From sequence record PV593634.1: DNA of 64,000 bases, one strand, 5' to 3'. Under the pieces are notes generated by a model, which was not told the DNA's origin, made no database searches, and saw only the letters and a program-made list of their open reading frames with translations. Position 1 is the first letter of the stretch, and every line of letters begins with the position of its first letter. Positions 1-64,000 of the stretch are shown one piece after another. A program made the position numbers and the translations under genes.

Positions 1-903
1 GTTGCCCATGTAGTCAGGCTGAACAACCGTACGAGCATCTTTGTTCATGATGTCGATCAGGCCGTTGTTCTGAATACCTTGCAGAGTTGCAGTAGGCTGT
101 TTGAACGCAGCAGGAGCAGCACGACCACCTGGGTTGTACAGCGGCATACGTTTCATTACAGCTTCGGCAATCTGACGAGCAGCCAGGGTATCGAACTCCA
201 TCAGACCAGTGAACTCAGTGTTGATTTCACGAACCTGACCAGAAGAGTTGTCAACGTCGAAGCTAAACTCGTAGTTCGCACCTTCTTTAGGCATCTGAGC
301 CAGAACCAAACATGCGTGACGCACATTACGCCAGTTACGGCTAGGTTCGAAGTAGATGGAACTCATGGAGATTTCATCCAGGAGCAGATCACCAGGGTAG
401 TTCAGGGTGATGATCTTAGGATGACGAATCACCGGGTCTTGCAGCAGGTAGCTAATCCAGGTATCCATCAGTTTGGAGAAGGATTCACCTTCCGGATCCA
501 GAGCCATGTGGCTGATAGAACCGAACTGACGAGTAGAACCAACAGGGAAGCTCAGAGTAGAACCACCTGCCCAGGTAATGTCGTGGTAATCCACAGAAGT
601 ACGAACGCTCAGACCGGACCAGTTACGAGAACGAGTTTCCATGTAAGAACGAAGCAGACCATGAAGTTCCTGACCACCAGGGAGGAAAGAGAACGCGGCC
701 GGAGTGGACAGGTTCACACAGTACGGACGCTGTGATACATACGGCTGTTCCTGAACAAAACGGAAGTTGTTCGGAGCGTAACCATATTGCCCTGCGTTAG
801 CCGCGTTAATAACCGCAGTGTTCTGCAAGTTAAAAGCACGGATAAAGTCAGAGTTACCTGGCATCAGCGTCAGGTTATCGCGATACGGGTAGTTAGTAGA
901 CAT
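1..903 (-). CDS. Tail tube protein (phiKZ gp30-like), runs off the left edge
   Basis: Not in the ORF track. My translation from ATG at 903 gives MSTNYPYRDNLTLMPGNSDFIRAFNLQNTAVINAANAGQYGYAPNNFRFVQEQPYVSQRPYCVNLSTP..., open over the first 100 codons that I read. Lies directly downstream of the sheath gene. Confidence 0.8.
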   Translation of the reverse strand, partial: MSTNYPYRDNLTLMPGNSDFIRAFNLQNTAVINAANAGQYGYAPNNFRFVQEQPYVSQRPYCVNLSTPAAFSFLPGGQELHGLLRSYMETRSRNWSGLSVRTSVDYHDITWAGGSTLSFPVGSTRQFGSISHMALDPEGESFSKLMDTWISYLLQDPVIRHPKIITLNYPGDLLLDEISMSSIYFEPSRNWRNVRHACLVLAQMPKEGANYEFSFDVDNSSGQVREINTEFTGLMEFDTLAARQIAEAVMKRMPLYNPGGRAAPAAFKQPTATLQGIQNNGLIDIMNKDARTVVQPDYMGN

Positions 904-913
904 CTTTTATTCC

Positions 914-3109
914 TTACTCAGCTGTGAGGCTATCTTCGTTGTAAGCTTCCAGGACCGAGTCCATCATGTAAACGCCTTTACCGAACCAGAGGCGTGTAAC
1001 AGCATACATAACAGATTTAGAAGTCGGAGAGTCTTCACGGAATGAAGTCTCAACTTCCCAGTTGGAGATTACAGAACCGAAGAGGTCGCGGATGCGCGCT
1101 TCAGCGTTATCTTTGACACGAGCCAGATAACCTTGACGTCCCAGCTGCGGATCACCAGAAACCTGGATCCACTGGTCTTGCAGAATCTTCTCAACGCATA
1201 CGCACTTCCAAACGTTGGTCAGATCTTTCAGCACACTGTTGATGTTGTCATAAACAGTCGGGAGTGCAGGACGGCAGAACTGAGATTCCGTGATCGGAGT
1301 AACAGTGATAGAACCGTTAATCAGGTTGTTAGCTGCCGGGTCATCTGCTTCGAACTCGATCTGAGGATCGTGAGCGATACGCAGGATACGGTTAGCATCG
1401 TGGTCTGGCATCATGGATGCGTACATCTTACCATCAGCACCACCACCGGCTACGGCGAATGCGTACATCAGGTCGATGTTCAGAGAGAAGCGTTCCCAGG
1501 TAGGTTCGTTAATATAACGAGCATCCCAAAGGTTAATAGCCGCACGGCAAGCCGCCGCTTTATAAACTTCTGATTCAGGGATCATCGTAATACGAGCATT
1601 CAACATGTTCGCAGTAGAATAGATCTCTTCCTGAGTTTTAGGACGCAGCCACTCAGTAGCGCACGGAACAACAATGATGTCTTTACGCTTAGACATGAAG
1701 TTAATCAGTACATCTTTAATGCGCTGATTATAACCAACGTCCCACATAAAGGAAGCACGGTTACGAATAACATCTTTAACAGCCAGGCTGTTCTGGTATT
1801 CGATCAAGTATGCTTCGATCAGCTGCTGGTTCATTTCCCAACACTGTTTGGTAGAAACAACAGCATCTGGGTTAGAGGTATCAACAACCCACGGACCGTC
1901 TACAGCAGGAACCCAAGAAGTCGGAGCATCTGGGTATTTACCATTTTCATCAGCAAACGGACTGATACCGCCGTTAGCTTGCAGGAAGTGGTTCAGGCTG
2001 ATACGGGTACCAGTCAGTTTATCAGCAACGTCGAAGTTACCACCAAAGATGATAGTCTTGTACGGTTTACCAACGTGGTTGACCAGGTCGAACATGTTCA
2101 TGATAGCGAATGCAGGCAGACGCTTATTCAGAACGGTCGGAGCCATTTCACCACCGGCTACGTATTCTGCATCATACAGTTCTTTAGCCACAGCGTTCAA
2201 GTTCTGAGTATACATGTGAACTGCATCGAACGGAGCATCAACAACTTCCACTGGACGGTTAACGTTGTTACCGGTGTACTGATCAACAGCACTACGCAGA
2301 GAGTAACGAACGTTGTTAGAGTCAACAGTATCGAACATAGTAAAGGTGGTATCCGGGGTACCATTTACAGTATTAGCCGGAACACGAAGACCATTGTCCA
2401 GAAGTGTACCAATGTTCAGGATGAACGGATACGCACCGTTCTGGGTAACGAAACGAGAAACTTCGTTCCAGTCAGTCATAGCGAGATGACCAATAGAAGC
2501 GTAGTTAGCGTTATAAACGTCACCGATACCACCAATGATTTCAGCCAGCGGATAGAACTTACCTGCGGTGTCCAGAGGGATGTCTGGAACAGAAGCGTCA
2601 GCTTTGGTTTCGAAGACTTTAGCTTCGCCAACTTTACCTTCTGATTTCAGAACACCTGGGCAAACCCACAGACCAGCGATGGTCGGAGTGGTGTCGTCAG
2701 GGATCGGGTTACCCGCATCATCAAGAGAGTAGCTACCATCAAGTTCACGTTTGTAGTTGGGGATATCACCTTTAAAGATTGTGACACCAACAATAGTACG
2801 AGCGTTTACTTTGTTATTGGTAAGACGTTTGAAGCGGAAAGAAGATTGCCCAGCAGCACCCAACTTGGAGATTGCATAAGTAACCGGGTTATAGAACATA
2901 CCGAACGCATCAGTGATGTCGCCGAACTTTTCATTAAAAGTCCCGACAGCCACCGTGCCAGCTTTGGTAGTTCCTTTCGGAGTTACCGCAGCGAAGTCCG
3001 GGAAGTGAGCAGGAGAAGAGATAACCGGTACACCGGCCGGGAATTGCTCCCGACTAACGATACCGTTATTTACCACTTTACCTGGAATCACTTTTGAAAA
3101 AGTATTCAT
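914..3109 (-). CDS. Tail sheath protein (phiKZ gp29-like)
   Basis: 731 aa, strong codon bias, sheath-like C-terminus (MPDHDANRILR...NLINGSITV); position between tube and the gp28/27/26-terminase block. Confidence 0.85.
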   Translation of the reverse strand: MNTFSKVIPGKVVNNGIVSREQFPAGVPVISSPAHFPDFAAVTPKGTTKAGTVAVGTFNEKFGDITDAFGMFYNPVTYAISKLGAAGQSSFRFKRLTNNKVNARTIVGVTIFKGDIPNYKRELDGSYSLDDAGNPIPDDTTPTIAGLWVCPGVLKSEGKVGEAKVFETKADASVPDIPLDTAGKFYPLAEIIGGIGDVYNANYASIGHLAMTDWNEVSRFVTQNGAYPFILNIGTLLDNGLRVPANTVNGTPDTTFTMFDTVDSNNVRYSLRSAVDQYTGNNVNRPVEVVDAPFDAVHMYTQNLNAVAKELYDAEYVAGGEMAPTVLNKRLPAFAIMNMFDLVNHVGKPYKTIIFGGNFDVADKLTGTRISLNHFLQANGGISPFADENGKYPDAPTSWVPAVDGPWVVDTSNPDAVVSTKQCWEMNQQLIEAYLIEYQNSLAVKDVIRNRASFMWDVGYNQRIKDVLINFMSKRKDIIVVPCATEWLRPKTQEEIYSTANMLNARITMIPESEVYKAAACRAAINLWDARYINEPTWERFSLNIDLMYAFAVAGGGADGKMYASMMPDHDANRILRIAHDPQIEFEADDPAANNLINGSITVTPITESQFCRPALPTVYDNINSVLKDLTNVWKCVCVEKILQDQWIQVSGDPQLGRQGYLARVKDNAEARIRDLFGSVISNWEVETSFREDSPTSKSVMYAVTRLWFGKGVYMMDSVLEAYNEDSLTAE

Positions 3110-3215
3110 AGTAAAACCTCATTAATTTTTTTGATCAAAAAAATCAATCGTATGACCCTAAATCGGGCATGACAGTTAACGTTAACACGCATAACATTAA
3201 TTCAGGACTACAGTT

Positions 3216-4094
3216 ATGATTATAAATGGTTACGAGACTACAGTTGGTAGTCGATTTAAGTTGAAAGACAAGGTGGCGGAAACGATTAATGCTCTACAGA
3301 GCACCGACCGTTTAGAGTTGGTCGATAATCGTGGTGTCTACGCTGTAGACCACAAAAACGACTTTGGACTCCCTCACTTTGTATTTCCCATCTCTCTCAT
3401 TAACTACATGAGAGAACCTGTTACTGTATTTGATCAACGTGTCTACTTTAATAAGCAGGGCCGTAACATCAACGTACCAGAATACAACGTTATGCTCCTT
3501 GCAAGTATCCTTCAACAGGACGCTCAAAAAGGAAACTTAACACTCGTTAAAGCAGTGCGTCCTTTCACTATCAAAGCTTTTGCTAACTCTGTTGGTAATG
3601 CCATCAGTCGTACAGCAACTCTTGATATTGTTCAGAAGATAACACTGCGTATTATCCTCGCTCACTATTTTGTTTGTCTGGCGGAAAATCCAGGTAACGA
3701 TTTCACCTTCGTTAGTATGAACGCGGTATCTCGTTCTCTGCGTGTTAGCCAACAGCAAGTACTTGATGTGGTTGAAGATATCGGTTACATCAACACTCTT
3801 CCTCAGCTCCTGGCGGCTATCAAAGAACACCCTGCATTGTTCGCTCTGTCTCGTTTAGACATCGGTGGTTTAATTGCAGCTGGTTCGAGCGTATTCTTCT
3901 CTACCTCTGGCTTCCGTATGTTAATGGGTGCAGCTTTGGAGATGCCTACTTTATTTACAGCAATTTGCTGGGGTGCGGCTACTCAAAAGATTTACCAGAA
4001 TACTGCGGTTGGTCAAGAGTTGAATATAAAAGAAGACCGTACGGTTAGTAGTTTCATTGCGACCTCCGAGTACTACTTCACTGGTCGTTCTTAA
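3216..4094 (+). CDS. Conserved virion protein (phiKZ gp28-like)
   Basis: 292 aa, divergent from sheath; synteny. Confidence 0.6.
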   Translation: MIINGYETTVGSRFKLKDKVAETINALQSTDRLELVDNRGVYAVDHKNDFGLPHFVFPISLINYMREPVTVFDQRVYFNKQGRNINVPEYNVMLLASILQQDAQKGNLTLVKAVRPFTIKAFANSVGNAISRTATLDIVQKITLRIILAHYFVCLAENPGNDFTFVSMNAVSRSLRVSQQQVLDVVEDIGYINTLPQLLAAIKEHPALFALSRLDIGGLIAAGSSVFFSTSGFRMLMGAALEMPTLFTAICWGAATQKIYQNTAVGQELNIKEDRTVSSFIATSEYYFTGRS

Positions 4095-4121
4095 TTGTTC
4101 CTTTATCTTGGGGTGATATAA

Positions 4122-6938
4122 ATGCCTGCGTATCAACTCTGCTACTCCCAAGAAAAGAACCCGTTGGTGGATTACTCCATAAAGAACATGTGGGGTAATC
4201 CCGACCTAGACCAGCAGTTTCAAATTAAACTTGCTCGCGTCTCTGGCAACCAGGGTTTTATTAATGACTTTGCTTACCTCGGCAAACGCCGTTACCTTCC
4301 TAGCACCTTAACCTTTTATCACGTCTTCTCTTTGGGTGGACTTGATACAGGGTTCTGGAACTTAGGAAGCCGTAACCAAAGTTGGTATCCTGTCGATACC
4401 TGGGTGAAAGCTTCTGAGTACTCCAACAAGCGTGGAGTTAAACTCGACTTCTATAAAGCCAACGGTTCAATGTTCCCAAGAACCGAAGTTTACATCATGC
4501 CTTGCTTTGATGGTGTGACTTTAGTGGCAGTTCCTCGTAATGATAACTACCCTCTCCCGATTGATAAAAACTTTTATATGCACTGTTATACGACAGACAT
4601 CAATACAAGTGTTATCTCTCCAGAGAACATGCCGAAGTACAGCTTTGGTTATGTGGGTGGTATCTATATAAAGAACGATGATCTTGAACTGTGCAAGTTG
4701 AACTACAATACGTGGTCTGCTTTCGACATGGGGATGGTTTCGTTCTATCATAACGGTGAACTTAAACCGATTGATTCGGTACACCCTAAACCGGGTGATC
4801 TGATTGAAGCATGTTACGATCCTTCAATTGAACTGATTGTCAATTACAAATATGTGGGGATGCCGGACTATTACTCGGACCTTGATCAGAAACGTAAAGT
4901 TATTCTGTTCCCAGGGTTTGATGAAACTCCTCGCATGTATCGTTATTATGACGATTGTGTCTTCTATATATTTAACCGTAAGAACAACCACGGTTATTAT
5001 TACAACAGAAACAGTATCGACGCAGTAAGACAGTTGACCCACCAAGACTACGGTATGGCTGCGGCTTATATCGAGTATCTTGCTAATCGCTTGATTGCTG
5101 AAGACACCACAGGTAATACGACGCTTGATGATATCGATATCAAGGTTGCTTATCACGCCACTCGTTGGCAGTTTAAATGTGGACCGAGTTCTAGCCGTAT
5201 TAACGATCTTTATCTGCTGGAAGATCCACAAGCCATTCTGCGTGCAATGACTGGCGCTAACTCTGCTGTTCCTGTTTGGCGTGCTCAAGAACTTGAGAAA
5301 TCGGCAACTAACAAAGTTCTGAATGCTCAGTGTTTCAAGCTTAACTCTGAACTGGTTCGTGAAGGTTTAGGTTATCATGGTTGCTCTGTAGCTATGTCCA
5401 ACTCTCCTTTATATATGCCGCATGTGACTCCTGGTCAACCTGGTTTCGATCCTATTTACGAAACACCACCTTACACCACAGGCTTGGGTTACACTATTCC
5501 TCCAACATTCGTAGAACGTTCAACCGCTTACGAATATGACATTGATGGACTGTTGCTGCGTTTAGTATTCGTGGAAAACCAAGAGTACTATCAACCTGGT
5601 CCTGATTGTTATTATGTCGAATGGGTGTTAGGTAAAGCGACTACGTGGCTGGATTACGTTGTTAGCCATACCGATGTTCCTTTACGTTGTGGTTATGGGT
5701 TCCGTGTATTCAAAGCAGGTTGGGCTATTGACCCTGATTGGCATGCTGGTCGTGTTGATGAGATCAAGATCGCTCCAACGGGTGGTGATGGTTCTAACCC
5801 TTATCCTCCGGACGGTAAAGAGATTCGCATTCTCAAGGAAGACGAGATTCCAGTTCCTCCAGATCCTAACATCCCTGACGGTGGTCGGGTAGTTGGTGAA
5901 TGGGTGGACATCACTGGCACTGATCAATATCGTATTGAGAACGGGCATGTAGTTTGGAACTTCGATACTGTTAACAACGTGGGTATGGTTGTATTTGATA
6001 CCGCTCACCTGTATAACGAATTCGACATCACACACCTTGATAACTCACTTACCTTTGCCATTACGCATAAGTGGCCAATTGGTGGCCCTGAAGTTACTAT
6101 GAAGCCTGGGCAGGTCGATGTGTGGATGAACCGTCATCCGTTGATCGAGAACATCGATTACATCATGGACTTCCCTAATGTCTACATCATCAGTAAGATG
6201 TGGTTGGTAGAAGGACCTCAGCATATCCAGTATCGTGCAACAGGCTTGTCTAAGAACGGATTGGTTAATACCTCTGAACTTGGGTTTGTCGCTGACGGCG
6301 TGATTGGGTACAACGGTCGTTATAACCTTCGTATTGATCGTCCTACAAAGACAATCATCGGTGGGCGTCTGTATTTGACTCCTAAGGTCGACCAAGCTGA
6401 AGATATCGATCACGGTCATAACTTGAACTCGTTGAATGGCTGGCCTTACGAGGTTAAACACATTTACTCTGCGAACAAGTATGTTGATTGGTACGACACA
6501 TATTGGGGTTATGATGATGCGATCGCTTTGGATAAGAAGATCTCTTCCTATCTGACTGAGTACGCTAAGTATAAGGAACCGTTCTCTCCTATCCTTCCTT
6601 TCCTGGAAGAGGATAAGTATACCTTGTACAGTCCGTTCCTCAGTAAGATCGTTAATGAACTCGTCCTTGGGTTTATGACTGCTCCAACTCCTTCTGGTAA
6701 ACCTGTCCCTTATCCAGATCAAACCGTATTGGAATTGATCAAACCTTATGAGTGGATGTTAGAGTTCGATCCGATCATTCTTGATTTTGATCTTGCTTAT
6801 TTTACAGTCCATCCGTATAACAACTGGAACAAGGTTACTGTTACTCCAGATCAACTGACATTCATCAGTGTCGTCAATAATTTGTTCCTGAAAGGGAAAG
6901 TAAAAATTGAAGGCCACTTTGAGGTGAAACATGTTTGA
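4122..6938 (+). CDS. Virion structural protein (phiKZ gp27-like)
   Basis: 938 aa, aromatic-rich; synteny. Confidence 0.6.
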   Translation: MPAYQLCYSQEKNPLVDYSIKNMWGNPDLDQQFQIKLARVSGNQGFINDFAYLGKRRYLPSTLTFYHVFSLGGLDTGFWNLGSRNQSWYPVDTWVKASEYSNKRGVKLDFYKANGSMFPRTEVYIMPCFDGVTLVAVPRNDNYPLPIDKNFYMHCYTTDINTSVISPENMPKYSFGYVGGIYIKNDDLELCKLNYNTWSAFDMGMVSFYHNGELKPIDSVHPKPGDLIEACYDPSIELIVNYKYVGMPDYYSDLDQKRKVILFPGFDETPRMYRYYDDCVFYIFNRKNNHGYYYNRNSIDAVRQLTHQDYGMAAAYIEYLANRLIAEDTTGNTTLDDIDIKVAYHATRWQFKCGPSSSRINDLYLLEDPQAILRAMTGANSAVPVWRAQELEKSATNKVLNAQCFKLNSELVREGLGYHGCSVAMSNSPLYMPHVTPGQPGFDPIYETPPYTTGLGYTIPPTFVERSTAYEYDIDGLLLRLVFVENQEYYQPGPDCYYVEWVLGKATTWLDYVVSHTDVPLRCGYGFRVFKAGWAIDPDWHAGRVDEIKIAPTGGDGSNPYPPDGKEIRILKEDEIPVPPDPNIPDGGRVVGEWVDITGTDQYRIENGHVVWNFDTVNNVGMVVFDTAHLYNEFDITHLDNSLTFAITHKWPIGGPEVTMKPGQVDVWMNRHPLIENIDYIMDFPNVYIISKMWLVEGPQHIQYRATGLSKNGLVNTSELGFVADGVIGYNGRYNLRIDRPTKTIIGGRLYLTPKVDQAEDIDHGHNLNSLNGWPYEVKHIYSANKYVDWYDTYWGYDDAIALDKKISSYLTEYAKYKEPFSPILPFLEEDKYTLYSPFLSKIVNELVLGFMTAPTPSGKPVPYPDQTVLELIKPYEWMLEFDPIILDFDLAYFTVHPYNNWNKVTVTPDQLTFISVVNNLFLKGKVKIEGHFEVKHV

Positions 6939-8673
6939 TAGTAAACCACTACCGCCCGGTAAAGGTCCTATCGTTCCAGGTAATGATCCACAGATCAGGA
7001 ACGAAGGTGACTTAAAGCGGGTATGGTATCTGGACCAAATCTATAACCCTGATATCCACCCGGTATCTGATATGCCTAAGTATATCGTTCCGCTGGAAGG
7101 GGAATTGGTTCACGATACCGCAAACCACCGTATCCTTCAGGTATCTCACGTTGACCGCTACGCTACCTGGAAAACAACATTCGTTAACTACTTCTTGTTA
7201 CCTGAGAAAGACGAATCGGATTACAACCTGTTCCCAAGTCACGAGTACGGATTCTTGCAGGGTGAGTTAGCATTGGCTATCGATTACTCTGTTCGTCCTC
7301 CAGTAGCTCGTGTGGACGCTAACGCGGTTGCTCCTGATGCAGCTTACGGTCTTATCTATTTGGGATCTATCATTGATCCTAATAAAGGTAATGTAATTTC
7401 TGCTACCTACTCGGGCCAGGACTTCATCGACAACAAGGTTCCTGTTTCTCCTGTCATTTATGACAACCTTGAGAACAAAACCATTGTTGGCGCGGATAGC
7501 TTCTCTGTTCAGTTGAATCAAGCAGCATTACCTAACGGTACTCGTTGTACTCTGGTTTACTACGATCAGGCTGGTCGTCCAATACCTCCGACCTACCCAT
7601 TGGCTGTTCAGCATTGCTCTTATCTGCGTGATCATCAGTTGGATAAACGTTACGTTAAGTCTATTGAGTTGTTGTCCCCTTGGTTCACTAACTCTACCAA
7701 ACCTAACACGATGTTTGTTCCTGTGAACTTACCACTGAGTGCTGTTGAATTCCGTGCATTGATTAACTATAGCGATGGCACTTCTGAAGAACATCCAGTT
7801 AACTCCTTCAACGGTAACAACGGATTTACTCTGATTGGTGTTGATCAGTACAAACCAACTACTCCAGGTCAAATCTCTGATGCCATCGTTCTGAGCTACG
7901 CGTTTAAAGATAACGAACAAGCGATGATCGTACAGCCAGGCGCCCCGAAACACATCTCTGTTACTTATGAGATCGTTGCGACACCAAGTCAGGGCGCTTA
8001 CAGTCCTCGTATCTATAGCTACCCGTATTGGGATCCAGCTGTGGGTTATCGTCTGAAGCACTACCTGACCGACCTTGATCGTAAGTACTGCCGTGATGTA
8101 ACTGATAAGGTTACCATTAACGAAGCAAGTCCTGCGTTTGAAGGTAAGAAGTTTGGTGAAGAACAACCGATGATCTTTAACCTGAACATGCGTGACGTTT
8201 CTGCTTCTTATGAACCGTGGGCATTTATTCAGTATACGACTATCACGTTGTACAACCCGCCGACTTCTGTTGGACGTAAATGGGCTGTTCGTCACTCTTA
8301 CTCTCGTCCTCCATTCAACAACCTGGTTATCAACTTTGTACCTCAGGTTGGTGGCGGTGCACTGGCTAAGTTTGCAGACATCACAAACCCAGACATGTTG
8401 CTGGAGAAAGGCTACTGGGCGTTCGAACCTATGTTCGATCCTCGTCAAGAAGTCAAAGCTCCGATTGCTACCCACTTCGATCTTGTTAAGGTTGATGGAA
8501 CTGCCGAGACTGGTATTCCTATCGCTAACTTTAACAACCTCCCAGTTAACGCTCTGGGACTTAACGATGGTGGTACGCTGTACATTCGTTGGACGCGTCG
8601 TGAATCAACTGGTTCCGAACTTCAACTGGGTGTATCGGCTACGGTACTCAAGCAAGTTACAAGTCTCGATTAA
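6931..8673 (+). CDS. Virion structural protein (phiKZ gp26-like)
   Basis: 580 aa, overlaps previous stop; synteny with terminase. Confidence 0.6.
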   Translation: MFDSKPLPPGKGPIVPGNDPQIRNEGDLKRVWYLDQIYNPDIHPVSDMPKYIVPLEGELVHDTANHRILQVSHVDRYATWKTTFVNYFLLPEKDESDYNLFPSHEYGFLQGELALAIDYSVRPPVARVDANAVAPDAAYGLIYLGSIIDPNKGNVISATYSGQDFIDNKVPVSPVIYDNLENKTIVGADSFSVQLNQAALPNGTRCTLVYYDQAGRPIPPTYPLAVQHCSYLRDHQLDKRYVKSIELLSPWFTNSTKPNTMFVPVNLPLSAVEFRALINYSDGTSEEHPVNSFNGNNGFTLIGVDQYKPTTPGQISDAIVLSYAFKDNEQAMIVQPGAPKHISVTYEIVATPSQGAYSPRIYSYPYWDPAVGYRLKHYLTDLDRKYCRDVTDKVTINEASPAFEGKKFGEEQPMIFNLNMRDVSASYEPWAFIQYTTITLYNPPTSVGRKWAVRHSYSRPPFNNLVINFVPQVGGGALAKFADITNPDMLLEKGYWAFEPMFDPRQEVKAPIATHFDLVKVDGTAETGIPIANFNNLPVNALGLNDGGTLYIRWTRRESTGSELQLGVSATVLKQVTSLD

Positions 8674-8679
8674 ACAAAC

Positions 8680-8705
8680 CCCTACCTTCCTTCGGGAGGG
8701 TAGGG
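8680..8705 (+). terminator. Intrinsic terminator
   Basis: CCCTACC-TTCC-TTCG-GGAG-GGTAGGG with cUUCGg loop, then TTTATGTTT, right after the stop. Confidence 0.8.
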
Positions 8706-8733
8706 TTTATGTTTGTCTATTTGATCTCAAGCA

Positions 8734-8750
8734 GATATCATTAAAGTGCT
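8734..8750 (+). promoter_or_regulatory. Phage promoter-like motif (variant)
   Basis: GATATCATTAAAGTGCT matches the repeated motif upstream of plus-strand genes. Confidence 0.5.
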
Positions 8751-8786
8751 AAGTAAACTAAATAAATTTAACCCACTAGTAAGGAT

Positions 8787-9296
8787 ATGAAAATGCAAGT
8801 TACTAAAGAAATGATCAAAGCTCTGGCCTCTCAGATTTTCATGAACCGTGAGATGATCGAAAAGTCAGATTGGTTTCTGATGGAAGAGTTCTTCATCGCC
8901 AAAGATATTGAGAGCGGTTTTAGTTCGTTTGCTTTATTCAAGGATAGTGCTAAACTCGGTAATATTCACAGCCTGGGTAGTGTTGAGCATATCCATGCGA
9001 CAATTACCACTATGTTTAACGATTATATCCGTGCTGAGGTTGAAGACGCAACCGAATACTTCCTGCGTTCTTATGGTACAAAACCGTTCATTCATAAGTT
9101 CCACGATTTGACACTGGCTCGTGGCCAAGCTGGTCGTAGCGGTCTCTACGCTAATGACACACTGACCAAAGGCGATCAGATCGTTTATCGTAAATGTATG
9201 TTGACCAAAGATCTGGATAAAGACATCCTTGAAATTGTCGTGCGTGATCAAATCCACACCCTGGTACTTGATGGTGTAATTACGATCGAAATCTAA
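8787..9296 (+). CDS. Hypothetical protein
   Basis: 169 aa, AAGGA RBS, own promoter motif and terminator. Confidence 0.7.
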   Translation: MKMQVTKEMIKALASQIFMNREMIEKSDWFLMEEFFIAKDIESGFSSFALFKDSAKLGNIHSLGSVEHIHATITTMFNDYIRAEVEDATEYFLRSYGTKPFIHKFHDLTLARGQAGRSGLYANDTLTKGDQIVYRKCMLTKDLDKDILEIVVRDQIHTLVLDGVITIEI

Positions 9297-9303
9297 ACAT
9301 AAC

Positions 9304-9332
9304 CCCTACCCCTCCTTTCGGAGTGGGTAGGG
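9304..9332. terminator. Terminator hairpin between convergent genes
   Basis: CCCTACCC...GGGTAGGG. Confidence 0.7.
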
Positions 9333-9356
9333 ATCTATGATCTTATTTATTTTCTT

Positions 9357-11681
9357 TTAGTAACGACGGAAGCCCATACGGTTTTGCTTAGAGCGTTGTT
9401 CTACCAAACGTTTACCGCGTTCTGCTTTAGCGTTCTCGATAACTTCGTCAATGGTAATTGTCTTACGCATTTCCTTAGGAATCAATTCAGACAGTTTACG
9501 GATCTCCATCTCAATACGAGCTGCCAGTGTATTGTTATCACTTGTTAGCAGTTCTTTAGTAAGTAGGTTGATACGTTCACGAATCTTAACGAACAACTGA
9601 AGCTGGTCTTTGTTGTACTTAGGAGCATCCCCATTATCACGAAGGGTTTTGATCTCAATAAGCGTTGCGCCTTGAGGGATGTTGTAACGGTCTTTATTGT
9701 AACCCATCTTAATAAACCAGTAGGTCAACAACCAAGCAATTACCAAGTCATCGTGTCCTCTTGAGCTGTGGTCAATACGACCATCCTTATCTACTTCCAA
9801 ACCAATCAGTTCATCGATCAACAGTTTGTAGCGAATACCTGCACCTGTTAGTGAAATAGCTTCGTGGATAAAACCATACATCTGACGACGAGATTCAGGA
9901 CCCGTGTGGAATCCGAACTTACCTTTATGACGAAGGTAGAACTCTTTAGTACGATGTTTAAAGCTCATCTCCATTACATCACGATATTCGTTAGCATACT
10001 TGATAGGTTTATCAAAGATATCGTTGAACAGTCGAGTGAATGGATCGATACCATACGCTGGCAGGATAATCAATAAACGTTCGATCATCATAGCAGCACG
10101 GTTTCGTTCAATGATCAACATCGAGTTACTAATCCGAATCAGGAGTTCCTTACAAACGTCCGTAACGTCATCCAGGAAGGCTAGCGCATATCGACCTGTA
10201 CCAATGACCTCACCTGACTTAAGACGTCGTATAACAAGCGTACAGGCATCTCGGTCGTTGGCGTCTGAGGTATCCATCCCGTAGAGTAGATATTCAGTTG
10301 GATCATCAATATAGACTTGCAGTTCTTCTTCTGAAATGAACCAGTCTACAAACAGGCCAGTATCTCCGATCTCTTCGTTTCGTAAGTGTTCTACTTTTGA
10401 CTCTGCTAGTTTCTCACGAGTAAAGTCATCGAACAGTTTGTTCATCCCTTCTTCAGTCCACATCATCAACAAGTCGATCTTAGCCTTAGACCAAGACAGA
10501 CCAAGTTTATCCATGGTCTCTTTAACCCAAGCATGACCAAAGCCAAGTTGAAGGTGGGTGAACATCATCCCGATTTTCGGGTGAGTGGTTTTAACAGGGG
10601 AAGCTTTCATGATACGCTGAACGAGGTGAGTCTCTGAATAACTATCAAAGAACTTCTCACGCCACTCAGTAGAGTTCATGAAGTCGTCGTGCATGTACTT
10701 ACCTTCCTCTTTTAACACGGAGTTAGGTGTAGTAGCTTTCGCTGTGAAATAAGGAATGCCTTTCTCACGCGCTTCCTTCTGTGCAGTCAGGGTCGCAGGA
10801 CCCGAACCGTTTATGATGTTCTCTATGTACTTAGTCCATGCAGGTTCATCGTACAACAGAACTTCGAAGGTTGAACCACGGCTGACGTTCTCTGCACCAT
10901 CCGCACCACCCGAAGGTACACGCACTTCAAAGGTGTTCTTCTTATCTTCACCAAAGGCTTGGTAGGTTAAGGCGTTACCAGCATCCTTATCCTTGTAAGT
11001 CATGTTGGTTAGGTATTCAGGTAAACCAGCACGGATCTTCTTCAGAGCTTCAACGAACTGCATACGGTTAGCTGCAGCAAGTGTAATCAGACCAGTACGG
11101 AAACCACGACCTAACAGATACTGCATGATAAATGCAAGTACCTGCATCCCTACAGTTTTACCAGATTGACGCGGCATCAGGATAGTAGTTGGGATATGGT
11201 TAACGCAAGACCAGATGAAAGAGATAACAGCACGGTTACCACGGAAGCGACGACCACCGATCTTGATTACTTCACGGAGAATGTACCAGATGTTTTCGTT
11301 ACATTCGTTCAGGATCATCATCCGCTGTTCATCGGTTAGATCTTCAGACCAAGGATCGAGATCTTTAATCAACGGGTTGTTGATTTGCAGAAGGAAGTAA
11401 TAGTTCTTAATTCCCATCTGTCTAAACAGTTCAGCAGTACGGAGGAAAGACTTGTTAGTCGTCTCGGTATGAACACCAGCACCATAGCGAGAGAAGTCTT
11501 TAAGGAAACGTACAGTCTTAAGAGTCCAAAGGGAATCTTCCTCATAGTGAGCTTCGATACGATGATCGTCTTCATCTAAAGGAGTGCGTTCGTTCTTGTC
11601 ATCCATCAGGAACTTAGGTAAACTGCCAGCTTTCCATCCCTGGTGTTGTAGGATCTTCTTGGCGATCTCTAAATTACTCAT
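9357..11681 (-). CDS. terL: Terminase large subunit
   Basis: 774 aa; Walker A PRQSGKT, Walker B LLYDE, nuclease GMDTSD and HDDLVIA. Confidence 0.92.
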   Translation of the reverse strand: MSNLEIAKKILQHQGWKAGSLPKFLMDDKNERTPLDEDDHRIEAHYEEDSLWTLKTVRFLKDFSRYGAGVHTETTNKSFLRTAELFRQMGIKNYYFLLQINNPLIKDLDPWSEDLTDEQRMMILNECNENIWYILREVIKIGGRRFRGNRAVISFIWSCVNHIPTTILMPRQSGKTVGMQVLAFIMQYLLGRGFRTGLITLAAANRMQFVEALKKIRAGLPEYLTNMTYKDKDAGNALTYQAFGEDKKNTFEVRVPSGGADGAENVSRGSTFEVLLYDEPAWTKYIENIINGSGPATLTAQKEAREKGIPYFTAKATTPNSVLKEEGKYMHDDFMNSTEWREKFFDSYSETHLVQRIMKASPVKTTHPKIGMMFTHLQLGFGHAWVKETMDKLGLSWSKAKIDLLMMWTEEGMNKLFDDFTREKLAESKVEHLRNEEIGDTGLFVDWFISEEELQVYIDDPTEYLLYGMDTSDANDRDACTLVIRRLKSGEVIGTGRYALAFLDDVTDVCKELLIRISNSMLIIERNRAAMMIERLLIILPAYGIDPFTRLFNDIFDKPIKYANEYRDVMEMSFKHRTKEFYLRHKGKFGFHTGPESRRQMYGFIHEAISLTGAGIRYKLLIDELIGLEVDKDGRIDHSSRGHDDLVIAWLLTYWFIKMGYNKDRYNIPQGATLIEIKTLRDNGDAPKYNKDQLQLFVKIRERINLLTKELLTSDNNTLAARIEMEIRKLSELIPKEMRKTITIDEVIENAKAERGKRLVEQRSKQNRMGFRRY

Positions 11682-11773
11682 TCGCGTAATTACCTTGTCA
11701 AATAGTTAATCGCAGCACAGAGGCTTACAGGAGGTTTAATAACAAACTATTCATTTGAATAAGGAATCGGACA

Positions 11774-11790
11774 TATATCATTAAAGTGTA
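11774..11790 (+). promoter_or_regulatory. Phage promoter-like motif (variant)
   Basis: TATATCATTAAAGTGTA. Confidence 0.55.
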
Positions 11791-11833
11791 AGTACAATAA
11801 TGTATTACATAACCTAATTTAGAGGGCTTTAAT

Positions 11834-12277
11834 ATGACTACTTTTACTAACGAGTTCAAAGACAACTTGGCAGCCATCACCGGGAACGGTACTCTAATTA
11901 AGTTGGATGTGGTTGACCCAAATGTGGAAGAACGCAGACTGGGTCTGGTCCGTGAATATGGGTACGACAAAGATCGTTTCGATGCGGCTTTGTTTATCTA
12001 TATCTGTAACGTGCTGGATGACCATGGATTAGCTAATAAATATCCAATGGGTCGTGAAGTAATTATTGCAACTACAGCTAAGTCTGTAGTGGATTGGTTC
12101 AATAGCGGTAAGCTGTTGGTGAATACCGGTTATAGCTTATCCATGTATATCGCTAGTCGCGTTGGACCGACATGGTTGGACGAAGGCAAATGTCCTTCTT
12201 CTGAGACTATTGAATTGATCGAGAAAGATATGGACCGTGTGTTCAGTGTCTGGCATGATCGCATGTTCGATTTTTAA
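11834..12277 (+). CDS. Hypothetical protein
   Basis: 147 aa with RBS, promoter motif and terminator. Confidence 0.7.
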   Translation: MTTFTNEFKDNLAAITGNGTLIKLDVVDPNVEERRLGLVREYGYDKDRFDAALFIYICNVLDDHGLANKYPMGREVIIATTAKSVVDWFNSGKLLVNTGYSLSMYIASRVGPTWLDEGKCPSSETIELIEKDMDRVFSVWHDRMFDF

Positions 12278-12285
12278 TATAAGAC

Positions 12286-12313
12286 CCTACCTACTCCAAT
12301 CGGAGTAGGTAGG
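12286..12313. terminator. Terminator hairpin between convergent genes
   Basis: Perfect 12-bp stem CCTACCTACTCC/GGAGTAGGTAGG. Confidence 0.8.
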
Positions 12314-12329
12314 TATCTTTAAGCTTTAT

Positions 12330-12935
12330 TTATTTTTGGTTAATAAATTCAAGAATTAAATCTTCAGGGGTATCCGGCTTGATGATCATCAGTTCGATGT
12401 CAGTGTTGAAAGTAAAGAGTGCCAGGGAATGTAGATACTTTTCACGCATCTCTTCCCAGTTCTTCGGATCCTTGAGCCACAGGTCCTTAGCATCAACTGC
12501 ACGCTGACAGCCTTCCAAACGCTCCAGGAACGTTTCATGATCAATATCCATAAATAGCACATGGCTAGGATTAAGATCGTGGTGGGCTGTTTTAAGCATC
12601 TCTCTGTTAGCTCGTAGTACGGCACTTGGAGGGAACTGAACGGTTGACTGGTAAACCATGGAACTTACAACATTACGATCTGAAATCAGACCAGTGTATC
12701 GGTGTTCATTAACTACTTCATTAAAGCAGTCAATACGACCAGCGATGATCATCATCATTTCATAATGCTTGGGTAAGTAGTTCGCATTATTCATACGTTT
12801 AATTTCAGCTGCGTGTTCATTTCCGGTATATGGTTCGTTAACGAACTTCCAACCTAACTGACTCGCCAGCTTTTTACCCAGGGTTGATTTACCAGAGAAA
12901 TCCAGACCTTCAAGCACGACATACTTCTGTTTCAT
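12330..12935 (-). CDS. tmk: Thymidylate (dTMP) kinase
   Basis: P-loop LEGLDFSGKST, EPY motif, SDRNVVSSMVYQ. Confidence 0.9.
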   Translation of the reverse strand: MKQKYVVLEGLDFSGKSTLGKKLASQLGWKFVNEPYTGNEHAAEIKRMNNANYLPKHYEMMMIIAGRIDCFNEVVNEHRYTGLISDRNVVSSMVYQSTVQFPPSAVLRANREMLKTAHHDLNPSHVLFMDIDHETFLERLEGCQRAVDAKDLWLKDPKNWEEMREKYLHSLALFTFNTDIELMIIKPDTPEDLILEFINQK

Positions 12936-14401
12936 TATCTATAAGCTTCCATTGTTAAGGTTCTCAAAACAATGTAGAGCATCAGGCTAGTACGAAGAGA
13001 AGTAATCTTAATCTCCGTCTTAATACCTGTCATTACCTTCACGATCTCGTCACCATTAACACGCAGCTTATGTAGCAGTGCGTTGGTGGATTTACTTGAA
13101 GTATAAGCTCCACGTATTTTGAAGAACACGTTTTTGATGTCATCTGACCGAATGTTGTTAGTTGCCAAATACTCGAACATGTGCGTGGTTACGTCATCAA
13201 CGAACTCCCGGTAGCTATCACCTTTAGGGTGAGCCCATTGAGCAGGGAAGTCTCGGAGGATCATATCCAGTTTATCAGCATCTGTACGAGGAATAGCTTT
13301 AGCAGCATAAGTTGCAAGCTCCTGTTTAAAGAAACTGTTTTTGTCTGCTAACACAACACCGATATAGTTCTTGTAACGGTTAACGTGTTTCTGAACATCT
13401 TTGATATTCAGTTCGCCATCAAGCATTGCAAGACCAGAATCAGTCTCAACCAAATCAACGGAGTCTTTAACTTCGTACAACACTTTGGTATAGTCGTTGA
13501 TTACACCTTTAAGACGTGACTCCATGTCGTTCACCATGTAAACGATTTTCTTGTCATTATCCATCTTAGCAAATGTATCGAAGTGAATGCCTTTATTGCG
13601 GTCAATGATAAACTCACCACGAGCACGGAACAAGGCGTTCCATGAACCATAACGTTTGATATCAAACTTAAGGGACAGTTTGTTATACGTCGTAATAGCC
13701 ACGTTCTGTTTTACCAGGTAACCGAAGTAATGGTTCATGATCGAGGTCATGATGCGGTAGTGGAACAACATAACCAGGTTGATCAACGCATCTTCTTTCA
13801 ACTGCGGTGGTAACTCGGCCACTTGAACACGGTGCATCAAGTAAACGATAGCCAGGTTGAATGCTGAGGAAGATACTTTAAAGTCTTTGTTGATCCATTT
13901 GGTTTTGATCAACTCGTCACGTAAACGAACTTCGTCAACATCGATAATGTCACGGAAGAAAGTAACACGATCAGATGTTTTAAATAGAATGCGGTGAGTT
14001 CCTAAATAAGGAGAACCGAAGAACTCTGTATGATCGTTATCTTTGGTGGCGAAACCGTAGACGTAACGTTTGAGTGTTTGCACCCAACGTGGTGTGATCT
14101 CCAGATCATCAACCATCTGATCAAAGATATCCTTGACAGCATTGTCACGGTTATAATTGAAGTTAGGTTGCAGAGCTTCAAAGCCCGCCATATACTCAAG
14201 GTTCTGAGTATAGGACTCAAGGCCACCAAACTGGTTAAGAGCAACTTCAGGACCAAACAAGGTCCAAGGTTGATCTCGTGACTCCATACCTGCTAGGAGT
14301 GCTCTCAGTTCGTTATCTGACAACTGTTGCTCATCGTACTCGTCTTGCGATGTAGGAACAAAACTTTGACGAATAGAGAGCGCGGCTTGGTTAAGATTCA
14401 T
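12935..14401 (-). CDS. Virion (probably head) protein with acidic propeptide
   Basis: 488 aa; N-terminus carries AGME/S, GGLE/S and AGFE/A motifs. Confidence 0.6.
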   Translation of the reverse strand: MNLNQAALSIRQSFVPTSQDEYDEQQLSDNELRALLAGMESRDQPWTLFGPEVALNQFGGLESYTQNLEYMAGFEALQPNFNYNRDNAVKDIFDQMVDDLEITPRWVQTLKRYVYGFATKDNDHTEFFGSPYLGTHRILFKTSDRVTFFRDIIDVDEVRLRDELIKTKWINKDFKVSSSAFNLAIVYLMHRVQVAELPPQLKEDALINLVMLFHYRIMTSIMNHYFGYLVKQNVAITTYNKLSLKFDIKRYGSWNALFRARGEFIIDRNKGIHFDTFAKMDNDKKIVYMVNDMESRLKGVINDYTKVLYEVKDSVDLVETDSGLAMLDGELNIKDVQKHVNRYKNYIGVVLADKNSFFKQELATYAAKAIPRTDADKLDMILRDFPAQWAHPKGDSYREFVDDVTTHMFEYLATNNIRSDDIKNVFFKIRGAYTSSKSTNALLHKLRVNGDEIVKVMTGIKTEIKITSLRTSLMLYIVLRTLTMEAYR

Positions 14402-15246
14402 TAGCGTTTCCTTGGAACGGTCATCTTGATAGAATCTGCTTTACCCTTAGGATCAGCATAAGCAAGATATTTCTTCATCTCGGTGTTAAACATATCTTTG
14501 AATTCACGGTGGGCATCCGCGTATCCTTGGATATCGTCTTGAACATCTTCAACCGTTACACCAAAGCGAGATACCGCTTCTTGCATACCACGTCTGCAAG
14601 TCTTATAGATATAAGCTTTAACACCTAACTCTACAAGCTCAGCAAACTTGTCATACATCTTGGGTGGGATTATGGAGAAGTGTTCGTCATAGGACAAAAC
14701 AACTTTAGCGATCATATTAAACATGGCTGAACCAGCATCACGAATAATGAAGGAGTTATTCCCCGTCATTGTGAAACTAGTAAATGAACGCTGTACCTGT
14801 CCATCATCTAAACCATTGATCAAGCGGTTCATACTACCGGTCATTGAACTACTGCCACAAGTTGCGTAGTTGTTGAAGTTGTAACCGTTGTTAATAGCCC
14901 GATTAATATTTCCAGGATAGACTTCTATTACCTGGATAATACGGCGACCGCCAGTCATAAAGTCTGGAACGTTAACTGCAATGATACCGCCTTGCAGGTT
15001 TTCAATATTGGCAGCGCTAAGATCAATAATCTCAGTTGTACCACCAGCGACGTTCAGCAAAGGCCCTACCATCTTCATGATGACCTTTTCACGAATACCT
15101 TGTTCAATTGTGAACTCATCATTCACAGGAGCCCAAATGGACCCATAGCCGTTATTTGGATTGTTAAAGGCTAACTTGAGTAAGTATTCCGAAATATCAG
15201 TAGGTCCGTTGATAACGTACTCAATTGAGAAATCAACTGGATTCAT
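14401..15246 (-). CDS. Conserved hypothetical, probably virion protein
   Basis: 281 aa, GAGG RBS, translationally coupled to the next gene. Confidence 0.6.
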   Translation of the reverse strand: MNPVDFSIEYVINGPTDISEYLLKLAFNNPNNGYGSIWAPVNDEFTIEQGIREKVIMKMVGPLLNVAGGTTEIIDLSAANIENLQGGIIAVNVPDFMTGGRRIIQVIEVYPGNINRAINNGYNFNNYATCGSSSMTGSMNRLINGLDDGQVQRSFTSFTMTGNNSFIIRDAGSAMFNMIAKVVLSYDEHFSIIPPKMYDKFAELVELGVKAYIYKTCRRGMQEAVSRFGVTVEDVQDDIQGYADAHREFKDMFNTEMKKYLAYADPKGKADSIKMTVPRKR

Positions 15247-15296
15247 AATAACCTCTTTTATAATGGAATTACAAAAGATCGAAGTACAGACATAAA

Positions 15297-15325
15297 CCCC
15301 TACCCCTCCGAAGAGAAGGTAGGGG
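15297..15325 (-). terminator. Intrinsic terminator
   Basis: CCCCTACC...GGTAGGGG; minus strand continues into TTTATG. Confidence 0.75.
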
Positions 15326-15333
15326 ATATGCTT

Positions 15334-15436
15334 GTCGGGTAAGGCAGGACGGTTTCAGGCATGAATGGCAGACACACCTGAATCCCCGTTTCGTCCATTT
15401 GTTTTAGTTCGCAGGACTCGTCAGCTGTTACGAACA
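15334..15436 (-). ncRNA. Type I hammerhead ribozyme
   Basis: Minus strand: CAG CUGACGA GUCC-17 nt loop-GGAC GAAA CGG-hairpin-CCG UC^ CUG. All core nucleotides and stems I-III are present. Confidence 0.88.
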
Positions 15437-16037
15437 CCTCTCTCTCACCAGGGTAGAGATTTGGTAGGTCCTCAGATATCGCATCGCTAATCACGTTAGC
15501 TAATAGGCATTTGGAGTATCAGGACTCCGCCTTGAGTTATGCTTTCGTTCTGAAGGACCAATGGATGTATCCTCACAACCTCAGACACTAGACTCGATTC
15601 ACGTAAGTGTTTAATTTTGGTCTCGGCCGTGTCGGTAGCAAGGATACTGAAGGGATGCAACGTTCCCAAGTAAGATAGATATTGTTTCGCTTCGGCCCAG
15701 GATGGAGTTCGGGTTCTACCATCATCGATAACCCGACGAGCGCCGTCGGAGAGTGCATTCAGCTTATGCTACTGGACATTCTATCAAACGCGTTGCTAAG
15801 CGCCAACGGATTCCGAAGGCACCATCCACCAGGGCTGTTTCGTACCTGACCCATGAGTCAGAATACCAGTCACCTGGATTTAGTTCCCTGGAAGCTGCGA
15901 TTCCTCCAGGGATTTAGCCCTCAACTTTACGCCGGTCTTCGCCAGCAGGCTGAGGGTCTTACGAACCCATTGTGTTGACTGGTGAATCCGAGTTAAGAGT
16001 CCTTAGTCGTTAAGACTTACTGCCCATTAACCCCGAC
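15334..16037 (-). ncRNA. Large structured non-coding RNA (about 700 nt), family not recognised
   Basis: No credible ORF; 5' and 3' ends complementary; many hairpins and long-range helices; G-U pairs favour the minus strand. Confidence 0.75.
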
Positions 16038-16064
16038 GCACACTTCCCAACAGTTTGGGTCTAA

Positions 16065-16460
16065 CTATGATCCGTAATCGAGTTTTACGAATCTACCTTT
16101 ATAGTAGCCAAAGTTTTCAGGCTTTGCATCGCTTCTATAAAAGTCAGGAGAGATTGTGGTTAAAGATGGTGACAACGCACAGAGTCTTTCTAGCTCAACG
16201 AAGTATAGTCCTCTGTTATTAACAGGGGCGCAACGTCTCATCACTATGAACAATCCAGTACGTGTTCCCATAACCGACGGACACAGATGTGAATCAGGTC
16301 TATCAGCTATTCCTCTCCATTTCCATTCAGTAATATTAGCTAGCAGTCCTTGTAGGAAATGTTCCCAACTGTAGAACGACGGTAGTTTAATAGCGTACCG
16401 TTTCGTCAATATCACTAACCTGGTGGCGCCTTTTCTGTTAACCTTGATATTGGGCAACAT
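16065..16460 (-). CDS. Minimal protein-kinase-like fold protein
   Basis: 131 aa; GATRLV, YAIK (VAIK-like), DAKPEN (DxKxxN), KLDYG (DFG-like). Confidence 0.65.
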   Translation of the reverse strand: MLPNIKVNRKGATRLVILTKRYAIKLPSFYSWEHFLQGLLANITEWKWRGIADRPDSHLCPSVMGTRTGLFIVMRRCAPVNNRGLYFVELERLCALSPSLTTISPDFYRSDAKPENFGYYKGRFVKLDYGS

Positions 16461-16680
16461 GAGGCATCAGTGCAGACCAACCGCCGACGTGTTTATCGTC
16501 AACAAAGATCTGTGGAACTTCGCGAACCATAGTGCCACAAATTTCACCGAGCTTAACAGCATCGATACCTTGCTCAACGATGTCGATGTATTCAACTTCG
16601 ATAGCAGGTTTTGTGGCACACAGGTTTTTAGCTTTAACACAGTTAGGGCAATTCGGTTTGCCGTAAATCGTTACTTTCAT
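16438..16680 (-). CDS. grx: Glutaredoxin
   Basis: 80 aa; CPNC, VPQIFVDDKHVGG. Confidence 0.9.
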   Translation of the reverse strand: MKVTIYGKPNCPNCVKAKNLCATKPAIEVEYIDIVEQGIDAVKLGEICGTMVREVPQIFVDDKHVGGWSALMPHVAQYQG

Positions 16681-16860
16681 TTCTTATACTCGCAGGTTTA
16701 TTAAATATGAATTCATATTACAGTGTAATCATCACTCGTCTTGGTTTCCGTTCAGAGTGTTTCATAGTTAGCCGTAACCTTATGATGAATCACTTAGGTT
16801 CTTATGGTTATGTCTTTCGACACCTTTACACTAACCAGTGATACTGGAATGAATAAAGTT

Positions 16861-16947
16861 TGGAGCCAAGTACTGGATTCGAACCAGTGATGTCCTTTCG
16901 GAAATGGATTTGCAATCCATCTGCTTCGACCGCTCACATAACTTGGC
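16861..16947 (-). tRNA. tRNA-Cys(GCA) with long variable arm
   Basis: Acceptor GCCAAGU/ACUUGGC, anticodon arm AUGGA-UUGCAAA-UCCAU, T arm ACUGG-UUCGAAU-CCAGU, U73, encoded CCA. Confidence 0.9.
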
Positions 16948-16951
16948 GTAA

Positions 16952-17057
16952 TCGTCTCGGCCTCAGGAGTTTAACCTGACTACTGTGAAATCGCCCAGTG
17001 GTAGAAACTAATCATCCACCATCACGACTTCACGACCTATCTACATAGATAACCGAA
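16952..17057 (-). ncRNA. tRNA-like element B
   Basis: UUCGGUU/GGCCGAG stem, UCAGG-UUAAACU-CCUGA T-like arm, 3' ACGA; interior is not a cloverleaf. Confidence 0.4.
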
Positions 17058-17060
17058 TTT

Positions 17061-17148
17061 GTTATCGGGAGCAAGATTCGAACCTGCATAGTCTTACGGA
17101 CGTATCCGCCGTCGAATTTCCTCACTAGGTTTAAAAGACTATCCCGAT
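17061..17148 (-). ncRNA. tRNA-like element A
   Basis: AUCGGGA/UCCCGAU stem, GCAGG-UUCGAAU-CUUGC T arm; D and anticodon arms replaced by a UAGUCUU/AAGACUA helix. Confidence 0.6.
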
Positions 17149-17154
17149 GTTTGT

Positions 17155-17544
17155 TTAATCAGACTGAACTTCTATAGGTTGAGCCTTTGTTCTAAGTCCG
17201 CTGGCTGTTGTTATCGAATCGTCTTGAACGAGACCGTTCTTAATGAACATAAGCTGTTTACCTATAGAAATTACTTCAGACCATCCAGCCACTTTAGCAA
17301 CCGATAGGATTTCATTGATGTGTTCTTTGGTGATTTGGCGCTTGGCCGAGATCTCCGATAAACCATTTCCAGCAAATGCATGGAGATTGGCTTTCTCAAT
17401 GAATTTATTAACTAGCTTTAACACATCACCGCTTGACATCAGGTAGATCGGATCGTTCTCGGTTCGATCTGCCGGATCCGGTAATAGCAGGACTTGGGCA
17501 TCTTGAATCTGAAGCGTTACATCTTTCATTTCTAACTTCCTCAT
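17155..17544 (-). CDS. Hypothetical protein
   Basis: 129 aa in the tRNA cluster. Confidence 0.6.
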   Translation of the reverse strand: MRKLEMKDVTLQIQDAQVLLLPDPADRTENDPIYLMSSGDVLKLVNKFIEKANLHAFAGNGLSEISAKRQITKEHINEILSVAKVAGWSEVISIGKQLMFIKNGLVQDDSITTASGLRTKAQPIEVQSD

Positions 17545-17604
17545 GGGTTGTTCGCTAAAAACCTTAAAATAGGTAAGCGAGGATCTTCATGACATTATGA
17601 AGTT

Positions 17605-17693
17605 TGGCAGAGAGTAAGGGATTCGAACCCTTGTGCCCCGAAGGACAACCTCCTTAGCAGGGAGGCGACTTAAACCAACTCATCCAACTCTCT
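17605..17693 (-). tRNA. tRNA-Ser(GCU)
   Basis: Anticodon arm CCUCC-CUGCUAA-GGAGG, long variable arm, G73, CCA. Confidence 0.95.
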
Positions 17694-17815
17694 AATAGGC
17701 TCTCTCTCCCTATTTAAGGGTCACCTACACCAACAGCGCCCGGTATTTAGCCGAGATGTAATTATGGGATTGGGATTTTCAAGCCCTCACCGGCGGTGAT
17801 TGTAGAGAGATAACG

Positions 17816-17891
17816 TGGCGCTTGTGACAGGACTCGAACCTGTGACATATGGATTAACAGTCCACCGTTCTACCGACTGAACTACACAAGC
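17816..17891 (-). tRNA. tRNA-Asn(GUU)
   Basis: 76-nt cloverleaf, anticodon arm GUGGA-CUGUUAA-UCCAU, CCA. Confidence 0.95.
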
Positions 17892-17898
17892 TTAATAC

Positions 17899-18402
17899 TT
17901 ACCGTAACACTGGGAATTGGTCTTTTACTTCTCTTATGAGTTTATTGACGTCAATTCCTTCGGGAGCGCTTAATACTATCCTGGTTCTCGCATGAACTAA
18001 TGTCTGACCTCTGTTTGCTTCAGTGCAGGCTGAAGTCAAAGTAAAGTCACCATTTGTATTAATGGTGAGCGAGCTACCGGACAGTGTTACATTCTTCTTA
18101 CCGTTGATTACGGTAATGGTTTCACCAGACTCATTAACGATGTAAGCTTCTTCATTACGATCGACGTATCGAGTACGTGGACCATCTTCACCGTTGGCTT
18201 TAGGGCAATCGATTAAGATCGCAGCTATTGGACCACTGTTAAGGATGTCAAGTGTATAAGCACCAGCGATTGGTTCTAAGGTCTCACGCTGTGAGATATA
18301 GACTGGCTGATGCTGTTGGAATATTTGATCTCCAATAGATGGAGTCGTTACCTGTTCCTGTAAAGGAATGTCGTACTTGGTGATCTTCTTAAGATATAAC
18401 AT
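17899..18402 (-). CDS. Hypothetical protein
   Basis: 167 aa, GAGG RBS. Confidence 0.65.
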   Translation of the reverse strand: MLYLKKITKYDIPLQEQVTTPSIGDQIFQQHQPVYISQRETLEPIAGAYTLDILNSGPIAAILIDCPKANGEDGPRTRYVDRNEEAYIVNESGETITVINGKKNVTLSGSSLTINTNGDFTLTSACTEANRGQTLVHARTRIVLSAPEGIDVNKLIREVKDQFPVLR

Positions 18403-18414
18403 TTTGTATTGCCT

Positions 18415-19080
18415 CGTAGTGATAGTGTTGGTGTGAGGTATTATAAAGTCTGCCCCTCACTAAGATTCCGCTTAGTGTTTAACCGGCTGGCCGCCGGGGT
18501 CATTTGTCTCACTAGAGTTACTTGGAAGCTATTACAACCAAGACTTATCATGGGGTCCTCGCACTCCCCACTCCCTTCTCACGTCTTGCCCTCGACCAAC
18601 GAGGTGGAATCGGTACCACCCTTCTTAAAGAACTATCTTAATAACTCTTTAAGAAAGAAGGTTTGATGCTCGTCCGATATCTAAATCAGCGCTGGTCCTT
18701 TCGGAGGGCGACGAGCTTCAAGGTTCTGCTTGCACTTCATAGTCACTTGGTGTCTACTTGTAACAATGTACTTAGATCCGCCTAACTAATGGTGCTTGAC
18801 ACTACAGCGATGTTAACGCTTTATATAAGCCGAAGTTAATCGGTGATTGTTGAGTATCGTGGAGGGACTCGGTTCCTAATTGTGGTCCTGCTTTGGATTC
18901 GCTCTTTGGGATCAGCTGGAACATGTAAATTTCCTAAGAGAGTCCGACTTCGCTGCAACGCGTCCCTCGGCGGGAGATTGTTTTCCCAACATGTCGGGGA
19001 TGGTAGTACATTGTCAATCCGCAGATTGCCAATCAGACATGTCGAGAAATTGGTGATGTTTAACAGAGTATGGAGGCTCG
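18415..19080 (-). ncRNA. Second large structured non-coding RNA (about 600-660 nt; ends approximate)
   Basis: No credible ORF; 11-bp long-range helix, GAAA tetraloop and at least eight local hairpins. Confidence 0.6.
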
Positions 19081-19084
19081 GTTA

Positions 19085-19360
19085 TTAAATTACTTCATAC
19101 CAATCTTTACCGAACAGATCGGAAATAGAAGGAACCCAGGTGTTGACACGTTCGCCATTCACGATTACCAGGAAACGTTCCAGATAAAGGCGATCAAGGC
19201 CAGAGTCTTCAGAAGGGTTAACACTCGATGCGATTACAGAACCGTGAACTTGTATATACAAGTTCTTACCGTTCCAACCAGCACGAGCATATTTCTTGCC
19301 AGCTTCCAATCCAACCAGTACGACTGAAAATGGAATCAGCTTTTGTTCTTGTTGTGACAT
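19085..19360 (-). CDS. DUF2829 / Tad2-like nucleotide-signal sponge
   Basis: 91 aa; ARAGWNGKNLYI and WVPSISDLFGKDW match the DUF2829 pattern. Confidence 0.75.
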   Translation of the reverse strand: MSQQEQKLIPFSVVLVGLEAGKKYARAGWNGKNLYIQVHGSVIASSVNPSEDSGLDRLYLERFLVIVNGERVNTWVPSISDLFGKDWYEVI

Positions 19361-19773
19361 ACTATATCCCTTTTGATATATACTTAATTAAAAATCTATA
19401 TTAAAAGAGCCAGGGACGTCATATCCCTGGTTGCTAATATAGCAGTAAGAATGCGTCATAAGTTTGTTGAGAAGATGGCTTTGCAGGAGACCACTTCCAT
19501 ATATCTATTCCGAAAAACAAACATATGGAAGTAGGGTCTAACGACCCTAGACAATCCCAAGAAGATTTCCTTACCTTCCCTATAAACACTAGACAATGCT
19601 TATAGGGAAAGCAAATGCGCACCAGGAAAAGTTGTGCGCACTCACCCAACCCACTAAGAAGATTCCAAGCCGCGGAGCACAGGACCCTTCTTTATGAACA
19701 CTCAGGAAGAACTCATAAAGAAAGGTGGGAAGTGGCAGTCTTCCCAACCTTGATACATATAAGGAGGTTTTTT

Positions 19774-19890
19774 ATGAACAATGGCAACAGTTTAAATAGC
19801 AATACCTATCAACCGATGACGAAACACGATGGCAGACGAGTTTCTGTAAATACACTCTTTGGAATGCGCTTAAAGAAACGAAGACATTAA
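19774..19890 (+). CDS. Small basic protein (38 aa)
   Basis: AAGGAGG six bases upstream of ATG; MNNGNSLNSNTYQPMTKHDGRRVSVNTLFGMRLKKRRH. Confidence 0.5.
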   Translation: MNNGNSLNSNTYQPMTKHDGRRVSVNTLFGMRLKKRRH

Positions 19891-20028
19891 TTTCACATAA
19901 TATCTTCGACCAGTGTAATTAATCACTGTAAAGGTTTGAGTATATGAGCAATGCAATTTGAACAAGATGATTTGAGCAGGTGATCATTTCGTTACATAAT
20001 ATATACCAGTTCCATTAATTAATAAACC

Positions 20029-20045
20029 GATATTATCTACGTGTA
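20029..20045 (+). promoter_or_regulatory. Phage promoter-like motif
   Basis: GATATTATCTACGTGTA, identical to 31032-31048, at the head of the accessory gene run. Confidence 0.7.
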
Positions 20046-20086
20046 AGCAATTCGACTTATTTAAATTAACTTTAGAGGTTACTAGA

Positions 20087-20701
20087 ATGCAAACCATTAA
20101 TCAGACTCAAGTAGAATCAATCCGCACAATTATCAGCGGGCAGTTGCGTGAGAAGTTCAGTCTGGACCAAATCGTCATTACCAAGGTAGATGATGATCTT
20201 CTCTATCAAGGTCATGAATTCGAATCAGATGTATACGCTCTGGAATTCATTATCAATGGCCAAAACCGCTACACAACCTTCTTCGGCTACCGGAATGGTA
20301 AGATCGGGTTCACTCGTTGTAAAGAAGGCATTCTGCGTCGTCTGGCTGGTTTGATCCGTCCGCACGATTTCGGACTGGGAGCAACTGATGACTATTATCG
20401 TCGTGATGATGTCATTGGTAAATTCCTGGAGTATGTAATAAACCAGAAAGTAGAGATGGAGATCCAAGATAAATTGGATAACCTCTACAAAGGTACGATT
20501 CGTTGTTCTGATTACACATTCGGCTACTATGTAACTCGTCGTCACAAAACAACCATGAGTTATGATGCCGATGTAGAGATCCTGGTTCGTGGTGAATCGG
20601 ATCCAACCTATCGTCGTTATGAAGCAAACGTCATTAACGGCCGTATGGTTAGTCTTCGCAATTCCGACGGAGTGGAAGTTCCACTGAAGTCATTGTTCTA
20701 A
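20087..20701 (+). CDS. Hypothetical early protein
   Basis: 204 aa, GAGG RBS. Confidence 0.75.
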   Translation: MQTINQTQVESIRTIISGQLREKFSLDQIVITKVDDDLLYQGHEFESDVYALEFIINGQNRYTTFFGYRNGKIGFTRCKEGILRRLAGLIRPHDFGLGATDDYYRRDDVIGKFLEYVINQKVEMEIQDKLDNLYKGTIRCSDYTFGYYVTRRHKTTMSYDADVEILVRGESDPTYRRYEANVINGRMVSLRNSDGVEVPLKSLF

Positions 20702-20756
20702 TACCAAGCTCCAAATCGTATTGAATTCAACCCATAACTGAAAGAGAGATATTATC

Positions 20757-21086
20757 ATGGCTAAGAAACCAAAAGCTAACCCGAACAAACCTGCTAAGCG
20801 TCCTATCGTAAACATCCAGTACTTCAACGTTTATAACGAAGTACTGAAATTCGAAGAAGTACTGGACATTGATATCGATCGCATCAATGAAGTTGTTATC
20901 GATGTAATGACCGATGCAGCAATGGAAGGTAAATTGGGCGATGTCCCAACTACTGAACAGATCGAATCTCTGGTTAGCAAGATCGTCGATATCTTGAAAG
21001 ACGAACCAGAGGCAGAATCGGAAGAAGGTGTTGATTATGAACTGGAACAATTCCAGGTTGATCCAATGGTCGGCATCCGTCGTTAA
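20757..21086 (+). CDS. Hypothetical acidic protein
   Basis: 109 aa, strong codon bias. Confidence 0.75.
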   Translation: MAKKPKANPNKPAKRPIVNIQYFNVYNEVLKFEEVLDIDIDRINEVVIDVMTDAAMEGKLGDVPTTEQIESLVSKIVDILKDEPEAESEEGVDYELEQFQVDPMVGIRR

Positions 21087-21132
21087 TTAAATCAATAACT
21101 CCTGAGCTTAGGCTTGGGGGTTAGGGGGTAAT

Positions 21133-21522
21133 ATGAATAAGCAAGAACAAATGCGGTTATTTAAATCTGAATTGGAAACAATTCTGGGTCAGTTGAGTTT
21201 CTCCTATAACTGCTCTGCGTATGAGATCCGTCAGTTCGGTGAAGAGTTCTACAGCCGCGTAGTTGAACTGGGTCAGGATAAATACAAACTAACTGTTCAT
21301 CATGCTGGTAAAGGTGATGCTTGGTTCGAGACTCTGGTTGTTAAGAAGATGTCTCAGGTAACTGAAACGTTCCGTGAGGAATTCTTCCGTGTCACTCCAG
21401 TTTCTAATGGCGAGGAATGGGAATTCGTTCGTCCATTCTATTCCCGTGTCATGAGAGGCTCTCCAGAGGGCTGTACATCGTTGATCCTTCGTCTGGTTGG
21501 AGTTGGAGATGGTACTATCTAA
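21133..21522 (+). CDS. Hypothetical protein
   Basis: 129 aa. Confidence 0.7.
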   Translation: MNKQEQMRLFKSELETILGQLSFSYNCSAYEIRQFGEEFYSRVVELGQDKYKLTVHHAGKGDAWFETLVVKKMSQVTETFREEFFRVTPVSNGEEWEFVRPFYSRVMRGSPEGCTSLILRLVGVGDGTI

Positions 21523-21931
21523 ACACGCTGTAGATCGTCTACAAGAAGCTTGTAATGCGGTTTGCCGTATCAAGGTGACTATGGGTTATAGTAATTCCCG
21601 TATCAAACCAGAGCGTGGCAGAGAAGCAGTTCAGTGCATTCGCAAAGTAGCAAGGTTATGTCCCGACATAACCACAATCAGATATGAACAGAATAAGAAA
21701 CCGAAGTTCATCGATATCACTTGGAAACCTAGAGGAGAGGGATATTACTTCTATCCTGAAATGATCCTTAAAGATCCAGCGATAATCAAATCCTACATGC
21801 TTAAGATATGGGTGGATTCCAAAGGAACTGCACACATTGATTCAGCTATTGGCTATTCGTGTACTATATCCGCTATTACTCCGTTAGAGTTATTAGAGTG
21901 GATAGTTGAATTTGTGGAAGAATTAAATTGA
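21509..21931 (+). CDS. Hypothetical protein
   Basis: ATG at 21509 after GGAG; begins MVLSKHAVDRLQE. Confidence 0.65.
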   Translation: MVLSKHAVDRLQEACNAVCRIKVTMGYSNSRIKPERGREAVQCIRKVARLCPDITTIRYEQNKKPKFIDITWKPRGEGYYFYPEMILKDPAIIKSYMLKIWVDSKGTAHIDSAIGYSCTISAITPLELLEWIVEFVEELN

Positions 21932-22038
21932 TTCTTTACTCTTAATCTTATTAATTGGTTAGGGGTAGGGGGTTAAAATCCGGAAGGATAATTCTTATAA
22001 ATTAAGTATTACGAAGTAATCATCCTACAGAGGTAGTT

Positions 22039-22647
22039 ATGAATATGTTCCCTATTGCAGTTGGTATTTTAGTAGTTATGGGTTTCTTTGCTTACAAGTT
22101 ATACGTTTACGTTAGTAAGAAAGAAGAATTAGAATTACAGAAATCTATTATTAAGATCATTAATAATAAGATCAGTAAAAGAAATGATCCTTTCTTCATT
22201 ACCACAAAGATGGTACGTGAGTGGATTCTTCATGAAGCGATCGTTAAAGAAGTACAGGTTAAAATAATCAGCCATAACTGTTTCGATGAGATTCAGATAT
22301 CTGGTCATTACGCAACAAGCTCGTTCTATCATGTTCCGTTCTATAGTCCATCTCGGAAGATGTCCGATACTAACGAGATCGATGTAAGCGAACGCAATGA
22401 TGCAAGTGAGATGGTACGCCTGGCTCAGGCTTATGCCGTTATCTATGCTGCTCATTACCAAATGGATATTGGGCACGATCTGACCAGGGATGACCTGGAA
22501 CACATCAAACTCGAAGTGAACAATATCTACGGTGATGTTGTAGATACTCGCGTGTTCAACGTTGGTCAGGCTCATGGCATTATGCGCATTACTGACCGTG
22601 ATGATTATTCTGTTTGTGTAGAACAACTCTTTCCATCTACCAAGTAA
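22039..22647 (+). CDS. Membrane-anchored hypothetical protein
   Basis: N-terminal hydrophobic helix. Confidence 0.7.
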   Translation: MNMFPIAVGILVVMGFFAYKLYVYVSKKEELELQKSIIKIINNKISKRNDPFFITTKMVREWILHEAIVKEVQVKIISHNCFDEIQISGHYATSSFYHVPFYSPSRKMSDTNEIDVSERNDASEMVRLAQAYAVIYAAHYQMDIGHDLTRDDLEHIKLEVNNIYGDVVDTRVFNVGQAHGIMRITDRDDYSVCVEQLFPSTK

Positions 22648-22656
22648 GGGACTGTC

Positions 22657-23031
22657 ATGTCTATTAACGAAATGTTGCCATATGTCTTAATCGTTATTCT
22701 TTCTCTGTGTTTGTTGAAGATCTATCGTAAAGCTCAACAACGTCGGGCTAAAGGGGAATTCGCTCTGGAAGAGATCACTCAAGCTCGTAAGTACTTTGTG
22801 GTATCTTTGCAACACTGTATCGATAATGGTATCGAGATCACTGCTAAACAAATCCGTCTGATCATCAAAGAGACCAACGACTACCATCCTGATGTATCAA
22901 TTGATTTCGATTTGGTAGCGGGAAGCTTTGAGATTGAACTTAAGACACATGGGTTGAAACGTACTATCTACGGATACACTTATCCGCCTAAGTACGAACT
23001 CGAAAACAACATGCGTTACGTTATTAACTAA
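22657..23031 (+). CDS. Membrane-anchored hypothetical protein
   Basis: N-terminal hydrophobic helix. Confidence 0.7.
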   Translation: MSINEMLPYVLIVILSLCLLKIYRKAQQRRAKGEFALEEITQARKYFVVSLQHCIDNGIEITAKQIRLIIKETNDYHPDVSIDFDLVAGSFEIELKTHGLKRTIYGYTYPPKYELENNMRYVIN

Positions 23032-23107
23032 TCTTCTGAAATAATACGCCATTGTCCATCCTGGGCAATATGCAATATTTTAATCATAAACTAAAGGTAT
23101 AAAGTCA

Positions 23108-23806
23108 ATGTCTAAATATAAAGTAGCTACCGCCGTTAAGTTCAACATCGCTATCACCACCATGCTGGCCCATGTCGAAGCCCTTAACGACCGTATTGCT
23201 CTGAAACTTGAGACAATCGGTGTTGGTGAGTATTTCGATGTTTACACCGACGGGGTTACTATTCAGGTTCGTAAAACTGAAAAGGGTGGCGAAATTGGGT
23301 TTGGCGATGGTTCATGGTTAGGTGGATTGGAATTCTCCACCAAGCTGGGTACCAAAGCTAAGCCACTGAACAAACGTGTTCTTAACGATATCCAGGTTTG
23401 GTTCCATCGTGAATATGCCGCTTCTCTGGAGAAGTTCAAAGAAGATCTGGATTATCACGCAGCTGATGTTACTGTACGTCGCGCCATTGATACCATTGGG
23501 ATTATCGATCGCCTGACTGCTAAATCGTACGAATGTGCTGAAATCGCTCGTGCTTCCATGTTGAACGAATTGGTCAATATTGAAGTGACTTGTTCTCGTA
23601 CTCTGTTCAACAAGGTAAACGTTACGGTTTCTGTACAGTCTAAAGCGGACTATTCCAAAGTTCCTACCAACCGTCTGCCTCTGTTAGCGGTTCTGGTTCC
23701 GGTAGCTTCTGGTGTACTGAAACAGTTCACATGTTATTACAAACATGAACCTGTTAACCAGTACGTTCAGGACATCGTTAAAGAATATTTCGACTGGCGT
23801 TTATAA
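23108..23806 (+). CDS. Hypothetical protein
   Basis: 232 aa, strong codon bias. Confidence 0.75.
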   Translation: MSKYKVATAVKFNIAITTMLAHVEALNDRIALKLETIGVGEYFDVYTDGVTIQVRKTEKGGEIGFGDGSWLGGLEFSTKLGTKAKPLNKRVLNDIQVWFHREYAASLEKFKEDLDYHAADVTVRRAIDTIGIIDRLTAKSYECAEIARASMLNELVNIEVTCSRTLFNKVNVTVSVQSKADYSKVPTNRLPLLAVLVPVASGVLKQFTCYYKHEPVNQYVQDIVKEYFDWRL

Positions 23807-23881
23807 CGAATATGGGAATGGGGTTCATGCCTCATTCCCAGTTTGTTTAGTCATTTGAATTTTGTGACTAATGGAGGTCAT

Positions 23882-24274
23882 ATGTTTGATTTAAAAATCA
23901 TCGGTGGGGTGATCGTCATTATCGCTGTTATGTTGTTTATAGCAAGTATATGGCTTAGCTCAATACTGTTACGTGAAGCTGACGAAATCAAAGCTGCCGC
24001 TGGAGCTGTAGGCGGTGCCTTTGATATGGTAAGCATTGAAGTCCAAAAGAAGTTAGAGAATAACAACGTACTATCGTATATCGATCTTCTTGGCATAGTT
24101 TCCAGAGTCAGTACGTTAGTCCCTGGTGTAAAAATCGGCATGGATGAAGATTGGAAACGTAAACGAGTTAGTATCGTAATAGAGAGTGGGGCAGTCAAAG
24201 CGACGTACACCATTCTTGCTACTATCATCGAACGTCCTCCATCTCGTAAAATAACTATGGTAAATGGTGGGTAA
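23882..24274 (+). CDS. Membrane-anchored hypothetical protein
   Basis: GGAGG RBS before ATG 23882; long hydrophobic N-terminus. Confidence 0.7.
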   Translation: MFDLKIIGGVIVIIAVMLFIASIWLSSILLREADEIKAAAGAVGGAFDMVSIEVQKKLENNNVLSYIDLLGIVSRVSTLVPGVKIGMDEDWKRKRVSIVIESGAVKATYTILATIIERPPSRKITMVNGG

Positions 24275-24279
24275 CTAAA

Positions 24280-24594
24280 ATGAATCTGTTTGTAGGTATT
24301 ATTCTGGCATTAGCCTGTGTTGTTATCTTCCATCAACGTAAAGCTAATGCCATCTACAAAGCAGATTGGTTAAAGGTTCTGGATACGAAGGCACTGGTAA
24401 TGAGAGAGTTGAGAAAACACTTTGATTCCAGTCCTTCTATTCCTCTGTACACATTAACCCAGATCTGTGTAAGGCATCACATGGATTCTGGGGTTAATGT
24501 GATCCTTAAACCTAAATCTGAAACGTACCAGATTATCTTTGCTAGAGGTAAAGCTGAAGATAGTTTTACTTTAACCAAATCTGTAGTTTCTTAA
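24280..24594 (+). CDS. Membrane-anchored hypothetical protein
   Basis: N-terminal hydrophobic helix. Confidence 0.7.
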   Translation: MNLFVGIILALACVVIFHQRKANAIYKADWLKVLDTKALVMRELRKHFDSSPSIPLYTLTQICVRHHMDSGVNVILKPKSETYQIIFARGKAEDSFTLTKSVVS

Positions 24595-24814
24595 TCCATT
24601 TCTATCTTATGCAGTTCTACTCTATTTTCTTCTCTTACTTTCTACTTTGGTAGTGAGTAAGGGGGAGAAAGAGGGGGATTGTCCTTTCCTGGCGGGAGGC
24701 CAATCTTCTATACTTATTAGGTTTTTATACTATAAGTATATTAAGAAAGAAAATAGTAAGAAACGATAGTGAACTTTTTAAATTAAAATTTCCCAAAATT
24801 CAATTGAGGTTAAT

Positions 24815-25300
24815 ATGCTATTCATTACTGACATATATGGGGAATATCACACCAAGGAAGATAGAGATCGAATAGAAAGGTTAATAACGGAACGTAATAA
24901 GGTCGTCGGGTACGATTACATCCTATCTGAGGAAATTGGTTCCAACGTGGCATTAACCAAACAGGAAATGGAAAAAGGGATCAACAATAGAACCTGGGGA
25001 ATTTCTCCTAGAACTTATAAGTTAGGTATTAAGTTAGGAATTCCTGTTATCGGTATTGATGACTGGGAAGAAAGTATTTACAAGAAGACTTTAGCAGAAC
25101 AATTTCTTCTTAGAGAAAAACGAATGGTGGATGTTATTGACGAGTACAGTCGTTTGGGTAATTGCGCTGTAATAGTTGGTGACACTCACTTAAGATCGAT
25201 AGATACTAAAGAACTGGGTAAATCTAGCAAACTCCATTTGGAATTTTCTAATCACCCTGGATTTACAATTTATAGATCCCCTTTATCTGAAATCAAATAA
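24815..25300 (+). CDS. Putative EreA/ChaN/TIKI-fold protein
   Basis: Motifs GEYH, LSEE, PVIGID, REKRM and VIVGDTHL in the expected order. Confidence 0.55.
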   Translation: MLFITDIYGEYHTKEDRDRIERLITERNKVVGYDYILSEEIGSNVALTKQEMEKGINNRTWGISPRTYKLGIKLGIPVIGIDDWEESIYKKTLAEQFLLREKRMVDVIDEYSRLGNCAVIVGDTHLRSIDTKELGKSSKLHLEFSNHPGFTIYRSPLSEIK

Positions 25301-25346
25301 ATAGCTCAGTTATCCTTAAGTGGGTAACTGGGTAGGAGATATATGT

Positions 25347-25901
25347 ATGTCTAACTATAATGTTTACGATGCTCTTGTACAACGTGGTATTGGTGAAGTG
25401 GGTATGGAAGTATTAAAACTGGTTAAGGATTACAACAATGGGGTAATCGAGATCAAAACCTGTTTGGGTACTTTTGTGTATGACGGTACGGGTCGTAACC
25501 GTATTCTTAATTTCAATGGTGAAACTATTCTTTATGATCTGGAAGAAATCATATTACCTCAAGATAGCGTCACCGAACAAGCATGGAAGTTCAAGTCCAG
25601 AATGACATCCACATCTATCTACGACAAGCTGCGTAACTCTATTAATGCAGGTCGTCCTAATGTAGGTCCAGAAGTGGTGGAAGTGGACTATGAAGATATA
25701 CAGTCTTTGTTGGGTATACTTAAAGCTGTAATACCCGGTACTCTTCCTTTGGCTTACACTCGTGTTCGTAACGTTATCCGTACTCAGATGAAAGATAAAA
25801 CTGAAGAGATAATCGGTAGGGAGATGGATCCACTTGAAAAGATCCGTGAAGTGGAACGTATCGAAGCTTTAATCCGTAAATGTGATAATGGGAGTCTGTA
25901 A
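25347..25901 (+). CDS. Hypothetical protein
   Basis: AGGAG RBS; start approximate. Confidence 0.7.
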   Translation: MSNYNVYDALVQRGIGEVGMEVLKLVKDYNNGVIEIKTCLGTFVYDGTGRNRILNFNGETILYDLEEIILPQDSVTEQAWKFKSRMTSTSIYDKLRNSINAGRPNVGPEVVEVDYEDIQSLLGILKAVIPGTLPLAYTRVRNVIRTQMKDKTEEIIGREMDPLEKIREVERIEALIRKCDNGSL

Positions 25902-26281
25902 TGAAAACAGAAACTATTGAGAAAGTCAAAGCACTCGTTAAAGAAGTCCTGCTTGAGATCAAAGAGAACAAGTACGACCAAATGTTCCACGAGCTACTGT
26001 TCCATTGCCGCTATACTCGTGCTAGTGCCGCGTATCTTCCATCTGTCACAACGTTTACCATTGGCGAAGTTAAGTACTCACTTTACCCTTACACCCGTAT
26101 TGACTGTTATGCTATTAAGATCACAACAGTAGTTGACAACGTTGATTACGAATTGGGTAAAATCGTTTATACCGGCAATGACTACCGTTTAGATAATACC
26201 CTGGAAAGAAGTACAACCAACTATACTGATTTGCTGGCTGATAATTCTGCTAAGATCGGTATTCTAATCAATTTCATTTAA
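25901..26281 (+). CDS. Hypothetical protein
   Basis: 126 aa, coupled start/stop. Confidence 0.7.
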   Translation: MKTETIEKVKALVKEVLLEIKENKYDQMFHELLFHCRYTRASAAYLPSVTTFTIGEVKYSLYPYTRIDCYAIKITTVVDNVDYELGKIVYTGNDYRLDNTLERSTTNYTDLLADNSAKIGILINFI

Positions 26282-26292
26282 GGAGAAACAAA

Positions 26293-27171
26293 ATGATCGT
26301 CGGCAAAATGTTAAAAGAGAAGTATGGTTTTGACAGCGCAGCAGTTGTCGAAATGTTCTGTGAACAGTATGGTTACAGCAGGAAGTTCGTTGAAGATCTG
26401 CTTAATGATAAATGGACCGATCTGTTGCTTTGTCACGAAATGGATATTCTCGATTTCACAAAGATTGATGAGTCCTTGTTCAGATCCTGGACTGACGAGT
26501 ATTCGTTCAGCAACACATGTGCTCCTATGGGTAAAGCATACGACAACCCGATGGCTAAACTACCCGAAATCAATCTCGGTTCATTCGAACCTAAGCTGTT
26601 CGTTAGACATACGGCATTTGGTAGCCAGGTTCGTGCTGGATTCTTCCCCAATCCTGACGAGGTAGAGTTTAAACCGGAAGCTGGTGATCTTACCCCTAGA
26701 GCACTGGATATGTTAAAAGCTATTGGTATGGCTCCTATCACGGTTGATCTGGATGGTAATGATGGTGGTCTTTCTAAGAAGTTGGCCGATATCAAAGCTG
26801 AGTGGGGTAGTGAGCCAGTTGTTCACAATTCTAATATGCCAGTTCCTAGAGCTAAACATACTCATGAACTGGATGAAGAAGATGTGAATCTCATCTATCC
26901 TCAACGTACTGTTAATCTGCTCGGTGGTATTGATCTTCAACCCATCCCTCTGTTAGAAACTATTCCGAAACTTAGCGATCTAGTTTCACCCGACTGGGAG
27001 AACATCGCAGAACGTCCTGAAATGATCCCTGATCCAGGTCCAGACAACATCATCGTACCTCTCGAGTTATTCGAAAGTATGGCCGATGCTTGTTCCGATG
27101 GTGGGTTCTCAGTTCCCGCTACCAGAGCCTATGACCTTTTAGAGAAACATGAGGAGAAGTATGGTGAGTAA
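26293..27171 (+). CDS. Hypothetical protein
   Basis: 292 aa, AAGGAG RBS. Confidence 0.75.
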   Translation: MIVGKMLKEKYGFDSAAVVEMFCEQYGYSRKFVEDLLNDKWTDLLLCHEMDILDFTKIDESLFRSWTDEYSFSNTCAPMGKAYDNPMAKLPEINLGSFEPKLFVRHTAFGSQVRAGFFPNPDEVEFKPEAGDLTPRALDMLKAIGMAPITVDLDGNDGGLSKKLADIKAEWGSEPVVHNSNMPVPRAKHTHELDEEDVNLIYPQRTVNLLGGIDLQPIPLLETIPKLSDLVSPDWENIAERPEMIPDPGPDNIIVPLELFESMADACSDGGFSVPATRAYDLLEKHEEKYGE

Positions 27172-27502
27172 TGCATCCAAAGCTTTTAAAGAAGTAACCA
27201 GTCTGATTCGTCAGTCTCGTGAAAAGGCTTTACATCAACACTTCGATAAAGTCTTCGAAGGTGAGAAGTCTAACATCTTCGTTAGTCAAAACTTTCAGTA
27301 CGGTATTGTCTTTGGTCGTTATCATGATCTGGAGACAAAAGAAGTTACCGGTTCCGTTTCTGTTAACGGTAAAGTTGTTCTGAGTATCACTTACTTGCTG
27401 GATGGATTCTCTCCGTACATGAAGTATGAAGATATGTTCGTTGATGCCGTAGTCAACTTAATCTATCGTGAAGAAAGGAAGTTCCTAAATGAGCGGGGAT
27501 AA
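27161..27502 (+). CDS. Hypothetical protein
   Basis: GAGGAG RBS before ATG 27161. Confidence 0.7.
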   Translation: MVSNASKAFKEVTSLIRQSREKALHQHFDKVFEGEKSNIFVSQNFQYGIVFGRYHDLETKEVTGSVSVNGKVVLSITYLLDGFSPYMKYEDMFVDAVVNLIYREERKFLNERG

Positions 27503-28055
27503 AATCGCAACGAGTGATAAACTCAAAAGCACAATAGGTCGATTGCAGGAAGGTCCACAGGAAGTGGACTTACTGTTCTCTCATAAATCGCTAATGGCTA
27601 GGCACCCTGATTTCGATGAAGAAGGAAACCGTGTGGCTAAACAAACCGAGAAAGAGATCAAAGATAAAGTAGCTAAACACTTTACTAATGAACTCCTTCG
27701 CAAAATCTATACAGACTTGACCGATGAACAAGGTGACGCTCTCCGTCGTAGTCTGTCCACCAAACTGAACGGATTCAATAACGGTCCGGCAAAGGACAAA
27801 TACAACATCAAGGATTGGATGTTCCCGTTGTTCCAGGATCTTAAAGAAATAGCTGAGTCTAAAACTATTCTCTTTGTGGAACAGGTTGGTCGGGACTTTA
27901 ACGGTTGGAAGATTAAATTCAAATATTCACCTTCCATCGGCGAATTCGTCGAGATAACTAATGCAGAACAACGTATGTGTTTTACTCGAGACCATCTAAT
28001 CAAGAACTCCCCGTTTATGGTATACCAACAATTCAAGGCAGCATGTAATGTCTAA
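27489..28055 (+). CDS. Hypothetical protein
   Basis: 188 aa. Confidence 0.7.
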   Translation: MSGDKIATSDKLKSTIGRLQEGPQEVDLLFSHKSLMARHPDFDEEGNRVAKQTEKEIKDKVAKHFTNELLRKIYTDLTDEQGDALRRSLSTKLNGFNNGPAKDKYNIKDWMFPLFQDLKEIAESKTILFVEQVGRDFNGWKIKFKYSPSIGEFVEITNAEQRMCFTRDHLIKNSPFMVYQQFKAACNV

Positions 28056-28299
28056 ACACACTACAACTTTTAGTGATAACTTTTTACAGGAAGTAATTAA
28101 CCAGCAACGTCAACGTAATGGGCTGGTTGTTGAAAACTTTATCCAGGAACTTAATCCGTTAGAGAAGCCAAAGGTTATGATCTCTTTACCTCTTGAGTTG
28201 GTAGAAGACGTACTTTGTCATATCTCAGCGGGTCACGATCATTGTGACGAATCTCTCGAACTCGATCGTTTAGTCGAAGAGTTTAAAGAAACACTATAA
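28048..28299 (+). CDS. Hypothetical protein
   Basis: 83 aa. Confidence 0.65.
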   Translation: MSKHTTTFSDNFLQEVINQQRQRNGLVVENFIQELNPLEKPKVMISLPLELVEDVLCHISAGHDHCDESLELDRLVEEFKETL

Positions 28300-28343
28300 C
28301 CAGAATGGGGTAGCTAACCTACCCCTTCTAAGAGGATAAAGCA

Positions 28344-28937
28344 ATGCGCAAAATGACCATACTGTACATCAGTACCATAGTCCATCAGTTAATGACAGAA
28401 ATTGTCCCACTGATCGATTCTGATAAACGTTCTTATGACACCGACATCAACGGTTTCAAATTCCATGTTGGGTTCGCCGATGTGGTTGACGATACCGATA
28501 TCAGTCAAGTCCGTATTACCATCTTCCTTAACGGTTCCAAGTTGCTAATCGTGACTTGTAACTCCAAGATGACTGAGCAGTTTAAACCTTCCCTGAAATC
28601 AGCTATCCATTATAACCTGGTTTCTAAGATGTTCCGTTCTAAACTTCAAGACCTGGGCGATGTGTTAGTTAAAAAACTCGAAACCTCACGCCAGGAAACC
28701 ATTGATATTGCATTCGGTCACTGGGTTAAACTGGAAATCGATCCTCGTGCTCGTTCCGGTATGCGAATGTCATACGGGGATGGTGAAGGGACTTTGATGT
28801 CTACCCCGGTAGATGATCCAGGTCAATCAGTTCAATATGTCATTAGTTCTCTACGTGGTCGTTCAGAAACCATACCTTACGTAGTGGATCAAAACAAAGC
28901 CATCGAAATTGATCTCGAAAACTTTAAATGGAGTTAA
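28344..28937 (+). CDS. Hypothetical protein
   Basis: 197 aa, GAGG RBS. Confidence 0.7.
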   Translation: MRKMTILYISTIVHQLMTEIVPLIDSDKRSYDTDINGFKFHVGFADVVDDTDISQVRITIFLNGSKLLIVTCNSKMTEQFKPSLKSAIHYNLVSKMFRSKLQDLGDVLVKKLETSRQETIDIAFGHWVKLEIDPRARSGMRMSYGDGEGTLMSTPVDDPGQSVQYVISSLRGRSETIPYVVDQNKAIEIDLENFKWS

Positions 28938-28938
28938 C

Positions 28939-29301
28939 ATGTTAACCAAGAAAGATTATCAAGACGAACTTTGTAAGTTCACAGGTGATGCATTGAAGAA
29001 CCTGGTTAAACAAAATACTCCAGAGTTCCAGACCGAATACCGCTATCGTGACGGTGGTCCCGATAACCCAGGTGGCACTCGTGTTACCTTTGAACGCCAA
29101 GGCCCGCTTGAGATCGTAATCATTCCTTTCTACGGTAAGGAAGTTAAACTGCGTTTCAAGTTTGGTCACGAACGTGGTAAGGTTCCTCAAGATGTCTTGG
29201 ATATGTTTGAGAAGAACATCGAAGAGAACGTCAAGAAGATCGCCATTATGTTTGATCACGTTGTTAACGAAGTTTACGAACAGGAGAAGTTGAAATCATG
29301 A
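28939..29301 (+). CDS. Hypothetical protein
   Basis: GGAG RBS before ATG 28939. Confidence 0.7.
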   Translation: MLTKKDYQDELCKFTGDALKNLVKQNTPEFQTEYRYRDGGPDNPGGTRVTFERQGPLEIVIIPFYGKEVKLRFKFGHERGKVPQDVLDMFEKNIEENVKKIAIMFDHVVNEVYEQEKLKS

Positions 29302-29672
29302 TTGGTATTGAACTGGTTAGCTTTGATCGTGAGCACTTGGACCAAGAAGATCTTGATTCAGGCCACCTGGAGTTCCTGGAAGCATTTGGTCGAGCTAATG
29401 ACGAGATCACCTTTGAAGGTGTCACCGGTCTTGACGTAGTCGTCCGTGAATTCCTGGGTATCGATAAAGACTGGGAGAAAGATGGAGAAGACGTTGAGTG
29501 GGATTACTTCCTGCTGAACAAAGATCAATGCATTGAGCTGATGAAGAAGATCTCTCAAGCCAGCCTTAAGTTGATCGGTTCCCGTGAGTACTTTGTTGAT
29601 ATGATCAGTGGTCTGGTTAACAAGTTTGACTGGGAAAATGAAGTACTGGCTATTACTATCGGAGACGAGTAA
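29298..29672 (+). CDS. Hypothetical acidic protein
   Basis: 124 aa, ATGA overlap. Confidence 0.7.
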   Translation: MIGIELVSFDREHLDQEDLDSGHLEFLEAFGRANDEITFEGVTGLDVVVREFLGIDKDWEKDGEDVEWDYFLLNKDQCIELMKKISQASLKLIGSREYFVDMISGLVNKFDWENEVLAITIGDE

Positions 29673-30217
29673 TGGATCCACGTGATGCATTCACCGGAGG
29701 GAAGATTGTTCCCTCTGAGTTGTTAGAAGAAATGATTGGTGTTATCATCGATCTCTATCCAGGACATCCATGCATCCCTAAAGCTCAACGCATCCTGGAT
29801 ACCAAAATGTCTGATTTTTATGCTCGGAAAACTCACATGGATGCCAAACTTAACTTGATGAATCACATCAATAAGGTTGACGTTAACTTAGGTAGCATTG
29901 CTGGTAAACCGGTAGAGCTTCCAGGTACTATCGAACTGTATGGTTCTACTCCTAAGGAAGAACTGATCGATGGTCGTTCTGGTGCTGAGAAATGGCACGA
30001 TTGCATCAAAGCTAAATTACAACGTAGCGATGATGTACTAAACCGAGCTATCAAGTACTATGATCTCTCTAGTGATCAGTTATACTCCAAACTTAACGGC
30101 CCGGCTACGGTACCAAACCCAACCTTTACACTCCAGGGTCTTTACTGGGTATTCGAATCCACTCCTGGTTATTGGGAAGATGTTTGGGAAAACTGCTTTG
30201 GATGTAAGATATGTTAG
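29672..30217 (+). CDS. Hypothetical protein
   Basis: 181 aa. Confidence 0.7.
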   Translation: MDPRDAFTGGKIVPSELLEEMIGVIIDLYPGHPCIPKAQRILDTKMSDFYARKTHMDAKLNLMNHINKVDVNLGSIAGKPVELPGTIELYGSTPKEELIDGRSGAEKWHDCIKAKLQRSDDVLNRAIKYYDLSSDQLYSKLNGPATVPNPTFTLQGLYWVFESTPGYWEDVWENCFGCKIC

Positions 30218-30645
30218 TCGTCGACCATAACAATATCGACGAGTTCATGTTTCACTTAACTGGATCTACCCACAAAGGTCCCTTCTGGAAAAGCTGGATA
30301 AAGACTAAGTGGTGGGTGAAAGATAAGTTGAATGGTCTGAAGTACGATCCTGCTATTAAGTTCGTACTTTATGATCTTCAGAACAACCTTTATATCAAAC
30401 ATGGTAAACGTAAACCTGTCCGTCTACGTTTCCTGAATGACAAAGGTGAACTCAAAAGTGGTTGGTTCATTGTAACAAATAAGTACGGTGACTTCTATAT
30501 TAAGGAAGCTTGGTTCAAATCGGTAAGAGATGCTGAACCTAATAAAGGTCCTATGGTATTTAAGAAACCAAGACGATCTGTACGACACATTACCATTAAA
30601 GGTTGGGTGTCTACTTATATATTTCCATATCACAAAACAATCTAA
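30211..30645 (+). CDS. Hypothetical basic, Trp-rich protein
   Basis: 144 aa. Confidence 0.7.
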   Translation: MLVVDHNNIDEFMFHLTGSTHKGPFWKSWIKTKWWVKDKLNGLKYDPAIKFVLYDLQNNLYIKHGKRKPVRLRFLNDKGELKSGWFIVTNKYGDFYIKEAWFKSVRDAEPNKGPMVFKKPRRSVRHITIKGWVSTYIFPYHKTI

Positions 30646-30653
30646 GAGGAACA

Positions 30654-30965
30654 ATGATGGAATTAGAAGCCGGTAAAGAAATCCTGAAGGCTAATATCGT
30701 TAAAGGTATGCTGGAAGCTTATCCTTCCAATAAACCCATCAAAGATGAAGTTGAGTACGAAATTGAACTCGGTCTACTACGTTTCAAAACCCGCGACGCT
30801 TCCCCTGATAGCGTGACCATCGTTTACCTGAACGGCAAACGTCTTTACAAGATCTTGGTCGACTGTCGTCAGACCCGCCACCCTGAAGATTTTGGACAAT
30901 ACCTGTTAGCTAAGCTGGATCGTGAATCCTTCTCAGAACAGGTTTCTAAACTTCTGGCAGCATAA
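30654..30965 (+). CDS. Hypothetical protein
   Basis: GAGGA RBS before ATG 30654. Confidence 0.7.
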   Translation: MMELEAGKEILKANIVKGMLEAYPSNKPIKDEVEYEIELGLLRFKTRDASPDSVTIVYLNGKRLYKILVDCRQTRHPEDFGQYLLAKLDRESFSEQVSKLLAA

Positions 30966-30971
30966 GTTTAA

Positions 30972-31000
30972 CTCTACCCTGGGCCATGCCCAGGGTAGAG
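30972..31000 (+). terminator. Intrinsic terminator
   Basis: Perfect 13-bp stem CTCTACCCTGGGC/GCCCAGGGTAGAG plus T-tract. Confidence 0.85.
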
Positions 31001-31031
31001 GTTATTTTTACTTTGTATTATTTTTCAGCCA

Positions 31032-31048
31032 GATATTATCTACGTGTA
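31032..31048 (+). promoter_or_regulatory. Phage promoter-like motif
   Basis: GATATTATCTACGTGTA just after a terminator. Confidence 0.7.
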
Positions 31049-31079
31049 TAAACAAACATTAATTTAGAGGATACTTGTA

Positions 31080-31664
31080 ATGGCCATTATTAATCAGCTT
31101 GCAGCGGAAGCACTGGTAGAGATCATTGAAACAAACATCAATAAGTGTATCGAGAACAATTGCCTCCCGGTTGGATATACCATGGACGAGGTAACCGAGA
31201 TCACCGTTTATGGTGATTATAATCCACATAGTAAAATCACTGCAATCAAAGTGATGATGTTGGGTAACAGCGTATTGACGATGTCCCATAAGTTCGATGG
31301 CAAATACAAGATGCCTAAAGAGACAAAAGAACTCTTAGCTTCCAACATTATCAAGAACACTTTAATGCATGCTTGCGAAGAAGAGTTCTTCTATGACAAC
31401 CTGTCCAACTTACTCTGCGGGTTAACTGCCGAGAAAACATTAGTGCATCCTATCGGTCTGGAAATCAAATACAGTTCCGAAGATGACTCTCAGGTATTTA
31501 TGGCGACTTACAATGGTAAGATTCTGTTTGCTCGAGAAGAAGCAATCAATGTCGATCAAGGTATCGGTCATAATCTCCTTACCACAGACGAAGACTTTGT
31601 TGCCATTATCAACAAACTCATTAACCACGTAATCGAATCCACCGACTTTGAATTTAACATTTAA
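31080..31664 (+). CDS. Hypothetical early protein
   Basis: 194 aa. Confidence 0.75.
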   Translation: MAIINQLAAEALVEIIETNINKCIENNCLPVGYTMDEVTEITVYGDYNPHSKITAIKVMMLGNSVLTMSHKFDGKYKMPKETKELLASNIIKNTLMHACEEEFFYDNLSNLLCGLTAEKTLVHPIGLEIKYSSEDDSQVFMATYNGKILFAREEAINVDQGIGHNLLTTDEDFVAIINKLINHVIESTDFEFNI

Positions 31665-31678
31665 TAAGGAACATTGAA

Positions 31679-32314
31679 ATGATCGTATCTAAATCAAACC
31701 TGAACATGCTTGTAGACAACCTGATTGCTCAAGTTGTTATCCGCGGTATTGAAAAGGGATGGCCTCTGGGTGGTTACAAAGTTGAATGCTTCCAGTACGA
31801 TGAAGCCTACCTCTTTGATGTTCTGGTTGGTCATCCAAATGACCGTGGTGTCGATCTGTGCATCTCACACAAAGGTAAAACTATCGGCATGGTTAAGATC
31901 AAAGACACCATTATGTTTGGTCGTTCTAGTTTGGCTACCGATCTGGCTAAATGGCGAGATCAAACCAAAGAGTATCTGATCAACCAACTGGGTAAATATC
32001 TGGCAGAGAAGTTCGTTGATGAGAACCCAACCGTCGGTGCATTCTTTAAAGACGTGATGGACGGTATCGAAGGTGGTACTATTCACATTGCTGGTATCAA
32101 GTTCAACGCTATGCTCCGTGGTAACTCTGGTTGGTTCGTAGTTAAACAAGGCGGCAACACCCTGATTCATATCGAACGTACTAACGCACTCGGTATGACT
32201 ACAGCGCAGGGTTGGCAGGCTATGAACGGTAATACCATTATCTCTGAGTTCCGTCGCACTCTGGTTACGTTGATTGCCAATACTGACGACTTTAAGTTCT
32301 CGGTTCAGATGTAA
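31679..32314 (+). CDS. Hypothetical early protein
   Basis: 211 aa. Confidence 0.75.
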   Translation: MIVSKSNLNMLVDNLIAQVVIRGIEKGWPLGGYKVECFQYDEAYLFDVLVGHPNDRGVDLCISHKGKTIGMVKIKDTIMFGRSSLATDLAKWRDQTKEYLINQLGKYLAEKFVDENPTVGAFFKDVMDGIEGGTIHIAGIKFNAMLRGNSGWFVVKQGGNTLIHIERTNALGMTTAQGWQAMNGNTIISEFRRTLVTLIANTDDFKFSVQM

Positions 32315-32634
32315 TGGCGATACCAAAGAAACATCTACCACGAGTCGCTAAGTTTACAGAGTTAGTTCTGGGCTTAGTGGTTCGTGAAGAAACCCCAAGA
32401 GTGTTCTACCGTAAAGGAGCACTCGACGCCAACTATCAGATATCTCTTTATTCGACTGGTCTGTTACCACAAGGTAATGACGACACTATCGAGATCTCTG
32501 GCAAAGTAAACGATAAAGAAATCGGGAAGTTCTATATCAAAGGTTCTGATATTGCTTCCCATACTGTTGACAAACAACTCGTGAAAGATGTCACAGATGC
32601 TTTCGCTAAACTACGTATTAAGGAAATGAAATGA
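32314..32634 (+). CDS. Hypothetical early protein
   Basis: 106 aa. Confidence 0.7.
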   Translation: MAIPKKHLPRVAKFTELVLGLVVREETPRVFYRKGALDANYQISLYSTGLLPQGNDDTIEISGKVNDKEIGKFYIKGSDIASHTVDKQLVKDVTDAFAKLRIKEMK

Positions 32635-33290
32635 GCATGCACTTTACCCTAGCTGGGTTAGATCGTATTTCTGAACAATTCCCGGCCATGATAGAAACGG
32701 TTGTAGCGGCTGCACTCAAACGTGGCCGTGCTAATCCAGAATGTGAAATCCGTCATATTGCCTTAGATAACGGAGAAAGTCGAGAACTCTTTGCCTGGGT
32801 TATCCAGAACCAACCTACCGGCTCCGAACACGCCTGTGTGGTGTCACTGAACACGTCGACTGGCCCATGGAATATTTATCTGGACGAAGAGGACTTTAAC
32901 GAAGGTTTCGTATTACCGCCTTCCTTCTTAGAAGGGTCGTCCCGCTCTTTATCAGTTACGATCGCCGAGGGCATGGCGTATCGCTGGTATGGACACAACC
33001 TATCTGATAAGGTACGTCGTCTATGTGAAGAAGGTGAATTCACTGAAGCGTTCGCTGAAATTCACGATGGTATTTCTGGTGGATACGATGCAAATGGTTA
33101 TACGATTACCGTATATTCTCCTGAACATAAACTTCAGGTAAATGACATTCATTATTGCATCTGTCCAGATTTGGAAAAGAATCGTGAAGCATTCTATCGT
33201 TATTTGGAACGCGCAGCTGTATTAGCCTTAATTGGCAATTACAATCAGAACCTGGTAGAGAAATGGTCTGCCCCTCTTTTATTCAGCTAA
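32631..33290 (+). CDS. Hypothetical early protein
   Basis: 219 aa. Confidence 0.7.
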   Translation: MSMHFTLAGLDRISEQFPAMIETVVAAALKRGRANPECEIRHIALDNGESRELFAWVIQNQPTGSEHACVVSLNTSTGPWNIYLDEEDFNEGFVLPPSFLEGSSRSLSVTIAEGMAYRWYGHNLSDKVRRLCEEGEFTEAFAEIHDGISGGYDANGYTITVYSPEHKLQVNDIHYCICPDLEKNREAFYRYLERAAVLALIGNYNQNLVEKWSAPLLFS

Positions 33291-33301
33291 GGAATACGAA
33301 C

Positions 33302-34000
33302 ATGACTTATCAAATTCAATACACTCCGGCTCAGATCAAAGCTCTGGCTCCTAAGTTCCGCGAAATGCTGATTGCTATCTGTAATAAACTGCTGTCCTTC
33401 AAAGAAGATCCCCATAGCGTAAAAGAAGATATGTTCTGGGATCTCGATGGTAACAAGTTCCGCATCCATTTGTCTTCCAACCCACTGAACACAGTTCTGA
33501 GTGGGGGTAAGGGAAACCGTTTCACCGAAGGTGTTGTTCGCGCTTGCGTGATGATATCTGGTGGTCCATATGTTCTTCATCTGGATGCAGAAGACTTCGA
33601 CAAACCTGTTGAAGAAGTTATGAACGATAAGCTGTTGGATGACCTGACCGAATCTTTGATTACCCAGATCACCTACACCATGGCTCAACGTTGGATGGCC
33701 TCTAACAATATCGTTAACAAAATGAAAGCGATGGTTGAAGCTAAAGACTACTCCGCTATTGAAAGCTTTACAGGTCTGGATATATCTGTTCTCCATGATG
33801 AAGAACAATTCCAGGTTTTCATGTGGTATAACAACAAACAGGTTTATTCCAAATCTGAGTTCAACCCAATGAAAGGTAAGGAAAGTAACTATTACCTGAT
33901 CGCTTGTACCAAAGCGGTTCTTGAAGCCATCACAATGGCCATGGTTGAAGATCACGGTTTCAAAGAAGCCTGGACTCACCACATCGTTTTATCCGCTTAA
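33302..34000 (+). CDS. Hypothetical early protein
   Basis: AAGGAA RBS before ATG 33302. Confidence 0.75.
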   Translation: MTYQIQYTPAQIKALAPKFREMLIAICNKLLSFKEDPHSVKEDMFWDLDGNKFRIHLSSNPLNTVLSGGKGNRFTEGVVRACVMISGGPYVLHLDAEDFDKPVEEVMNDKLLDDLTESLITQITYTMAQRWMASNNIVNKMKAMVEAKDYSAIESFTGLDISVLHDEEQFQVFMWYNNKQVYSKSEFNPMKGKESNYYLIACTKAVLEAITMAMVEDHGFKEAWTHHIVLSA

Positions 34001-34029
34001 TTAACCCATTTACTAGAAAGGAATAAATC

Positions 34030-34338
34030 ATGAAATTCGAAAACGCTAAAGTAGTTCGCCTGGTAGAACGTCACGCAGCTGAGTTCGCTAACGAAGGTGC
34101 TAAACTAGGCGCAACCAAATCCATTATCTTTGATGGCGTTGAAGTAACCACTAAGTTGAACGGTTTTAACAGTTCCCGTAAAGGTATCATTATCGAAACT
34201 ACCATCGGTAATGTTAAGCTGGGTTGTTCTACTCTGAAACTGAAACCTCGCGGTTTTTCACACGTAACAAATGTGAACTACAACTGGTTGTACAACCAAG
34301 CGGTTCAAATGGTTAAGGATCCGCGCGTAATCGGATAA
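34030..34338 (+). CDS. Hypothetical protein
   Basis: 102 aa. Confidence 0.75.
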   Translation: MKFENAKVVRLVERHAAEFANEGAKLGATKSIIFDGVEVTTKLNGFNSSRKGIIIETTIGNVKLGCSTLKLKPRGFSHVTNVNYNWLYNQAVQMVKDPRVIG

Positions 34339-34346
34339 GGTGACTT

Positions 34347-34805
34347 ATGCAACGCTATCTAATCAGTATCGATAAACGCTCTCTCATAGTGGTAGATACG
34401 GTCGGTGAAGGTACGTTGCGTATTAACTTCAAACCACCAAGTAAGCCAAAGGTCAATCCCGCTTTAGAAGCCTGGAATGATTTAGAAATGGCTTTGAATT
34501 CCGGCAAGCTCACATTGGGCTTGTTCGGATATTCTACCATTACCGAACGACGCGGTTTTAAATTAGAAGGGGAAGTCGTCTTATCAAGATCACACCTTCA
34601 TGACTGTGAGATCCGTAATGGTAACTTACACATGGTCTCCTTTAAACAGAAGACTTTGGTATCAGAATCCACACTAAGTTTCATGGGTTCTAACCGGTTT
34701 GGGTTAATAGCTTTCAAAGACTGTTACTTTAAACAAACACCCCCAGAAGGTTTCTTCAGAAGAAATACTTCATACTTCAAAAACAAACTTGTAGAAGGAA
34801 ATTAA
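34347..34805 (+). CDS. Hypothetical protein, possible short beta-helix
   Basis: 152 aa with five-residue hydrophobic periodicity. Confidence 0.6.
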   Translation: MQRYLISIDKRSLIVVDTVGEGTLRINFKPPSKPKVNPALEAWNDLEMALNSGKLTLGLFGYSTITERRGFKLEGEVVLSRSHLHDCEIRNGNLHMVSFKQKTLVSESTLSFMGSNRFGLIAFKDCYFKQTPPEGFFRRNTSYFKNKLVEGN

Positions 34806-34806
34806 T

Positions 34807-35319
34807 ATGAACATGTTCGAACAGAAACTCGATACCAACAAACGTACTTTCACTCTGACCGACAAATCCAATGGTTCTACCCTGGTATTCCGTCAGGACC
34901 TATCTCAGGAATATCGTGATGCAGTTGACTTTGACGATACTGATCGTCTGGTTGAGTTCGTTAACGATCTCATCGAAGATTTTAACAAAGGTGTTATCCA
35001 CCTGCGCTTCTGTGGCGAGAACTTGATCACTTGGGACGACGACAAGTTCCCATGTCTGCAAGGTAGTGTGCAGTTGGAAAACTGCACTATCGATAACCCA
35101 CGCCTTCACAATGCTGTACTGAAGAACGTGAAGATCCCAAATGCTGGTAATACCAATATCTCTTACTCGAACATCTTCGGGCTAGAACATAACTTTGCTG
35201 GAGATATCTACATCTGTTACTGCATTGTTAACGATAGCTATCCAGCAGTACGCGAAGGTATTGTGCTCGGTAAGAACGAATTCCTGATGGGAAAAGCTGT
35301 CGATGGAACTATGTGGTAA
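34807..35319 (+). CDS. Hypothetical protein, possible short beta-helix
   Basis: 170 aa; LENCTIDNPRLHNAVLKNVKI. Confidence 0.6.
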   Translation: MNMFEQKLDTNKRTFTLTDKSNGSTLVFRQDLSQEYRDAVDFDDTDRLVEFVNDLIEDFNKGVIHLRFCGENLITWDDDKFPCLQGSVQLENCTIDNPRLHNAVLKNVKIPNAGNTNISYSNIFGLEHNFAGDIYICYCIVNDSYPAVREGIVLGKNEFLMGKAVDGTMW

Positions 35320-35339
35320 GCTGTAAGTAATTTCAAGTA

Positions 35340-35356
35340 TACATCATTAAAGTGTA
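35340..35356 (+). promoter_or_regulatory. Phage promoter-like motif (variant)
   Basis: TACATCATTAAAGTGTA. Confidence 0.5.
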
Positions 35357-35386
35357 AACTCATTTAACTATAGAAGGAAACATCCC

Positions 35387-37432
35387 ATGTCTACTAAAAC
35401 TCTGAAAAACCTCCTCATCACCATGATCGGTATCGAGAAGTTCACCTTCCCTCAACACCTTACCAATGGCGTGATGAATGGAGAAGACATCATCTCCAAA
35501 CTGGGTATCGTGGAAACTCAATACTTCCCAGTTAATATCCCTCACGATGAAGCTGTTATGCAGTTTACCTACGCAACCCAACAGGGTTATGGTAGCAACA
35601 TCCTGGATATGGCCAAAGAGCTGATCCATCGCCATAAGTGGGATGAAGCTGCTTTGATCGGTATGATCTATCAATGCTTCATTACAGAAGGTCTTATGGA
35701 TAAGCCAGAAATGCAACCATTCCTGAAAGGCACACCTAAACTGCAACGTGGTTCTGATGGGAAAGCTCGTGCTAAAACCTTCGAAGATATCAAACGCCAC
35801 TTCGCTTCATTCCGTAGCATGAAGAACAAACCGCTGACTCGCCTGGCTCGTAAACGTGCGATTATCAGTCTGATGCAGTTGGCTCGTTGGGATCAGGAAG
35901 AATTACTGAAGTCAATGTTCCCTGAACATACAGTAAAAATGCTCGGTCTATTGGTTGATGGCTGGGTGCGCTTTGTGGATATGTTAGGTGAAATACAGAA
36001 AGATATCACCGACAAACAAAACTTTATCAATAACGGTACTAAGGAAATGCACGTCGCTATGAAAGAAATGCATAACAAACCAGCTCAGGCACAGCATGAA
36101 GTTAAGCCAATCCACTTCCTGGGCCGTGACCACTATCAAGCTGAAGTAATGCCGGTCCCTACAACTGGCCCACAGGCGGCTGGATTTGTATGGGCTCTTT
36201 ATGACGCCCCTTATGGAAATGACGAAGATCGTAAACGCGCATACCAGCGTGTAATGTCTTATATTCATCGTCTATCTGCTAATCATCAGCAGCATGTCCT
36301 GGCGTCTATGAACATTAAAGAGAAAGATCCGCGTCAAGCCGGTCTGCTCGTAACCAAACTACTGCAGGAGCGTATCATGGGTGTTAAAGAAGAAACCAAA
36401 GTTAAGGTGAGCAAAGCAGTTGATGTTCAGGAAGCTCGTCTGTGGGTTGAGTTCAGTAAGGAATTCTCGGGTTATCCATTCGCCAAAGAAAATACTATCC
36501 TGAAGAACCCAGAAGAAGCTGTTGCTAAGTTCTTCCAATTCTTCCAAGAAGGCGTAACAAATCCAAAACAGATCCTTGTTAACATCAAGATGGTTTGCGG
36601 GTTCTTTGAACAGGCGACTTATGAAGCTAAAGTAGCGGTACTGACTCGCGTATTCCGTATCGACTATAGTTCTATTACACCAGACCAATTAGGTCGTGCA
36701 ATTATCAAGCTCACTAACGAATGGCTGTACAAAGGTTATATTCATAAAGTAGACGCTAAGCGCAATACTTTCTGCCCACAACAATTACAAGGAATCAATA
36801 TGAACGCACAACCTACAGTAACCATCATTGACGGTGATCACCCGGATATCGCTGACCAGCTGGAACGTATGTTTGTTAATGGTGGTATGAATGTATCCCG
36901 CCCTCAAGCATCACCAATGGCTATGGGTCCTACTACCAATATGTACCCTGGTAATTCAGCGAGCATGTTCGCTAACATCCCGGATACCTCTTACGAACGT
37001 AAACAGTTTGAAGAAAAGATCCTTAATTTAGTCAACGCCCAGATGTCATTGATGGTCCCATTCGAATCAGTAGAACACGAGAACATCACCCGTGAAACTC
37101 TGATCAAGAAAGCTATGGAACAGTACAAACCTAAACTGGGTGTCAAAGATCTACCTTCCCAGATAGTTTACCAGTTCCAAGGTCTGGATGTCAACGGTAA
37201 AGGTTTCATCACGACCAAATTACGTTACTGCCCATCAAAGACCAATGCTGTTTTCGAGTATCGTCATATATCCGGTAACCATGGTGGAACTATCGCCCAT
37301 ATTCAATGTACACCGGAACTCGCCTTATCGATTTTCGAAGAACTGAAACAAGCGTGGAAAAACGGTGATCACGATATGAAATCTATCGTTCATAAAACAG
37401 CTAAATTAGCTGGTTGTAAAATTATCTGCTAA
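35387..37432 (+). CDS. Large hypothetical protein
   Basis: 681 aa; no motif recognised. Confidence 0.8.
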   Translation: MSTKTLKNLLITMIGIEKFTFPQHLTNGVMNGEDIISKLGIVETQYFPVNIPHDEAVMQFTYATQQGYGSNILDMAKELIHRHKWDEAALIGMIYQCFITEGLMDKPEMQPFLKGTPKLQRGSDGKARAKTFEDIKRHFASFRSMKNKPLTRLARKRAIISLMQLARWDQEELLKSMFPEHTVKMLGLLVDGWVRFVDMLGEIQKDITDKQNFINNGTKEMHVAMKEMHNKPAQAQHEVKPIHFLGRDHYQAEVMPVPTTGPQAAGFVWALYDAPYGNDEDRKRAYQRVMSYIHRLSANHQQHVLASMNIKEKDPRQAGLLVTKLLQERIMGVKEETKVKVSKAVDVQEARLWVEFSKEFSGYPFAKENTILKNPEEAVAKFFQFFQEGVTNPKQILVNIKMVCGFFEQATYEAKVAVLTRVFRIDYSSITPDQLGRAIIKLTNEWLYKGYIHKVDAKRNTFCPQQLQGINMNAQPTVTIIDGDHPDIADQLERMFVNGGMNVSRPQASPMAMGPTTNMYPGNSASMFANIPDTSYERKQFEEKILNLVNAQMSLMVPFESVEHENITRETLIKKAMEQYKPKLGVKDLPSQIVYQFQGLDVNGKGFITTKLRYCPSKTNAVFEYRHISGNHGGTIAHIQCTPELALSIFEELKQAWKNGDHDMKSIVHKTAKLAGCKIIC

Positions 37433-37439
37433 GTAACAT

Positions 37440-37465
37440 CCCTCCTACCTTAACGGGTAGGAGGG
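37440..37465 (+). terminator. Intrinsic terminator
   Basis: CCCTCCTACC/GGTAGGAGGG plus T-tract. Confidence 0.85.
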
Positions 37466-37515
37466 TTTATTTTATATTCAATTTTCTTTTTGCTCAGGAC
37501 ATTTATTTTCAGACA

Positions 37516-37532
37516 AATATTATCTGCATGTA
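37516..37532 (+). promoter_or_regulatory. Phage promoter-like motif
   Basis: AATATTATCTGCATGTA. Confidence 0.6.
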
Positions 37533-37549
37533 TATCTAAGGAGATTAAA

Positions 37550-37996
37550 ATGACCAAGACTGAAGTGGCGATTCACCATCAGTTGATCGGTTTAGCAAGG
37601 AACATCCTGGCATCCCGGTTAAAGAAAGAACCAGATCTTTACAATACCTCGACTTCCTATCATAACCCACAATTCCCAGATATCCATATGTCGGTTATGT
37701 ACTTACCGATTGATAATGATAAAGGAACCGTCCACGATTATTACGCTATTGGCGTGAAGACATCTCCCAACCAGATTCCGGTTGACTTAATGGATATCTA
37801 TTTTACTGATGATGGTATCTATATGCGATTTCAAGGTGTCGAAGTCAAATCCGGGTGTCATATAACCGGACAAGTTCTTAAAGCAGAGTTACAGGTGAAC
37901 TGGCTTGGTGTGGCCGTAAGGAGTAATTATCCGTTACGACTATTGCTTCAAGAGTTCGAGGATAAACTAAATGCAAACAAGAAAGATAGTAAGTAG
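37550..37996 (+). CDS. Hypothetical protein
   Basis: AAGGAG RBS before ATG 37550. Confidence 0.7.
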   Translation: MTKTEVAIHHQLIGLARNILASRLKKEPDLYNTSTSYHNPQFPDIHMSVMYLPIDNDKGTVHDYYAIGVKTSPNQIPVDLMDIYFTDDGIYMRFQGVEVKSGCHITGQVLKAELQVNWLGVAVRSNYPLRLLLQEFEDKLNANKKDSK

Positions 37997-38345
37997 CATA
38001 CTTGAGGACGCCCTATTCCAAAGAGAAGCTAAACCGTATAAGAACGTGTACTTTATCAAACCACTTAACCCAGGGGACCGAAAACAGTTCTTCTGTAGTT
38101 TCCGTTTTAAAACCTCTAAAGGTGAAGTGTTGTTGTGCCGAGTTGAAATCAACTTGGAATACGAGAACAATACCGTATACGGTATTAGTTTGCTGAAACC
38201 GAGAGAACGTGAATCTATCACCTTCTTCCGTAAACGTCAACGTATCGTTGGCAAATCTATTCTTGAAATCATTCAGTCCGTTGTAGTCCCAGTACTCACG
38301 GATAAAATAAATAAAGTGGAGAGTATGTATGAACAAAGCATCTGA
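37971..38345 (+). CDS. Hypothetical protein
   Basis: 124 aa. Confidence 0.65.
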   Translation: MQTRKIVSSILEDALFQREAKPYKNVYFIKPLNPGDRKQFFCSFRFKTSKGEVLLCRVEINLEYENNTVYGISLLKPRERESITFFRKRQRIVGKSILEIIQSVVVPVLTDKINKVESMYEQSI

Positions 38346-38727
38346 AGCAGTAAAACAATTCGCTAAAATGAAAGTTACCCAGATCGCTACATCTCTGATC
38401 GGTAAACAGATCCCTAATCTTTACAAGATCGAAGACCAATTAGGTTTCGGCATTCGTATTAGTGAGGGTGAATTAAACTTCGGCTTGTATGTAACCGCAG
38501 CTCCCGTAGAAGAAGCAGGTCCAGGTAACTTCCTGTTCACACTGGGTGCGATGTTCTATCAGCCAGCGGTAGTTCGCCAGGGTTATCAATTTGAACCTGT
38601 TCCTCTGGGACGTATGGTTGAAATGCAATATCCGCTATATGCGGAAGACGAGCAGGAACTTACAGATGGCATCATGCAGATTCTGATTGATGAATCTGAG
38701 AATATCATTTGTCAGTTACTGGAATAA
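38329..38727 (+). CDS. Hypothetical protein
   Basis: 132 aa. Confidence 0.7.
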   Translation: MNKASEAVKQFAKMKVTQIATSLIGKQIPNLYKIEDQLGFGIRISEGELNFGLYVTAAPVEEAGPGNFLFTLGAMFYQPAVVRQGYQFEPVPLGRMVEMQYPLYAEDEQELTDGIMQILIDESENIICQLLE

Positions 38728-38844
38728 CTCCTAGAAGCCTCTAGGAAAGCTTTAATAAGGTTTAACTGACGTTTGTATTATGTAGAGAAGTAAAGCTCTT
38801 AGAAATCATTCTACGAGTTCAATCCCAAACAAAGGAAATAAGAA

Positions 38845-39795
38845 ATGAGCAAAGATTTTAACCTGTACTCTTGCGGTGGCGCTGGTGTTGGTGTTCTGAA
38901 TACTTATTTGACAGAAGGACGTGGTTCACGCTTCATCGATCAAATCGTTGCTATGGATACTTCCGAAGCCAACCCGGTAACTGATGGACTGTATCCATTA
39001 GAACTGGTTTCTGGTGTAGAAGGTTCTGGTGGCAACCGTAAGGCGCATGCCGATAAGTATGCTGACTTCGTTAAGCAAGTATTCGCTAAATACGCGCCAA
39101 ACAAAATTAACATCCTGACCTACTCACTGTCTGGTGGTACTGGTGCTTCTATGGGTCCGTATGCGTTACGCTACCTGCTCCAGAAGAAACTCCCAACCAT
39201 CGTTCTGTGTATCGGTGACCGTTCTACCGTTAATGAAGAGAAGAACACCGTTGAAGCATTGGGCTCAATGTACAACCAGTGCAAACTCGGCGTACCAGTT
39301 ATCTTTATTTACCTGGAAAACGGTATCGATGTATCCCAGGGTCAGATCAACAAACGTGCTGCATCGGAAATCGATAACGCCATCATGATGTTCAACCTGG
39401 AAAACGAACGTATTGACTATGCTGACGTGAAGAACTTCTTCTTCTTTACCGATGTTACTCAAGCCGATCCGATTATGTCTCAGCTGACCTTCCTGACTGA
39501 GAACGAACTGGGGAAATACGATCGTAAGCCAGTGGCAGCAATCAGTCTGTACAACAACATTGACGAAATCAAAGTACCGTTCGAAAACATGTTGTATCGC
39601 AAGTCTGGTCTGTTCGGTGAATCTTTCTCCGGCATGATTAACCCGGTACACGCAGTTCTGGATCACGGCTCAACTTTGGATAGCTTGAAAGAGCTGATCG
39701 CTAAGCGTGAAACCAAGAACAACGAACTGGCTGGTCAATTCCGTAATAAAGAAGCCGATCTGTTCGGTGCATCTGACGACGACGGAATGATCTAA
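38845..39795 (+). CDS. phuZ: PhuZ phage tubulin
   Basis: CGGAG loop, GSGGNR, tubulin/FtsZ signature SLSGGTGASMG, acidic tail; 316 aa. Confidence 0.92.
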   Translation: MSKDFNLYSCGGAGVGVLNTYLTEGRGSRFIDQIVAMDTSEANPVTDGLYPLELVSGVEGSGGNRKAHADKYADFVKQVFAKYAPNKINILTYSLSGGTGASMGPYALRYLLQKKLPTIVLCIGDRSTVNEEKNTVEALGSMYNQCKLGVPVIFIYLENGIDVSQGQINKRAASEIDNAIMMFNLENERIDYADVKNFFFFTDVTQADPIMSQLTFLTENELGKYDRKPVAAISLYNNIDEIKVPFENMLYRKSGLFGESFSGMINPVHAVLDHGSTLDSLKELIAKRETKNNELAGQFRNKEADLFGASDDDGMI

Positions 39796-39834
39796 CTAAT
39801 GGAGGCCCTGGGGTAGCTCAGGGCTTTTTAGCTT

Positions 39835-40125
39835 ATGAAAATAATGTTCAATCTGGCAGGACAACGTAGTGCATTAAACACGGTATCGGAAAACGATATT
39901 GGAACAGCCCACGCTATTCTGAGTATGATCTGTTCCGATTATGGTCTACCGGTTGATCCAGGTTTCTTTGATCCAGGTGCTTCTATCAGCCATCAGGTTG
40001 TATATGAAACTATTAAGGATCACGCAGACGAGAAACTGTTATGTGTTCCCACTCCTGACATTGCCGTATTAACCGATCTGGGTAATCTGCAATTTCAACT
40101 AACTTTACATAATCGAGAGACGTAA
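39835..40125 (+). CDS. Hypothetical protein
   Basis: 96 aa. Confidence 0.6.
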   Translation: MKIMFNLAGQRSALNTVSENDIGTAHAILSMICSDYGLPVDPGFFDPGASISHQVVYETIKDHADEKLLCVPTPDIAVLTDLGNLQFQLTLHNRET

Positions 40126-40604
40126 TGTTTAATATCGATAGACAGTCACTTAACGCAGCTATCGCTATATCTTTAGAACCCAATCTTCACAATGTGGAGG
40201 ATAAACGTTCTGTTCACATCCAGTACTTTCATATCGTAATAAATTGCGCTGTCGCTTGCATGAACTCTAAGTTCCGAAACATCGATGACGCAATTGAAGA
40301 ACAGTATGACCGATTCCCAGATGACCGCAACATGATACACCTGGGTGAAGTTATCCGTCAATTAGTAGTCGATATGAAGATGCAGTTTATACAAGCAGGT
40401 TTTGATTCCCGTCTTAAGTATAAACTCATCACCAGGAAAGTTCATTCCTACACGCTGTACGCCATCGGAATGGATATCGAAGAAACGGTTCGTTCTTTCA
40501 ATGATTCTCTCCCAACTGAGGAAGAAATCCTGCAAGAAGAACTTCCAAACGCAGTGACTGAGGAGCCAAGTCTTGACCAGCTCAACGCAGCATATAACTG
40601 GTGA
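40125..40604 (+). CDS. Conserved hypothetical protein
   Basis: 159 aa between phuZ and DNA polymerase. Confidence 0.65.
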   Translation: MFNIDRQSLNAAIAISLEPNLHNVEDKRSVHIQYFHIVINCAVACMNSKFRNIDDAIEEQYDRFPDDRNMIHLGEVIRQLVVDMKMQFIQAGFDSRLKYKLITRKVHSYTLYAIGMDIEETVRSFNDSLPTEEEILQEELPNAVTEEPSLDQLNAAYNW

Positions 40605-41145
40605 GTTATTAGCGCTAGGACGTTTCGATAAAGATATCGAGGCTTACCTTGATACTAAGAAACATTTGTCAGCTTCTACTATAGAAGAAAAGGATGTACC
40701 TGCGATTGTCGAAGCGTTACGCATCTGGTTAGTTAAGAATGTGGGTTGCTTTAATATCATTGGTGATTATCATCGGCCCATCAGTCTGACACTGCACTAT
40801 GACCACGATGCCTTAACCGAGGAGTTTGATGAACTGTTATTAAGCTTCCGTGATTGGTTACAATTGACATTCGGGATCGATACCAAGGTTGAACATAACT
40901 TGCTACGTTATATGCGCAGCGATACGTTTATGATGATCGATGGAGAAATCCCGGTTGATTTAATACCCCCTCCTCTGTTCGAGGAAGAGGTCGATCATGA
41001 AGTTAATGAAATGATTGGATTTATCGAAGAGTTTGAACAACTGCTCGAAGATAAGGTCGGCCATAACTTTAATATTAAACAGTTCATGGAATATATCCTA
41101 CCTACAACACAACGTGCCGATGTAGTTAAGATGTTCCAAGTCTAA
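40573..41145 (+). CDS. Conserved hypothetical protein
   Basis: TTG start after AGGAG; start uncertain. Confidence 0.6.
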   Translation: MTSSTQHITGELLALGRFDKDIEAYLDTKKHLSASTIEEKDVPAIVEALRIWLVKNVGCFNIIGDYHRPISLTLHYDHDALTEEFDELLLSFRDWLQLTFGIDTKVEHNLLRYMRSDTFMMIDGEIPVDLIPPPLFEEEVDHEVNEMIGFIEEFEQLLEDKVGHNFNIKQFMEYILPTTQRADVVKMFQV

Positions 41146-41149
41146 GGAG

Positions 41150-41464
41150 ATGAGAGTGAGTAGAGTAACGTCCATCCCCATCTACCCACTCCTCCGTGTT
41201 ATTAAACGGTATGGGTTAGATAAACGTACTGTATTTAAAATCGTATTGGGTTTCCTCTCGCATAGACGGGAGGAGATCCTTAATGCACAACTGTCCAAAT
41301 GCTCTAGTTCATTTGACATTAGTTTAAAAATTGAATTGAGACCCATTCTATACGAATTAATTAGTGAGCTTGACCATTCGGATAATGTGAAAGAATACTT
41401 TATCCTTAACGGTCGTTTCTATATAAAGGACATAAATGATGAACACGATTCAAGCAAATGGTGA
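41150..41464 (+). CDS. Conserved hypothetical protein
   Basis: 104 aa. Confidence 0.6.
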   Translation: MRVSRVTSIPIYPLLRVIKRYGLDKRTVFKIVLGFLSHRREEILNAQLSKCSSSFDISLKIELRPILYELISELDHSDNVKEYFILNGRFYIKDINDEHDSSKW

Positions 41465-41762
41465 ACAACCTTTAGCACTGTACAGTCACAACTTAACTCA
41501 CCCTGGCGTCCCATTAATGATGCTGATCAGTTCAGTCGCATTACTATTATCTGCCCGTGGTGTTAAACACGAACTTCCCATCGATCCGACTTTCACATCG
41601 GAATCTATGGTCTGCGGTACAAAAGAAGTAGATGATCGTTTCATGTCCGATTATCTACAATTTAACATGATGGTCGATGGATTGGTGAGACAATATAACG
41701 TTGTCCAAGTTAAAGCCCGATCCAACGGCTCAACTTTAATGATGACCATAAGTTGCTACTAA
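41436..41762 (+). CDS. Conserved hypothetical protein
   Basis: 108 aa. Confidence 0.6.
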   Translation: MMNTIQANGEQPLALYSHNLTHPGVPLMMLISSVALLLSARGVKHELPIDPTFTSESMVCGTKEVDDRFMSDYLQFNMMVDGLVRQYNVVQVKARSNGSTLMMTISCY

Positions 41763-41771
41763 GGCGGCACT

Positions 41772-42401
41772 ATGCATGTGAACTTGAATTGCTTCGACTA
41801 CAACGAGCTGATTGCCGGTATCGTCGAGCACTATGGTTTATCTGATTCCGAAATCACGGATGAAGGTATTACCAAAATCTTTGAGGATTTATCCGAACGT
41901 TTTGCCCAACGTCGTATTCGCGTATTGGATGAGACTGAGATCAAGATGGTCGAAGATTTCCTGAAGATGGCTGTTAGTTATAAAGAGTTCGGCCAAGATA
42001 GCGATGGTCCGGGTTATCTCGAATACATCGCAGAAAGCTTAAAGGAATCTCTGGAACGTCTTCATGTTGAATTGGTACAGGGTGTTGATGACCTTTATAA
42101 CGACTTTATTGAACGTTATGTTTTAGGTCACCCAGACTTTGACTTTGAAGACGATGTTGAATCCGCTTCCACTTTGTTTATAGAGTATCTGGAAGCAGCT
42201 GTTGAAGACTATATGGATATGACTGGTCGTCGTGATTTCACAGCAGGAGAGTTGTTTATCCTGGGTCAAATCGAGAACTATACCAAGCCGTGTGAAATTG
42301 TTGTGGATATCACGGTCGTTCCATTGCCAGGTAAAATCGTTAAGTATCGGGATTCTTTGATAACGTTCCCGCTTATCTTAATTGAGGTTACTGAACAATG
42401 A
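41772..42401 (+). CDS. Conserved hypothetical acidic protein
   Basis: 209 aa. Confidence 0.65.
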   Translation: MHVNLNCFDYNELIAGIVEHYGLSDSEITDEGITKIFEDLSERFAQRRIRVLDETEIKMVEDFLKMAVSYKEFGQDSDGPGYLEYIAESLKESLERLHVELVQGVDDLYNDFIERYVLGHPDFDFEDDVESASTLFIEYLEAAVEDYMDMTGRRDFTAGELFILGQIENYTKPCEIVVDITVVPLPGKIVKYRDSLITFPLILIEVTEQ

Positions 42402-42820
42402 GCGATCTGAATCTACTCAAGAAAGGTGACATCGTTAACTTCGATATGATTCGTCCAGGTATCTTTGGTGCGCAGTATAAAGCTGCGCTCATCACCGGTA
42501 TCATCGATTACGAAACAGCTCGGATTATCGATCCAGACATCTATAACAAACACCAGGCATTCTACCCGTTCTTTAAAGATTCGGTAGATAACGTAAATGA
42601 TCCGTCCATCTATAACTACATGGCACTTCAGCTTGATCCAACCAAAGCTGGTCGTACAGTAATTGGGTTTCCATGGATCGACAAGGACTCGTTGAAAACG
42701 ATCCAGTCACGTTATGCCCAAGTTATTATTCAGAACTTCCAGGAATACCAACGTCCAACGTTAATCGATTTCTTAGAAGGACTGAACGTTACTTATGTAT
42801 TAACTGTAACAGACCAATAA
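42398..42820 (+). CDS. Conserved hypothetical protein
   Basis: 140 aa, directly upstream of DNA polymerase. Confidence 0.65.
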   Translation: MSDLNLLKKGDIVNFDMIRPGIFGAQYKAALITGIIDYETARIIDPDIYNKHQAFYPFFKDSVDNVNDPSIYNYMALQLDPTKAGRTVIGFPWIDKDSLKTIQSRYAQVIIQNFQEYQRPTLIDFLEGLNVTYVLTVTDQ

Positions 42821-42910
42821 CTTTAACTCATTACTGAGCTTACCATAAGGTAGGCTCGGTAATTACTTTACCCAATACTTATTTTTTTATCTCAAGATGA
42901 GGGAATCGAA

Positions 42911-44983
42911 ATGTCATCTGCGGGACCATTCCTCTCAGAAGAATATTCAAGCGATCGCAATATCACCAAACATGCGATGGACCAATATGCGATGGTTATT
43001 GCTCGCACTAAAGGTTTAAATGAAGAAGAAGTTCGTGCTAACTTAGTTGAGTACTTTAAGGCTAACCAGGAAAAGTTCCGTTCACGTCGTGCTAAAGTTA
43101 TTATCAAGAACAAACATGAAGACCGTGAACTGAAAGTTATCCCTTTAAGTGGTGTATTCAAACACGTTCAGGCAAACAACTATCACTTCTCTCCTTCTAT
43201 GGTTGCTTACACCAACTCAGATAAAGAAGAGTGTGTAAACTCAATCGGTACACGTTTATTCATTGATAACCGTAAACATTATAAAGATCTTCGTCAGTCT
43301 GTTCCTAAGGGTAGTGAGTTGTATGGCAAATACCACGAACTCCAAAACGCCTTTAAGATCTTTAACAACGCACAGTCTGGAGCTATGTCTTCAGAAGGTA
43401 CACCGATCAACAACAAAACAGGTCATACGTCTCTGACATCTACTTGTCGTTGTTTGACCTCTACAGCTAACCTGATCAACGAACAGTTCATCGCTGGTAA
43501 CCGTTTCTATAACACACCAGAGAACACGTTACAGGCGATGGTAGCGAGACTGAAGGTTACGGACTATAAAGCTTTAGAATGTGTTATGGAGAAATATAAA
43601 CTTCATTACGCTACAGTCGAAGACGTCATGAATCAGGTAGCGCATTGTTCTCGTCGTTATTGGGAATCTGACAAACATACTCGCATCATCCGTGAGTTTG
43701 TTGAAGGTATCTCAGGACTGGAACGTTCAGCTATCCTTTATACTCTCGACCTGGTACAACTGTTCCAGCATAACAAAGAACAAGTCTCTACTTTCTTTGA
43801 CCGTTGGGTTGAAATGAATCCAGTCGCTGAAGGCAAAGAAGAGAAAGATTACCTGAAACCTGATAATGGTGATAAGTATGTTCTGTGTATTTCCAAGCTG
43901 CCTGCTAAATCTCCTAAGGTTGCTATCAACGCACTGAACGAACTGCATGATAAAGTTGAGCGTGATTACTCTGACTTCATTAATGTCTTCTTCCATTCAT
44001 CTATTCCTCCATCAGGTCTGTTCGATGTTGTATCCGCTGTACGTGATTGTGTACTGACTTCCGATACTGACTCCTCCATTTATACGGTGGATGAAATGAT
44101 CGAAGCATATACTGATGACCGTGATAAAGGCGTTAAACTTAACGCTGTATTGACTTACTTCATTCGCATGATTTCTGTTGACCAACACCAACAGCTGTCC
44201 GCTAACCTGAACGTAACGAAGAAGAACCTTCGTATGCTGGGTATGAAGAACGAATACTACTTTGGTGCTTACGTGACCACTCTGATGTCAAAACACTATT
44301 ATGCAAGCCAGCTTATGGTTGAAGGGGTTATGAACCCAGAGATGGATATGGAAATCAAAGGTGTTCACCTTAAGTCATCTAAGATCGCCAGTAACATTAA
44401 AGACTTCGCACAGAAGTTAATGACTGATACCGTAATCGCTATTGAGAAGAAGCAAACTCTGAATGCTGCCGAAACCTTAAAAGAGATTGGGGATCTGGAA
44501 CGCACAATTGTTGAAGATATTACAGCTGGTGATTGGAAGTGGTTATCCCGTCAGGGTGTTAAAGCCGCAGCGGCTTATTCCAAACCAATGGCTTCTGTAT
44601 ACTTCTACCATGAACTGTGGGAAAACGTATTTGCTGATAAATACGGCCCAGCTCCTGAGCTTCCGTATGTCGGTGTTAAAATGTCAGTGGACTTAGGTTC
44701 TAAATCCAAGGTCAAAGAGTATCTTGAAAAGATCGAAGATAAAGAACTGTTAGAACGTTTCGAGAAGTTTATGGAGAAAGCTGGTCGTACCGATTTAGGT
44801 AACTTGGTTGTTCCGATGGAACGTCTTCAGTTTATGAATGACATCCCTGTAGAAATCAAACAAGCGATCGATTACCGTACCATCATTAAGCAGAACCTGA
44901 AGTGTGTTTATGAAGTATTAAACTCCACAGGTCTGTACTTTATGAACAACTCAATCACTCGTTTAGTATCAGACGAACACTAA
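42911..44983 (+). CDS. DNA polymerase, divergent family B polymerase part (phiKZ gp50-like)
   Basis: KIFNNAQSG (motif B-like), SDTDSSIY (motif C-like), KNEY, KHYY, EIKG; synteny with chimallin. Confidence 0.85.
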   Translation: MSSAGPFLSEEYSSDRNITKHAMDQYAMVIARTKGLNEEEVRANLVEYFKANQEKFRSRRAKVIIKNKHEDRELKVIPLSGVFKHVQANNYHFSPSMVAYTNSDKEECVNSIGTRLFIDNRKHYKDLRQSVPKGSELYGKYHELQNAFKIFNNAQSGAMSSEGTPINNKTGHTSLTSTCRCLTSTANLINEQFIAGNRFYNTPENTLQAMVARLKVTDYKALECVMEKYKLHYATVEDVMNQVAHCSRRYWESDKHTRIIREFVEGISGLERSAILYTLDLVQLFQHNKEQVSTFFDRWVEMNPVAEGKEEKDYLKPDNGDKYVLCISKLPAKSPKVAINALNELHDKVERDYSDFINVFFHSSIPPSGLFDVVSAVRDCVLTSDTDSSIYTVDEMIEAYTDDRDKGVKLNAVLTYFIRMISVDQHQQLSANLNVTKKNLRMLGMKNEYYFGAYVTTLMSKHYYASQLMVEGVMNPEMDMEIKGVHLKSSKIASNIKDFAQKLMTDTVIAIEKKQTLNAAETLKEIGDLERTIVEDITAGDWKWLSRQGVKAAAAYSKPMASVYFYHELWENVFADKYGPAPELPYVGVKMSVDLGSKSKVKEYLEKIEDKELLERFEKFMEKAGRTDLGNLVVPMERLQFMNDIPVEIKQAIDYRTIIKQNLKCVYEVLNSTGLYFMNNSITRLVSDEH

Positions 44984-45004
44984 TAATCATATGTAAACAT
45001 ATTG

Positions 45005-45033
45005 AACCCTACCTCGCTGATGCGGGTAGGGTT
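45005..45033. terminator. Terminator hairpin between convergent genes
   Basis: AACCCTACC/GGTAGGGTT. Confidence 0.7.
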
Positions 45034-45049
45034 CGTGACGAATATATGT

Positions 45050-46141
45050 TTACCGTAGTCTACTGACTTTTTCATGCAACATGCTGAAGTGACCTTTCCA
45101 CACATCTGACTGTATCTGGTTTTCTTGTGTTCCTACAGGCTGTAAGTAATAAGCATTAAGTTCCGCTTTCAACTTACCATCAACAGTTCCCATTAAGTTG
45201 TTATACTTAAGGTAGTGCTGAACCATACCCAGAGATGCCATAGACCACACCCAAGACATCTGAACAAAGAAGGTTGACTTACCCACAACTGGGAAGATCA
45301 TCTTGTTCTGATCGACTGAGATGTTCACAACGTTGTTTACTTGCATGAAGTTACTAAACGACTTCATAGGCTGAGACATCAAGTAACGGTTCTTCCAATC
45401 AGTATACTGTTCTAACTGTTGGAAGTATGGTTCTACAGCAAACGACCCTTTAACCAGATTGAACTTCTTAGCTTCACCATTTAAGTAGTTAAAGTTAACC
45501 AACTCGTTATGGTACAGATAAAGGTTCATTAAAGGATAAGCTGCTAAATAACCATGTGGACTGTTACCCCAATCCGTTCCCCGTTTTAACCAACGATAGA
45601 AACCGATAATCAATGCGTAGGGATCAACCTGAACAACTGTATATAAAGGAGAGGGATTCTTGTGCTCCTTCGTATCGATCAAGTCCATGATGTTCCAGCG
45701 CTGTTTATAGTCGTTGGTATAGATGGGGAATAAAGGAACGAGTTCATTTATTTCTTTAGTGAAGTAACCATCTATTTGCTGACGAGAAGGTTTGTCAAAA
45801 GGAACCACGATAAGTGTATTGTGATTCGACTCAGGATACAAACTGAGTAAATGGTTCTTCCCTCTATTATAGAGCGATGTGAAGTCAACGGAACTAGCAC
45901 GCTGGTTCAAGTGCATATCGATTACATTAATTAAGTAATCAGGTTCCCATTCTTCGTTCACGTTAAACAAAAGCAAAAATTGTACTAGTGGATTTTCGTT
46001 AGGTAAGACCCTGTTGCCTAGGTTGATGTACTTCTCAAAGTTATCATCATTCCTTGCCATGATGCGTCTTAAGTTACCTAGCGTTCCCCACTCAGCTACA
46101 GAGTAGTTTAAACCATTAGGAGAAAGCTTAAAGTAAGACAT
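45050..46141 (-). CDS. Conserved protein (phiKZ gp52-like position)
   Basis: 363 aa, antisense between polymerase and chimallin. Confidence 0.6.
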   Translation of the reverse strand: MSYFKLSPNGLNYSVAEWGTLGNLRRIMARNDDNFEKYINLGNRVLPNENPLVQFLLLFNVNEEWEPDYLINVIDMHLNQRASSVDFTSLYNRGKNHLLSLYPESNHNTLIVVPFDKPSRQQIDGYFTKEINELVPLFPIYTNDYKQRWNIMDLIDTKEHKNPSPLYTVVQVDPYALIIGFYRWLKRGTDWGNSPHGYLAAYPLMNLYLYHNELVNFNYLNGEAKKFNLVKGSFAVEPYFQQLEQYTDWKNRYLMSQPMKSFSNFMQVNNVVNISVDQNKMIFPVVGKSTFFVQMSWVWSMASLGMVQHYLKYNNLMGTVDGKLKAELNAYYLQPVGTQENQIQSDVWKGHFSMLHEKVSRLR

Positions 46142-46313
46142 TATAAAAAGCCCTTAATAGATTCTGCATTAATTAATTACAGAACTATTCCATTATATGT
46201 AAAAATAACTTTCAAGGGTTTCCTTGAAAGCTAGACGCAAGTCGAATGTCTGTTTCCGTTTATACATACGATTTAAAGATCTAAATTTTATACTGCCTAT
46301 AATTTTTCAAGTC

Positions 46314-46330
46314 TATATTATTTAGGTGTA
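46314..46330 (+). promoter_or_regulatory. Phage promoter-like motif upstream of chimallin
   Basis: TATATTATTTAGGTGTA. Confidence 0.55.
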
Positions 46331-46414
46331 TAAGGAAACAGATTATTAAATCTCTCTCCCACCATTGTACATTAACGTTAATCTATAACCTAATTTAATA
46401 TAAGGAATACTATT

Positions 46415-48328
46415 ATGTCTCTCGCTAACAACGAAGCTGGTCAGAACAACAACTCTTTCGATTCTAACAACAAAGGTAATAAAGACATGTCTCAAGAAAA
46501 CTCCCTGTTCGCTCTGCTGGGTCAAGCTAACCTGATCTCTTCCACTTCCTCTATCACCGAAGTCCGTGATGTGAGCAAGGCTCTGGAAGATACGATCGAG
46601 CACCTGCAGAAGAACACTGCTTCCCAGGCGCAGAAACTGTCCCTGCCGCAGCTGGTTCAGAACATCACTTCTGACATCAGTCCGCAACTGCCAGGTATCA
46701 CTCTGTCTACCCTGATCGGCGGCACTCGTTACATCATGCCTATCCTGTTCTTCAAACAGGGTATCACTGAGCAGACCGAAGTTATTCAGCTGGCTGGTGA
46801 AAACATGCCTCGTGGTATCGCTAAACACGCTGCAAGCTTCATGACCCCGGAACTGATGGAAAAGGTTAAGCAGGCTGGTTCTTACCACCAGAACACCACC
46901 CTGTCTAAAGTGATCATCATTGCTCCGACCGTTATCGATCTGGAAGATTACCTGAAGAACGCTTCTCGCATTGAAGATGTACCGAACTCAGTTCGTGACT
47001 ACATTCTGAAAGAATGGTCTAACGCTCTGTACAACTACGTCATCATCGAAGTAACTCGTCAGGGTGCTAAGTTCCCGTCTCCGTTCAAAGACGGTCAGGT
47101 ATTCGGTAAGGACAACGCGGCTGTTGCTCGTATCGAAGCTGTAAACAAAGCAACCGTAGATGGTAAATCTGCTCCGTACAACCTGGCAGTTAAACTGGCT
47201 ACCACCAACAAGAACAACACTCAGAACGTAAACAGCAATAACACCAAGTCTATTGCTACTACTCACCTGACTGTTTCTCTGGAAACGATGAACCCGCAGC
47301 AGTTTGCTCAGGCTCGTCAAGCTCATCCAGGTGCGATTGTTGGACCTCTGGTTCCGGTTGTATCTACTGGTCCTACTATTCCGGGCGAAACCCTGAACGG
47401 TAACAACAGCATGATCCCTGCGCTTCTGGGTCTGTACGCATCTATCGGTGCAAACAACATTCAGTACCTGTCTGAATCTTTCCGTGGTAAAGAAGTAGGT
47501 AACCGTGGTAACCTGTCCAACTTCAACAACTACATGACTCAGATGCTGGGCGCTGCTTATTCTCAGTCTGTACTGACTGATAAGAACATCACCAACGCGG
47601 CAGTTGTGAACAACTGGTTGAACACCTATGTGGCTCCTCGCGCAGTATACGTTCTGGATCTGGCATGCTTCACTGAAGACGTTTCTAACAGCGACTTCTG
47701 GTGGAACATTGTATCTCAGCCTTCTGGTTCTATCTACCACAAAGCTCTGATCAACATGCTGGACGTTCTGACCAACAACGGCTTCAGCGCTGTTCTGGCA
47801 GAGAACGCAGCTAAACCTCAGCGTAATCAGAAAACTGATTGGGTTCTGGGTGATGCTATCCTGGCTCCGACTCCGGTACTGCTGCCTTCTGGTATTGCAC
47901 GTGCTAAAGACGGTAAGTGGTTCAGCCTGGGTGAAGTTGATGCGATGTTCCTGCGTCAGGATCACTACTACGGTAACAACGAAGTTGCAGTAAACGAATA
48001 CCAGGGCCTGGTAGGTGGACAGACTCAGGGCGATATGAAGATGCGTCAGTACAACATCTACACTCGTCTGAACCAACTGTTCGATACCAACGTAAACATC
48101 ACTGGCTGGAAACGTCGTTTCATCTGGTCTGATGCGTTCTTCAACACCCTGGCTCGTGCAATGGCATCTGCTGGTACTCTGACCATGTCCTCTGCGTCTA
48201 TGGCTTCTATGTGGACCATGCAGCACAGCAATGACTACCTGAACTACACCATGTCCGCAGTTATTCAGCAAGGTCTGAACAACGCTGGTATGGGCGGCTT
48301 CACTGGTGCATACTCTCACCAGTACTAA
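46415..48328 (+). CDS. chmA: Chimallin, major phage nucleus shell protein (phiKZ gp54-like)
   Basis: 637 aa, extreme high-expression codon bias, immediately upstream of the nvRNAP beta-prime N-terminal gene. Confidence 0.85.
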   Translation: MSLANNEAGQNNNSFDSNNKGNKDMSQENSLFALLGQANLISSTSSITEVRDVSKALEDTIEHLQKNTASQAQKLSLPQLVQNITSDISPQLPGITLSTLIGGTRYIMPILFFKQGITEQTEVIQLAGENMPRGIAKHAASFMTPELMEKVKQAGSYHQNTTLSKVIIIAPTVIDLEDYLKNASRIEDVPNSVRDYILKEWSNALYNYVIIEVTRQGAKFPSPFKDGQVFGKDNAAVARIEAVNKATVDGKSAPYNLAVKLATTNKNNTQNVNSNNTKSIATTHLTVSLETMNPQQFAQARQAHPGAIVGPLVPVVSTGPTIPGETLNGNNSMIPALLGLYASIGANNIQYLSESFRGKEVGNRGNLSNFNNYMTQMLGAAYSQSVLTDKNITNAAVVNNWLNTYVAPRAVYVLDLACFTEDVSNSDFWWNIVSQPSGSIYHKALINMLDVLTNNGFSAVLAENAAKPQRNQKTDWVLGDAILAPTPVLLPSGIARAKDGKWFSLGEVDAMFLRQDHYYGNNEVAVNEYQGLVGGQTQGDMKMRQYNIYTRLNQLFDTNVNITGWKRRFIWSDAFFNTLARAMASAGTLTMSSASMASMWTMQHSNDYLNYTMSAVIQQGLNNAGMGGFTGAYSHQY

Positions 48329-48364
48329 GTCCAGATCGTAGTAAAGATAGTTATTTGAAATAAA

Positions 48365-48394
48365 CAGAAGGGTGGGTGAAAGCCCGCCCTTCTG
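48365..48394 (+). terminator. Terminator hairpin
   Basis: CAGAAGGGTGGG/CCCGCCCTTCTG. Confidence 0.7.
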
Positions 48395-48421
48395 TATCTT
48401 CACTTAAGGAGTTTATTTTTT

Positions 48422-50011
48422 ATGTCAAGTATGGCAGAGATACTTAACAGATTCGCCGATGAAAACATGATACCAAGTAAGCTGTTTGATGCAATGATTG
48501 CAGCTGGCGGGGTAACTCCACAAAGAGACGATCCAACTTTCTATACACCGATATATCCAGATTTCGTAGACTTCAATAAGAAGCACGATCAATCGGTAAG
48601 TACACCAATCTATCTGAACGACTTCGACTTTAATATAGAAGAAGACCGTCAGGCGGTTGTTGATCTACTTCGTACCGAATACGAAGGAAACAGTTTTGAT
48701 ACAGTAGCATCTTGCGGCTGTAAGAAATATCGCAGTAACATCTATGTGGGTTCTGGGTTCGTATGTGAAGACTGTGGGCATGAAGTAACCAAACCACTGA
48801 CCAGTAACATCGAAACTAAGGTGTGGCTGAAACTCCCGGCAAGAGTATCTGGCTTCATTAGTCCTGCAATGTACGCTGTGTTCTTAAGTAAGCTGAATAC
48901 CAAATCTCCGAAAGTAAACCTGGTGGACTATTGGGTTAACCCTGAGATTCGTAATGAGAAACGATTCAAGGATCCAACAAACAACGCATTTAAGATTGCC
49001 TGTAAGTTGGAAGCATTCCGTGAAACGTTGAATATCGAATTCGGTTATAACAGCTTTGTTGAAAACATCGATTTGATTATCCGTTCTGCAATTGAGAACG
49101 ATGTGGGTAAAGTACTGGATCTGACTGAATCCGATCGTAGTTACTTTGCCGAATTCTGGGAGCGTTATCGTAACCGTGTCGTATTCAACTATCTGCCATT
49201 GCCTAACAAAATCACTACGGTCGTTGAATCTGACCAACGTGACCGTTATGTAAACAAAGAGCAAACCGATCTAGATAAGATCTACTTTACTCTGGCGGAT
49301 ACGTATCCTGAGTTCGATGTGCGGGTTACTGAAAACGAAGATCTGATGGGTAAGAACCTGAAAGGTCTGGTGGATGCATTAGCCGAAGTTCAGAAGAACA
49401 TTCTGTTCGGTAAGAAAGGGATGATCCGATATCACGCAGGTGCTGGTAAACTTCCATTTACTGGTCGTTCCATCATTACCGGCGAGTCTGGGGTATGTCG
49501 TTCTGATACCATTATCCTTCCGTGGTTGTATGGTTTGACCTGTCTCGATAAACACCTAACTTCCTGGCTATATCGTAAAGGTTATACTCCTAAGAAAATC
49601 AAAGAAATCATTCGTACCGCAGCTCATACTAAGTTGCCGATTATCGAAGAGTTCTATACCTGGATCGAAACCAACCGTTACGCAATGGTAACAGCTGGCC
49701 GAAACCCATCAATCCAATATCTGTCTGCTCGTGGATTCTTCTGTAAGTTCAACCGTGATATTGATGATAAATCCATCCGTATCCCAATTACTACAGTAAA
49801 AGAATTTGGTGCCGACTTCGATGGAGACCAAATGTATGTTATCTTCATCCCGGACATGCTTTCTAAAGTAGAAGCATATTCTAGCTGGGGACACCATCAA
49901 ATGTTAGACCCGAACAAACCGTTCCGTGTCTCTCGTTTTGGTACCCACACTAAAACTAACCTGTTGAACGTAAACTCTCTGTTTATAGATGTCCCTATTG
50001 AGGAGGACTAA
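48422..50011 (+). CDS. Non-virion RNA polymerase beta-prime subunit, N-terminal part (phiKZ gp55-like)
   Basis: Zn finger CGC...CEDC, GRNPSI, catalytic ADFDGDQ. Confidence 0.9.
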   Translation: MSSMAEILNRFADENMIPSKLFDAMIAAGGVTPQRDDPTFYTPIYPDFVDFNKKHDQSVSTPIYLNDFDFNIEEDRQAVVDLLRTEYEGNSFDTVASCGCKKYRSNIYVGSGFVCEDCGHEVTKPLTSNIETKVWLKLPARVSGFISPAMYAVFLSKLNTKSPKVNLVDYWVNPEIRNEKRFKDPTNNAFKIACKLEAFRETLNIEFGYNSFVENIDLIIRSAIENDVGKVLDLTESDRSYFAEFWERYRNRVVFNYLPLPNKITTVVESDQRDRYVNKEQTDLDKIYFTLADTYPEFDVRVTENEDLMGKNLKGLVDALAEVQKNILFGKKGMIRYHAGAGKLPFTGRSIITGESGVCRSDTIILPWLYGLTCLDKHLTSWLYRKGYTPKKIKEIIRTAAHTKLPIIEEFYTWIETNRYAMVTAGRNPSIQYLSARGFFCKFNRDIDDKSIRIPITTVKEFGADFDGDQMYVIFIPDMLSKVEAYSSWGHHQMLDPNKPFRVSRFGTHTKTNLLNVNSLFIDVPIEED

Positions 50012-50694
50012 TGCTTAATGCAACGAGCGCATTTACCCGAGCGGTGAGTGGGTCGATGACCGATGCAAGTGCAGGATCCTACAATCGTTTCATGAACAAC
50101 TTCTATGAGAAATATGAGAACCTATCCGGCTGGCTAGGTGATACATTAACATCCGTTAAGGATGCTCATAAGAACTTTATGGATTCTCGAATGTGGGAGT
50201 TCTCTAACCGCGTTAATGGTAAAGATGGTCAGTATGTGGGTCGCTTTGAAATCGGTTATCTGAGTGAGGTTAAATACCAACAGCAGGCAACTGGTTTTAT
50301 GCGAGATTACATTATGGCTAACCCGTTATTGATGGAGTTGTATAATCAAGAACGAGTAAGTGGTTATGATGGTGATTTCAGTGCACTGTGTTCGGGCATG
50401 GGTACTGAGAACTATTATTATAACAAAGCGAACGATGGCATGTTGAACTTCGATAAAGAAGCGAATACATTAACCCGTACTAACTTTACCAGTTCCCGAG
50501 ACAGCATGACTCATTTGACATTCAAAGAGCGTGTTGATATCCATCGTACTTGGCAAGCGACCAACTTGCACATTGCGGCTAATCTGTTCGATCCTACTAA
50601 CATCATGGGTGGAGATATTCTATCCATCGAAGAAGTAGAGAAACGAAATGCAGAAATAGCAGCGAAAGCAGAAGCGGAAGCAAATCAAGAATAA
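50011..50694 (+). CDS. Conserved hypothetical protein
   Basis: 227 aa, coupled to the RNAP gene. Confidence 0.7.
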   Translation: MLNATSAFTRAVSGSMTDASAGSYNRFMNNFYEKYENLSGWLGDTLTSVKDAHKNFMDSRMWEFSNRVNGKDGQYVGRFEIGYLSEVKYQQQATGFMRDYIMANPLLMELYNQERVSGYDGDFSALCSGMGTENYYYNKANDGMLNFDKEANTLTRTNFTSSRDSMTHLTFKERVDIHRTWQATNLHIAANLFDPTNIMGGDILSIEEVEKRNAEIAAKAEAEANQE

Positions 50695-50767
50695 CTGAAC
50701 AGGCAATGGGGTGGAAACACCCCGTTGTCTATATCTCTGTAACTCTTATTATTTTTTGTTTAAAACT

Positions 50768-51226
50768 ATGATTAAGCCTACTGTTGTAATAGATATAGAA
50801 AGAATGGACAAAGCTTTGAAGTCTGAAACAGTTCACATACCTCATGGTTTATCCAGGGATCAAATCCGTAACCTTTTATCATCACACGCTCTAGGAGAAG
50901 ACATGCAAGTTTTTAAAGATGACCACCTTACTGTTAAACGTCCAGCCGATAACATTAACTACTATAAAGTTCATAATGCCCGCGGTGAACGTATTGGTAA
51001 GATTCTATTCCAAGAAGGAATGATCAGCCCTGAAGGTCTCAATGGTTTGACTAACGAATCTGTGATTGCGATTGTACTAGATCGTTTACAAGCACAGAAC
51101 CAAGGTAAGTTCAAATCCATCCATAACGATAAAGCTATCGAATGTCTGCAAGCTTCATTATCAGCTCTGCAAGCTCGTGTAGCCGATCGTGAGAAACGTG
51201 GTGTGTCTAACACACATGAGGCTTAA
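50768..51226 (+). CDS. Probable cyclic-nucleotide sponge (Acb4-like) with N-terminal extension
   Basis: FQEG...[16 protein letters not shown]...F...NDKAI..L...[10 protein letters not shown] pattern; family name from memory, unverified. Confidence 0.5.
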
Positions 51227-51229
51227 TAA

Positions 51230-51700
51230 ATGTCAGGAATGGGCTATGCAGAAGTAATGTTGGATATTAATTCGGGTTTACGGATTAGTAAGTTCATCAA
51301 CAAGCTCGAGGAGCAGTTAGGTGAAACTATTGATGCGATCCCGATTAACAAACTCCACGCAACTCTGATGTACGATTCTAGTAATCCAAAAATCTACCCA
51401 ACTATATCCAATGCTGCTTATAAGGCGGAAGTTATTGGTATTGATCTGCTGGGTGAGCTTGGATCTAAGTGGGGAGCTGCAGTCCTGTTGCTTAAGTGTC
51501 CTGAACTTATCAAACGGTTCAAACAGCTTAAGGATATGGGATTCAACCACTCGTACGACGATCTGTTGTTACACGTCTCTTTAAGTTATGGGGAAGCAAC
51601 TTCCAAGTTGTGGCCTCTACTTCAAGAAGCTGAGAGAAAAGGTGAACTACCAAGTTCCGTGGTATTGTGCAAAGAAACCTGGTCAGTGTGTGACGACTAA
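51230..51700 (+). CDS. acb1: Acb1-like 2H phosphoesterase (T4 gp57B family)
   Basis: LHATLMY and HSYDDLLLHVSLSY give the two HxT/S motifs; 156 aa. Confidence 0.75.
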   Translation: MSGMGYAEVMLDINSGLRISKFINKLEEQLGETIDAIPINKLHATLMYDSSNPKIYPTISNAAYKAEVIGIDLLGELGSKWGAAVLLLKCPELIKRFKQLKDMGFNHSYDDLLLHVSLSYGEATSKLWPLLQEAERKGELPSSVVLCKETWSVCDD

Positions 51701-51778
51701 TGTGTGGGGTTAAATCAGGGTGCGGATTCTATCCGCTTTTGTTAACTAGCCTATGTTGCTTAGACATAGAGGTCCCTT

Positions 51779-51934
51779 ATGTTTAATAACCCTAACGATA
51801 TAGTTGTGGCGATCTCCGCTTTCTTTACAGGTTTGGTTGCTCTGGTGTTTTTACCAGCGTGCCTTAACGGTATTACAAATGCTGTTAAAGATCTGTTGAA
51901 AGCTGACAACGTGACTATACGTAACAAACACTAA
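51779..51934 (+). CDS. Small membrane protein (51 aa)
   Basis: Below the ORF-track cutoff; GAGG RBS; IVVAISAFFTGLVALVFLPACL helix. Confidence 0.55.
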   Translation: MFNNPNDIVVAISAFFTGLVALVFLPACLNGITNAVKDLLKADNVTIRNKH

Positions 51935-51940
51935 GCTAAA

Positions 51941-51968
51941 CAGGATCTCCCTTAATTGGGAGATCCTG
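51941..51968 (+). terminator. Terminator hairpin
   Basis: CAGGATCTCCC/GGGAGATCCTG. Confidence 0.75.
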
Positions 51969-52020
51969 AACTATGCTATTCCTTTTATCTTTTGACCAAA
52001 CTTACTACTAGGAGTCCGAA

Positions 52021-52431
52021 ATGGCCAAAGGTGTTGTAGGTACGATGGATACGGTTGGATTCATTACAGAGCCAACGGTGAAGATCGACCGACTAATTGC
52101 ATATTGGTTTGCTAACCGAATAGACCAATGCATGATTATCCGTAAAGTTCACAGCTACCAATATGTGGTTGCTAAACATCAGGGTGATCAAAAATCTGAA
52201 GAACGTCTTATTCAGGATATAGAAAATAACCTGCGAGAGTATCTACTGGAGTGTTTCGACTCAGCATCTGTAACTGCCTGGGCTAAACGCGAAAACGAAG
52301 GTGACAAGATGTTTACGCTTGTTATCTCTGGTGTGGTATTCCAAGACGGAATCCAATACGAAATAAACAAATCTGTGCTCATTAACGGTAGTACATACAA
52401 ATTGATCGAAATCGGTCGAGGTGGAAAATAA
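52021..52431 (+). CDS. Conserved hypothetical protein
   Basis: 136 aa. Confidence 0.7.
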   Translation: MAKGVVGTMDTVGFITEPTVKIDRLIAYWFANRIDQCMIIRKVHSYQYVVAKHQGDQKSEERLIQDIENNLREYLLECFDSASVTAWAKRENEGDKMFTLVISGVVFQDGIQYEINKSVLINGSTYKLIEIGRGGK

Positions 52432-53213
52432 TGGCTAGTAAAGAAACATTCGAAGGTATTGACAAGACTAAACACGGTAAACTGATTAACTTTATGTCCA
52501 ACAGTTATCGTTATGCTGAAGTGGGCGGGAAACAAGTTATTCAAACCGCTGATGGTGAGTTTGTTGAATACACCCTAATGGAAGAAGAGTTCTTCGTAGA
52601 CAACTGGCTGATGCAATTTGCTATCGGTAACGTTGCGGATAAAAACTACTTCAACCACGAAGCCTGGTCTAAACTGTCCGATGGTTTCACCAAAGGTGTT
52701 ATCGTCATTAATGCCGAACAACAGCCTGTGTGTTTGATCCGTAAGTTTATCGATATGGACCTAAACGAAACCCAAGAACAGTATATGTCTTTGGAATCTC
52801 GTAAAGCTTCCGTTGCAAAATACGTTCCTAATGAAATGGAAGCGGATCAGATCGTTCAAGGTTATGCTGATGCTGTAGAACTGATTACCGGTCAGAATCC
52901 TGACTACGATACACTTACCGCAATGATCCCATGGTCTTACTACCTGAGCCACGGCATCAACCCGACTGCTGCCAAGAACGTCATGTATATCAAAGATGTC
53001 TTTAACTGCCCAGAAGAAGATATCGACGAAGTTCAACGTCTGATGTATAAAAATGAATCCGCTGAAGTACTGACTGCTAAAGAAAAAGCATTCATTAGCA
53101 GACTTACTCAGGATACATTTATTTTCAACGACGGCTCTAATAAGGTAGAAGATAATAATTCTGCAAATCAAGTAGTTGCAGAACCTGAAGAATTCGACCC
53201 GTTTGCCGATTAA
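52431..53213 (+). CDS. Conserved hypothetical protein
   Basis: 260 aa, acidic tip EEFDPFAD. Confidence 0.7.
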   Translation: MASKETFEGIDKTKHGKLINFMSNSYRYAEVGGKQVIQTADGEFVEYTLMEEEFFVDNWLMQFAIGNVADKNYFNHEAWSKLSDGFTKGVIVINAEQQPVCLIRKFIDMDLNETQEQYMSLESRKASVAKYVPNEMEADQIVQGYADAVELITGQNPDYDTLTAMIPWSYYLSHGINPTAAKNVMYIKDVFNCPEEDIDEVQRLMYKNESAEVLTAKEKAFISRLTQDTFIFNDGSNKVEDNNSANQVVAEPEEFDPFAD

Positions 53214-53239
53214 TAGGCTAGTGGGTGTTTAGGAGAGTT

Positions 53240-54379
53240 ATGAAAAAGAAATTCTTCGGTGTTCAAACCACCGACCAACACTGTCTGCACCCACATACGC
53301 CGACACGTCATATCCTGGCTAACCTGGATAACTTCTATTATAAACACCTCAACTTGGACGAGGTGGATTTCAACGTACTGACCGGTGATTTCTTTCACGA
53401 CTTAGCATCTGCTAACGACCCGAATATGTTGCTGTGTCAACGTTGGATCAAAAAGCATTTACAGATATGTCATGACAAGAAAGTTCATGTTCGTATTCTG
53501 GAAGGTACGTCCTCACATGACTGGGGACAACCTGAACTGTTTGATATCCTGAAACCTAAGGATACACCGTACATTAAGTACATCAATACTTTATCCATTG
53601 AGTATATTCCAGAACTCGATATCAACGTTATGTATGTGCCGGATAACTTTGGTCATACCTCTACTGAGATTATTTACGAGCAAGCTTTGAAGTTGTTGGC
53701 TTCCCATAACTTAAAGCAAGTTGACTTTATTCTGTTGCATGGTGGTTTCGATTATCAGTTACCTCCAATTGCTAACAAGAACGGATCTTTGTACGATTCG
53801 ATCAAATGGTCGGCTTTGGCTAAGCACGCTATATTCAGTGGACACATTCACAAACCAAGTCAGAAACTAAACATTCACTGTGCTGGTAGTTTCGATCGTA
53901 CAGCGTTTGGTGAGATGCATCCAAAAGGTGCATATCAATTCTGGTGGGGTAAGGACGAGTTCAAGGCTGAGTTCTGGGAGAACAAGAATGCCCTGATTTA
54001 TGACAAGATCCTTATTAACCGTGAGATGACTAGCAAGCAAATTCAAAAGGAACTGAATACTTATTTAGCTAAGAACCCACCTAAGAACACTCACATCCGT
54101 TTAGTTGGTGGTTTGGCTGCTACTACCGCAAGCATAATCAATGACTACAAGGAACAGTACCCAATGTACTTCTTCGACGTAGATAACGTTAAAGAAGATA
54201 ACATTGAGATTGACGATACCTTATATACACCTGAAATGTATAAAGGTGTTGCGTTAACGGAAACTAACCTCGTGGATAGTTTGTTTAACTTTATGCAACC
54301 CACTCTTTTACAACTGGACGATACTATCGATCAGGATATGTTAAGGGAGTTACTCTTAGAGGTAATGGTAGATGGTTGA
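53240..54379 (+). CDS. SbcD/Mre11-like metallophosphoesterase nuclease
   Basis: TDQHC, LTGDFF, EGTSSHD, LHG, SGHIH motifs. Confidence 0.9.
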   Translation: MKKKFFGVQTTDQHCLHPHTPTRHILANLDNFYYKHLNLDEVDFNVLTGDFFHDLASANDPNMLLCQRWIKKHLQICHDKKVHVRILEGTSSHDWGQPELFDILKPKDTPYIKYINTLSIEYIPELDINVMYVPDNFGHTSTEIIYEQALKLLASHNLKQVDFILLHGGFDYQLPPIANKNGSLYDSIKWSALAKHAIFSGHIHKPSQKLNIHCAGSFDRTAFGEMHPKGAYQFWWGKDEFKAEFWENKNALIYDKILINREMTSKQIQKELNTYLAKNPPKNTHIRLVGGLAATTASIINDYKEQYPMYFFDVDNVKEDNIEIDDTLYTPEMYKGVALTETNLVDSLFNFMQPTLLQLDDTIDQDMLRELLLEVMVDG

Positions 54380-55166
54380 AAGAACTAAAGGGACTCTTCC
54401 TATAAGCGTCGGTACGGCGCTTGCTATTGAGATCCTACCGAGTACACCGATGCACCGTTATGGCGCTCTCCTGCTTAACCTCAGGACGATTATTCGTAAT
54501 GCTCGGCAAGCTTATGACGACTATACTCCAACTGTTAAGGAATTAACACAAGCTGTCAAGGAAGACATCATTGGTATAGCGGAAGCAATTGTGGCAATGA
54601 AGATAAAGACGGTTTTAGAATTAAAGTTTTACTACCCTAGCTATCTATCGTTACCAAGAATTTTTCCCTTAGCAAAACTCAAAGATGTTGAGAAAGATGG
54701 AAATGCCAACCAAAAGGCTATTTACGCACTGGACAAATCAGTAGCTGACAATATCCTTAAAGAGTTCGGTACAGCGATTAACAAAACGGATTCAATCATT
54801 CCTAGCTTTACTCAGGACGCTCTGATCATAACACACCACCCGGTTGATCTAGCAACGACTGATTCTTATGCTCGCTTACATCTTCTTGAATCTCATACGG
54901 CTGCAATAAAGAACTACACACTGTTCTATACTAAGCTAACAGGTTCAGATAAATTCAACAACATCCCATTTAACAAAATGACGATTCAGATCTTCGGTGA
55001 CAAGTCAACGAACTTCTATTCACAATCGTTAGGTGTTAAGAATGAAGTTAAACAGCTTGCTGATATAGCTCGTTGGTCGACTGCTTCTACACCGTCATTA
55101 GTCGCACGATCTATCCGGTCTCTGAACGATTCTCCAGAGAAACAAATTCTTCTTAAAATGCTTTAA
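54372..55166 (+). CDS. Conserved protein (phiKZ gp66-like position)
   Basis: 264 aa; synteny only. Confidence 0.6.
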   Translation: MVERTKGTLPISVGTALAIEILPSTPMHRYGALLLNLRTIIRNARQAYDDYTPTVKELTQAVKEDIIGIAEAIVAMKIKTVLELKFYYPSYLSLPRIFPLAKLKDVEKDGNANQKAIYALDKSVADNILKEFGTAINKTDSIIPSFTQDALIITHHPVDLATTDSYARLHLLESHTAAIKNYTLFYTKLTGSDKFNNIPFNKMTIQIFGDKSTNFYSQSLGVKNEVKQLADIARWSTASTPSLVARSIRSLNDSPEKQILLKML

Positions 55167-55189
55167 TAACAAACATAAGGAATTACATC

Positions 55190-55936
55190 ATGTCTCAGCA
55201 ACAATTCGCTCGTCGCCCTCAGACCATGTTCAACGATTACCGTTACCCGATGCCTAAATCAGACGCTCCGGTAGAAGGCGCTAAGTACCCAGCTCGTTGG
55301 ACTTGGGAACTGTCTGCAACTGGTTCTTCTGTATTCTTCAAAGTAAACGACGGTGTGTTCGGTAAAGACGATCGTAACGCTAAGTCTAAAGAAGTTGAAC
55401 TGTCTGCTTTCGACCGTGGTGCTCTGTTTAACCTGATGGAAGAAGCTTGCAACAACCCTAACTTCACCAAGTCTCAGTACGTTGTTCGTAAAGTCACTTT
55501 CGGTAACCAGGGTCGTCTGAACGATCATCCATCCGTACTGGCAACCTTCACCATCATGCGTGATAAAGAAGGTATTATCCGTGTGGGTTACACCAAAGGT
55601 ACTTACAAGGTAATGTTCCCATTCATCTCCCCGTTCGATTCTATCATCCTGATCTCTACCGATGGTGGTGAACCTCGTGAAGATCGTGGCCTGATGTCTC
55701 GCATGTTTACCAAAGCGTTTATCAAGTTCTCTCGTAAGTTCCTGGACGAAGCTGAATTCTCCAACTACAAACCGAAAGAGAAGAAAGACGGTGGTAACGG
55801 TGGTGGTCAGCGTCAGGGTGGCGGCAACTCCTGGGGCGGTAACGGTGGTAATAGCTGGGGTGGCGGAAACAACGGCGGTGGACAACGTCAACAACAGTCT
55901 GCACCAGTAACCGACTTCGAAGATATTGATTTCTAA
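55190..55936 (+). CDS. chmC: ChmC-like nucleus-associated nucleic-acid-binding protein (phiKZ gp67-like)
   Basis: Two genes upstream of PicA; folded domain plus Gly/Asn/Trp-rich tail and acidic end DFEDIDF. Confidence 0.65.
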   Translation: MSQQQFARRPQTMFNDYRYPMPKSDAPVEGAKYPARWTWELSATGSSVFFKVNDGVFGKDDRNAKSKEVELSAFDRGALFNLMEEACNNPNFTKSQYVVRKVTFGNQGRLNDHPSVLATFTIMRDKEGIIRVGYTKGTYKVMFPFISPFDSIILISTDGGEPREDRGLMSRMFTKAFIKFSRKFLDEAEFSNYKPKEKKDGGNGGGQRQGGGNSWGGNGGNSWGGGNNGGGQRQQQSAPVTDFEDIDF

Positions 55937-55944
55937 TTAACACA

Positions 55945-55970
55945 GGGAGTATGCCAGAAGGCATACTCCC
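55945..55970 (+). terminator. Terminator hairpin
   Basis: GGGAGTATGCC/GGCATACTCCC. Confidence 0.75.
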
Positions 55971-56053
55971 CATTATGTTTGTTTGTTGGAATTATTTAAG
56001 AACTAGCATATCTATTAGCTGTGAATTTAAGTTGGACTAAATAATTATAAACC

Positions 56054-56070
56054 GATATTATTAGAGTGTA
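56054..56070 (+). promoter_or_regulatory. Phage promoter-like motif
   Basis: GATATTATTAGAGTGTA. Confidence 0.6.
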
Positions 56071-56102
56071 TGAACATAAACAATTTAAACAAGAGGTGAA
56101 GT

Positions 56103-57737
56103 ATGCGCTTTGATATACGCATGTCTGGTAAAAAGAACATCGATGGTATCGAAGTTAAACACCGCGATGAAGTGATTGTATTCCGTGGGGTTCAGAAAGT
56201 TAATGGTGGTGATGCCGACCAAGAACTGTTTGAATTCTTGAACGAATTCTTCCAGGGTTGTCAGGAACAGCAATTGGATAAACTCTGGGGTTTGATGATC
56301 CAGGGTAAGAAGATTCTGGAACCAGGTTATTTCGATGACGTAGATTCCGCTGACTTAGCCGAACTGCGTAAGAATAACGGCGACTATTTATATGTAACCG
56401 ACAAGCTGTTGAATGTGGTTAATGAAATCTATAAAGTCATTAGCCCTCATGAAATCGCTTATGCAGCACATGTAACTAATCGTTGTGAAGCACCGAAAGA
56501 TCTGATGGCAATGAGTTCCCTGGGTGATTATCCAGAAGAAACCACCATCGATAACATCAAGTACGCCGAACTGGTTAAGTTGGCGTTTGCTGCACAGCTC
56601 GTATTCCCGATCATGAACCAACTGCTGGACCACGTATCTGGTATGGCGGGTAAGGATTATAAAGATGCGATAGCTGGCCAGTATGTCATGGCTAAAGTGC
56701 AAGCTCTGACCAATATGGACGGCTGGCGTATTCTGGATACCTATGTTCGAGCATCATGCCTCCGTCAGGAAGCACGACGCAATAGTGTAAGCGTAGTCAG
56801 TGAAGTTAAATATATCGATTATATCGTATATAAAGGTTTGTTCAACAAACTGTGTCTGACATTCCTGCCAAGCAAGATCAACGGTAAGAACCTTTCTAAA
56901 GAACTGAACAGTTTAGTAGAAGGTGAAATCCGTGGTGGTTCTGACGTTAAGTTCAAAACGTTTAAAGATCCGAAACCAGGTAGTGATGATCAATCCATTC
57001 CAGAATCTTTCCGTATCGCACAGGCTGTCAACGGAACAGATGAAATGGCACAAGCTGAATACTTCACATTCGATCTGTATATCGAGAAGCAGGAACAAGA
57101 TGAATGGGGTCATCCTAAAGTTGTTCTTGAGAAAAAGACCAAAGACTTCTTCAAACATCAGTGTCGCGGATTCAGTATTAAGAATCAGAAACTGGCTGAA
57201 CGTTTATTCAATACGTTACCTCGTGTATGGCATTTCCGTTTAACACCGATCCATACCAAGTTACTTCAACTTGCCTTTATTAAGGATATCAACTATTACC
57301 TGATTCCGGTATTGAACTATGATCAGTTAATGGCGGCTATTTGTTTAGCTCAAGTTAAACTGTTCGAAATGGGATTCGAACATCTGGCCGTTCTGTGTTC
57401 AGTTATTCGTAACCCGGCTTATCCAACATCGTTCTTGGATGATGACTTTAAGTTATCCACTAAGGACCGTGAGATGTTAACAGAAATGTGTGACGTATAT
57501 ATAGGTCAATCGACCTCTAGTACTGAAAACATTCTGGTCAAATCTGTATCCGATTTCTTAGACGAACTGAGTACTTCTGGTTGGGATTCCACAATAGAAC
57601 CAGGTCTGCTCGGTAATGAGAAATTTGTAAACCTTATGTCGTCTGGTCAGATGTATCAAGTGGACTTGGTGCCTGAAATCAAACGTGAACTTTTAGAACT
57701 GATTAAATTAACTAACACCGTAGAGGAAGCTGAATAA
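56103..57737 (+). CDS. Non-virion RNAP specificity subunit (phiKZ gp68-like)
   Basis: 544 aa; size and synteny. Confidence 0.7.
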   Translation: MRFDIRMSGKKNIDGIEVKHRDEVIVFRGVQKVNGGDADQELFEFLNEFFQGCQEQQLDKLWGLMIQGKKILEPGYFDDVDSADLAELRKNNGDYLYVTDKLLNVVNEIYKVISPHEIAYAAHVTNRCEAPKDLMAMSSLGDYPEETTIDNIKYAELVKLAFAAQLVFPIMNQLLDHVSGMAGKDYKDAIAGQYVMAKVQALTNMDGWRILDTYVRASCLRQEARRNSVSVVSEVKYIDYIVYKGLFNKLCLTFLPSKINGKNLSKELNSLVEGEIRGGSDVKFKTFKDPKPGSDDQSIPESFRIAQAVNGTDEMAQAEYFTFDLYIEKQEQDEWGHPKVVLEKKTKDFFKHQCRGFSIKNQKLAERLFNTLPRVWHFRLTPIHTKLLQLAFIKDINYYLIPVLNYDQLMAAICLAQVKLFEMGFEHLAVLCSVIRNPAYPTSFLDDDFKLSTKDREMLTEMCDVYIGQSTSSTENILVKSVSDFLDELSTSGWDSTIEPGLLGNEKFVNLMSSGQMYQVDLVPEIKRELLELIKLTNTVEEAE

Positions 57738-59284
57738 TGAATACCCAAATGAACCTGGTACGTGCTCGTGTTGGTCTGACTAACTACTATCACCAGCAGG
57801 TTATCCGTAACACCGTTATGGATCTGGACAGTACTATCGTTGATCAGCTGACAGAAGAAAACCTGATGGGTGGTGTTAAAGGTACAACGTTAAATATGGC
57901 AGCCGTTTATTCCGCTGGCCTTAACGCTCAAGCCTCTGACTTCGCAAACATCCAGGGTAACTGGAACGAATCCAAAGGTCTGATGATGTTGGACTTCATC
58001 ACTGCCGATTCCCCAGTTGCGATTGAGTATACTCACGTTATCGGTTATATCACGAACAACGGTGCAACTCAAGGTCTGACAGCTGATGCAGTATTCACAC
58101 CGGTGATGAGCTGGAAATCTCATGCTACCACAACCGCGTCTCTGGATATCAACAACCCGACTACTACGCGTAACCAAATCGGTGGTCGTACCGATTACCT
58201 GATGAACGATGGTAGTCAGGCTTCCGGTATGGTATCAATGCGTCCTAGCGATATCATCGACTTCTCCATGGAACGTGCTAATGCTGATGCATTGCGTGAA
58301 CAAATGGAAGACGAAGGTCTGCCAGGTATGACTCCTACCGTAACCGTAGCGGGTACTGATATCGATCGCATGGGTGTGGTATCATCCAAACGTAATAACC
58401 TGAACCCAAGTTCCTATGCTAAGGACATTCTGTCAGCTGGTACTGGTTTCCAACGGAACAACCAATTAAGTAGCAACATGGTAGATGCCATGGGTCAGAA
58501 CGATAACCAGTTTGATGGGATCTATGATCAATTGGTTACCATCGGTTATCAAGCATCTAACAAAGAACCACAGTTACTGCGTGATGACTTCTTCGCAACA
58601 ATGCGTGATGTTACAGGTCAGGCTCAACTGCGCGGGTTCACTGGTTATTCTATCGGTGAACTGGCAATGGCGTTTGAGAACCTGGAAGAAGTTATGGACT
58701 TAACGTTCATGGATTCCTCCCAGGTAATGGTATCTGACTTTACGATGAACACTGAGAGCATGGGTACTTCGCAGATTGAAGAATACACTTCTCAGGAAAT
58801 CACCATGAACATCATGGACCTGATGATCAAGTACGGTCTGTCCGAAATCAGCTTCCGTGGTTCTAACTGTGACCACTTCGGCGGTGATGGTAATCTGTCT
58901 AACGTAGTTATTCTTCCGTTCAACCCAATGTCTCTGTCTAACGACGATTTCGATATGGGTAATAAAGTAGAAGCTTTCGTTACAGAACTGACCAACCAGA
59001 TCTTTGCCAAACTTAACGGCCTGCGTCCAGGTGAATTGACTCCAATTCGTTTCGACGTTACCGCTGAACTGTTCGGTACTTGTATCGTTAACATGGTTCG
59101 TGTAACTGCACAGAACCAAGGTGATGGATTCAACATGCAAGAAGGTGGTGTGCAAGAAGGTATGTCTACCCGTGTTTATCCGACTTACGCTCTTAACAAC
59201 TTCAGCCCGGTAATGGGATCCAAGGTTACTGCTCAGCAAGCTGGCTCTAACTTCTTCTCTAACCTGCAAAACTACTTCTCTTAA
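57737..59284 (+). CDS. picA: PicA/Imp1 nuclear import factor (phiKZ gp69-like)
   Basis: 515 aa directly after the gp68-like gene; synteny. Confidence 0.7.
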   Translation: MNTQMNLVRARVGLTNYYHQQVIRNTVMDLDSTIVDQLTEENLMGGVKGTTLNMAAVYSAGLNAQASDFANIQGNWNESKGLMMLDFITADSPVAIEYTHVIGYITNNGATQGLTADAVFTPVMSWKSHATTTASLDINNPTTTRNQIGGRTDYLMNDGSQASGMVSMRPSDIIDFSMERANADALREQMEDEGLPGMTPTVTVAGTDIDRMGVVSSKRNNLNPSSYAKDILSAGTGFQRNNQLSSNMVDAMGQNDNQFDGIYDQLVTIGYQASNKEPQLLRDDFFATMRDVTGQAQLRGFTGYSIGELAMAFENLEEVMDLTFMDSSQVMVSDFTMNTESMGTSQIEEYTSQEITMNIMDLMIKYGLSEISFRGSNCDHFGGDGNLSNVVILPFNPMSLSNDDFDMGNKVEAFVTELTNQIFAKLNGLRPGELTPIRFDVTAELFGTCIVNMVRVTAQNQGDGFNMQEGGVQEGMSTRVYPTYALNNFSPVMGSKVTAQQAGSNFFSNLQNYFS

Positions 59285-59301
59285 GACAAGGATTATAAAT
59301 A

Positions 59302-60795
59302 ATGAACAAGTTAAACAAACTGTACGAAGCTATGCTGAAATCCTGGGGCTGCCTAATTACTGAAGACGCAGCTATCAATCTGAATTTCGGTGGAAACGTC
59401 GTGCCGGTTAAAGTTGATGATAAACAACTGTATCTGGCGACTTCCGAAAACCTTAACGGTATCACCGTGGGTAAAGTGTTCTTCCATCCGGCATGTGAAT
59501 CCATCATGTCCAAAGAAACCGAAGTCTTTAAAGTGGTTCGTAAACTGACCTCTGCTAAGATCTTCGCGATGTTCCAGCCAATGGTTGAAGTTATCTTTAA
59601 CGTAGCTGGTAAGAAGTCTGGTAAAACTCTGAACGGCAAAATGCTGGAAGCTCTGGAGCCATTTAAAGTGGCAACCAAAGCGGTTAAACAAGAAGTCATC
59701 GATATCCTGAAAACCATGTCCATCGCAATGGAAGATACAGGTATCGATACCCGACTGATTAACTTCAGTATGATCAAAGGTGGTAAAACTGAGAACGACG
59801 AAGCGATCTATTATAGTGCAACTCCGTCATTCCCGTTCTATACCGAACTGTGTCGTACCATCGGGCAGAACGAACATGTGAAACTATCTGACCGTGTCAG
59901 CTTCAATAACCTGAATGTTTCTATGCAATCTCTGCGTACAGCTCAGGCTCTGTTCGAACTGATCATTCCAGCATGTGTGGATCCAAGCCGTAAGAAGTAT
60001 TCTGCAACGATTTCCGATGCAGCACGTCTGGTAGCTTATCTGCATTCGTATGGTCTGGTGGCTTCTGACATGAACAGCCTGATCGGTAAGTTCCGTAAAG
60101 AGTTCGACTCTATCGGCATTTATGGTATTGATCTGGATTGGTTATCTGAGTTGGATGAAATCGGTGAAATCCGTAAACTGATTCCATCTCTGGATTATAA
60201 CAACTACAACATCACCAGTACCGCAGAACAACCTGCTGCCAATGGTGTACGTGTTTCAAGTTATAACCCACTGACCAGCGTTCTGAATACCAGCAGTAAC
60301 AATTCCCAACCACAACCAGGTTCTCAGGTTGCAGGTACTTCCGGTCCTAAAGTTCCAGATGCTCAACCTGGTGAAACTTATATCGGTTCTGAATACAATC
60401 CGGTTAACGGCGTGTATGAATTTAAGTATCAGCAGCAGAACGGTTATATCCGCGTCAAGTCTCTGTCTGAAGAAGGTCGATTCATTTCTGAATTCTTCCA
60501 GAACCCAGCACAGCAAACTGGAATGCCAGGTATGGCTATGATGCCAGGCATGGGTATGCCGGGAATGATGCCAGGTATGATGCCTGGAATGGGCATGCCG
60601 ATGGGTTCAGGTATTCCGATGTTAGGTATGCCTCAGCAACCAGGTATGGGTGGATTTGTACGTGACCCGTATACCGGTGCATTCGTAGCGGCTGGCGCTC
60701 AGCCGATGCAACAACCAACTTCCATGCCGGGAATGATGCCAGGTAATACTGGTCTCGATATCGGTTTCGGAACTGGTAACATTAACCAGTACTAA
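59302..60795 (+). CDS. Conserved protein (phiKZ gp70-like) with Met/Pro/Gly low-complexity tail
   Basis: 497 aa; synteny; MPGM repeats. Confidence 0.65.
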   Translation: MNKLNKLYEAMLKSWGCLITEDAAINLNFGGNVVPVKVDDKQLYLATSENLNGITVGKVFFHPACESIMSKETEVFKVVRKLTSAKIFAMFQPMVEVIFNVAGKKSGKTLNGKMLEALEPFKVATKAVKQEVIDILKTMSIAMEDTGIDTRLINFSMIKGGKTENDEAIYYSATPSFPFYTELCRTIGQNEHVKLSDRVSFNNLNVSMQSLRTAQALFELIIPACVDPSRKKYSATISDAARLVAYLHSYGLVASDMNSLIGKFRKEFDSIGIYGIDLDWLSELDEIGEIRKLIPSLDYNNYNITSTAEQPAANGVRVSSYNPLTSVLNTSSNNSQPQPGSQVAGTSGPKVPDAQPGETYIGSEYNPVNGVYEFKYQQQNGYIRVKSLSEEGRFISEFFQNPAQQTGMPGMAMMPGMGMPGMMPGMMPGMGMPMGSGIPMLGMPQQPGMGGFVRDPYTGAFVAAGAQPMQQPTSMPGMMPGNTGLDIGFGTGNINQY

Positions 60796-60818
60796 TCTGA
60801 AGACATATATGTAAATAA

Positions 60819-60846
60819 CTACCACCTACTCAATAGTAGGTGGTAG
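60819..60846. terminator. Terminator hairpin between convergent genes
   Basis: CTACCACCTACT/AGTAGGTGGTAG. Confidence 0.8.
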
Positions 60847-60870
60847 CTTTCATATACAGTTCTTCATTTT

Positions 60871-61236
60871 TTATTCACGACGGACGCGATTAACCTGAAT
60901 GATGAGTTCAATCTGTTCCATTGTTACGGTATAAAGACCTTTCAAGTGTGAGAAGTCTTTAGTCGGATCTTCGATCCCGTTAAGGAAAGAAATGGTCCAG
61001 ATAAGTTCTTCAGGTATAGTGGAGATCTCACCACCTAACTGTCGTAAGAACTTGTGGAAATTATAACGGTAAGCGAACTTGATAGCATCTCCAACAAAAG
61101 GAGAGAAAGTCGCTTGATTTAACAGCACCTCTTTACAACTACGAATGACTGTTTTGTATTCGTCAGTGAAGAAGAATGCTTGACCTTGAGGAATGTATAT
61201 AGGCATCGATAACGTTTCCAATAAAAATTGAGCCAA
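60871..61236 (-). CDS. Conserved hypothetical protein
   Basis: 121 aa antisense gene. Confidence 0.6.
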   Translation of the reverse strand: MAQFLLETLSMPIYIPQGQAFFFTDEYKTVIRSCKEVLLNQATFSPFVGDAIKFAYRYNFHKFLRQLGGEISTIPEELIWTISFLNGIEDPTKDFSHLKGLYTVTMEQIELIIQVNRVRRE

Positions 61237-61249
61237 AGATAATCAGGCA

Positions 61250-61266
61250 GATATTATCTATATGTA
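61250..61266 (+). promoter_or_regulatory. Phage promoter-like motif
   Basis: GATATTATCTATATGTA. Confidence 0.65.
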
Positions 61267-61286
61267 ACCAATTAGAGGTAATTGAT

Positions 61287-63401
61287 ATGAGCAAGCTGAC
61301 TAGATATAATCAGATAGATTCTCGTACTGCTGGCCTAGCCATTGGTATGAACACCAACCGTACTGTAAACTCTGCTTCACGTTTATATATGCTTGGTAAG
61401 AACCAGGGTAAGGCAGCTACCATTTGGGGATCCACTAACCGTAAATACAGTTCTGGTGACGAGCAGGAGTATGCAAAACCAGCTCGTAAAGTCCAGGCAT
61501 TATCGGACATTGAAGTTGAACAGGTTTTATTCGTTCGTGATATCCAGAATTCCAAAGAGCCTAGTATGTGGGGAACCTACTACGTTATCGTTAAGGATCT
61601 GGAAACAGGCATGTACGATTTGATCGAGATGCCTAAGTTCAACACTCAAAATATGGAGCTTGGCTTCGAGTATCATTATAACAAGGACTTGATGCGCAAA
61701 CTGGAGAAAGGCGCCAGATTCCGTAAGGGCGATGTATTTGCTACATCTGCTCGTATTACCGAATCAAACGAATGGTGTCCAGGTGTTGAAACTAAAGTAG
61801 CTGCGATGTCTCACTGCTACACCGAAGAGGATGCGGTTTACATCTTTGAACACTATGCCAAGAAAATTGGTGTAACGTTTAAACGTAGCCACGACCATCA
61901 GTGGAATGAAGAAGAATTCATTATGCTAAATCTCTACGGTACACTTGATCAACATCAAGGATTCCCACTTCCAGGTCAGAAGGTTCGAGAAGATGGTATC
62001 GTCATGGGCTTCCGTCGTAAAGATGTGGATGCTGCAATGTGCGGTTTAACTAAACATGCACTGATGATTCCAGATTCCACTTATGATGTTCTGTTCCATA
62101 GTTCTCCTAATTGCATCGTAGCCGATGTTAAAGTAGAGACCGAACGTTATAAGAACTTGTCCAATAACAAACGTGCTGAGAAACGTAGTCAACCTCACAC
62201 TCTGATTCTGGAGAAGTTGGAAGAAGAACAAAACGCCTTTGCTAACTCCATCGTAAGTTGGTATAAAGGTAAGCAACGTCAGTATATCGACAAGAAGCCA
62301 CCGCTGTCTCGTGAATTGTGGAACTTCATTTGCTTTAACGGAATGGGATCCATTACTCGTGATTTCACATCTCCGAGTAGTAACGGTAAGTTCAGTAAGA
62401 TCAAACGTAAGATGGGTAACATCCAGTTGAAAGATTGGCGTATCCAGATCGATCTGCGTGAGGATGTGGAAGGTCAGGTTCGATTCAAGAACACGGGTAT
62501 GGATGGTAACAAATCCGTAATCATGAAGATCCTTCCAAGCAAATGTGCTCCGGTAGATGAACACGGTGTGATGGCAGATATGGTAGTGGGTAACACTCCT
62601 GGCTATCGCCGTCAGATTTTCAACTCCTTTATGGAATTGGATATCAACTTCGTGAACATTCACATTTATCCAGAGATCAAGAAAGCTTATGAGTCTAAGG
62701 ACTTCCAGAAAGCTTGGACACTGGCTCGTGATTTCTACGAAACAGTTTCTCCTGATCAGGGTCGTATGGTCGATTTGTTTAATGCTGAAGAAAGAATGCA
62801 GCACTTACATTGGATCATGAAAGATGAGAACGAATTCTCAGCGTTGGGTAACAACACTGGTGAAATCCAAGGTGTTAAGATCATCGAACGACTGGCGGAT
62901 AAATATCCTCATATTCAACCAACCCCGGTAACTTACGAAAACGAGTTTGGTGAAACCATTACGACTCGTCATCCAATCGTAATTAGTTCCGTCTATTACA
63001 TCATGCTGGATAAGTTCGGTGACGATATCAGTTGTCAGTCTACACCGAAACTAAACATCTTTGGTCTACCAACGTCTCTGTCTAAACATGAACGTGCTCG
63101 TGACTTCTATCGCGCAACGCTCAACCGAAACGTAGGTGAAACCGAAGGTCGTCTATTCATTAACCAAAAAGGTGGTGCAGCAGCAGTTCGTATTCTTGCT
63201 CTTGCAAACAGTGCGGAGTTGTTAGAAGAATCGGTTAAGCGCTTAATCCGTGCTGAGAACCCATTCCTCATTCCGCGTTTGGTATTACCTGGTGAAGAAT
63301 CTAAGAACCACTCTCTCCAAGTAATCGACAATATGTTATCTGACTTTGGCTTAGGATTTAGGAAAGAAAATGAAGAAGATAAAATTACGCGAGTTCGCTA
63401 A
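61287..63401 (+). CDS. Non-virion RNA polymerase beta subunit part (phiKZ gp71-73-like)
   Basis: SASRLYM, YTEEDA, KNTGMDGNKSVI, YYIMLDK, NVGETE: degenerate beta-subunit motifs. Confidence 0.88.
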   Translation: MSKLTRYNQIDSRTAGLAIGMNTNRTVNSASRLYMLGKNQGKAATIWGSTNRKYSSGDEQEYAKPARKVQALSDIEVEQVLFVRDIQNSKEPSMWGTYYVIVKDLETGMYDLIEMPKFNTQNMELGFEYHYNKDLMRKLEKGARFRKGDVFATSARITESNEWCPGVETKVAAMSHCYTEEDAVYIFEHYAKKIGVTFKRSHDHQWNEEEFIMLNLYGTLDQHQGFPLPGQKVREDGIVMGFRRKDVDAAMCGLTKHALMIPDSTYDVLFHSSPNCIVADVKVETERYKNLSNNKRAEKRSQPHTLILEKLEEEQNAFANSIVSWYKGKQRQYIDKKPPLSRELWNFICFNGMGSITRDFTSPSSNGKFSKIKRKMGNIQLKDWRIQIDLREDVEGQVRFKNTGMDGNKSVIMKILPSKCAPVDEHGVMADMVVGNTPGYRRQIFNSFMELDINFVNIHIYPEIKKAYESKDFQKAWTLARDFYETVSPDQGRMVDLFNAEERMQHLHWIMKDENEFSALGNNTGEIQGVKIIERLADKYPHIQPTPVTYENEFGETITTRHPIVISSVYYIMLDKFGDDISCQSTPKLNIFGLPTSLSKHERARDFYRATLNRNVGETEGRLFINQKGGAAAVRILALANSAELLEESVKRLIRAENPFLIPRLVLPGEESKNHSLQVIDNMLSDFGLGFRKENEEDKITRVR

Positions 63402-64000
63402 CCTCTCTTGCTTGTCCATGCTCCAGTTCACTGAACGTCGAGTGAAAACAGAAGTAGTAGATGATAAAGGCGACACAGTAATTACCGATACATGGATGTT
63501 GGCTCTTTCCTGGTTTAGTTTGGTAGTCCATCGTTATTATAACGAAGAACCTTATCACATCGACGAACTTGCTTTGTTAAATGCCAAAGATGGTTGTCAG
63601 GCATTTATCGATGATGATACGTTGAAGGTTCCAATCGATAACTTCTTAGAACGTCTGATGCCAAAGTATGACGATCCGGTGTTCTATGATTTTATCAAAC
63701 AGCTGATCTTCACATGGCATAACCAGGTTCACAACTATCTCTGTATTAAATCCGAGACAGGTGTGGTATCTGCACGTGCTATGGATGTTGTTCATTGTTA
63801 TCGACATCCTCCAGTAGCTGATCTGAAGAAACGTGTGGCTGAAGGTAAAACCAACTTGGCTGATGCGGCTAAGGAATTCGAAACGATCATGATGACAGAT
63901 CCTGCTTTTGATAAGTCGGTATTCGGTCTATTGTATCGTACTCGTTCGGTTAACCCAACACAGTCGTTCCAGCTGGTGATTGCTCGTGGTGACGTATTCG
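63370..64000 (+). CDS. Non-virion RNA polymerase beta-prime C-terminal part (phiKZ gp74-like), runs off the right edge
   Basis: Not in the ORF track. ATG 63370 starts MKKIKLREFANLSCLSMLQFTERRVKTEVVDDKG...; synteny. Confidence 0.7.
   Translation, partial: MKKIKLREFANLSCLSMLQFTERRVKTEVVDDKGDTVITDTWMLALSWFSLVVHRYYNEEPYHIDELALLNAKDGCQAFIDDDTLKVPIDNFLERLMPKYDDPVFYDFIKQLIFTWHNQVHNYLCIKSETGVVSARAMDVVHCYRHPPVADLKKRVAEGKTNLADAAKEFETIMMTDPAFDKSVFGLLYRTRSVNPTQSFQLVIARGDVF

Follow-up and report, generated by a model that had tools for sequence, protein, structure and literature searches.

Paired genes for a putative Tad1-family sponge and an Acb1-family phosphodiesterase in a variable core-block slot of the nucleus-forming Shewanella phage SXP01

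Tad1, or Thoeris anti-defence 1, is a phage-encoded protein family whose founding activity is directed against Thoeris (gcADPR). Its members CbTad1 (PDB entries 7UAV and 7UAW) and CmTad1 (8KBB) share a core of four strands and two helices, and the pocket that binds gcADPR and dinucleotides carries a family-invariant Arg-x3-Arg motif together with an Asn. A trinucleotide pocket and a hexamer interface define the trinucleotide-binding subset of Tad1 proteins, not the whole family. In phiKZ, a Tad1 domain is carried by gp184 (8Y6V chain I), already recognized as an anti-defence protein of jumbo phages (PMC13282480, PMC12676376) and, according to a 2026 review, the only one described in them (PMC13282480). 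Acb1, represented by gp57B of T4 and by the proteins of Erwinia phage FBB1 (7T26 and 7T27) and Burkholderia phage BCSR5 (9Q2G and 9Q2Y), is the product of a phage accessory gene and has a compact 2H fold of about 150 aa with an HxT/HxT tetrad (H44, T46, H113 and T115 in the numbering of Hobbs 2022, PMC9117128). 2H enzymes also include RNA-repair enzymes. Proteins acting against different immune signals are clustered, and sometimes fused, in Tad2-Acb4, in Sequestin and in the T4 islands (10.1101/2025.07.12.664507; PMC11724313). The locus described here has the same kind of arrangement and differs from Tad2-Acb4 and Sequestin in that the partner or fusion partner of the putative sponge is a predicted signal-degrading enzyme, not a second sponge.

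The DNA analyzed is a window of 64,000 nucleotides (record PV593634.1) from Shewanella phage SXP01, a chimallin-encoding, nucleus-forming jumbo phage. A sequence-only reading had proposed three contiguous open reading frames, and all three are present on the plus strand, where we name them A, B and C. In the deposited record, ORF A starts at 50903 (107 aa) and is named 'ABC transporter ATPase', ORF B is named 'RNA ligase' and ORF C has no annotation. The features of the locus are as follows.

50011-50694, plus strand: upstream core gene of the phrog_3254 family, 227 aa (PHROG match, E 3e-60), left border of the slot
50701-50730, plus strand: strong hairpin with a 13-bp stem and a GAAA loop, directly 3' of the phrog_3254 gene and before ORF A (fold)
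50768-51226, plus strand: ORF A, putative Tad1-family sponge, 152 aa (phmmer, AF2 fold, residue conservation)
51230-51700, plus strand: ORF B, predicted Acb1-family 2H phosphodiesterase, 156 aa, tetrad H43-x-T45/H115-x-S117 (Pfam, profile, fold)
51722-51742, plus strand: intrinsic-terminator-like site between B and C, with a 6-bp GC-rich stem, a 3-nt loop and a T run (consensus scan)
51779-51934, plus strand: ORF C, single-pass membrane protein, 51 aa (coding signal, hydrophobicity, homologues)
51941-51968, plus strand: strong hairpin with an 11-bp perfect stem, 3' of ORF C (fold, -24.1 kcal/mol, z -6.3)
52021-52431, plus strand: downstream core gene of the phrog_3294 family, 136 aa (PHROG match, E 2.4e-36), right border of the slot

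The gene order chimallin, nvRNAP beta', phrog_3254, slot, phrog_3294 and, further on, SbcD is common to phiKZ, Miami and Aphrodite1. The two border families comprise gp59 and gp62 of phiKZ, respectively; a phrog_3254 gene occupies the same place in all relatives inspected, and phrog_3294 is found in 78 phage records. In RAY, the block was identified on the phrog_3294-to-SbcD side only, the genes upstream of phrog_3294 being unassigned to it. The interruption of a conserved nvRNAP-to-SbcD synteny, proposed from the sequence, is confirmed by this shared flanking order around a slot of changing content: depending on the phage, it holds Tad1 and Acb1, a Tad1-like::Acb1 fusion, Acb1 alone or unrelated genes. 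The unrelated occupants are gp60 and gp61 in phiKZ and two unknown genes with TnpB in Miami, and the slot of Aphrodite1 is likewise filled with unrelated genes. Acb1 lies outside the slot in Miami (~150 kb off) and in Aphrodite1, and was not found in phiKZ, RAY or PCH45. When phiKZ gp60 and gp61, Aphrodite1 gp069 and RAY gp235 were considered as diverged Tad1 or Acb1 proteins, no match was obtained by BLASTP, hhalign or Pfam. The A-B pair is an accessory element, patchily distributed among close relatives and fixed in position between phrog_3254 and phrog_3294.

ORF A is, as judged by sequence and predicted fold, a new member of the known Tad1 family, in agreement with the putative sponge of the earlier reading. 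In phmmer searches against the PDB it matched CmTad1 (8kbb, E 4.5e-10), CbTad1 and others (about 2e-3) and, over its C-terminal 72 residues, phiKZ gp184 (8y6v, E 4e-6). The AF2 model (pLDDT 92.5) consists of a two-helix N-terminal extension (residues 1-45) and a Tad1 core of four strands and two helices (residues 46-152), with an antiparallel sheet of strands in 46-81 and helices at 96-110 and 118-143. The best 17 PDB matches listed by Foldseek are all Tad1, with target-normalised TM scores of 0.68-0.75, and the chains below E 1e-4 are Tad1 only. ORF A thus resembles CbTad1 and CmTad1 in its core, in its similar size and in being phage-encoded, and differs from them in its sequence (about 30% identity), its 45-aa extension, an internal Shine-Dalgarno-led start and an Acb1 partner gene. 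It shares with gp184 the Tad1 domain and the origin in a jumbo phage that forms a nucleus. Unlike ORF A, gp184 has a length of 230 aa and an N-terminal part wedged into the capsid, undergoes processing and injection, and is encoded about 150 kb from the nvRNAP-SbcD block. A gp184-type gene is absent from SXP01, and the free-standing ORF A in the slot is the sole Tad1 in the record.

Comparison with the metagenomic relative L009 (~82-87% identical) indicates that the N-terminal extension is coding: the first 45 codons display 11 synonymous and 15 non-synonymous differences in frame, and the two other frames give 3/24 and 1/27. The extension is deleted in the relative L012 and has a reading frame of its own in Kc263. 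The internal ATG at 50903 has a strong AGGAG Shine-Dalgarno sequence and would yield a 107-aa, core-only form. A GTG at 50711 was rejected as the start of ORF A: translation from it would read through the hairpin at 50701-50730, and near-identical phages carry 1-2-nt indels at 50752-50761.

The residues of ORF A were mapped onto the published Tad1 pockets (10.1101/2023.11.15.567273). In its family, which comprises 1740 clusters at E<=0.001, R137 and R141 are invariant and N120 is nearly so, and these are three of the four residues of the gcADPR/dinucleotide pocket, which in CbTad1 are F82, N92, R109 and R113. The fourth, F82, is replaced by Q110, which is invariant within the clade, and the ligand of ORF A may therefore differ. 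The trinucleotide-pocket residues R88 and T95 of CmTad1 correspond to I118 and E125 (ungapped HMMER alignment), and Q98, E99, M102, W103 and K106 of its hexamer interface to Q128, A129, S132, A133 and A136. ORF A lacks the trinucleotide-pocket residues and most of those of the hexamer interface, so that trinucleotides would be left to the enzyme. This pocket pattern suggests that ORF A and Acb1 split the task between them and that Thoeris may be countered in addition to CBASS.

ORF B is likewise a new member of a known family, the Acb1-family 2H phosphodiesterases, according to profile, tetrad and predicted fold, and the Acb1-like 2H phosphoesterase proposed at first is upheld by each of them. 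Its Pfam match to PF23474 (Acb1) reaches 48.9 bits for a cut-off of 27 (E 7e-13), Acb1 is the only family reported for it at E<=0.1, and across the whole record ORF B is the sole Pfam Acb1 copy (48.5 bits there). The profile match to FBB1 Acb1 (7t26) has an E value of 2.3e-6, with H43-A-T45 and H115-V-S117 aligned to both 7t26 motifs and the tetrad invariant in 11 homologues; the second catalytic motif carries Ser instead of Thr. In Foldseek, the top five matches of the AF2 model (pLDDT 89.7) come from 9q2y, 9q2g, 7t26 and 7t27 (phages BCSR5 and FBB1), all deposited as Acb1; CPDase, LigT and Usb1 are found among the lower-ranked ones, and the PHROG assigned to ORF B is 755, labelled RNA ligase. 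With regard to the base-stacking aromatics, the adenine-reading Glu and the C-terminal lid of Acb1 (Y12, W74, F107, E141 and W147), the sequence alignments of ORF B end at residue 121-128, and the clade-conserved Y6, W81, E149 and W151 are candidate counterparts. ORF B differs from the known Acb1 proteins in its sequence (about 15-20% identity in the fold alignments), its HxS second motif, its location in a chimallivirus core-block slot and the Tad1-like domain that some relatives have fused to it.

Tad1 precedes Acb1 in the same slot and in the same order, with a spacing of 1-20 nt (3 nt in SXP01), in at least 16 different phages, with hosts in Shewanella, Serratia, Pseudomonas, Klebsiella, Kosakonia and Aeromonas. 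In six genomes (AH04, Kc263 and four IMG/VR jumbo genomes), the two are joined in frame as Tad1-like::Acb1 fusions, in which the Tad1-like domain is truncated and both family-invariant arginines are lost. The fused Tad1-like part thus cannot act as a canonical sponge, which raises the chance that the Tad1-like part of this lineage serves Acb1 otherwise. In pEt-SU, Acb1 is kept in the slot and Tad1 is absent. Among long Tad1-containing proteins from a search of 1.8 billion proteins, none of the 10 tested carried Acb1 and one carried a RyR domain. Some Tad1 homologues are annotated as structural proteins, and Pfam PF24729, precomputed on two homologues, was matched by neither when they were scanned locally against Pfam. 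The A/B junction of a relative is covered by a metatranscriptome contig, which lends weak support to the pair, because DNA carry-over is possible. The literature searched contained no account of Tad1 and Acb1 as a pair or as a fusion.

The hairpin before ORF A has a folding energy of -23.3 kcal/mol (z -5.9), none of 200 shuffled sequences being as stable, and is kept in L009 and L012. Between B and C, the terminator-like site comprises a stem at 51722-51736 followed by the T run, and it folds with modest stability (-13.4 kcal/mol, z -1.7). The sequence-only reading mentions neither of these two elements. The hairpin at 51941-51968 lies exactly where that reading had placed a terminator; it is without a T run on the plus strand, the terminator scan giving a T tail on the minus strand only. 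The recurrent phage promoter class ATATTATCT...TGTA was not found ahead of A, C or the next gene, where the best scores were <=4, against 23-30 at true sites, and a sigma-70-like scan gave no more sites than in shuffled sequence. The 3-nt spacing of A and B and the flanking hairpins are consistent with a single A-B transcription unit.

ORF C encodes a real membrane protein of the conserved lineage backbone. Residues 8-26 are hydrophobic (Kyte-Doolittle 19-residue maximum 2.5), the basic C-terminus ends in RNKH, and the codon differences from L009 are 19 synonymous and 11 non-synonymous in frame, against 4/27 and 0/30 in the other frames. Homologues occupy the same position in OBP, Sureiya, N1M2, Kc263, pEt-SU, AH04, the UViGs L019, L021 and L022, and Miami; those of pEt-SU and Klebsiella phage Miami have the same transmembrane segment and an MA[VT]RNK-type C-terminal end. 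No Pfam or PHROG family was found for ORF C; tblastn returned close relatives only, a word-based homologue search two near-identical proteins only, and an atlas search scores of <=0.79, below the level that counts as more than a lead. The homologues always lie directly upstream of phrog_3294. ORF C persists where Tad1 is missing (pEt-SU) or where the slot lacks both genes (Miami), and is thus not tied to the A-B pair; it tracks phrog_3294 instead. ORF C did not covary with the anti-defence genes.

We favor, with a probability of about 75%, the view that the locus is an accessory anti-signalling pair, a Tad1-family sponge and an Acb1-family enzyme, inserted in a variable chimallivirus core-block slot and followed by an unrelated, conserved membrane-protein gene. 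The sponge and Acb1 assignments are borne out and the pairing is conserved, even to the point of fusion, so that a two-mechanism anti-signalling pair is the best reading. Of the 'two-mechanism anti-CBASS cassette' proposed originally, the two mechanisms thus stand and the term 'anti-CBASS' is too narrow, given the founding activity of Tad1 and the missing trinucleotide residues; 'anti-CBASS plus anti-Thoeris' fits better. A point against is the low identity to characterized proteins in the fold alignments, about 30% for CmTad1 and about 20% for FBB1 Acb1. Family membership, fold, motif conservation, conserved adjacency with fusion, and patchy accessory distribution are directly supported; as to the ligands, activity, timing and benefit to the phage of A and B, we infer the following scheme. 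The phage nucleus would shield the DNA, and cytoplasmic sensors, for which CBASS CD-NTases, Thoeris TIR proteins and possibly type III CRISPR Cas10 are candidates, would continue to produce second messengers. Cyclic di- and trinucleotides that contain adenosine would be hydrolysed by ORF B by means of its HxT/HxS tetrad, and gcADPR and cyclic dinucleotides would be sequestered by ORF A in its dimer-interface pocket, in which N120, R137 and R141 are kept. Trinucleotides would fall to ORF B, and gcADPR and Acb1-resistant dinucleotides to ORF A.

The fusions could also mean that A and B are held together physically and act as one 'capture and destroy' unit, the Tad1-like protein binding or oligomerising Acb1 and concentrating its substrate, with a secondary or lost sponge role. 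The recurrence of truncated, arginine-less fusions in six genomes, the invariant gene order at close spacing, the clade-specific Phe-to-Gln change in the pocket and the loss of hexamer-interface residues are in line with such a unit, which we nevertheless hold to be unlikely: SXP01 has its pocket arginines and asparagine intact, as a working sponge should have, and pEt-SU keeps Acb1 without any Tad1. A wider proposal, to which we give similarly little credence, makes Tad1-like and Acb1 one module, the sponge domain being a substrate-capturing or oligomerising arm of the enzyme and the arginine-less fusions an evolutionary end point; its main target would be cA3/NucC-type signalling (CBASS, type III CRISPR), and the slot in phiKZ (gp60, gp61) and other chimalliviruses would be a general anti-defence hotspot with undiscovered inhibitors. 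Type III CRISPR belongs to the small number of defences that reportedly act on nucleus-forming phages. Packaging of ORF A in the virion and its injection, as for phiKZ gp184/Tad1, would be compatible with a sponge role, the 45-residue extension serving as the packaging or anchoring part. This is suggested by the capsid-anchored N-terminal part of the injected phiKZ protein (PMC12676376), by the extra conserved N-terminal module of ORF A, dispensable in L012 and a separate frame in Kc263, and by the structural-protein annotation of some homologues. It is clearly unlikely, however, as the extension has just 45 aa compared with about 150 aa in gp184 and no similarity to it, phmmer aligning the C-terminal core only, and as sequence inspection of the relatives revealed no conserved S/A/G-x-E protease site before the core.

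For ORF B, a role in RNA repair or RNA-end processing, as a 2H enzyme of the 2'-5' ligase or cyclic phosphodiesterase kind and for instance against host anticodon nucleases, appears very unlikely, although the deposited name 'RNA ligase' implies it. The RNA ligase label of PHROG 755 and the presence of CPDase, LigT and Usb1 among the lower-ranked fold matches agree with it, whereas Acb1 is the sole Pfam family at E<=0.1 and above cut-off, both top matches by fold and profile were deposited as Acb1, the length of 156 aa fits Acb1 and not LigT (about 175-185 aa), and the gene adjoins that of a nucleotide-signal sponge, to which it is fused in relatives. Least probable of all is the full model of the sequence-only reading, in which A, B and C together form a counter-defence cassette and membrane-acting effectors are blocked by the membrane peptide. 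The three genes do adjoin one another on the same strand, the membrane protein of ORF C is both genuine and conserved, and small unannotated neighbours of anti-defence genes are often anti-defence genes too. Yet a terminator-like site separates B from C, pEt-SU keeps C without Tad1, and the Miami homologue sits upstream of phrog_3294 next to a slot without Tad1 or Acb1, with Acb1 about 150 kb away; nothing in the data supports a third counter-defence role for the peptide, and this part of the proposal is disfavoured.

Three errors of the deposited record are corrected. The locus indicates that a free-standing Tad1 homologue, closely joined to an Acb1 homologue, occurs throughout a clade of nucleus-forming phages infecting Shewanella, Serratia, Pseudomonas, Klebsiella, Kosakonia, Erwinia and Aeromonas. 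The variable slot in an otherwise conserved block is a place to screen unknown genes, such as phiKZ gp60 and gp61, for anti-defence activity. The pair itself offers a test bed for how a sponge and a degrading enzyme may split the cyclic-nucleotide and gcADPR signal space, for the role of a sponge domain that has been joined to the enzyme and has lost the ligand arginines, and for the question of which cytoplasmic signalling defences are still relevant to phages that keep their DNA in a protein shell.

The genome of Shewanella phage SXP01 (PV593634.1; 269,939 bp; host S. xiamenensis), which matches the region at 100% identity with coinciding window and record coordinates, encodes chimallin and is that of a nucleus-forming jumbo phage. 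Three plus-strand open reading frames, found where the sequence-only reading had placed them, lie between the core genes of the chimallin–nvRNAP–SbcD block, with ORF A and ORF B separated by 3 nt.

Layout of the locus in window coordinates
46415–48328, upstream of ORF A: chimallin (PHROG 'nuclear shell protein', E 1e-110)
48422–50011, just upstream of ORF A: nvRNAP beta' subunit
50701–50730, before ORF A: hairpin similar to that at 51941–51968 (−23.3 kcal/mol)
50768–51226, plus strand: ORF A, 152 aa
51230–51700, plus strand: ORF B, 156 aa
51722–51736, between ORF B and ORF C: classical stem-plus-T-run terminator-like site
51779–51934, plus strand: ORF C, 51 aa
51941–51968, closing the stretch after ORF C: very stable hairpin (−24.1 kcal/mol, z −6.3)
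53225–54379, downstream of the three ORFs: SbcD-like nuclease

All three ORFs are genuine coding sequences. In a comparison with L009, a metagenomic relative, ORF A shows 11 synonymous and 15 non-synonymous codon differences over its first 45 codons (3/24 and 1/27 in the other frames), and ORF C shows 19 and 11 (4/27 and 0/30). The deposited annotation is problematic for each: 50903–51226, a Tad1 homologue, is named 'ABC transporter ATPase', with the start of ORF A set at 50903; 51230–51700, an Acb1 homologue, is named 'RNA ligase'; and 51779–51934 is omitted. Further strong GC-rich hairpins lie 3' of other genes of the block (44984–45049, 48329–48421 and 55937–55975); a hairpin after a gene is thus the rule here and no specific marker of a cassette. 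A recurrent intergenic motif, ATATTAT(C/T)T...TGTA(T/A), occurs on the plus strand at 20026, 31029, 37513, 46311, 56051 and 61247, with a weaker copy at 11771. It precedes six gene blocks, that of chimallin among them, and probably represents one promoter class of SXP01; no copy is found within the 50.7–52.0 kb stretch.

ORF A, read earlier as a putative sponge, is identified by sequence and predicted fold as a Tad1-family protein. A phmmer search against all PDB chains matched CmTad1 (8kbb, E 4.5e-10), phiKZ gp184 (8y6v chain I, E 4e-6) and other Tad1 structures (about 2e-3). An exhaustive phmmer search yielded 1740 clusters at E≤0.001, and in an alignment of 145 proteins drawn from them G93, R137 and R141 never vary and N120 is almost invariant. 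The AlphaFold2 model (pLDDT 92.5) comprises N-terminal helices 10–18 and 30–41, four strands (46–81) and long helices 96–110 and 118–143; Foldseek against the PDB gave significant E-values for Tad1 chains only, with a target-normalised TM of 0.68–0.75. Among the representatives searched, one 235-residue protein (P0128) is a fusion of a Tad1 domain (29–115) with a RyR domain (Pfam PF02026, E 3e-9).

Functional Tad1 residues (bioRxiv 10.1101/2023.11.15.567273) were transferred to ORF A through an ungapped HMMER alignment. Three of the four residues of the gcADPR/dinucleotide pocket are kept, CbTad1 F82, N92, R109 and R113 corresponding to Q110, N120, R137 and R141, and Q110 is fixed across the clade of ORF A. 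The trinucleotide pocket is lost (CmTad1 R88 and T95 are I118 and E125), as is most of the hexamer interface (CmTad1 Q98, E99, M102, W103 and K106 are Q128, A129, S132, A133 and A136). Binding of gcADPR and/or dinucleotides is predicted to persist in ORF A, with that of trinucleotides lost, and the protein may not assemble as a hexamer.

The Tad1 core starts exactly at M46 (ATG 50903), five bases downstream of a strong AGGAG, while no AGGAG-type Shine-Dalgarno precedes ATG 50768. The 45-residue extension between the two is coding by the codon-difference test against L009 and is modelled with a pLDDT of 80–90. It is kept across genera, Serratia phages aligning from residue 6 with about 52% identity and further homologues carrying it also. 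A close relative (contig L012, Acb1 97% identical) has a clean deletion of ~117 bp at about 3980, corresponding to window 50768–50885, that removes the extension and retains the SD-led core ORF; this natural deletion indicates that the extension is dispensable. In Kosakonia phage Kc263 (L006 4947–5153) the extension forms a separate small ORF in a frame different from that of the Tad1-like::Acb1 fusion, and a 48-aa PHROG family (phrog_17259) matches it, so certain phages may encode the module as a small protein of its own. Near-identical phages from other sequencing runs differ in the length of the T/A run at 50752–50761 (−1, +1 or +2 nt), and these indels rule out an upstream GTG start. SXP01 is likely to produce the 152-aa protein and may produce a 107-aa form too.

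ORF B likewise bears out its earlier reading as an Acb1-like 2H phosphoesterase, and its sequence and model place it in the Acb1 family. It scores 48.9 bits against Pfam PF23474 (cut-off 27), and a profile of 11 homologues matches FBB1 Acb1 (7t26, E 2.3e-6) and a BCSR5 protein deposited as Acb1. Hobbs et al. (PMC9117128) defined a catalytic HxT/HxT tetrad, with which the invariant H43-x-T45 and H115-x-S117 of ORF B line up. The structures nearest to the model (pLDDT 89.7) are FBB1 and BCSR5 Acb1, followed by plant CPDase, Usb1 and LigT. As the base-stacking and lid residues are not mappable, the substrate range is taken from the family, which accepts di- and trinucleotides that contain adenosine but not cGG or cA4 (PMC9117128); ORF B would share this range.

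ORF C, which had been suggested as a possible third counter-defence gene, belongs instead with the conserved backbone. It has one hydrophobic segment (residues 8–26) and a basic C-terminus ending in RNKH, predicted to be cytoplasmic by the positive-inside rule; family searches (Pfam, PHROG) and the atlas gave no informative match. Positional homologues that share this arrangement and finish with an MA[VT]RNK-type sequence are carried by OBP (tblastn E 1e-8), Sureiya, N1M2, Kc263, pEt-SU, AH04 and Miami, and by three of the four IMG/VR genomes. Miami has neither Tad1 nor Acb1 in the slot, the variable site between the phrog_3254 and phrog_3294 genes, and carries Acb1 about 150 kb away, yet the ORF C homologue still lies directly upstream of phrog_3294. 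This persistence, together with the terminator-like site preceding ORF C, sets it outside the A–B pair.

The pair itself is conserved and accessory. When both proteins were run by tblastn on 50,697 phage records, at least 16 different jumbo phages showed Tad1 followed within 20 nt by Acb1: SXP01, which has exactly one copy of each, OBP, Sureiya, Yubaba, N1M2, Kc263 and ten Aeromonas phages. In all seven loci inspected (OBP, Sureiya, N1M2, pAEv1810, Kc263, pEt-SU and AH04) the position is constant, with the phrog_3254 gene on one side and a small ORF and the phrog_3294 gene on the other; pEt-SU has Acb1 without Tad1. The Acb1 proteins of the slot form one clade (support 99/98), apart from the Aphrodite1 and Miami copies located elsewhere. 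A single ORF of about 240–265 aa joins a Tad1-like N-terminal domain directly and in frame to Acb1 in AH04 (AH04_67, L008 4737–5462), Kc263 (L006 5131–5868) and the four IMG/VR genomes, which are uncultivated and 260–270 kb long (L019–L022, about 2670–3465). The AH04 and Kc263 domains, the two aligned, match Tad1 with hhalign probabilities of 97–98% and lack one loop and the R...R...G motif, two invariant arginines included. Such fusions raise the possibility that the Tad1-like and Acb1 proteins act as one physical unit. In Miami, where Acb1 lies outside the slot (L031 1387–1854), a 107-aa ORF two genes downstream (2338–2661) scores just under the Pfam Tad2-like cut-off of 25 (23.4 bits, E 8.5e-5), and may form a second enzyme-plus-sponge pairing with another sponge family. 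Sequence near-identical to window 50700–52000 (0.76–0.93 of sampled words) is present in 17 public runs, among them metagenomes of amphibian, pig and gut origin, so SXP01-like phages appear widespread; a 175-nt contig in a wastewater metatranscriptome spans the A/B junction of a relative.

In more distant chimalliviruses the slot contents differ by phage, and the proposed interruption of conserved synteny was correct. The phiKZ slot (NC_004629, 14670–15456), between gp59 (phrog_3254) and gp62 (phrog_3294), is filled by gp60 and gp61, which have no relationship to Tad1 or Acb1 and are candidate anti-defence genes by position; phiKZ lacks Acb1, and its sole Tad1 is the capsid-anchored gp184. Aphrodite1 has one unrelated 158-aa gene and RAY other small genes. 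In Miami (L016 2240–4152) a TnpB transposase of the IS605 type (Pfam OrfB_IS605, E 2e-29) shares the slot with two 120-aa genes of unknown function, a sign of an insertion hotspot. Neither Tad1 nor Acb1 was found in RAY, nor Acb1 in PCH45. The distribution is that expected for counter-defence cargo.

Chimallivirus DNA is hidden, but phage proteins and RNAs are still within reach of cytoplasmic sensors, so that signalling defences stay relevant; phiKZ Tad1 is reported to inhibit CBASS and Thoeris, and type III CRISPR-NucC to be active against PCH45 (PMC13282480). In SXP01, di- and trinucleotides containing adenosine would fall to the ORF B enzyme, and gcADPR and dinucleotides, including the Acb1-resistant 3'2'-cGAMP and cGG, to the ORF A sponge. 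The missing trinucleotide pocket of ORF A fits such a division of labour between sponge and enzyme. Tad1 and Acb1 are well-known families, hits to tad1 and acb1 in jumbo phages are listed in surveys of the AntiDefenseFinder type (PMC13573597, PMC11724313), and the SXP01 arrangement is an ordinary anti-defence island. In the literature searched, we found no description of the conserved Tad1–Acb1 pair, the fusion or the slot. The more interesting leads are the fused variants and the slot, mostly beyond the SXP01 window.
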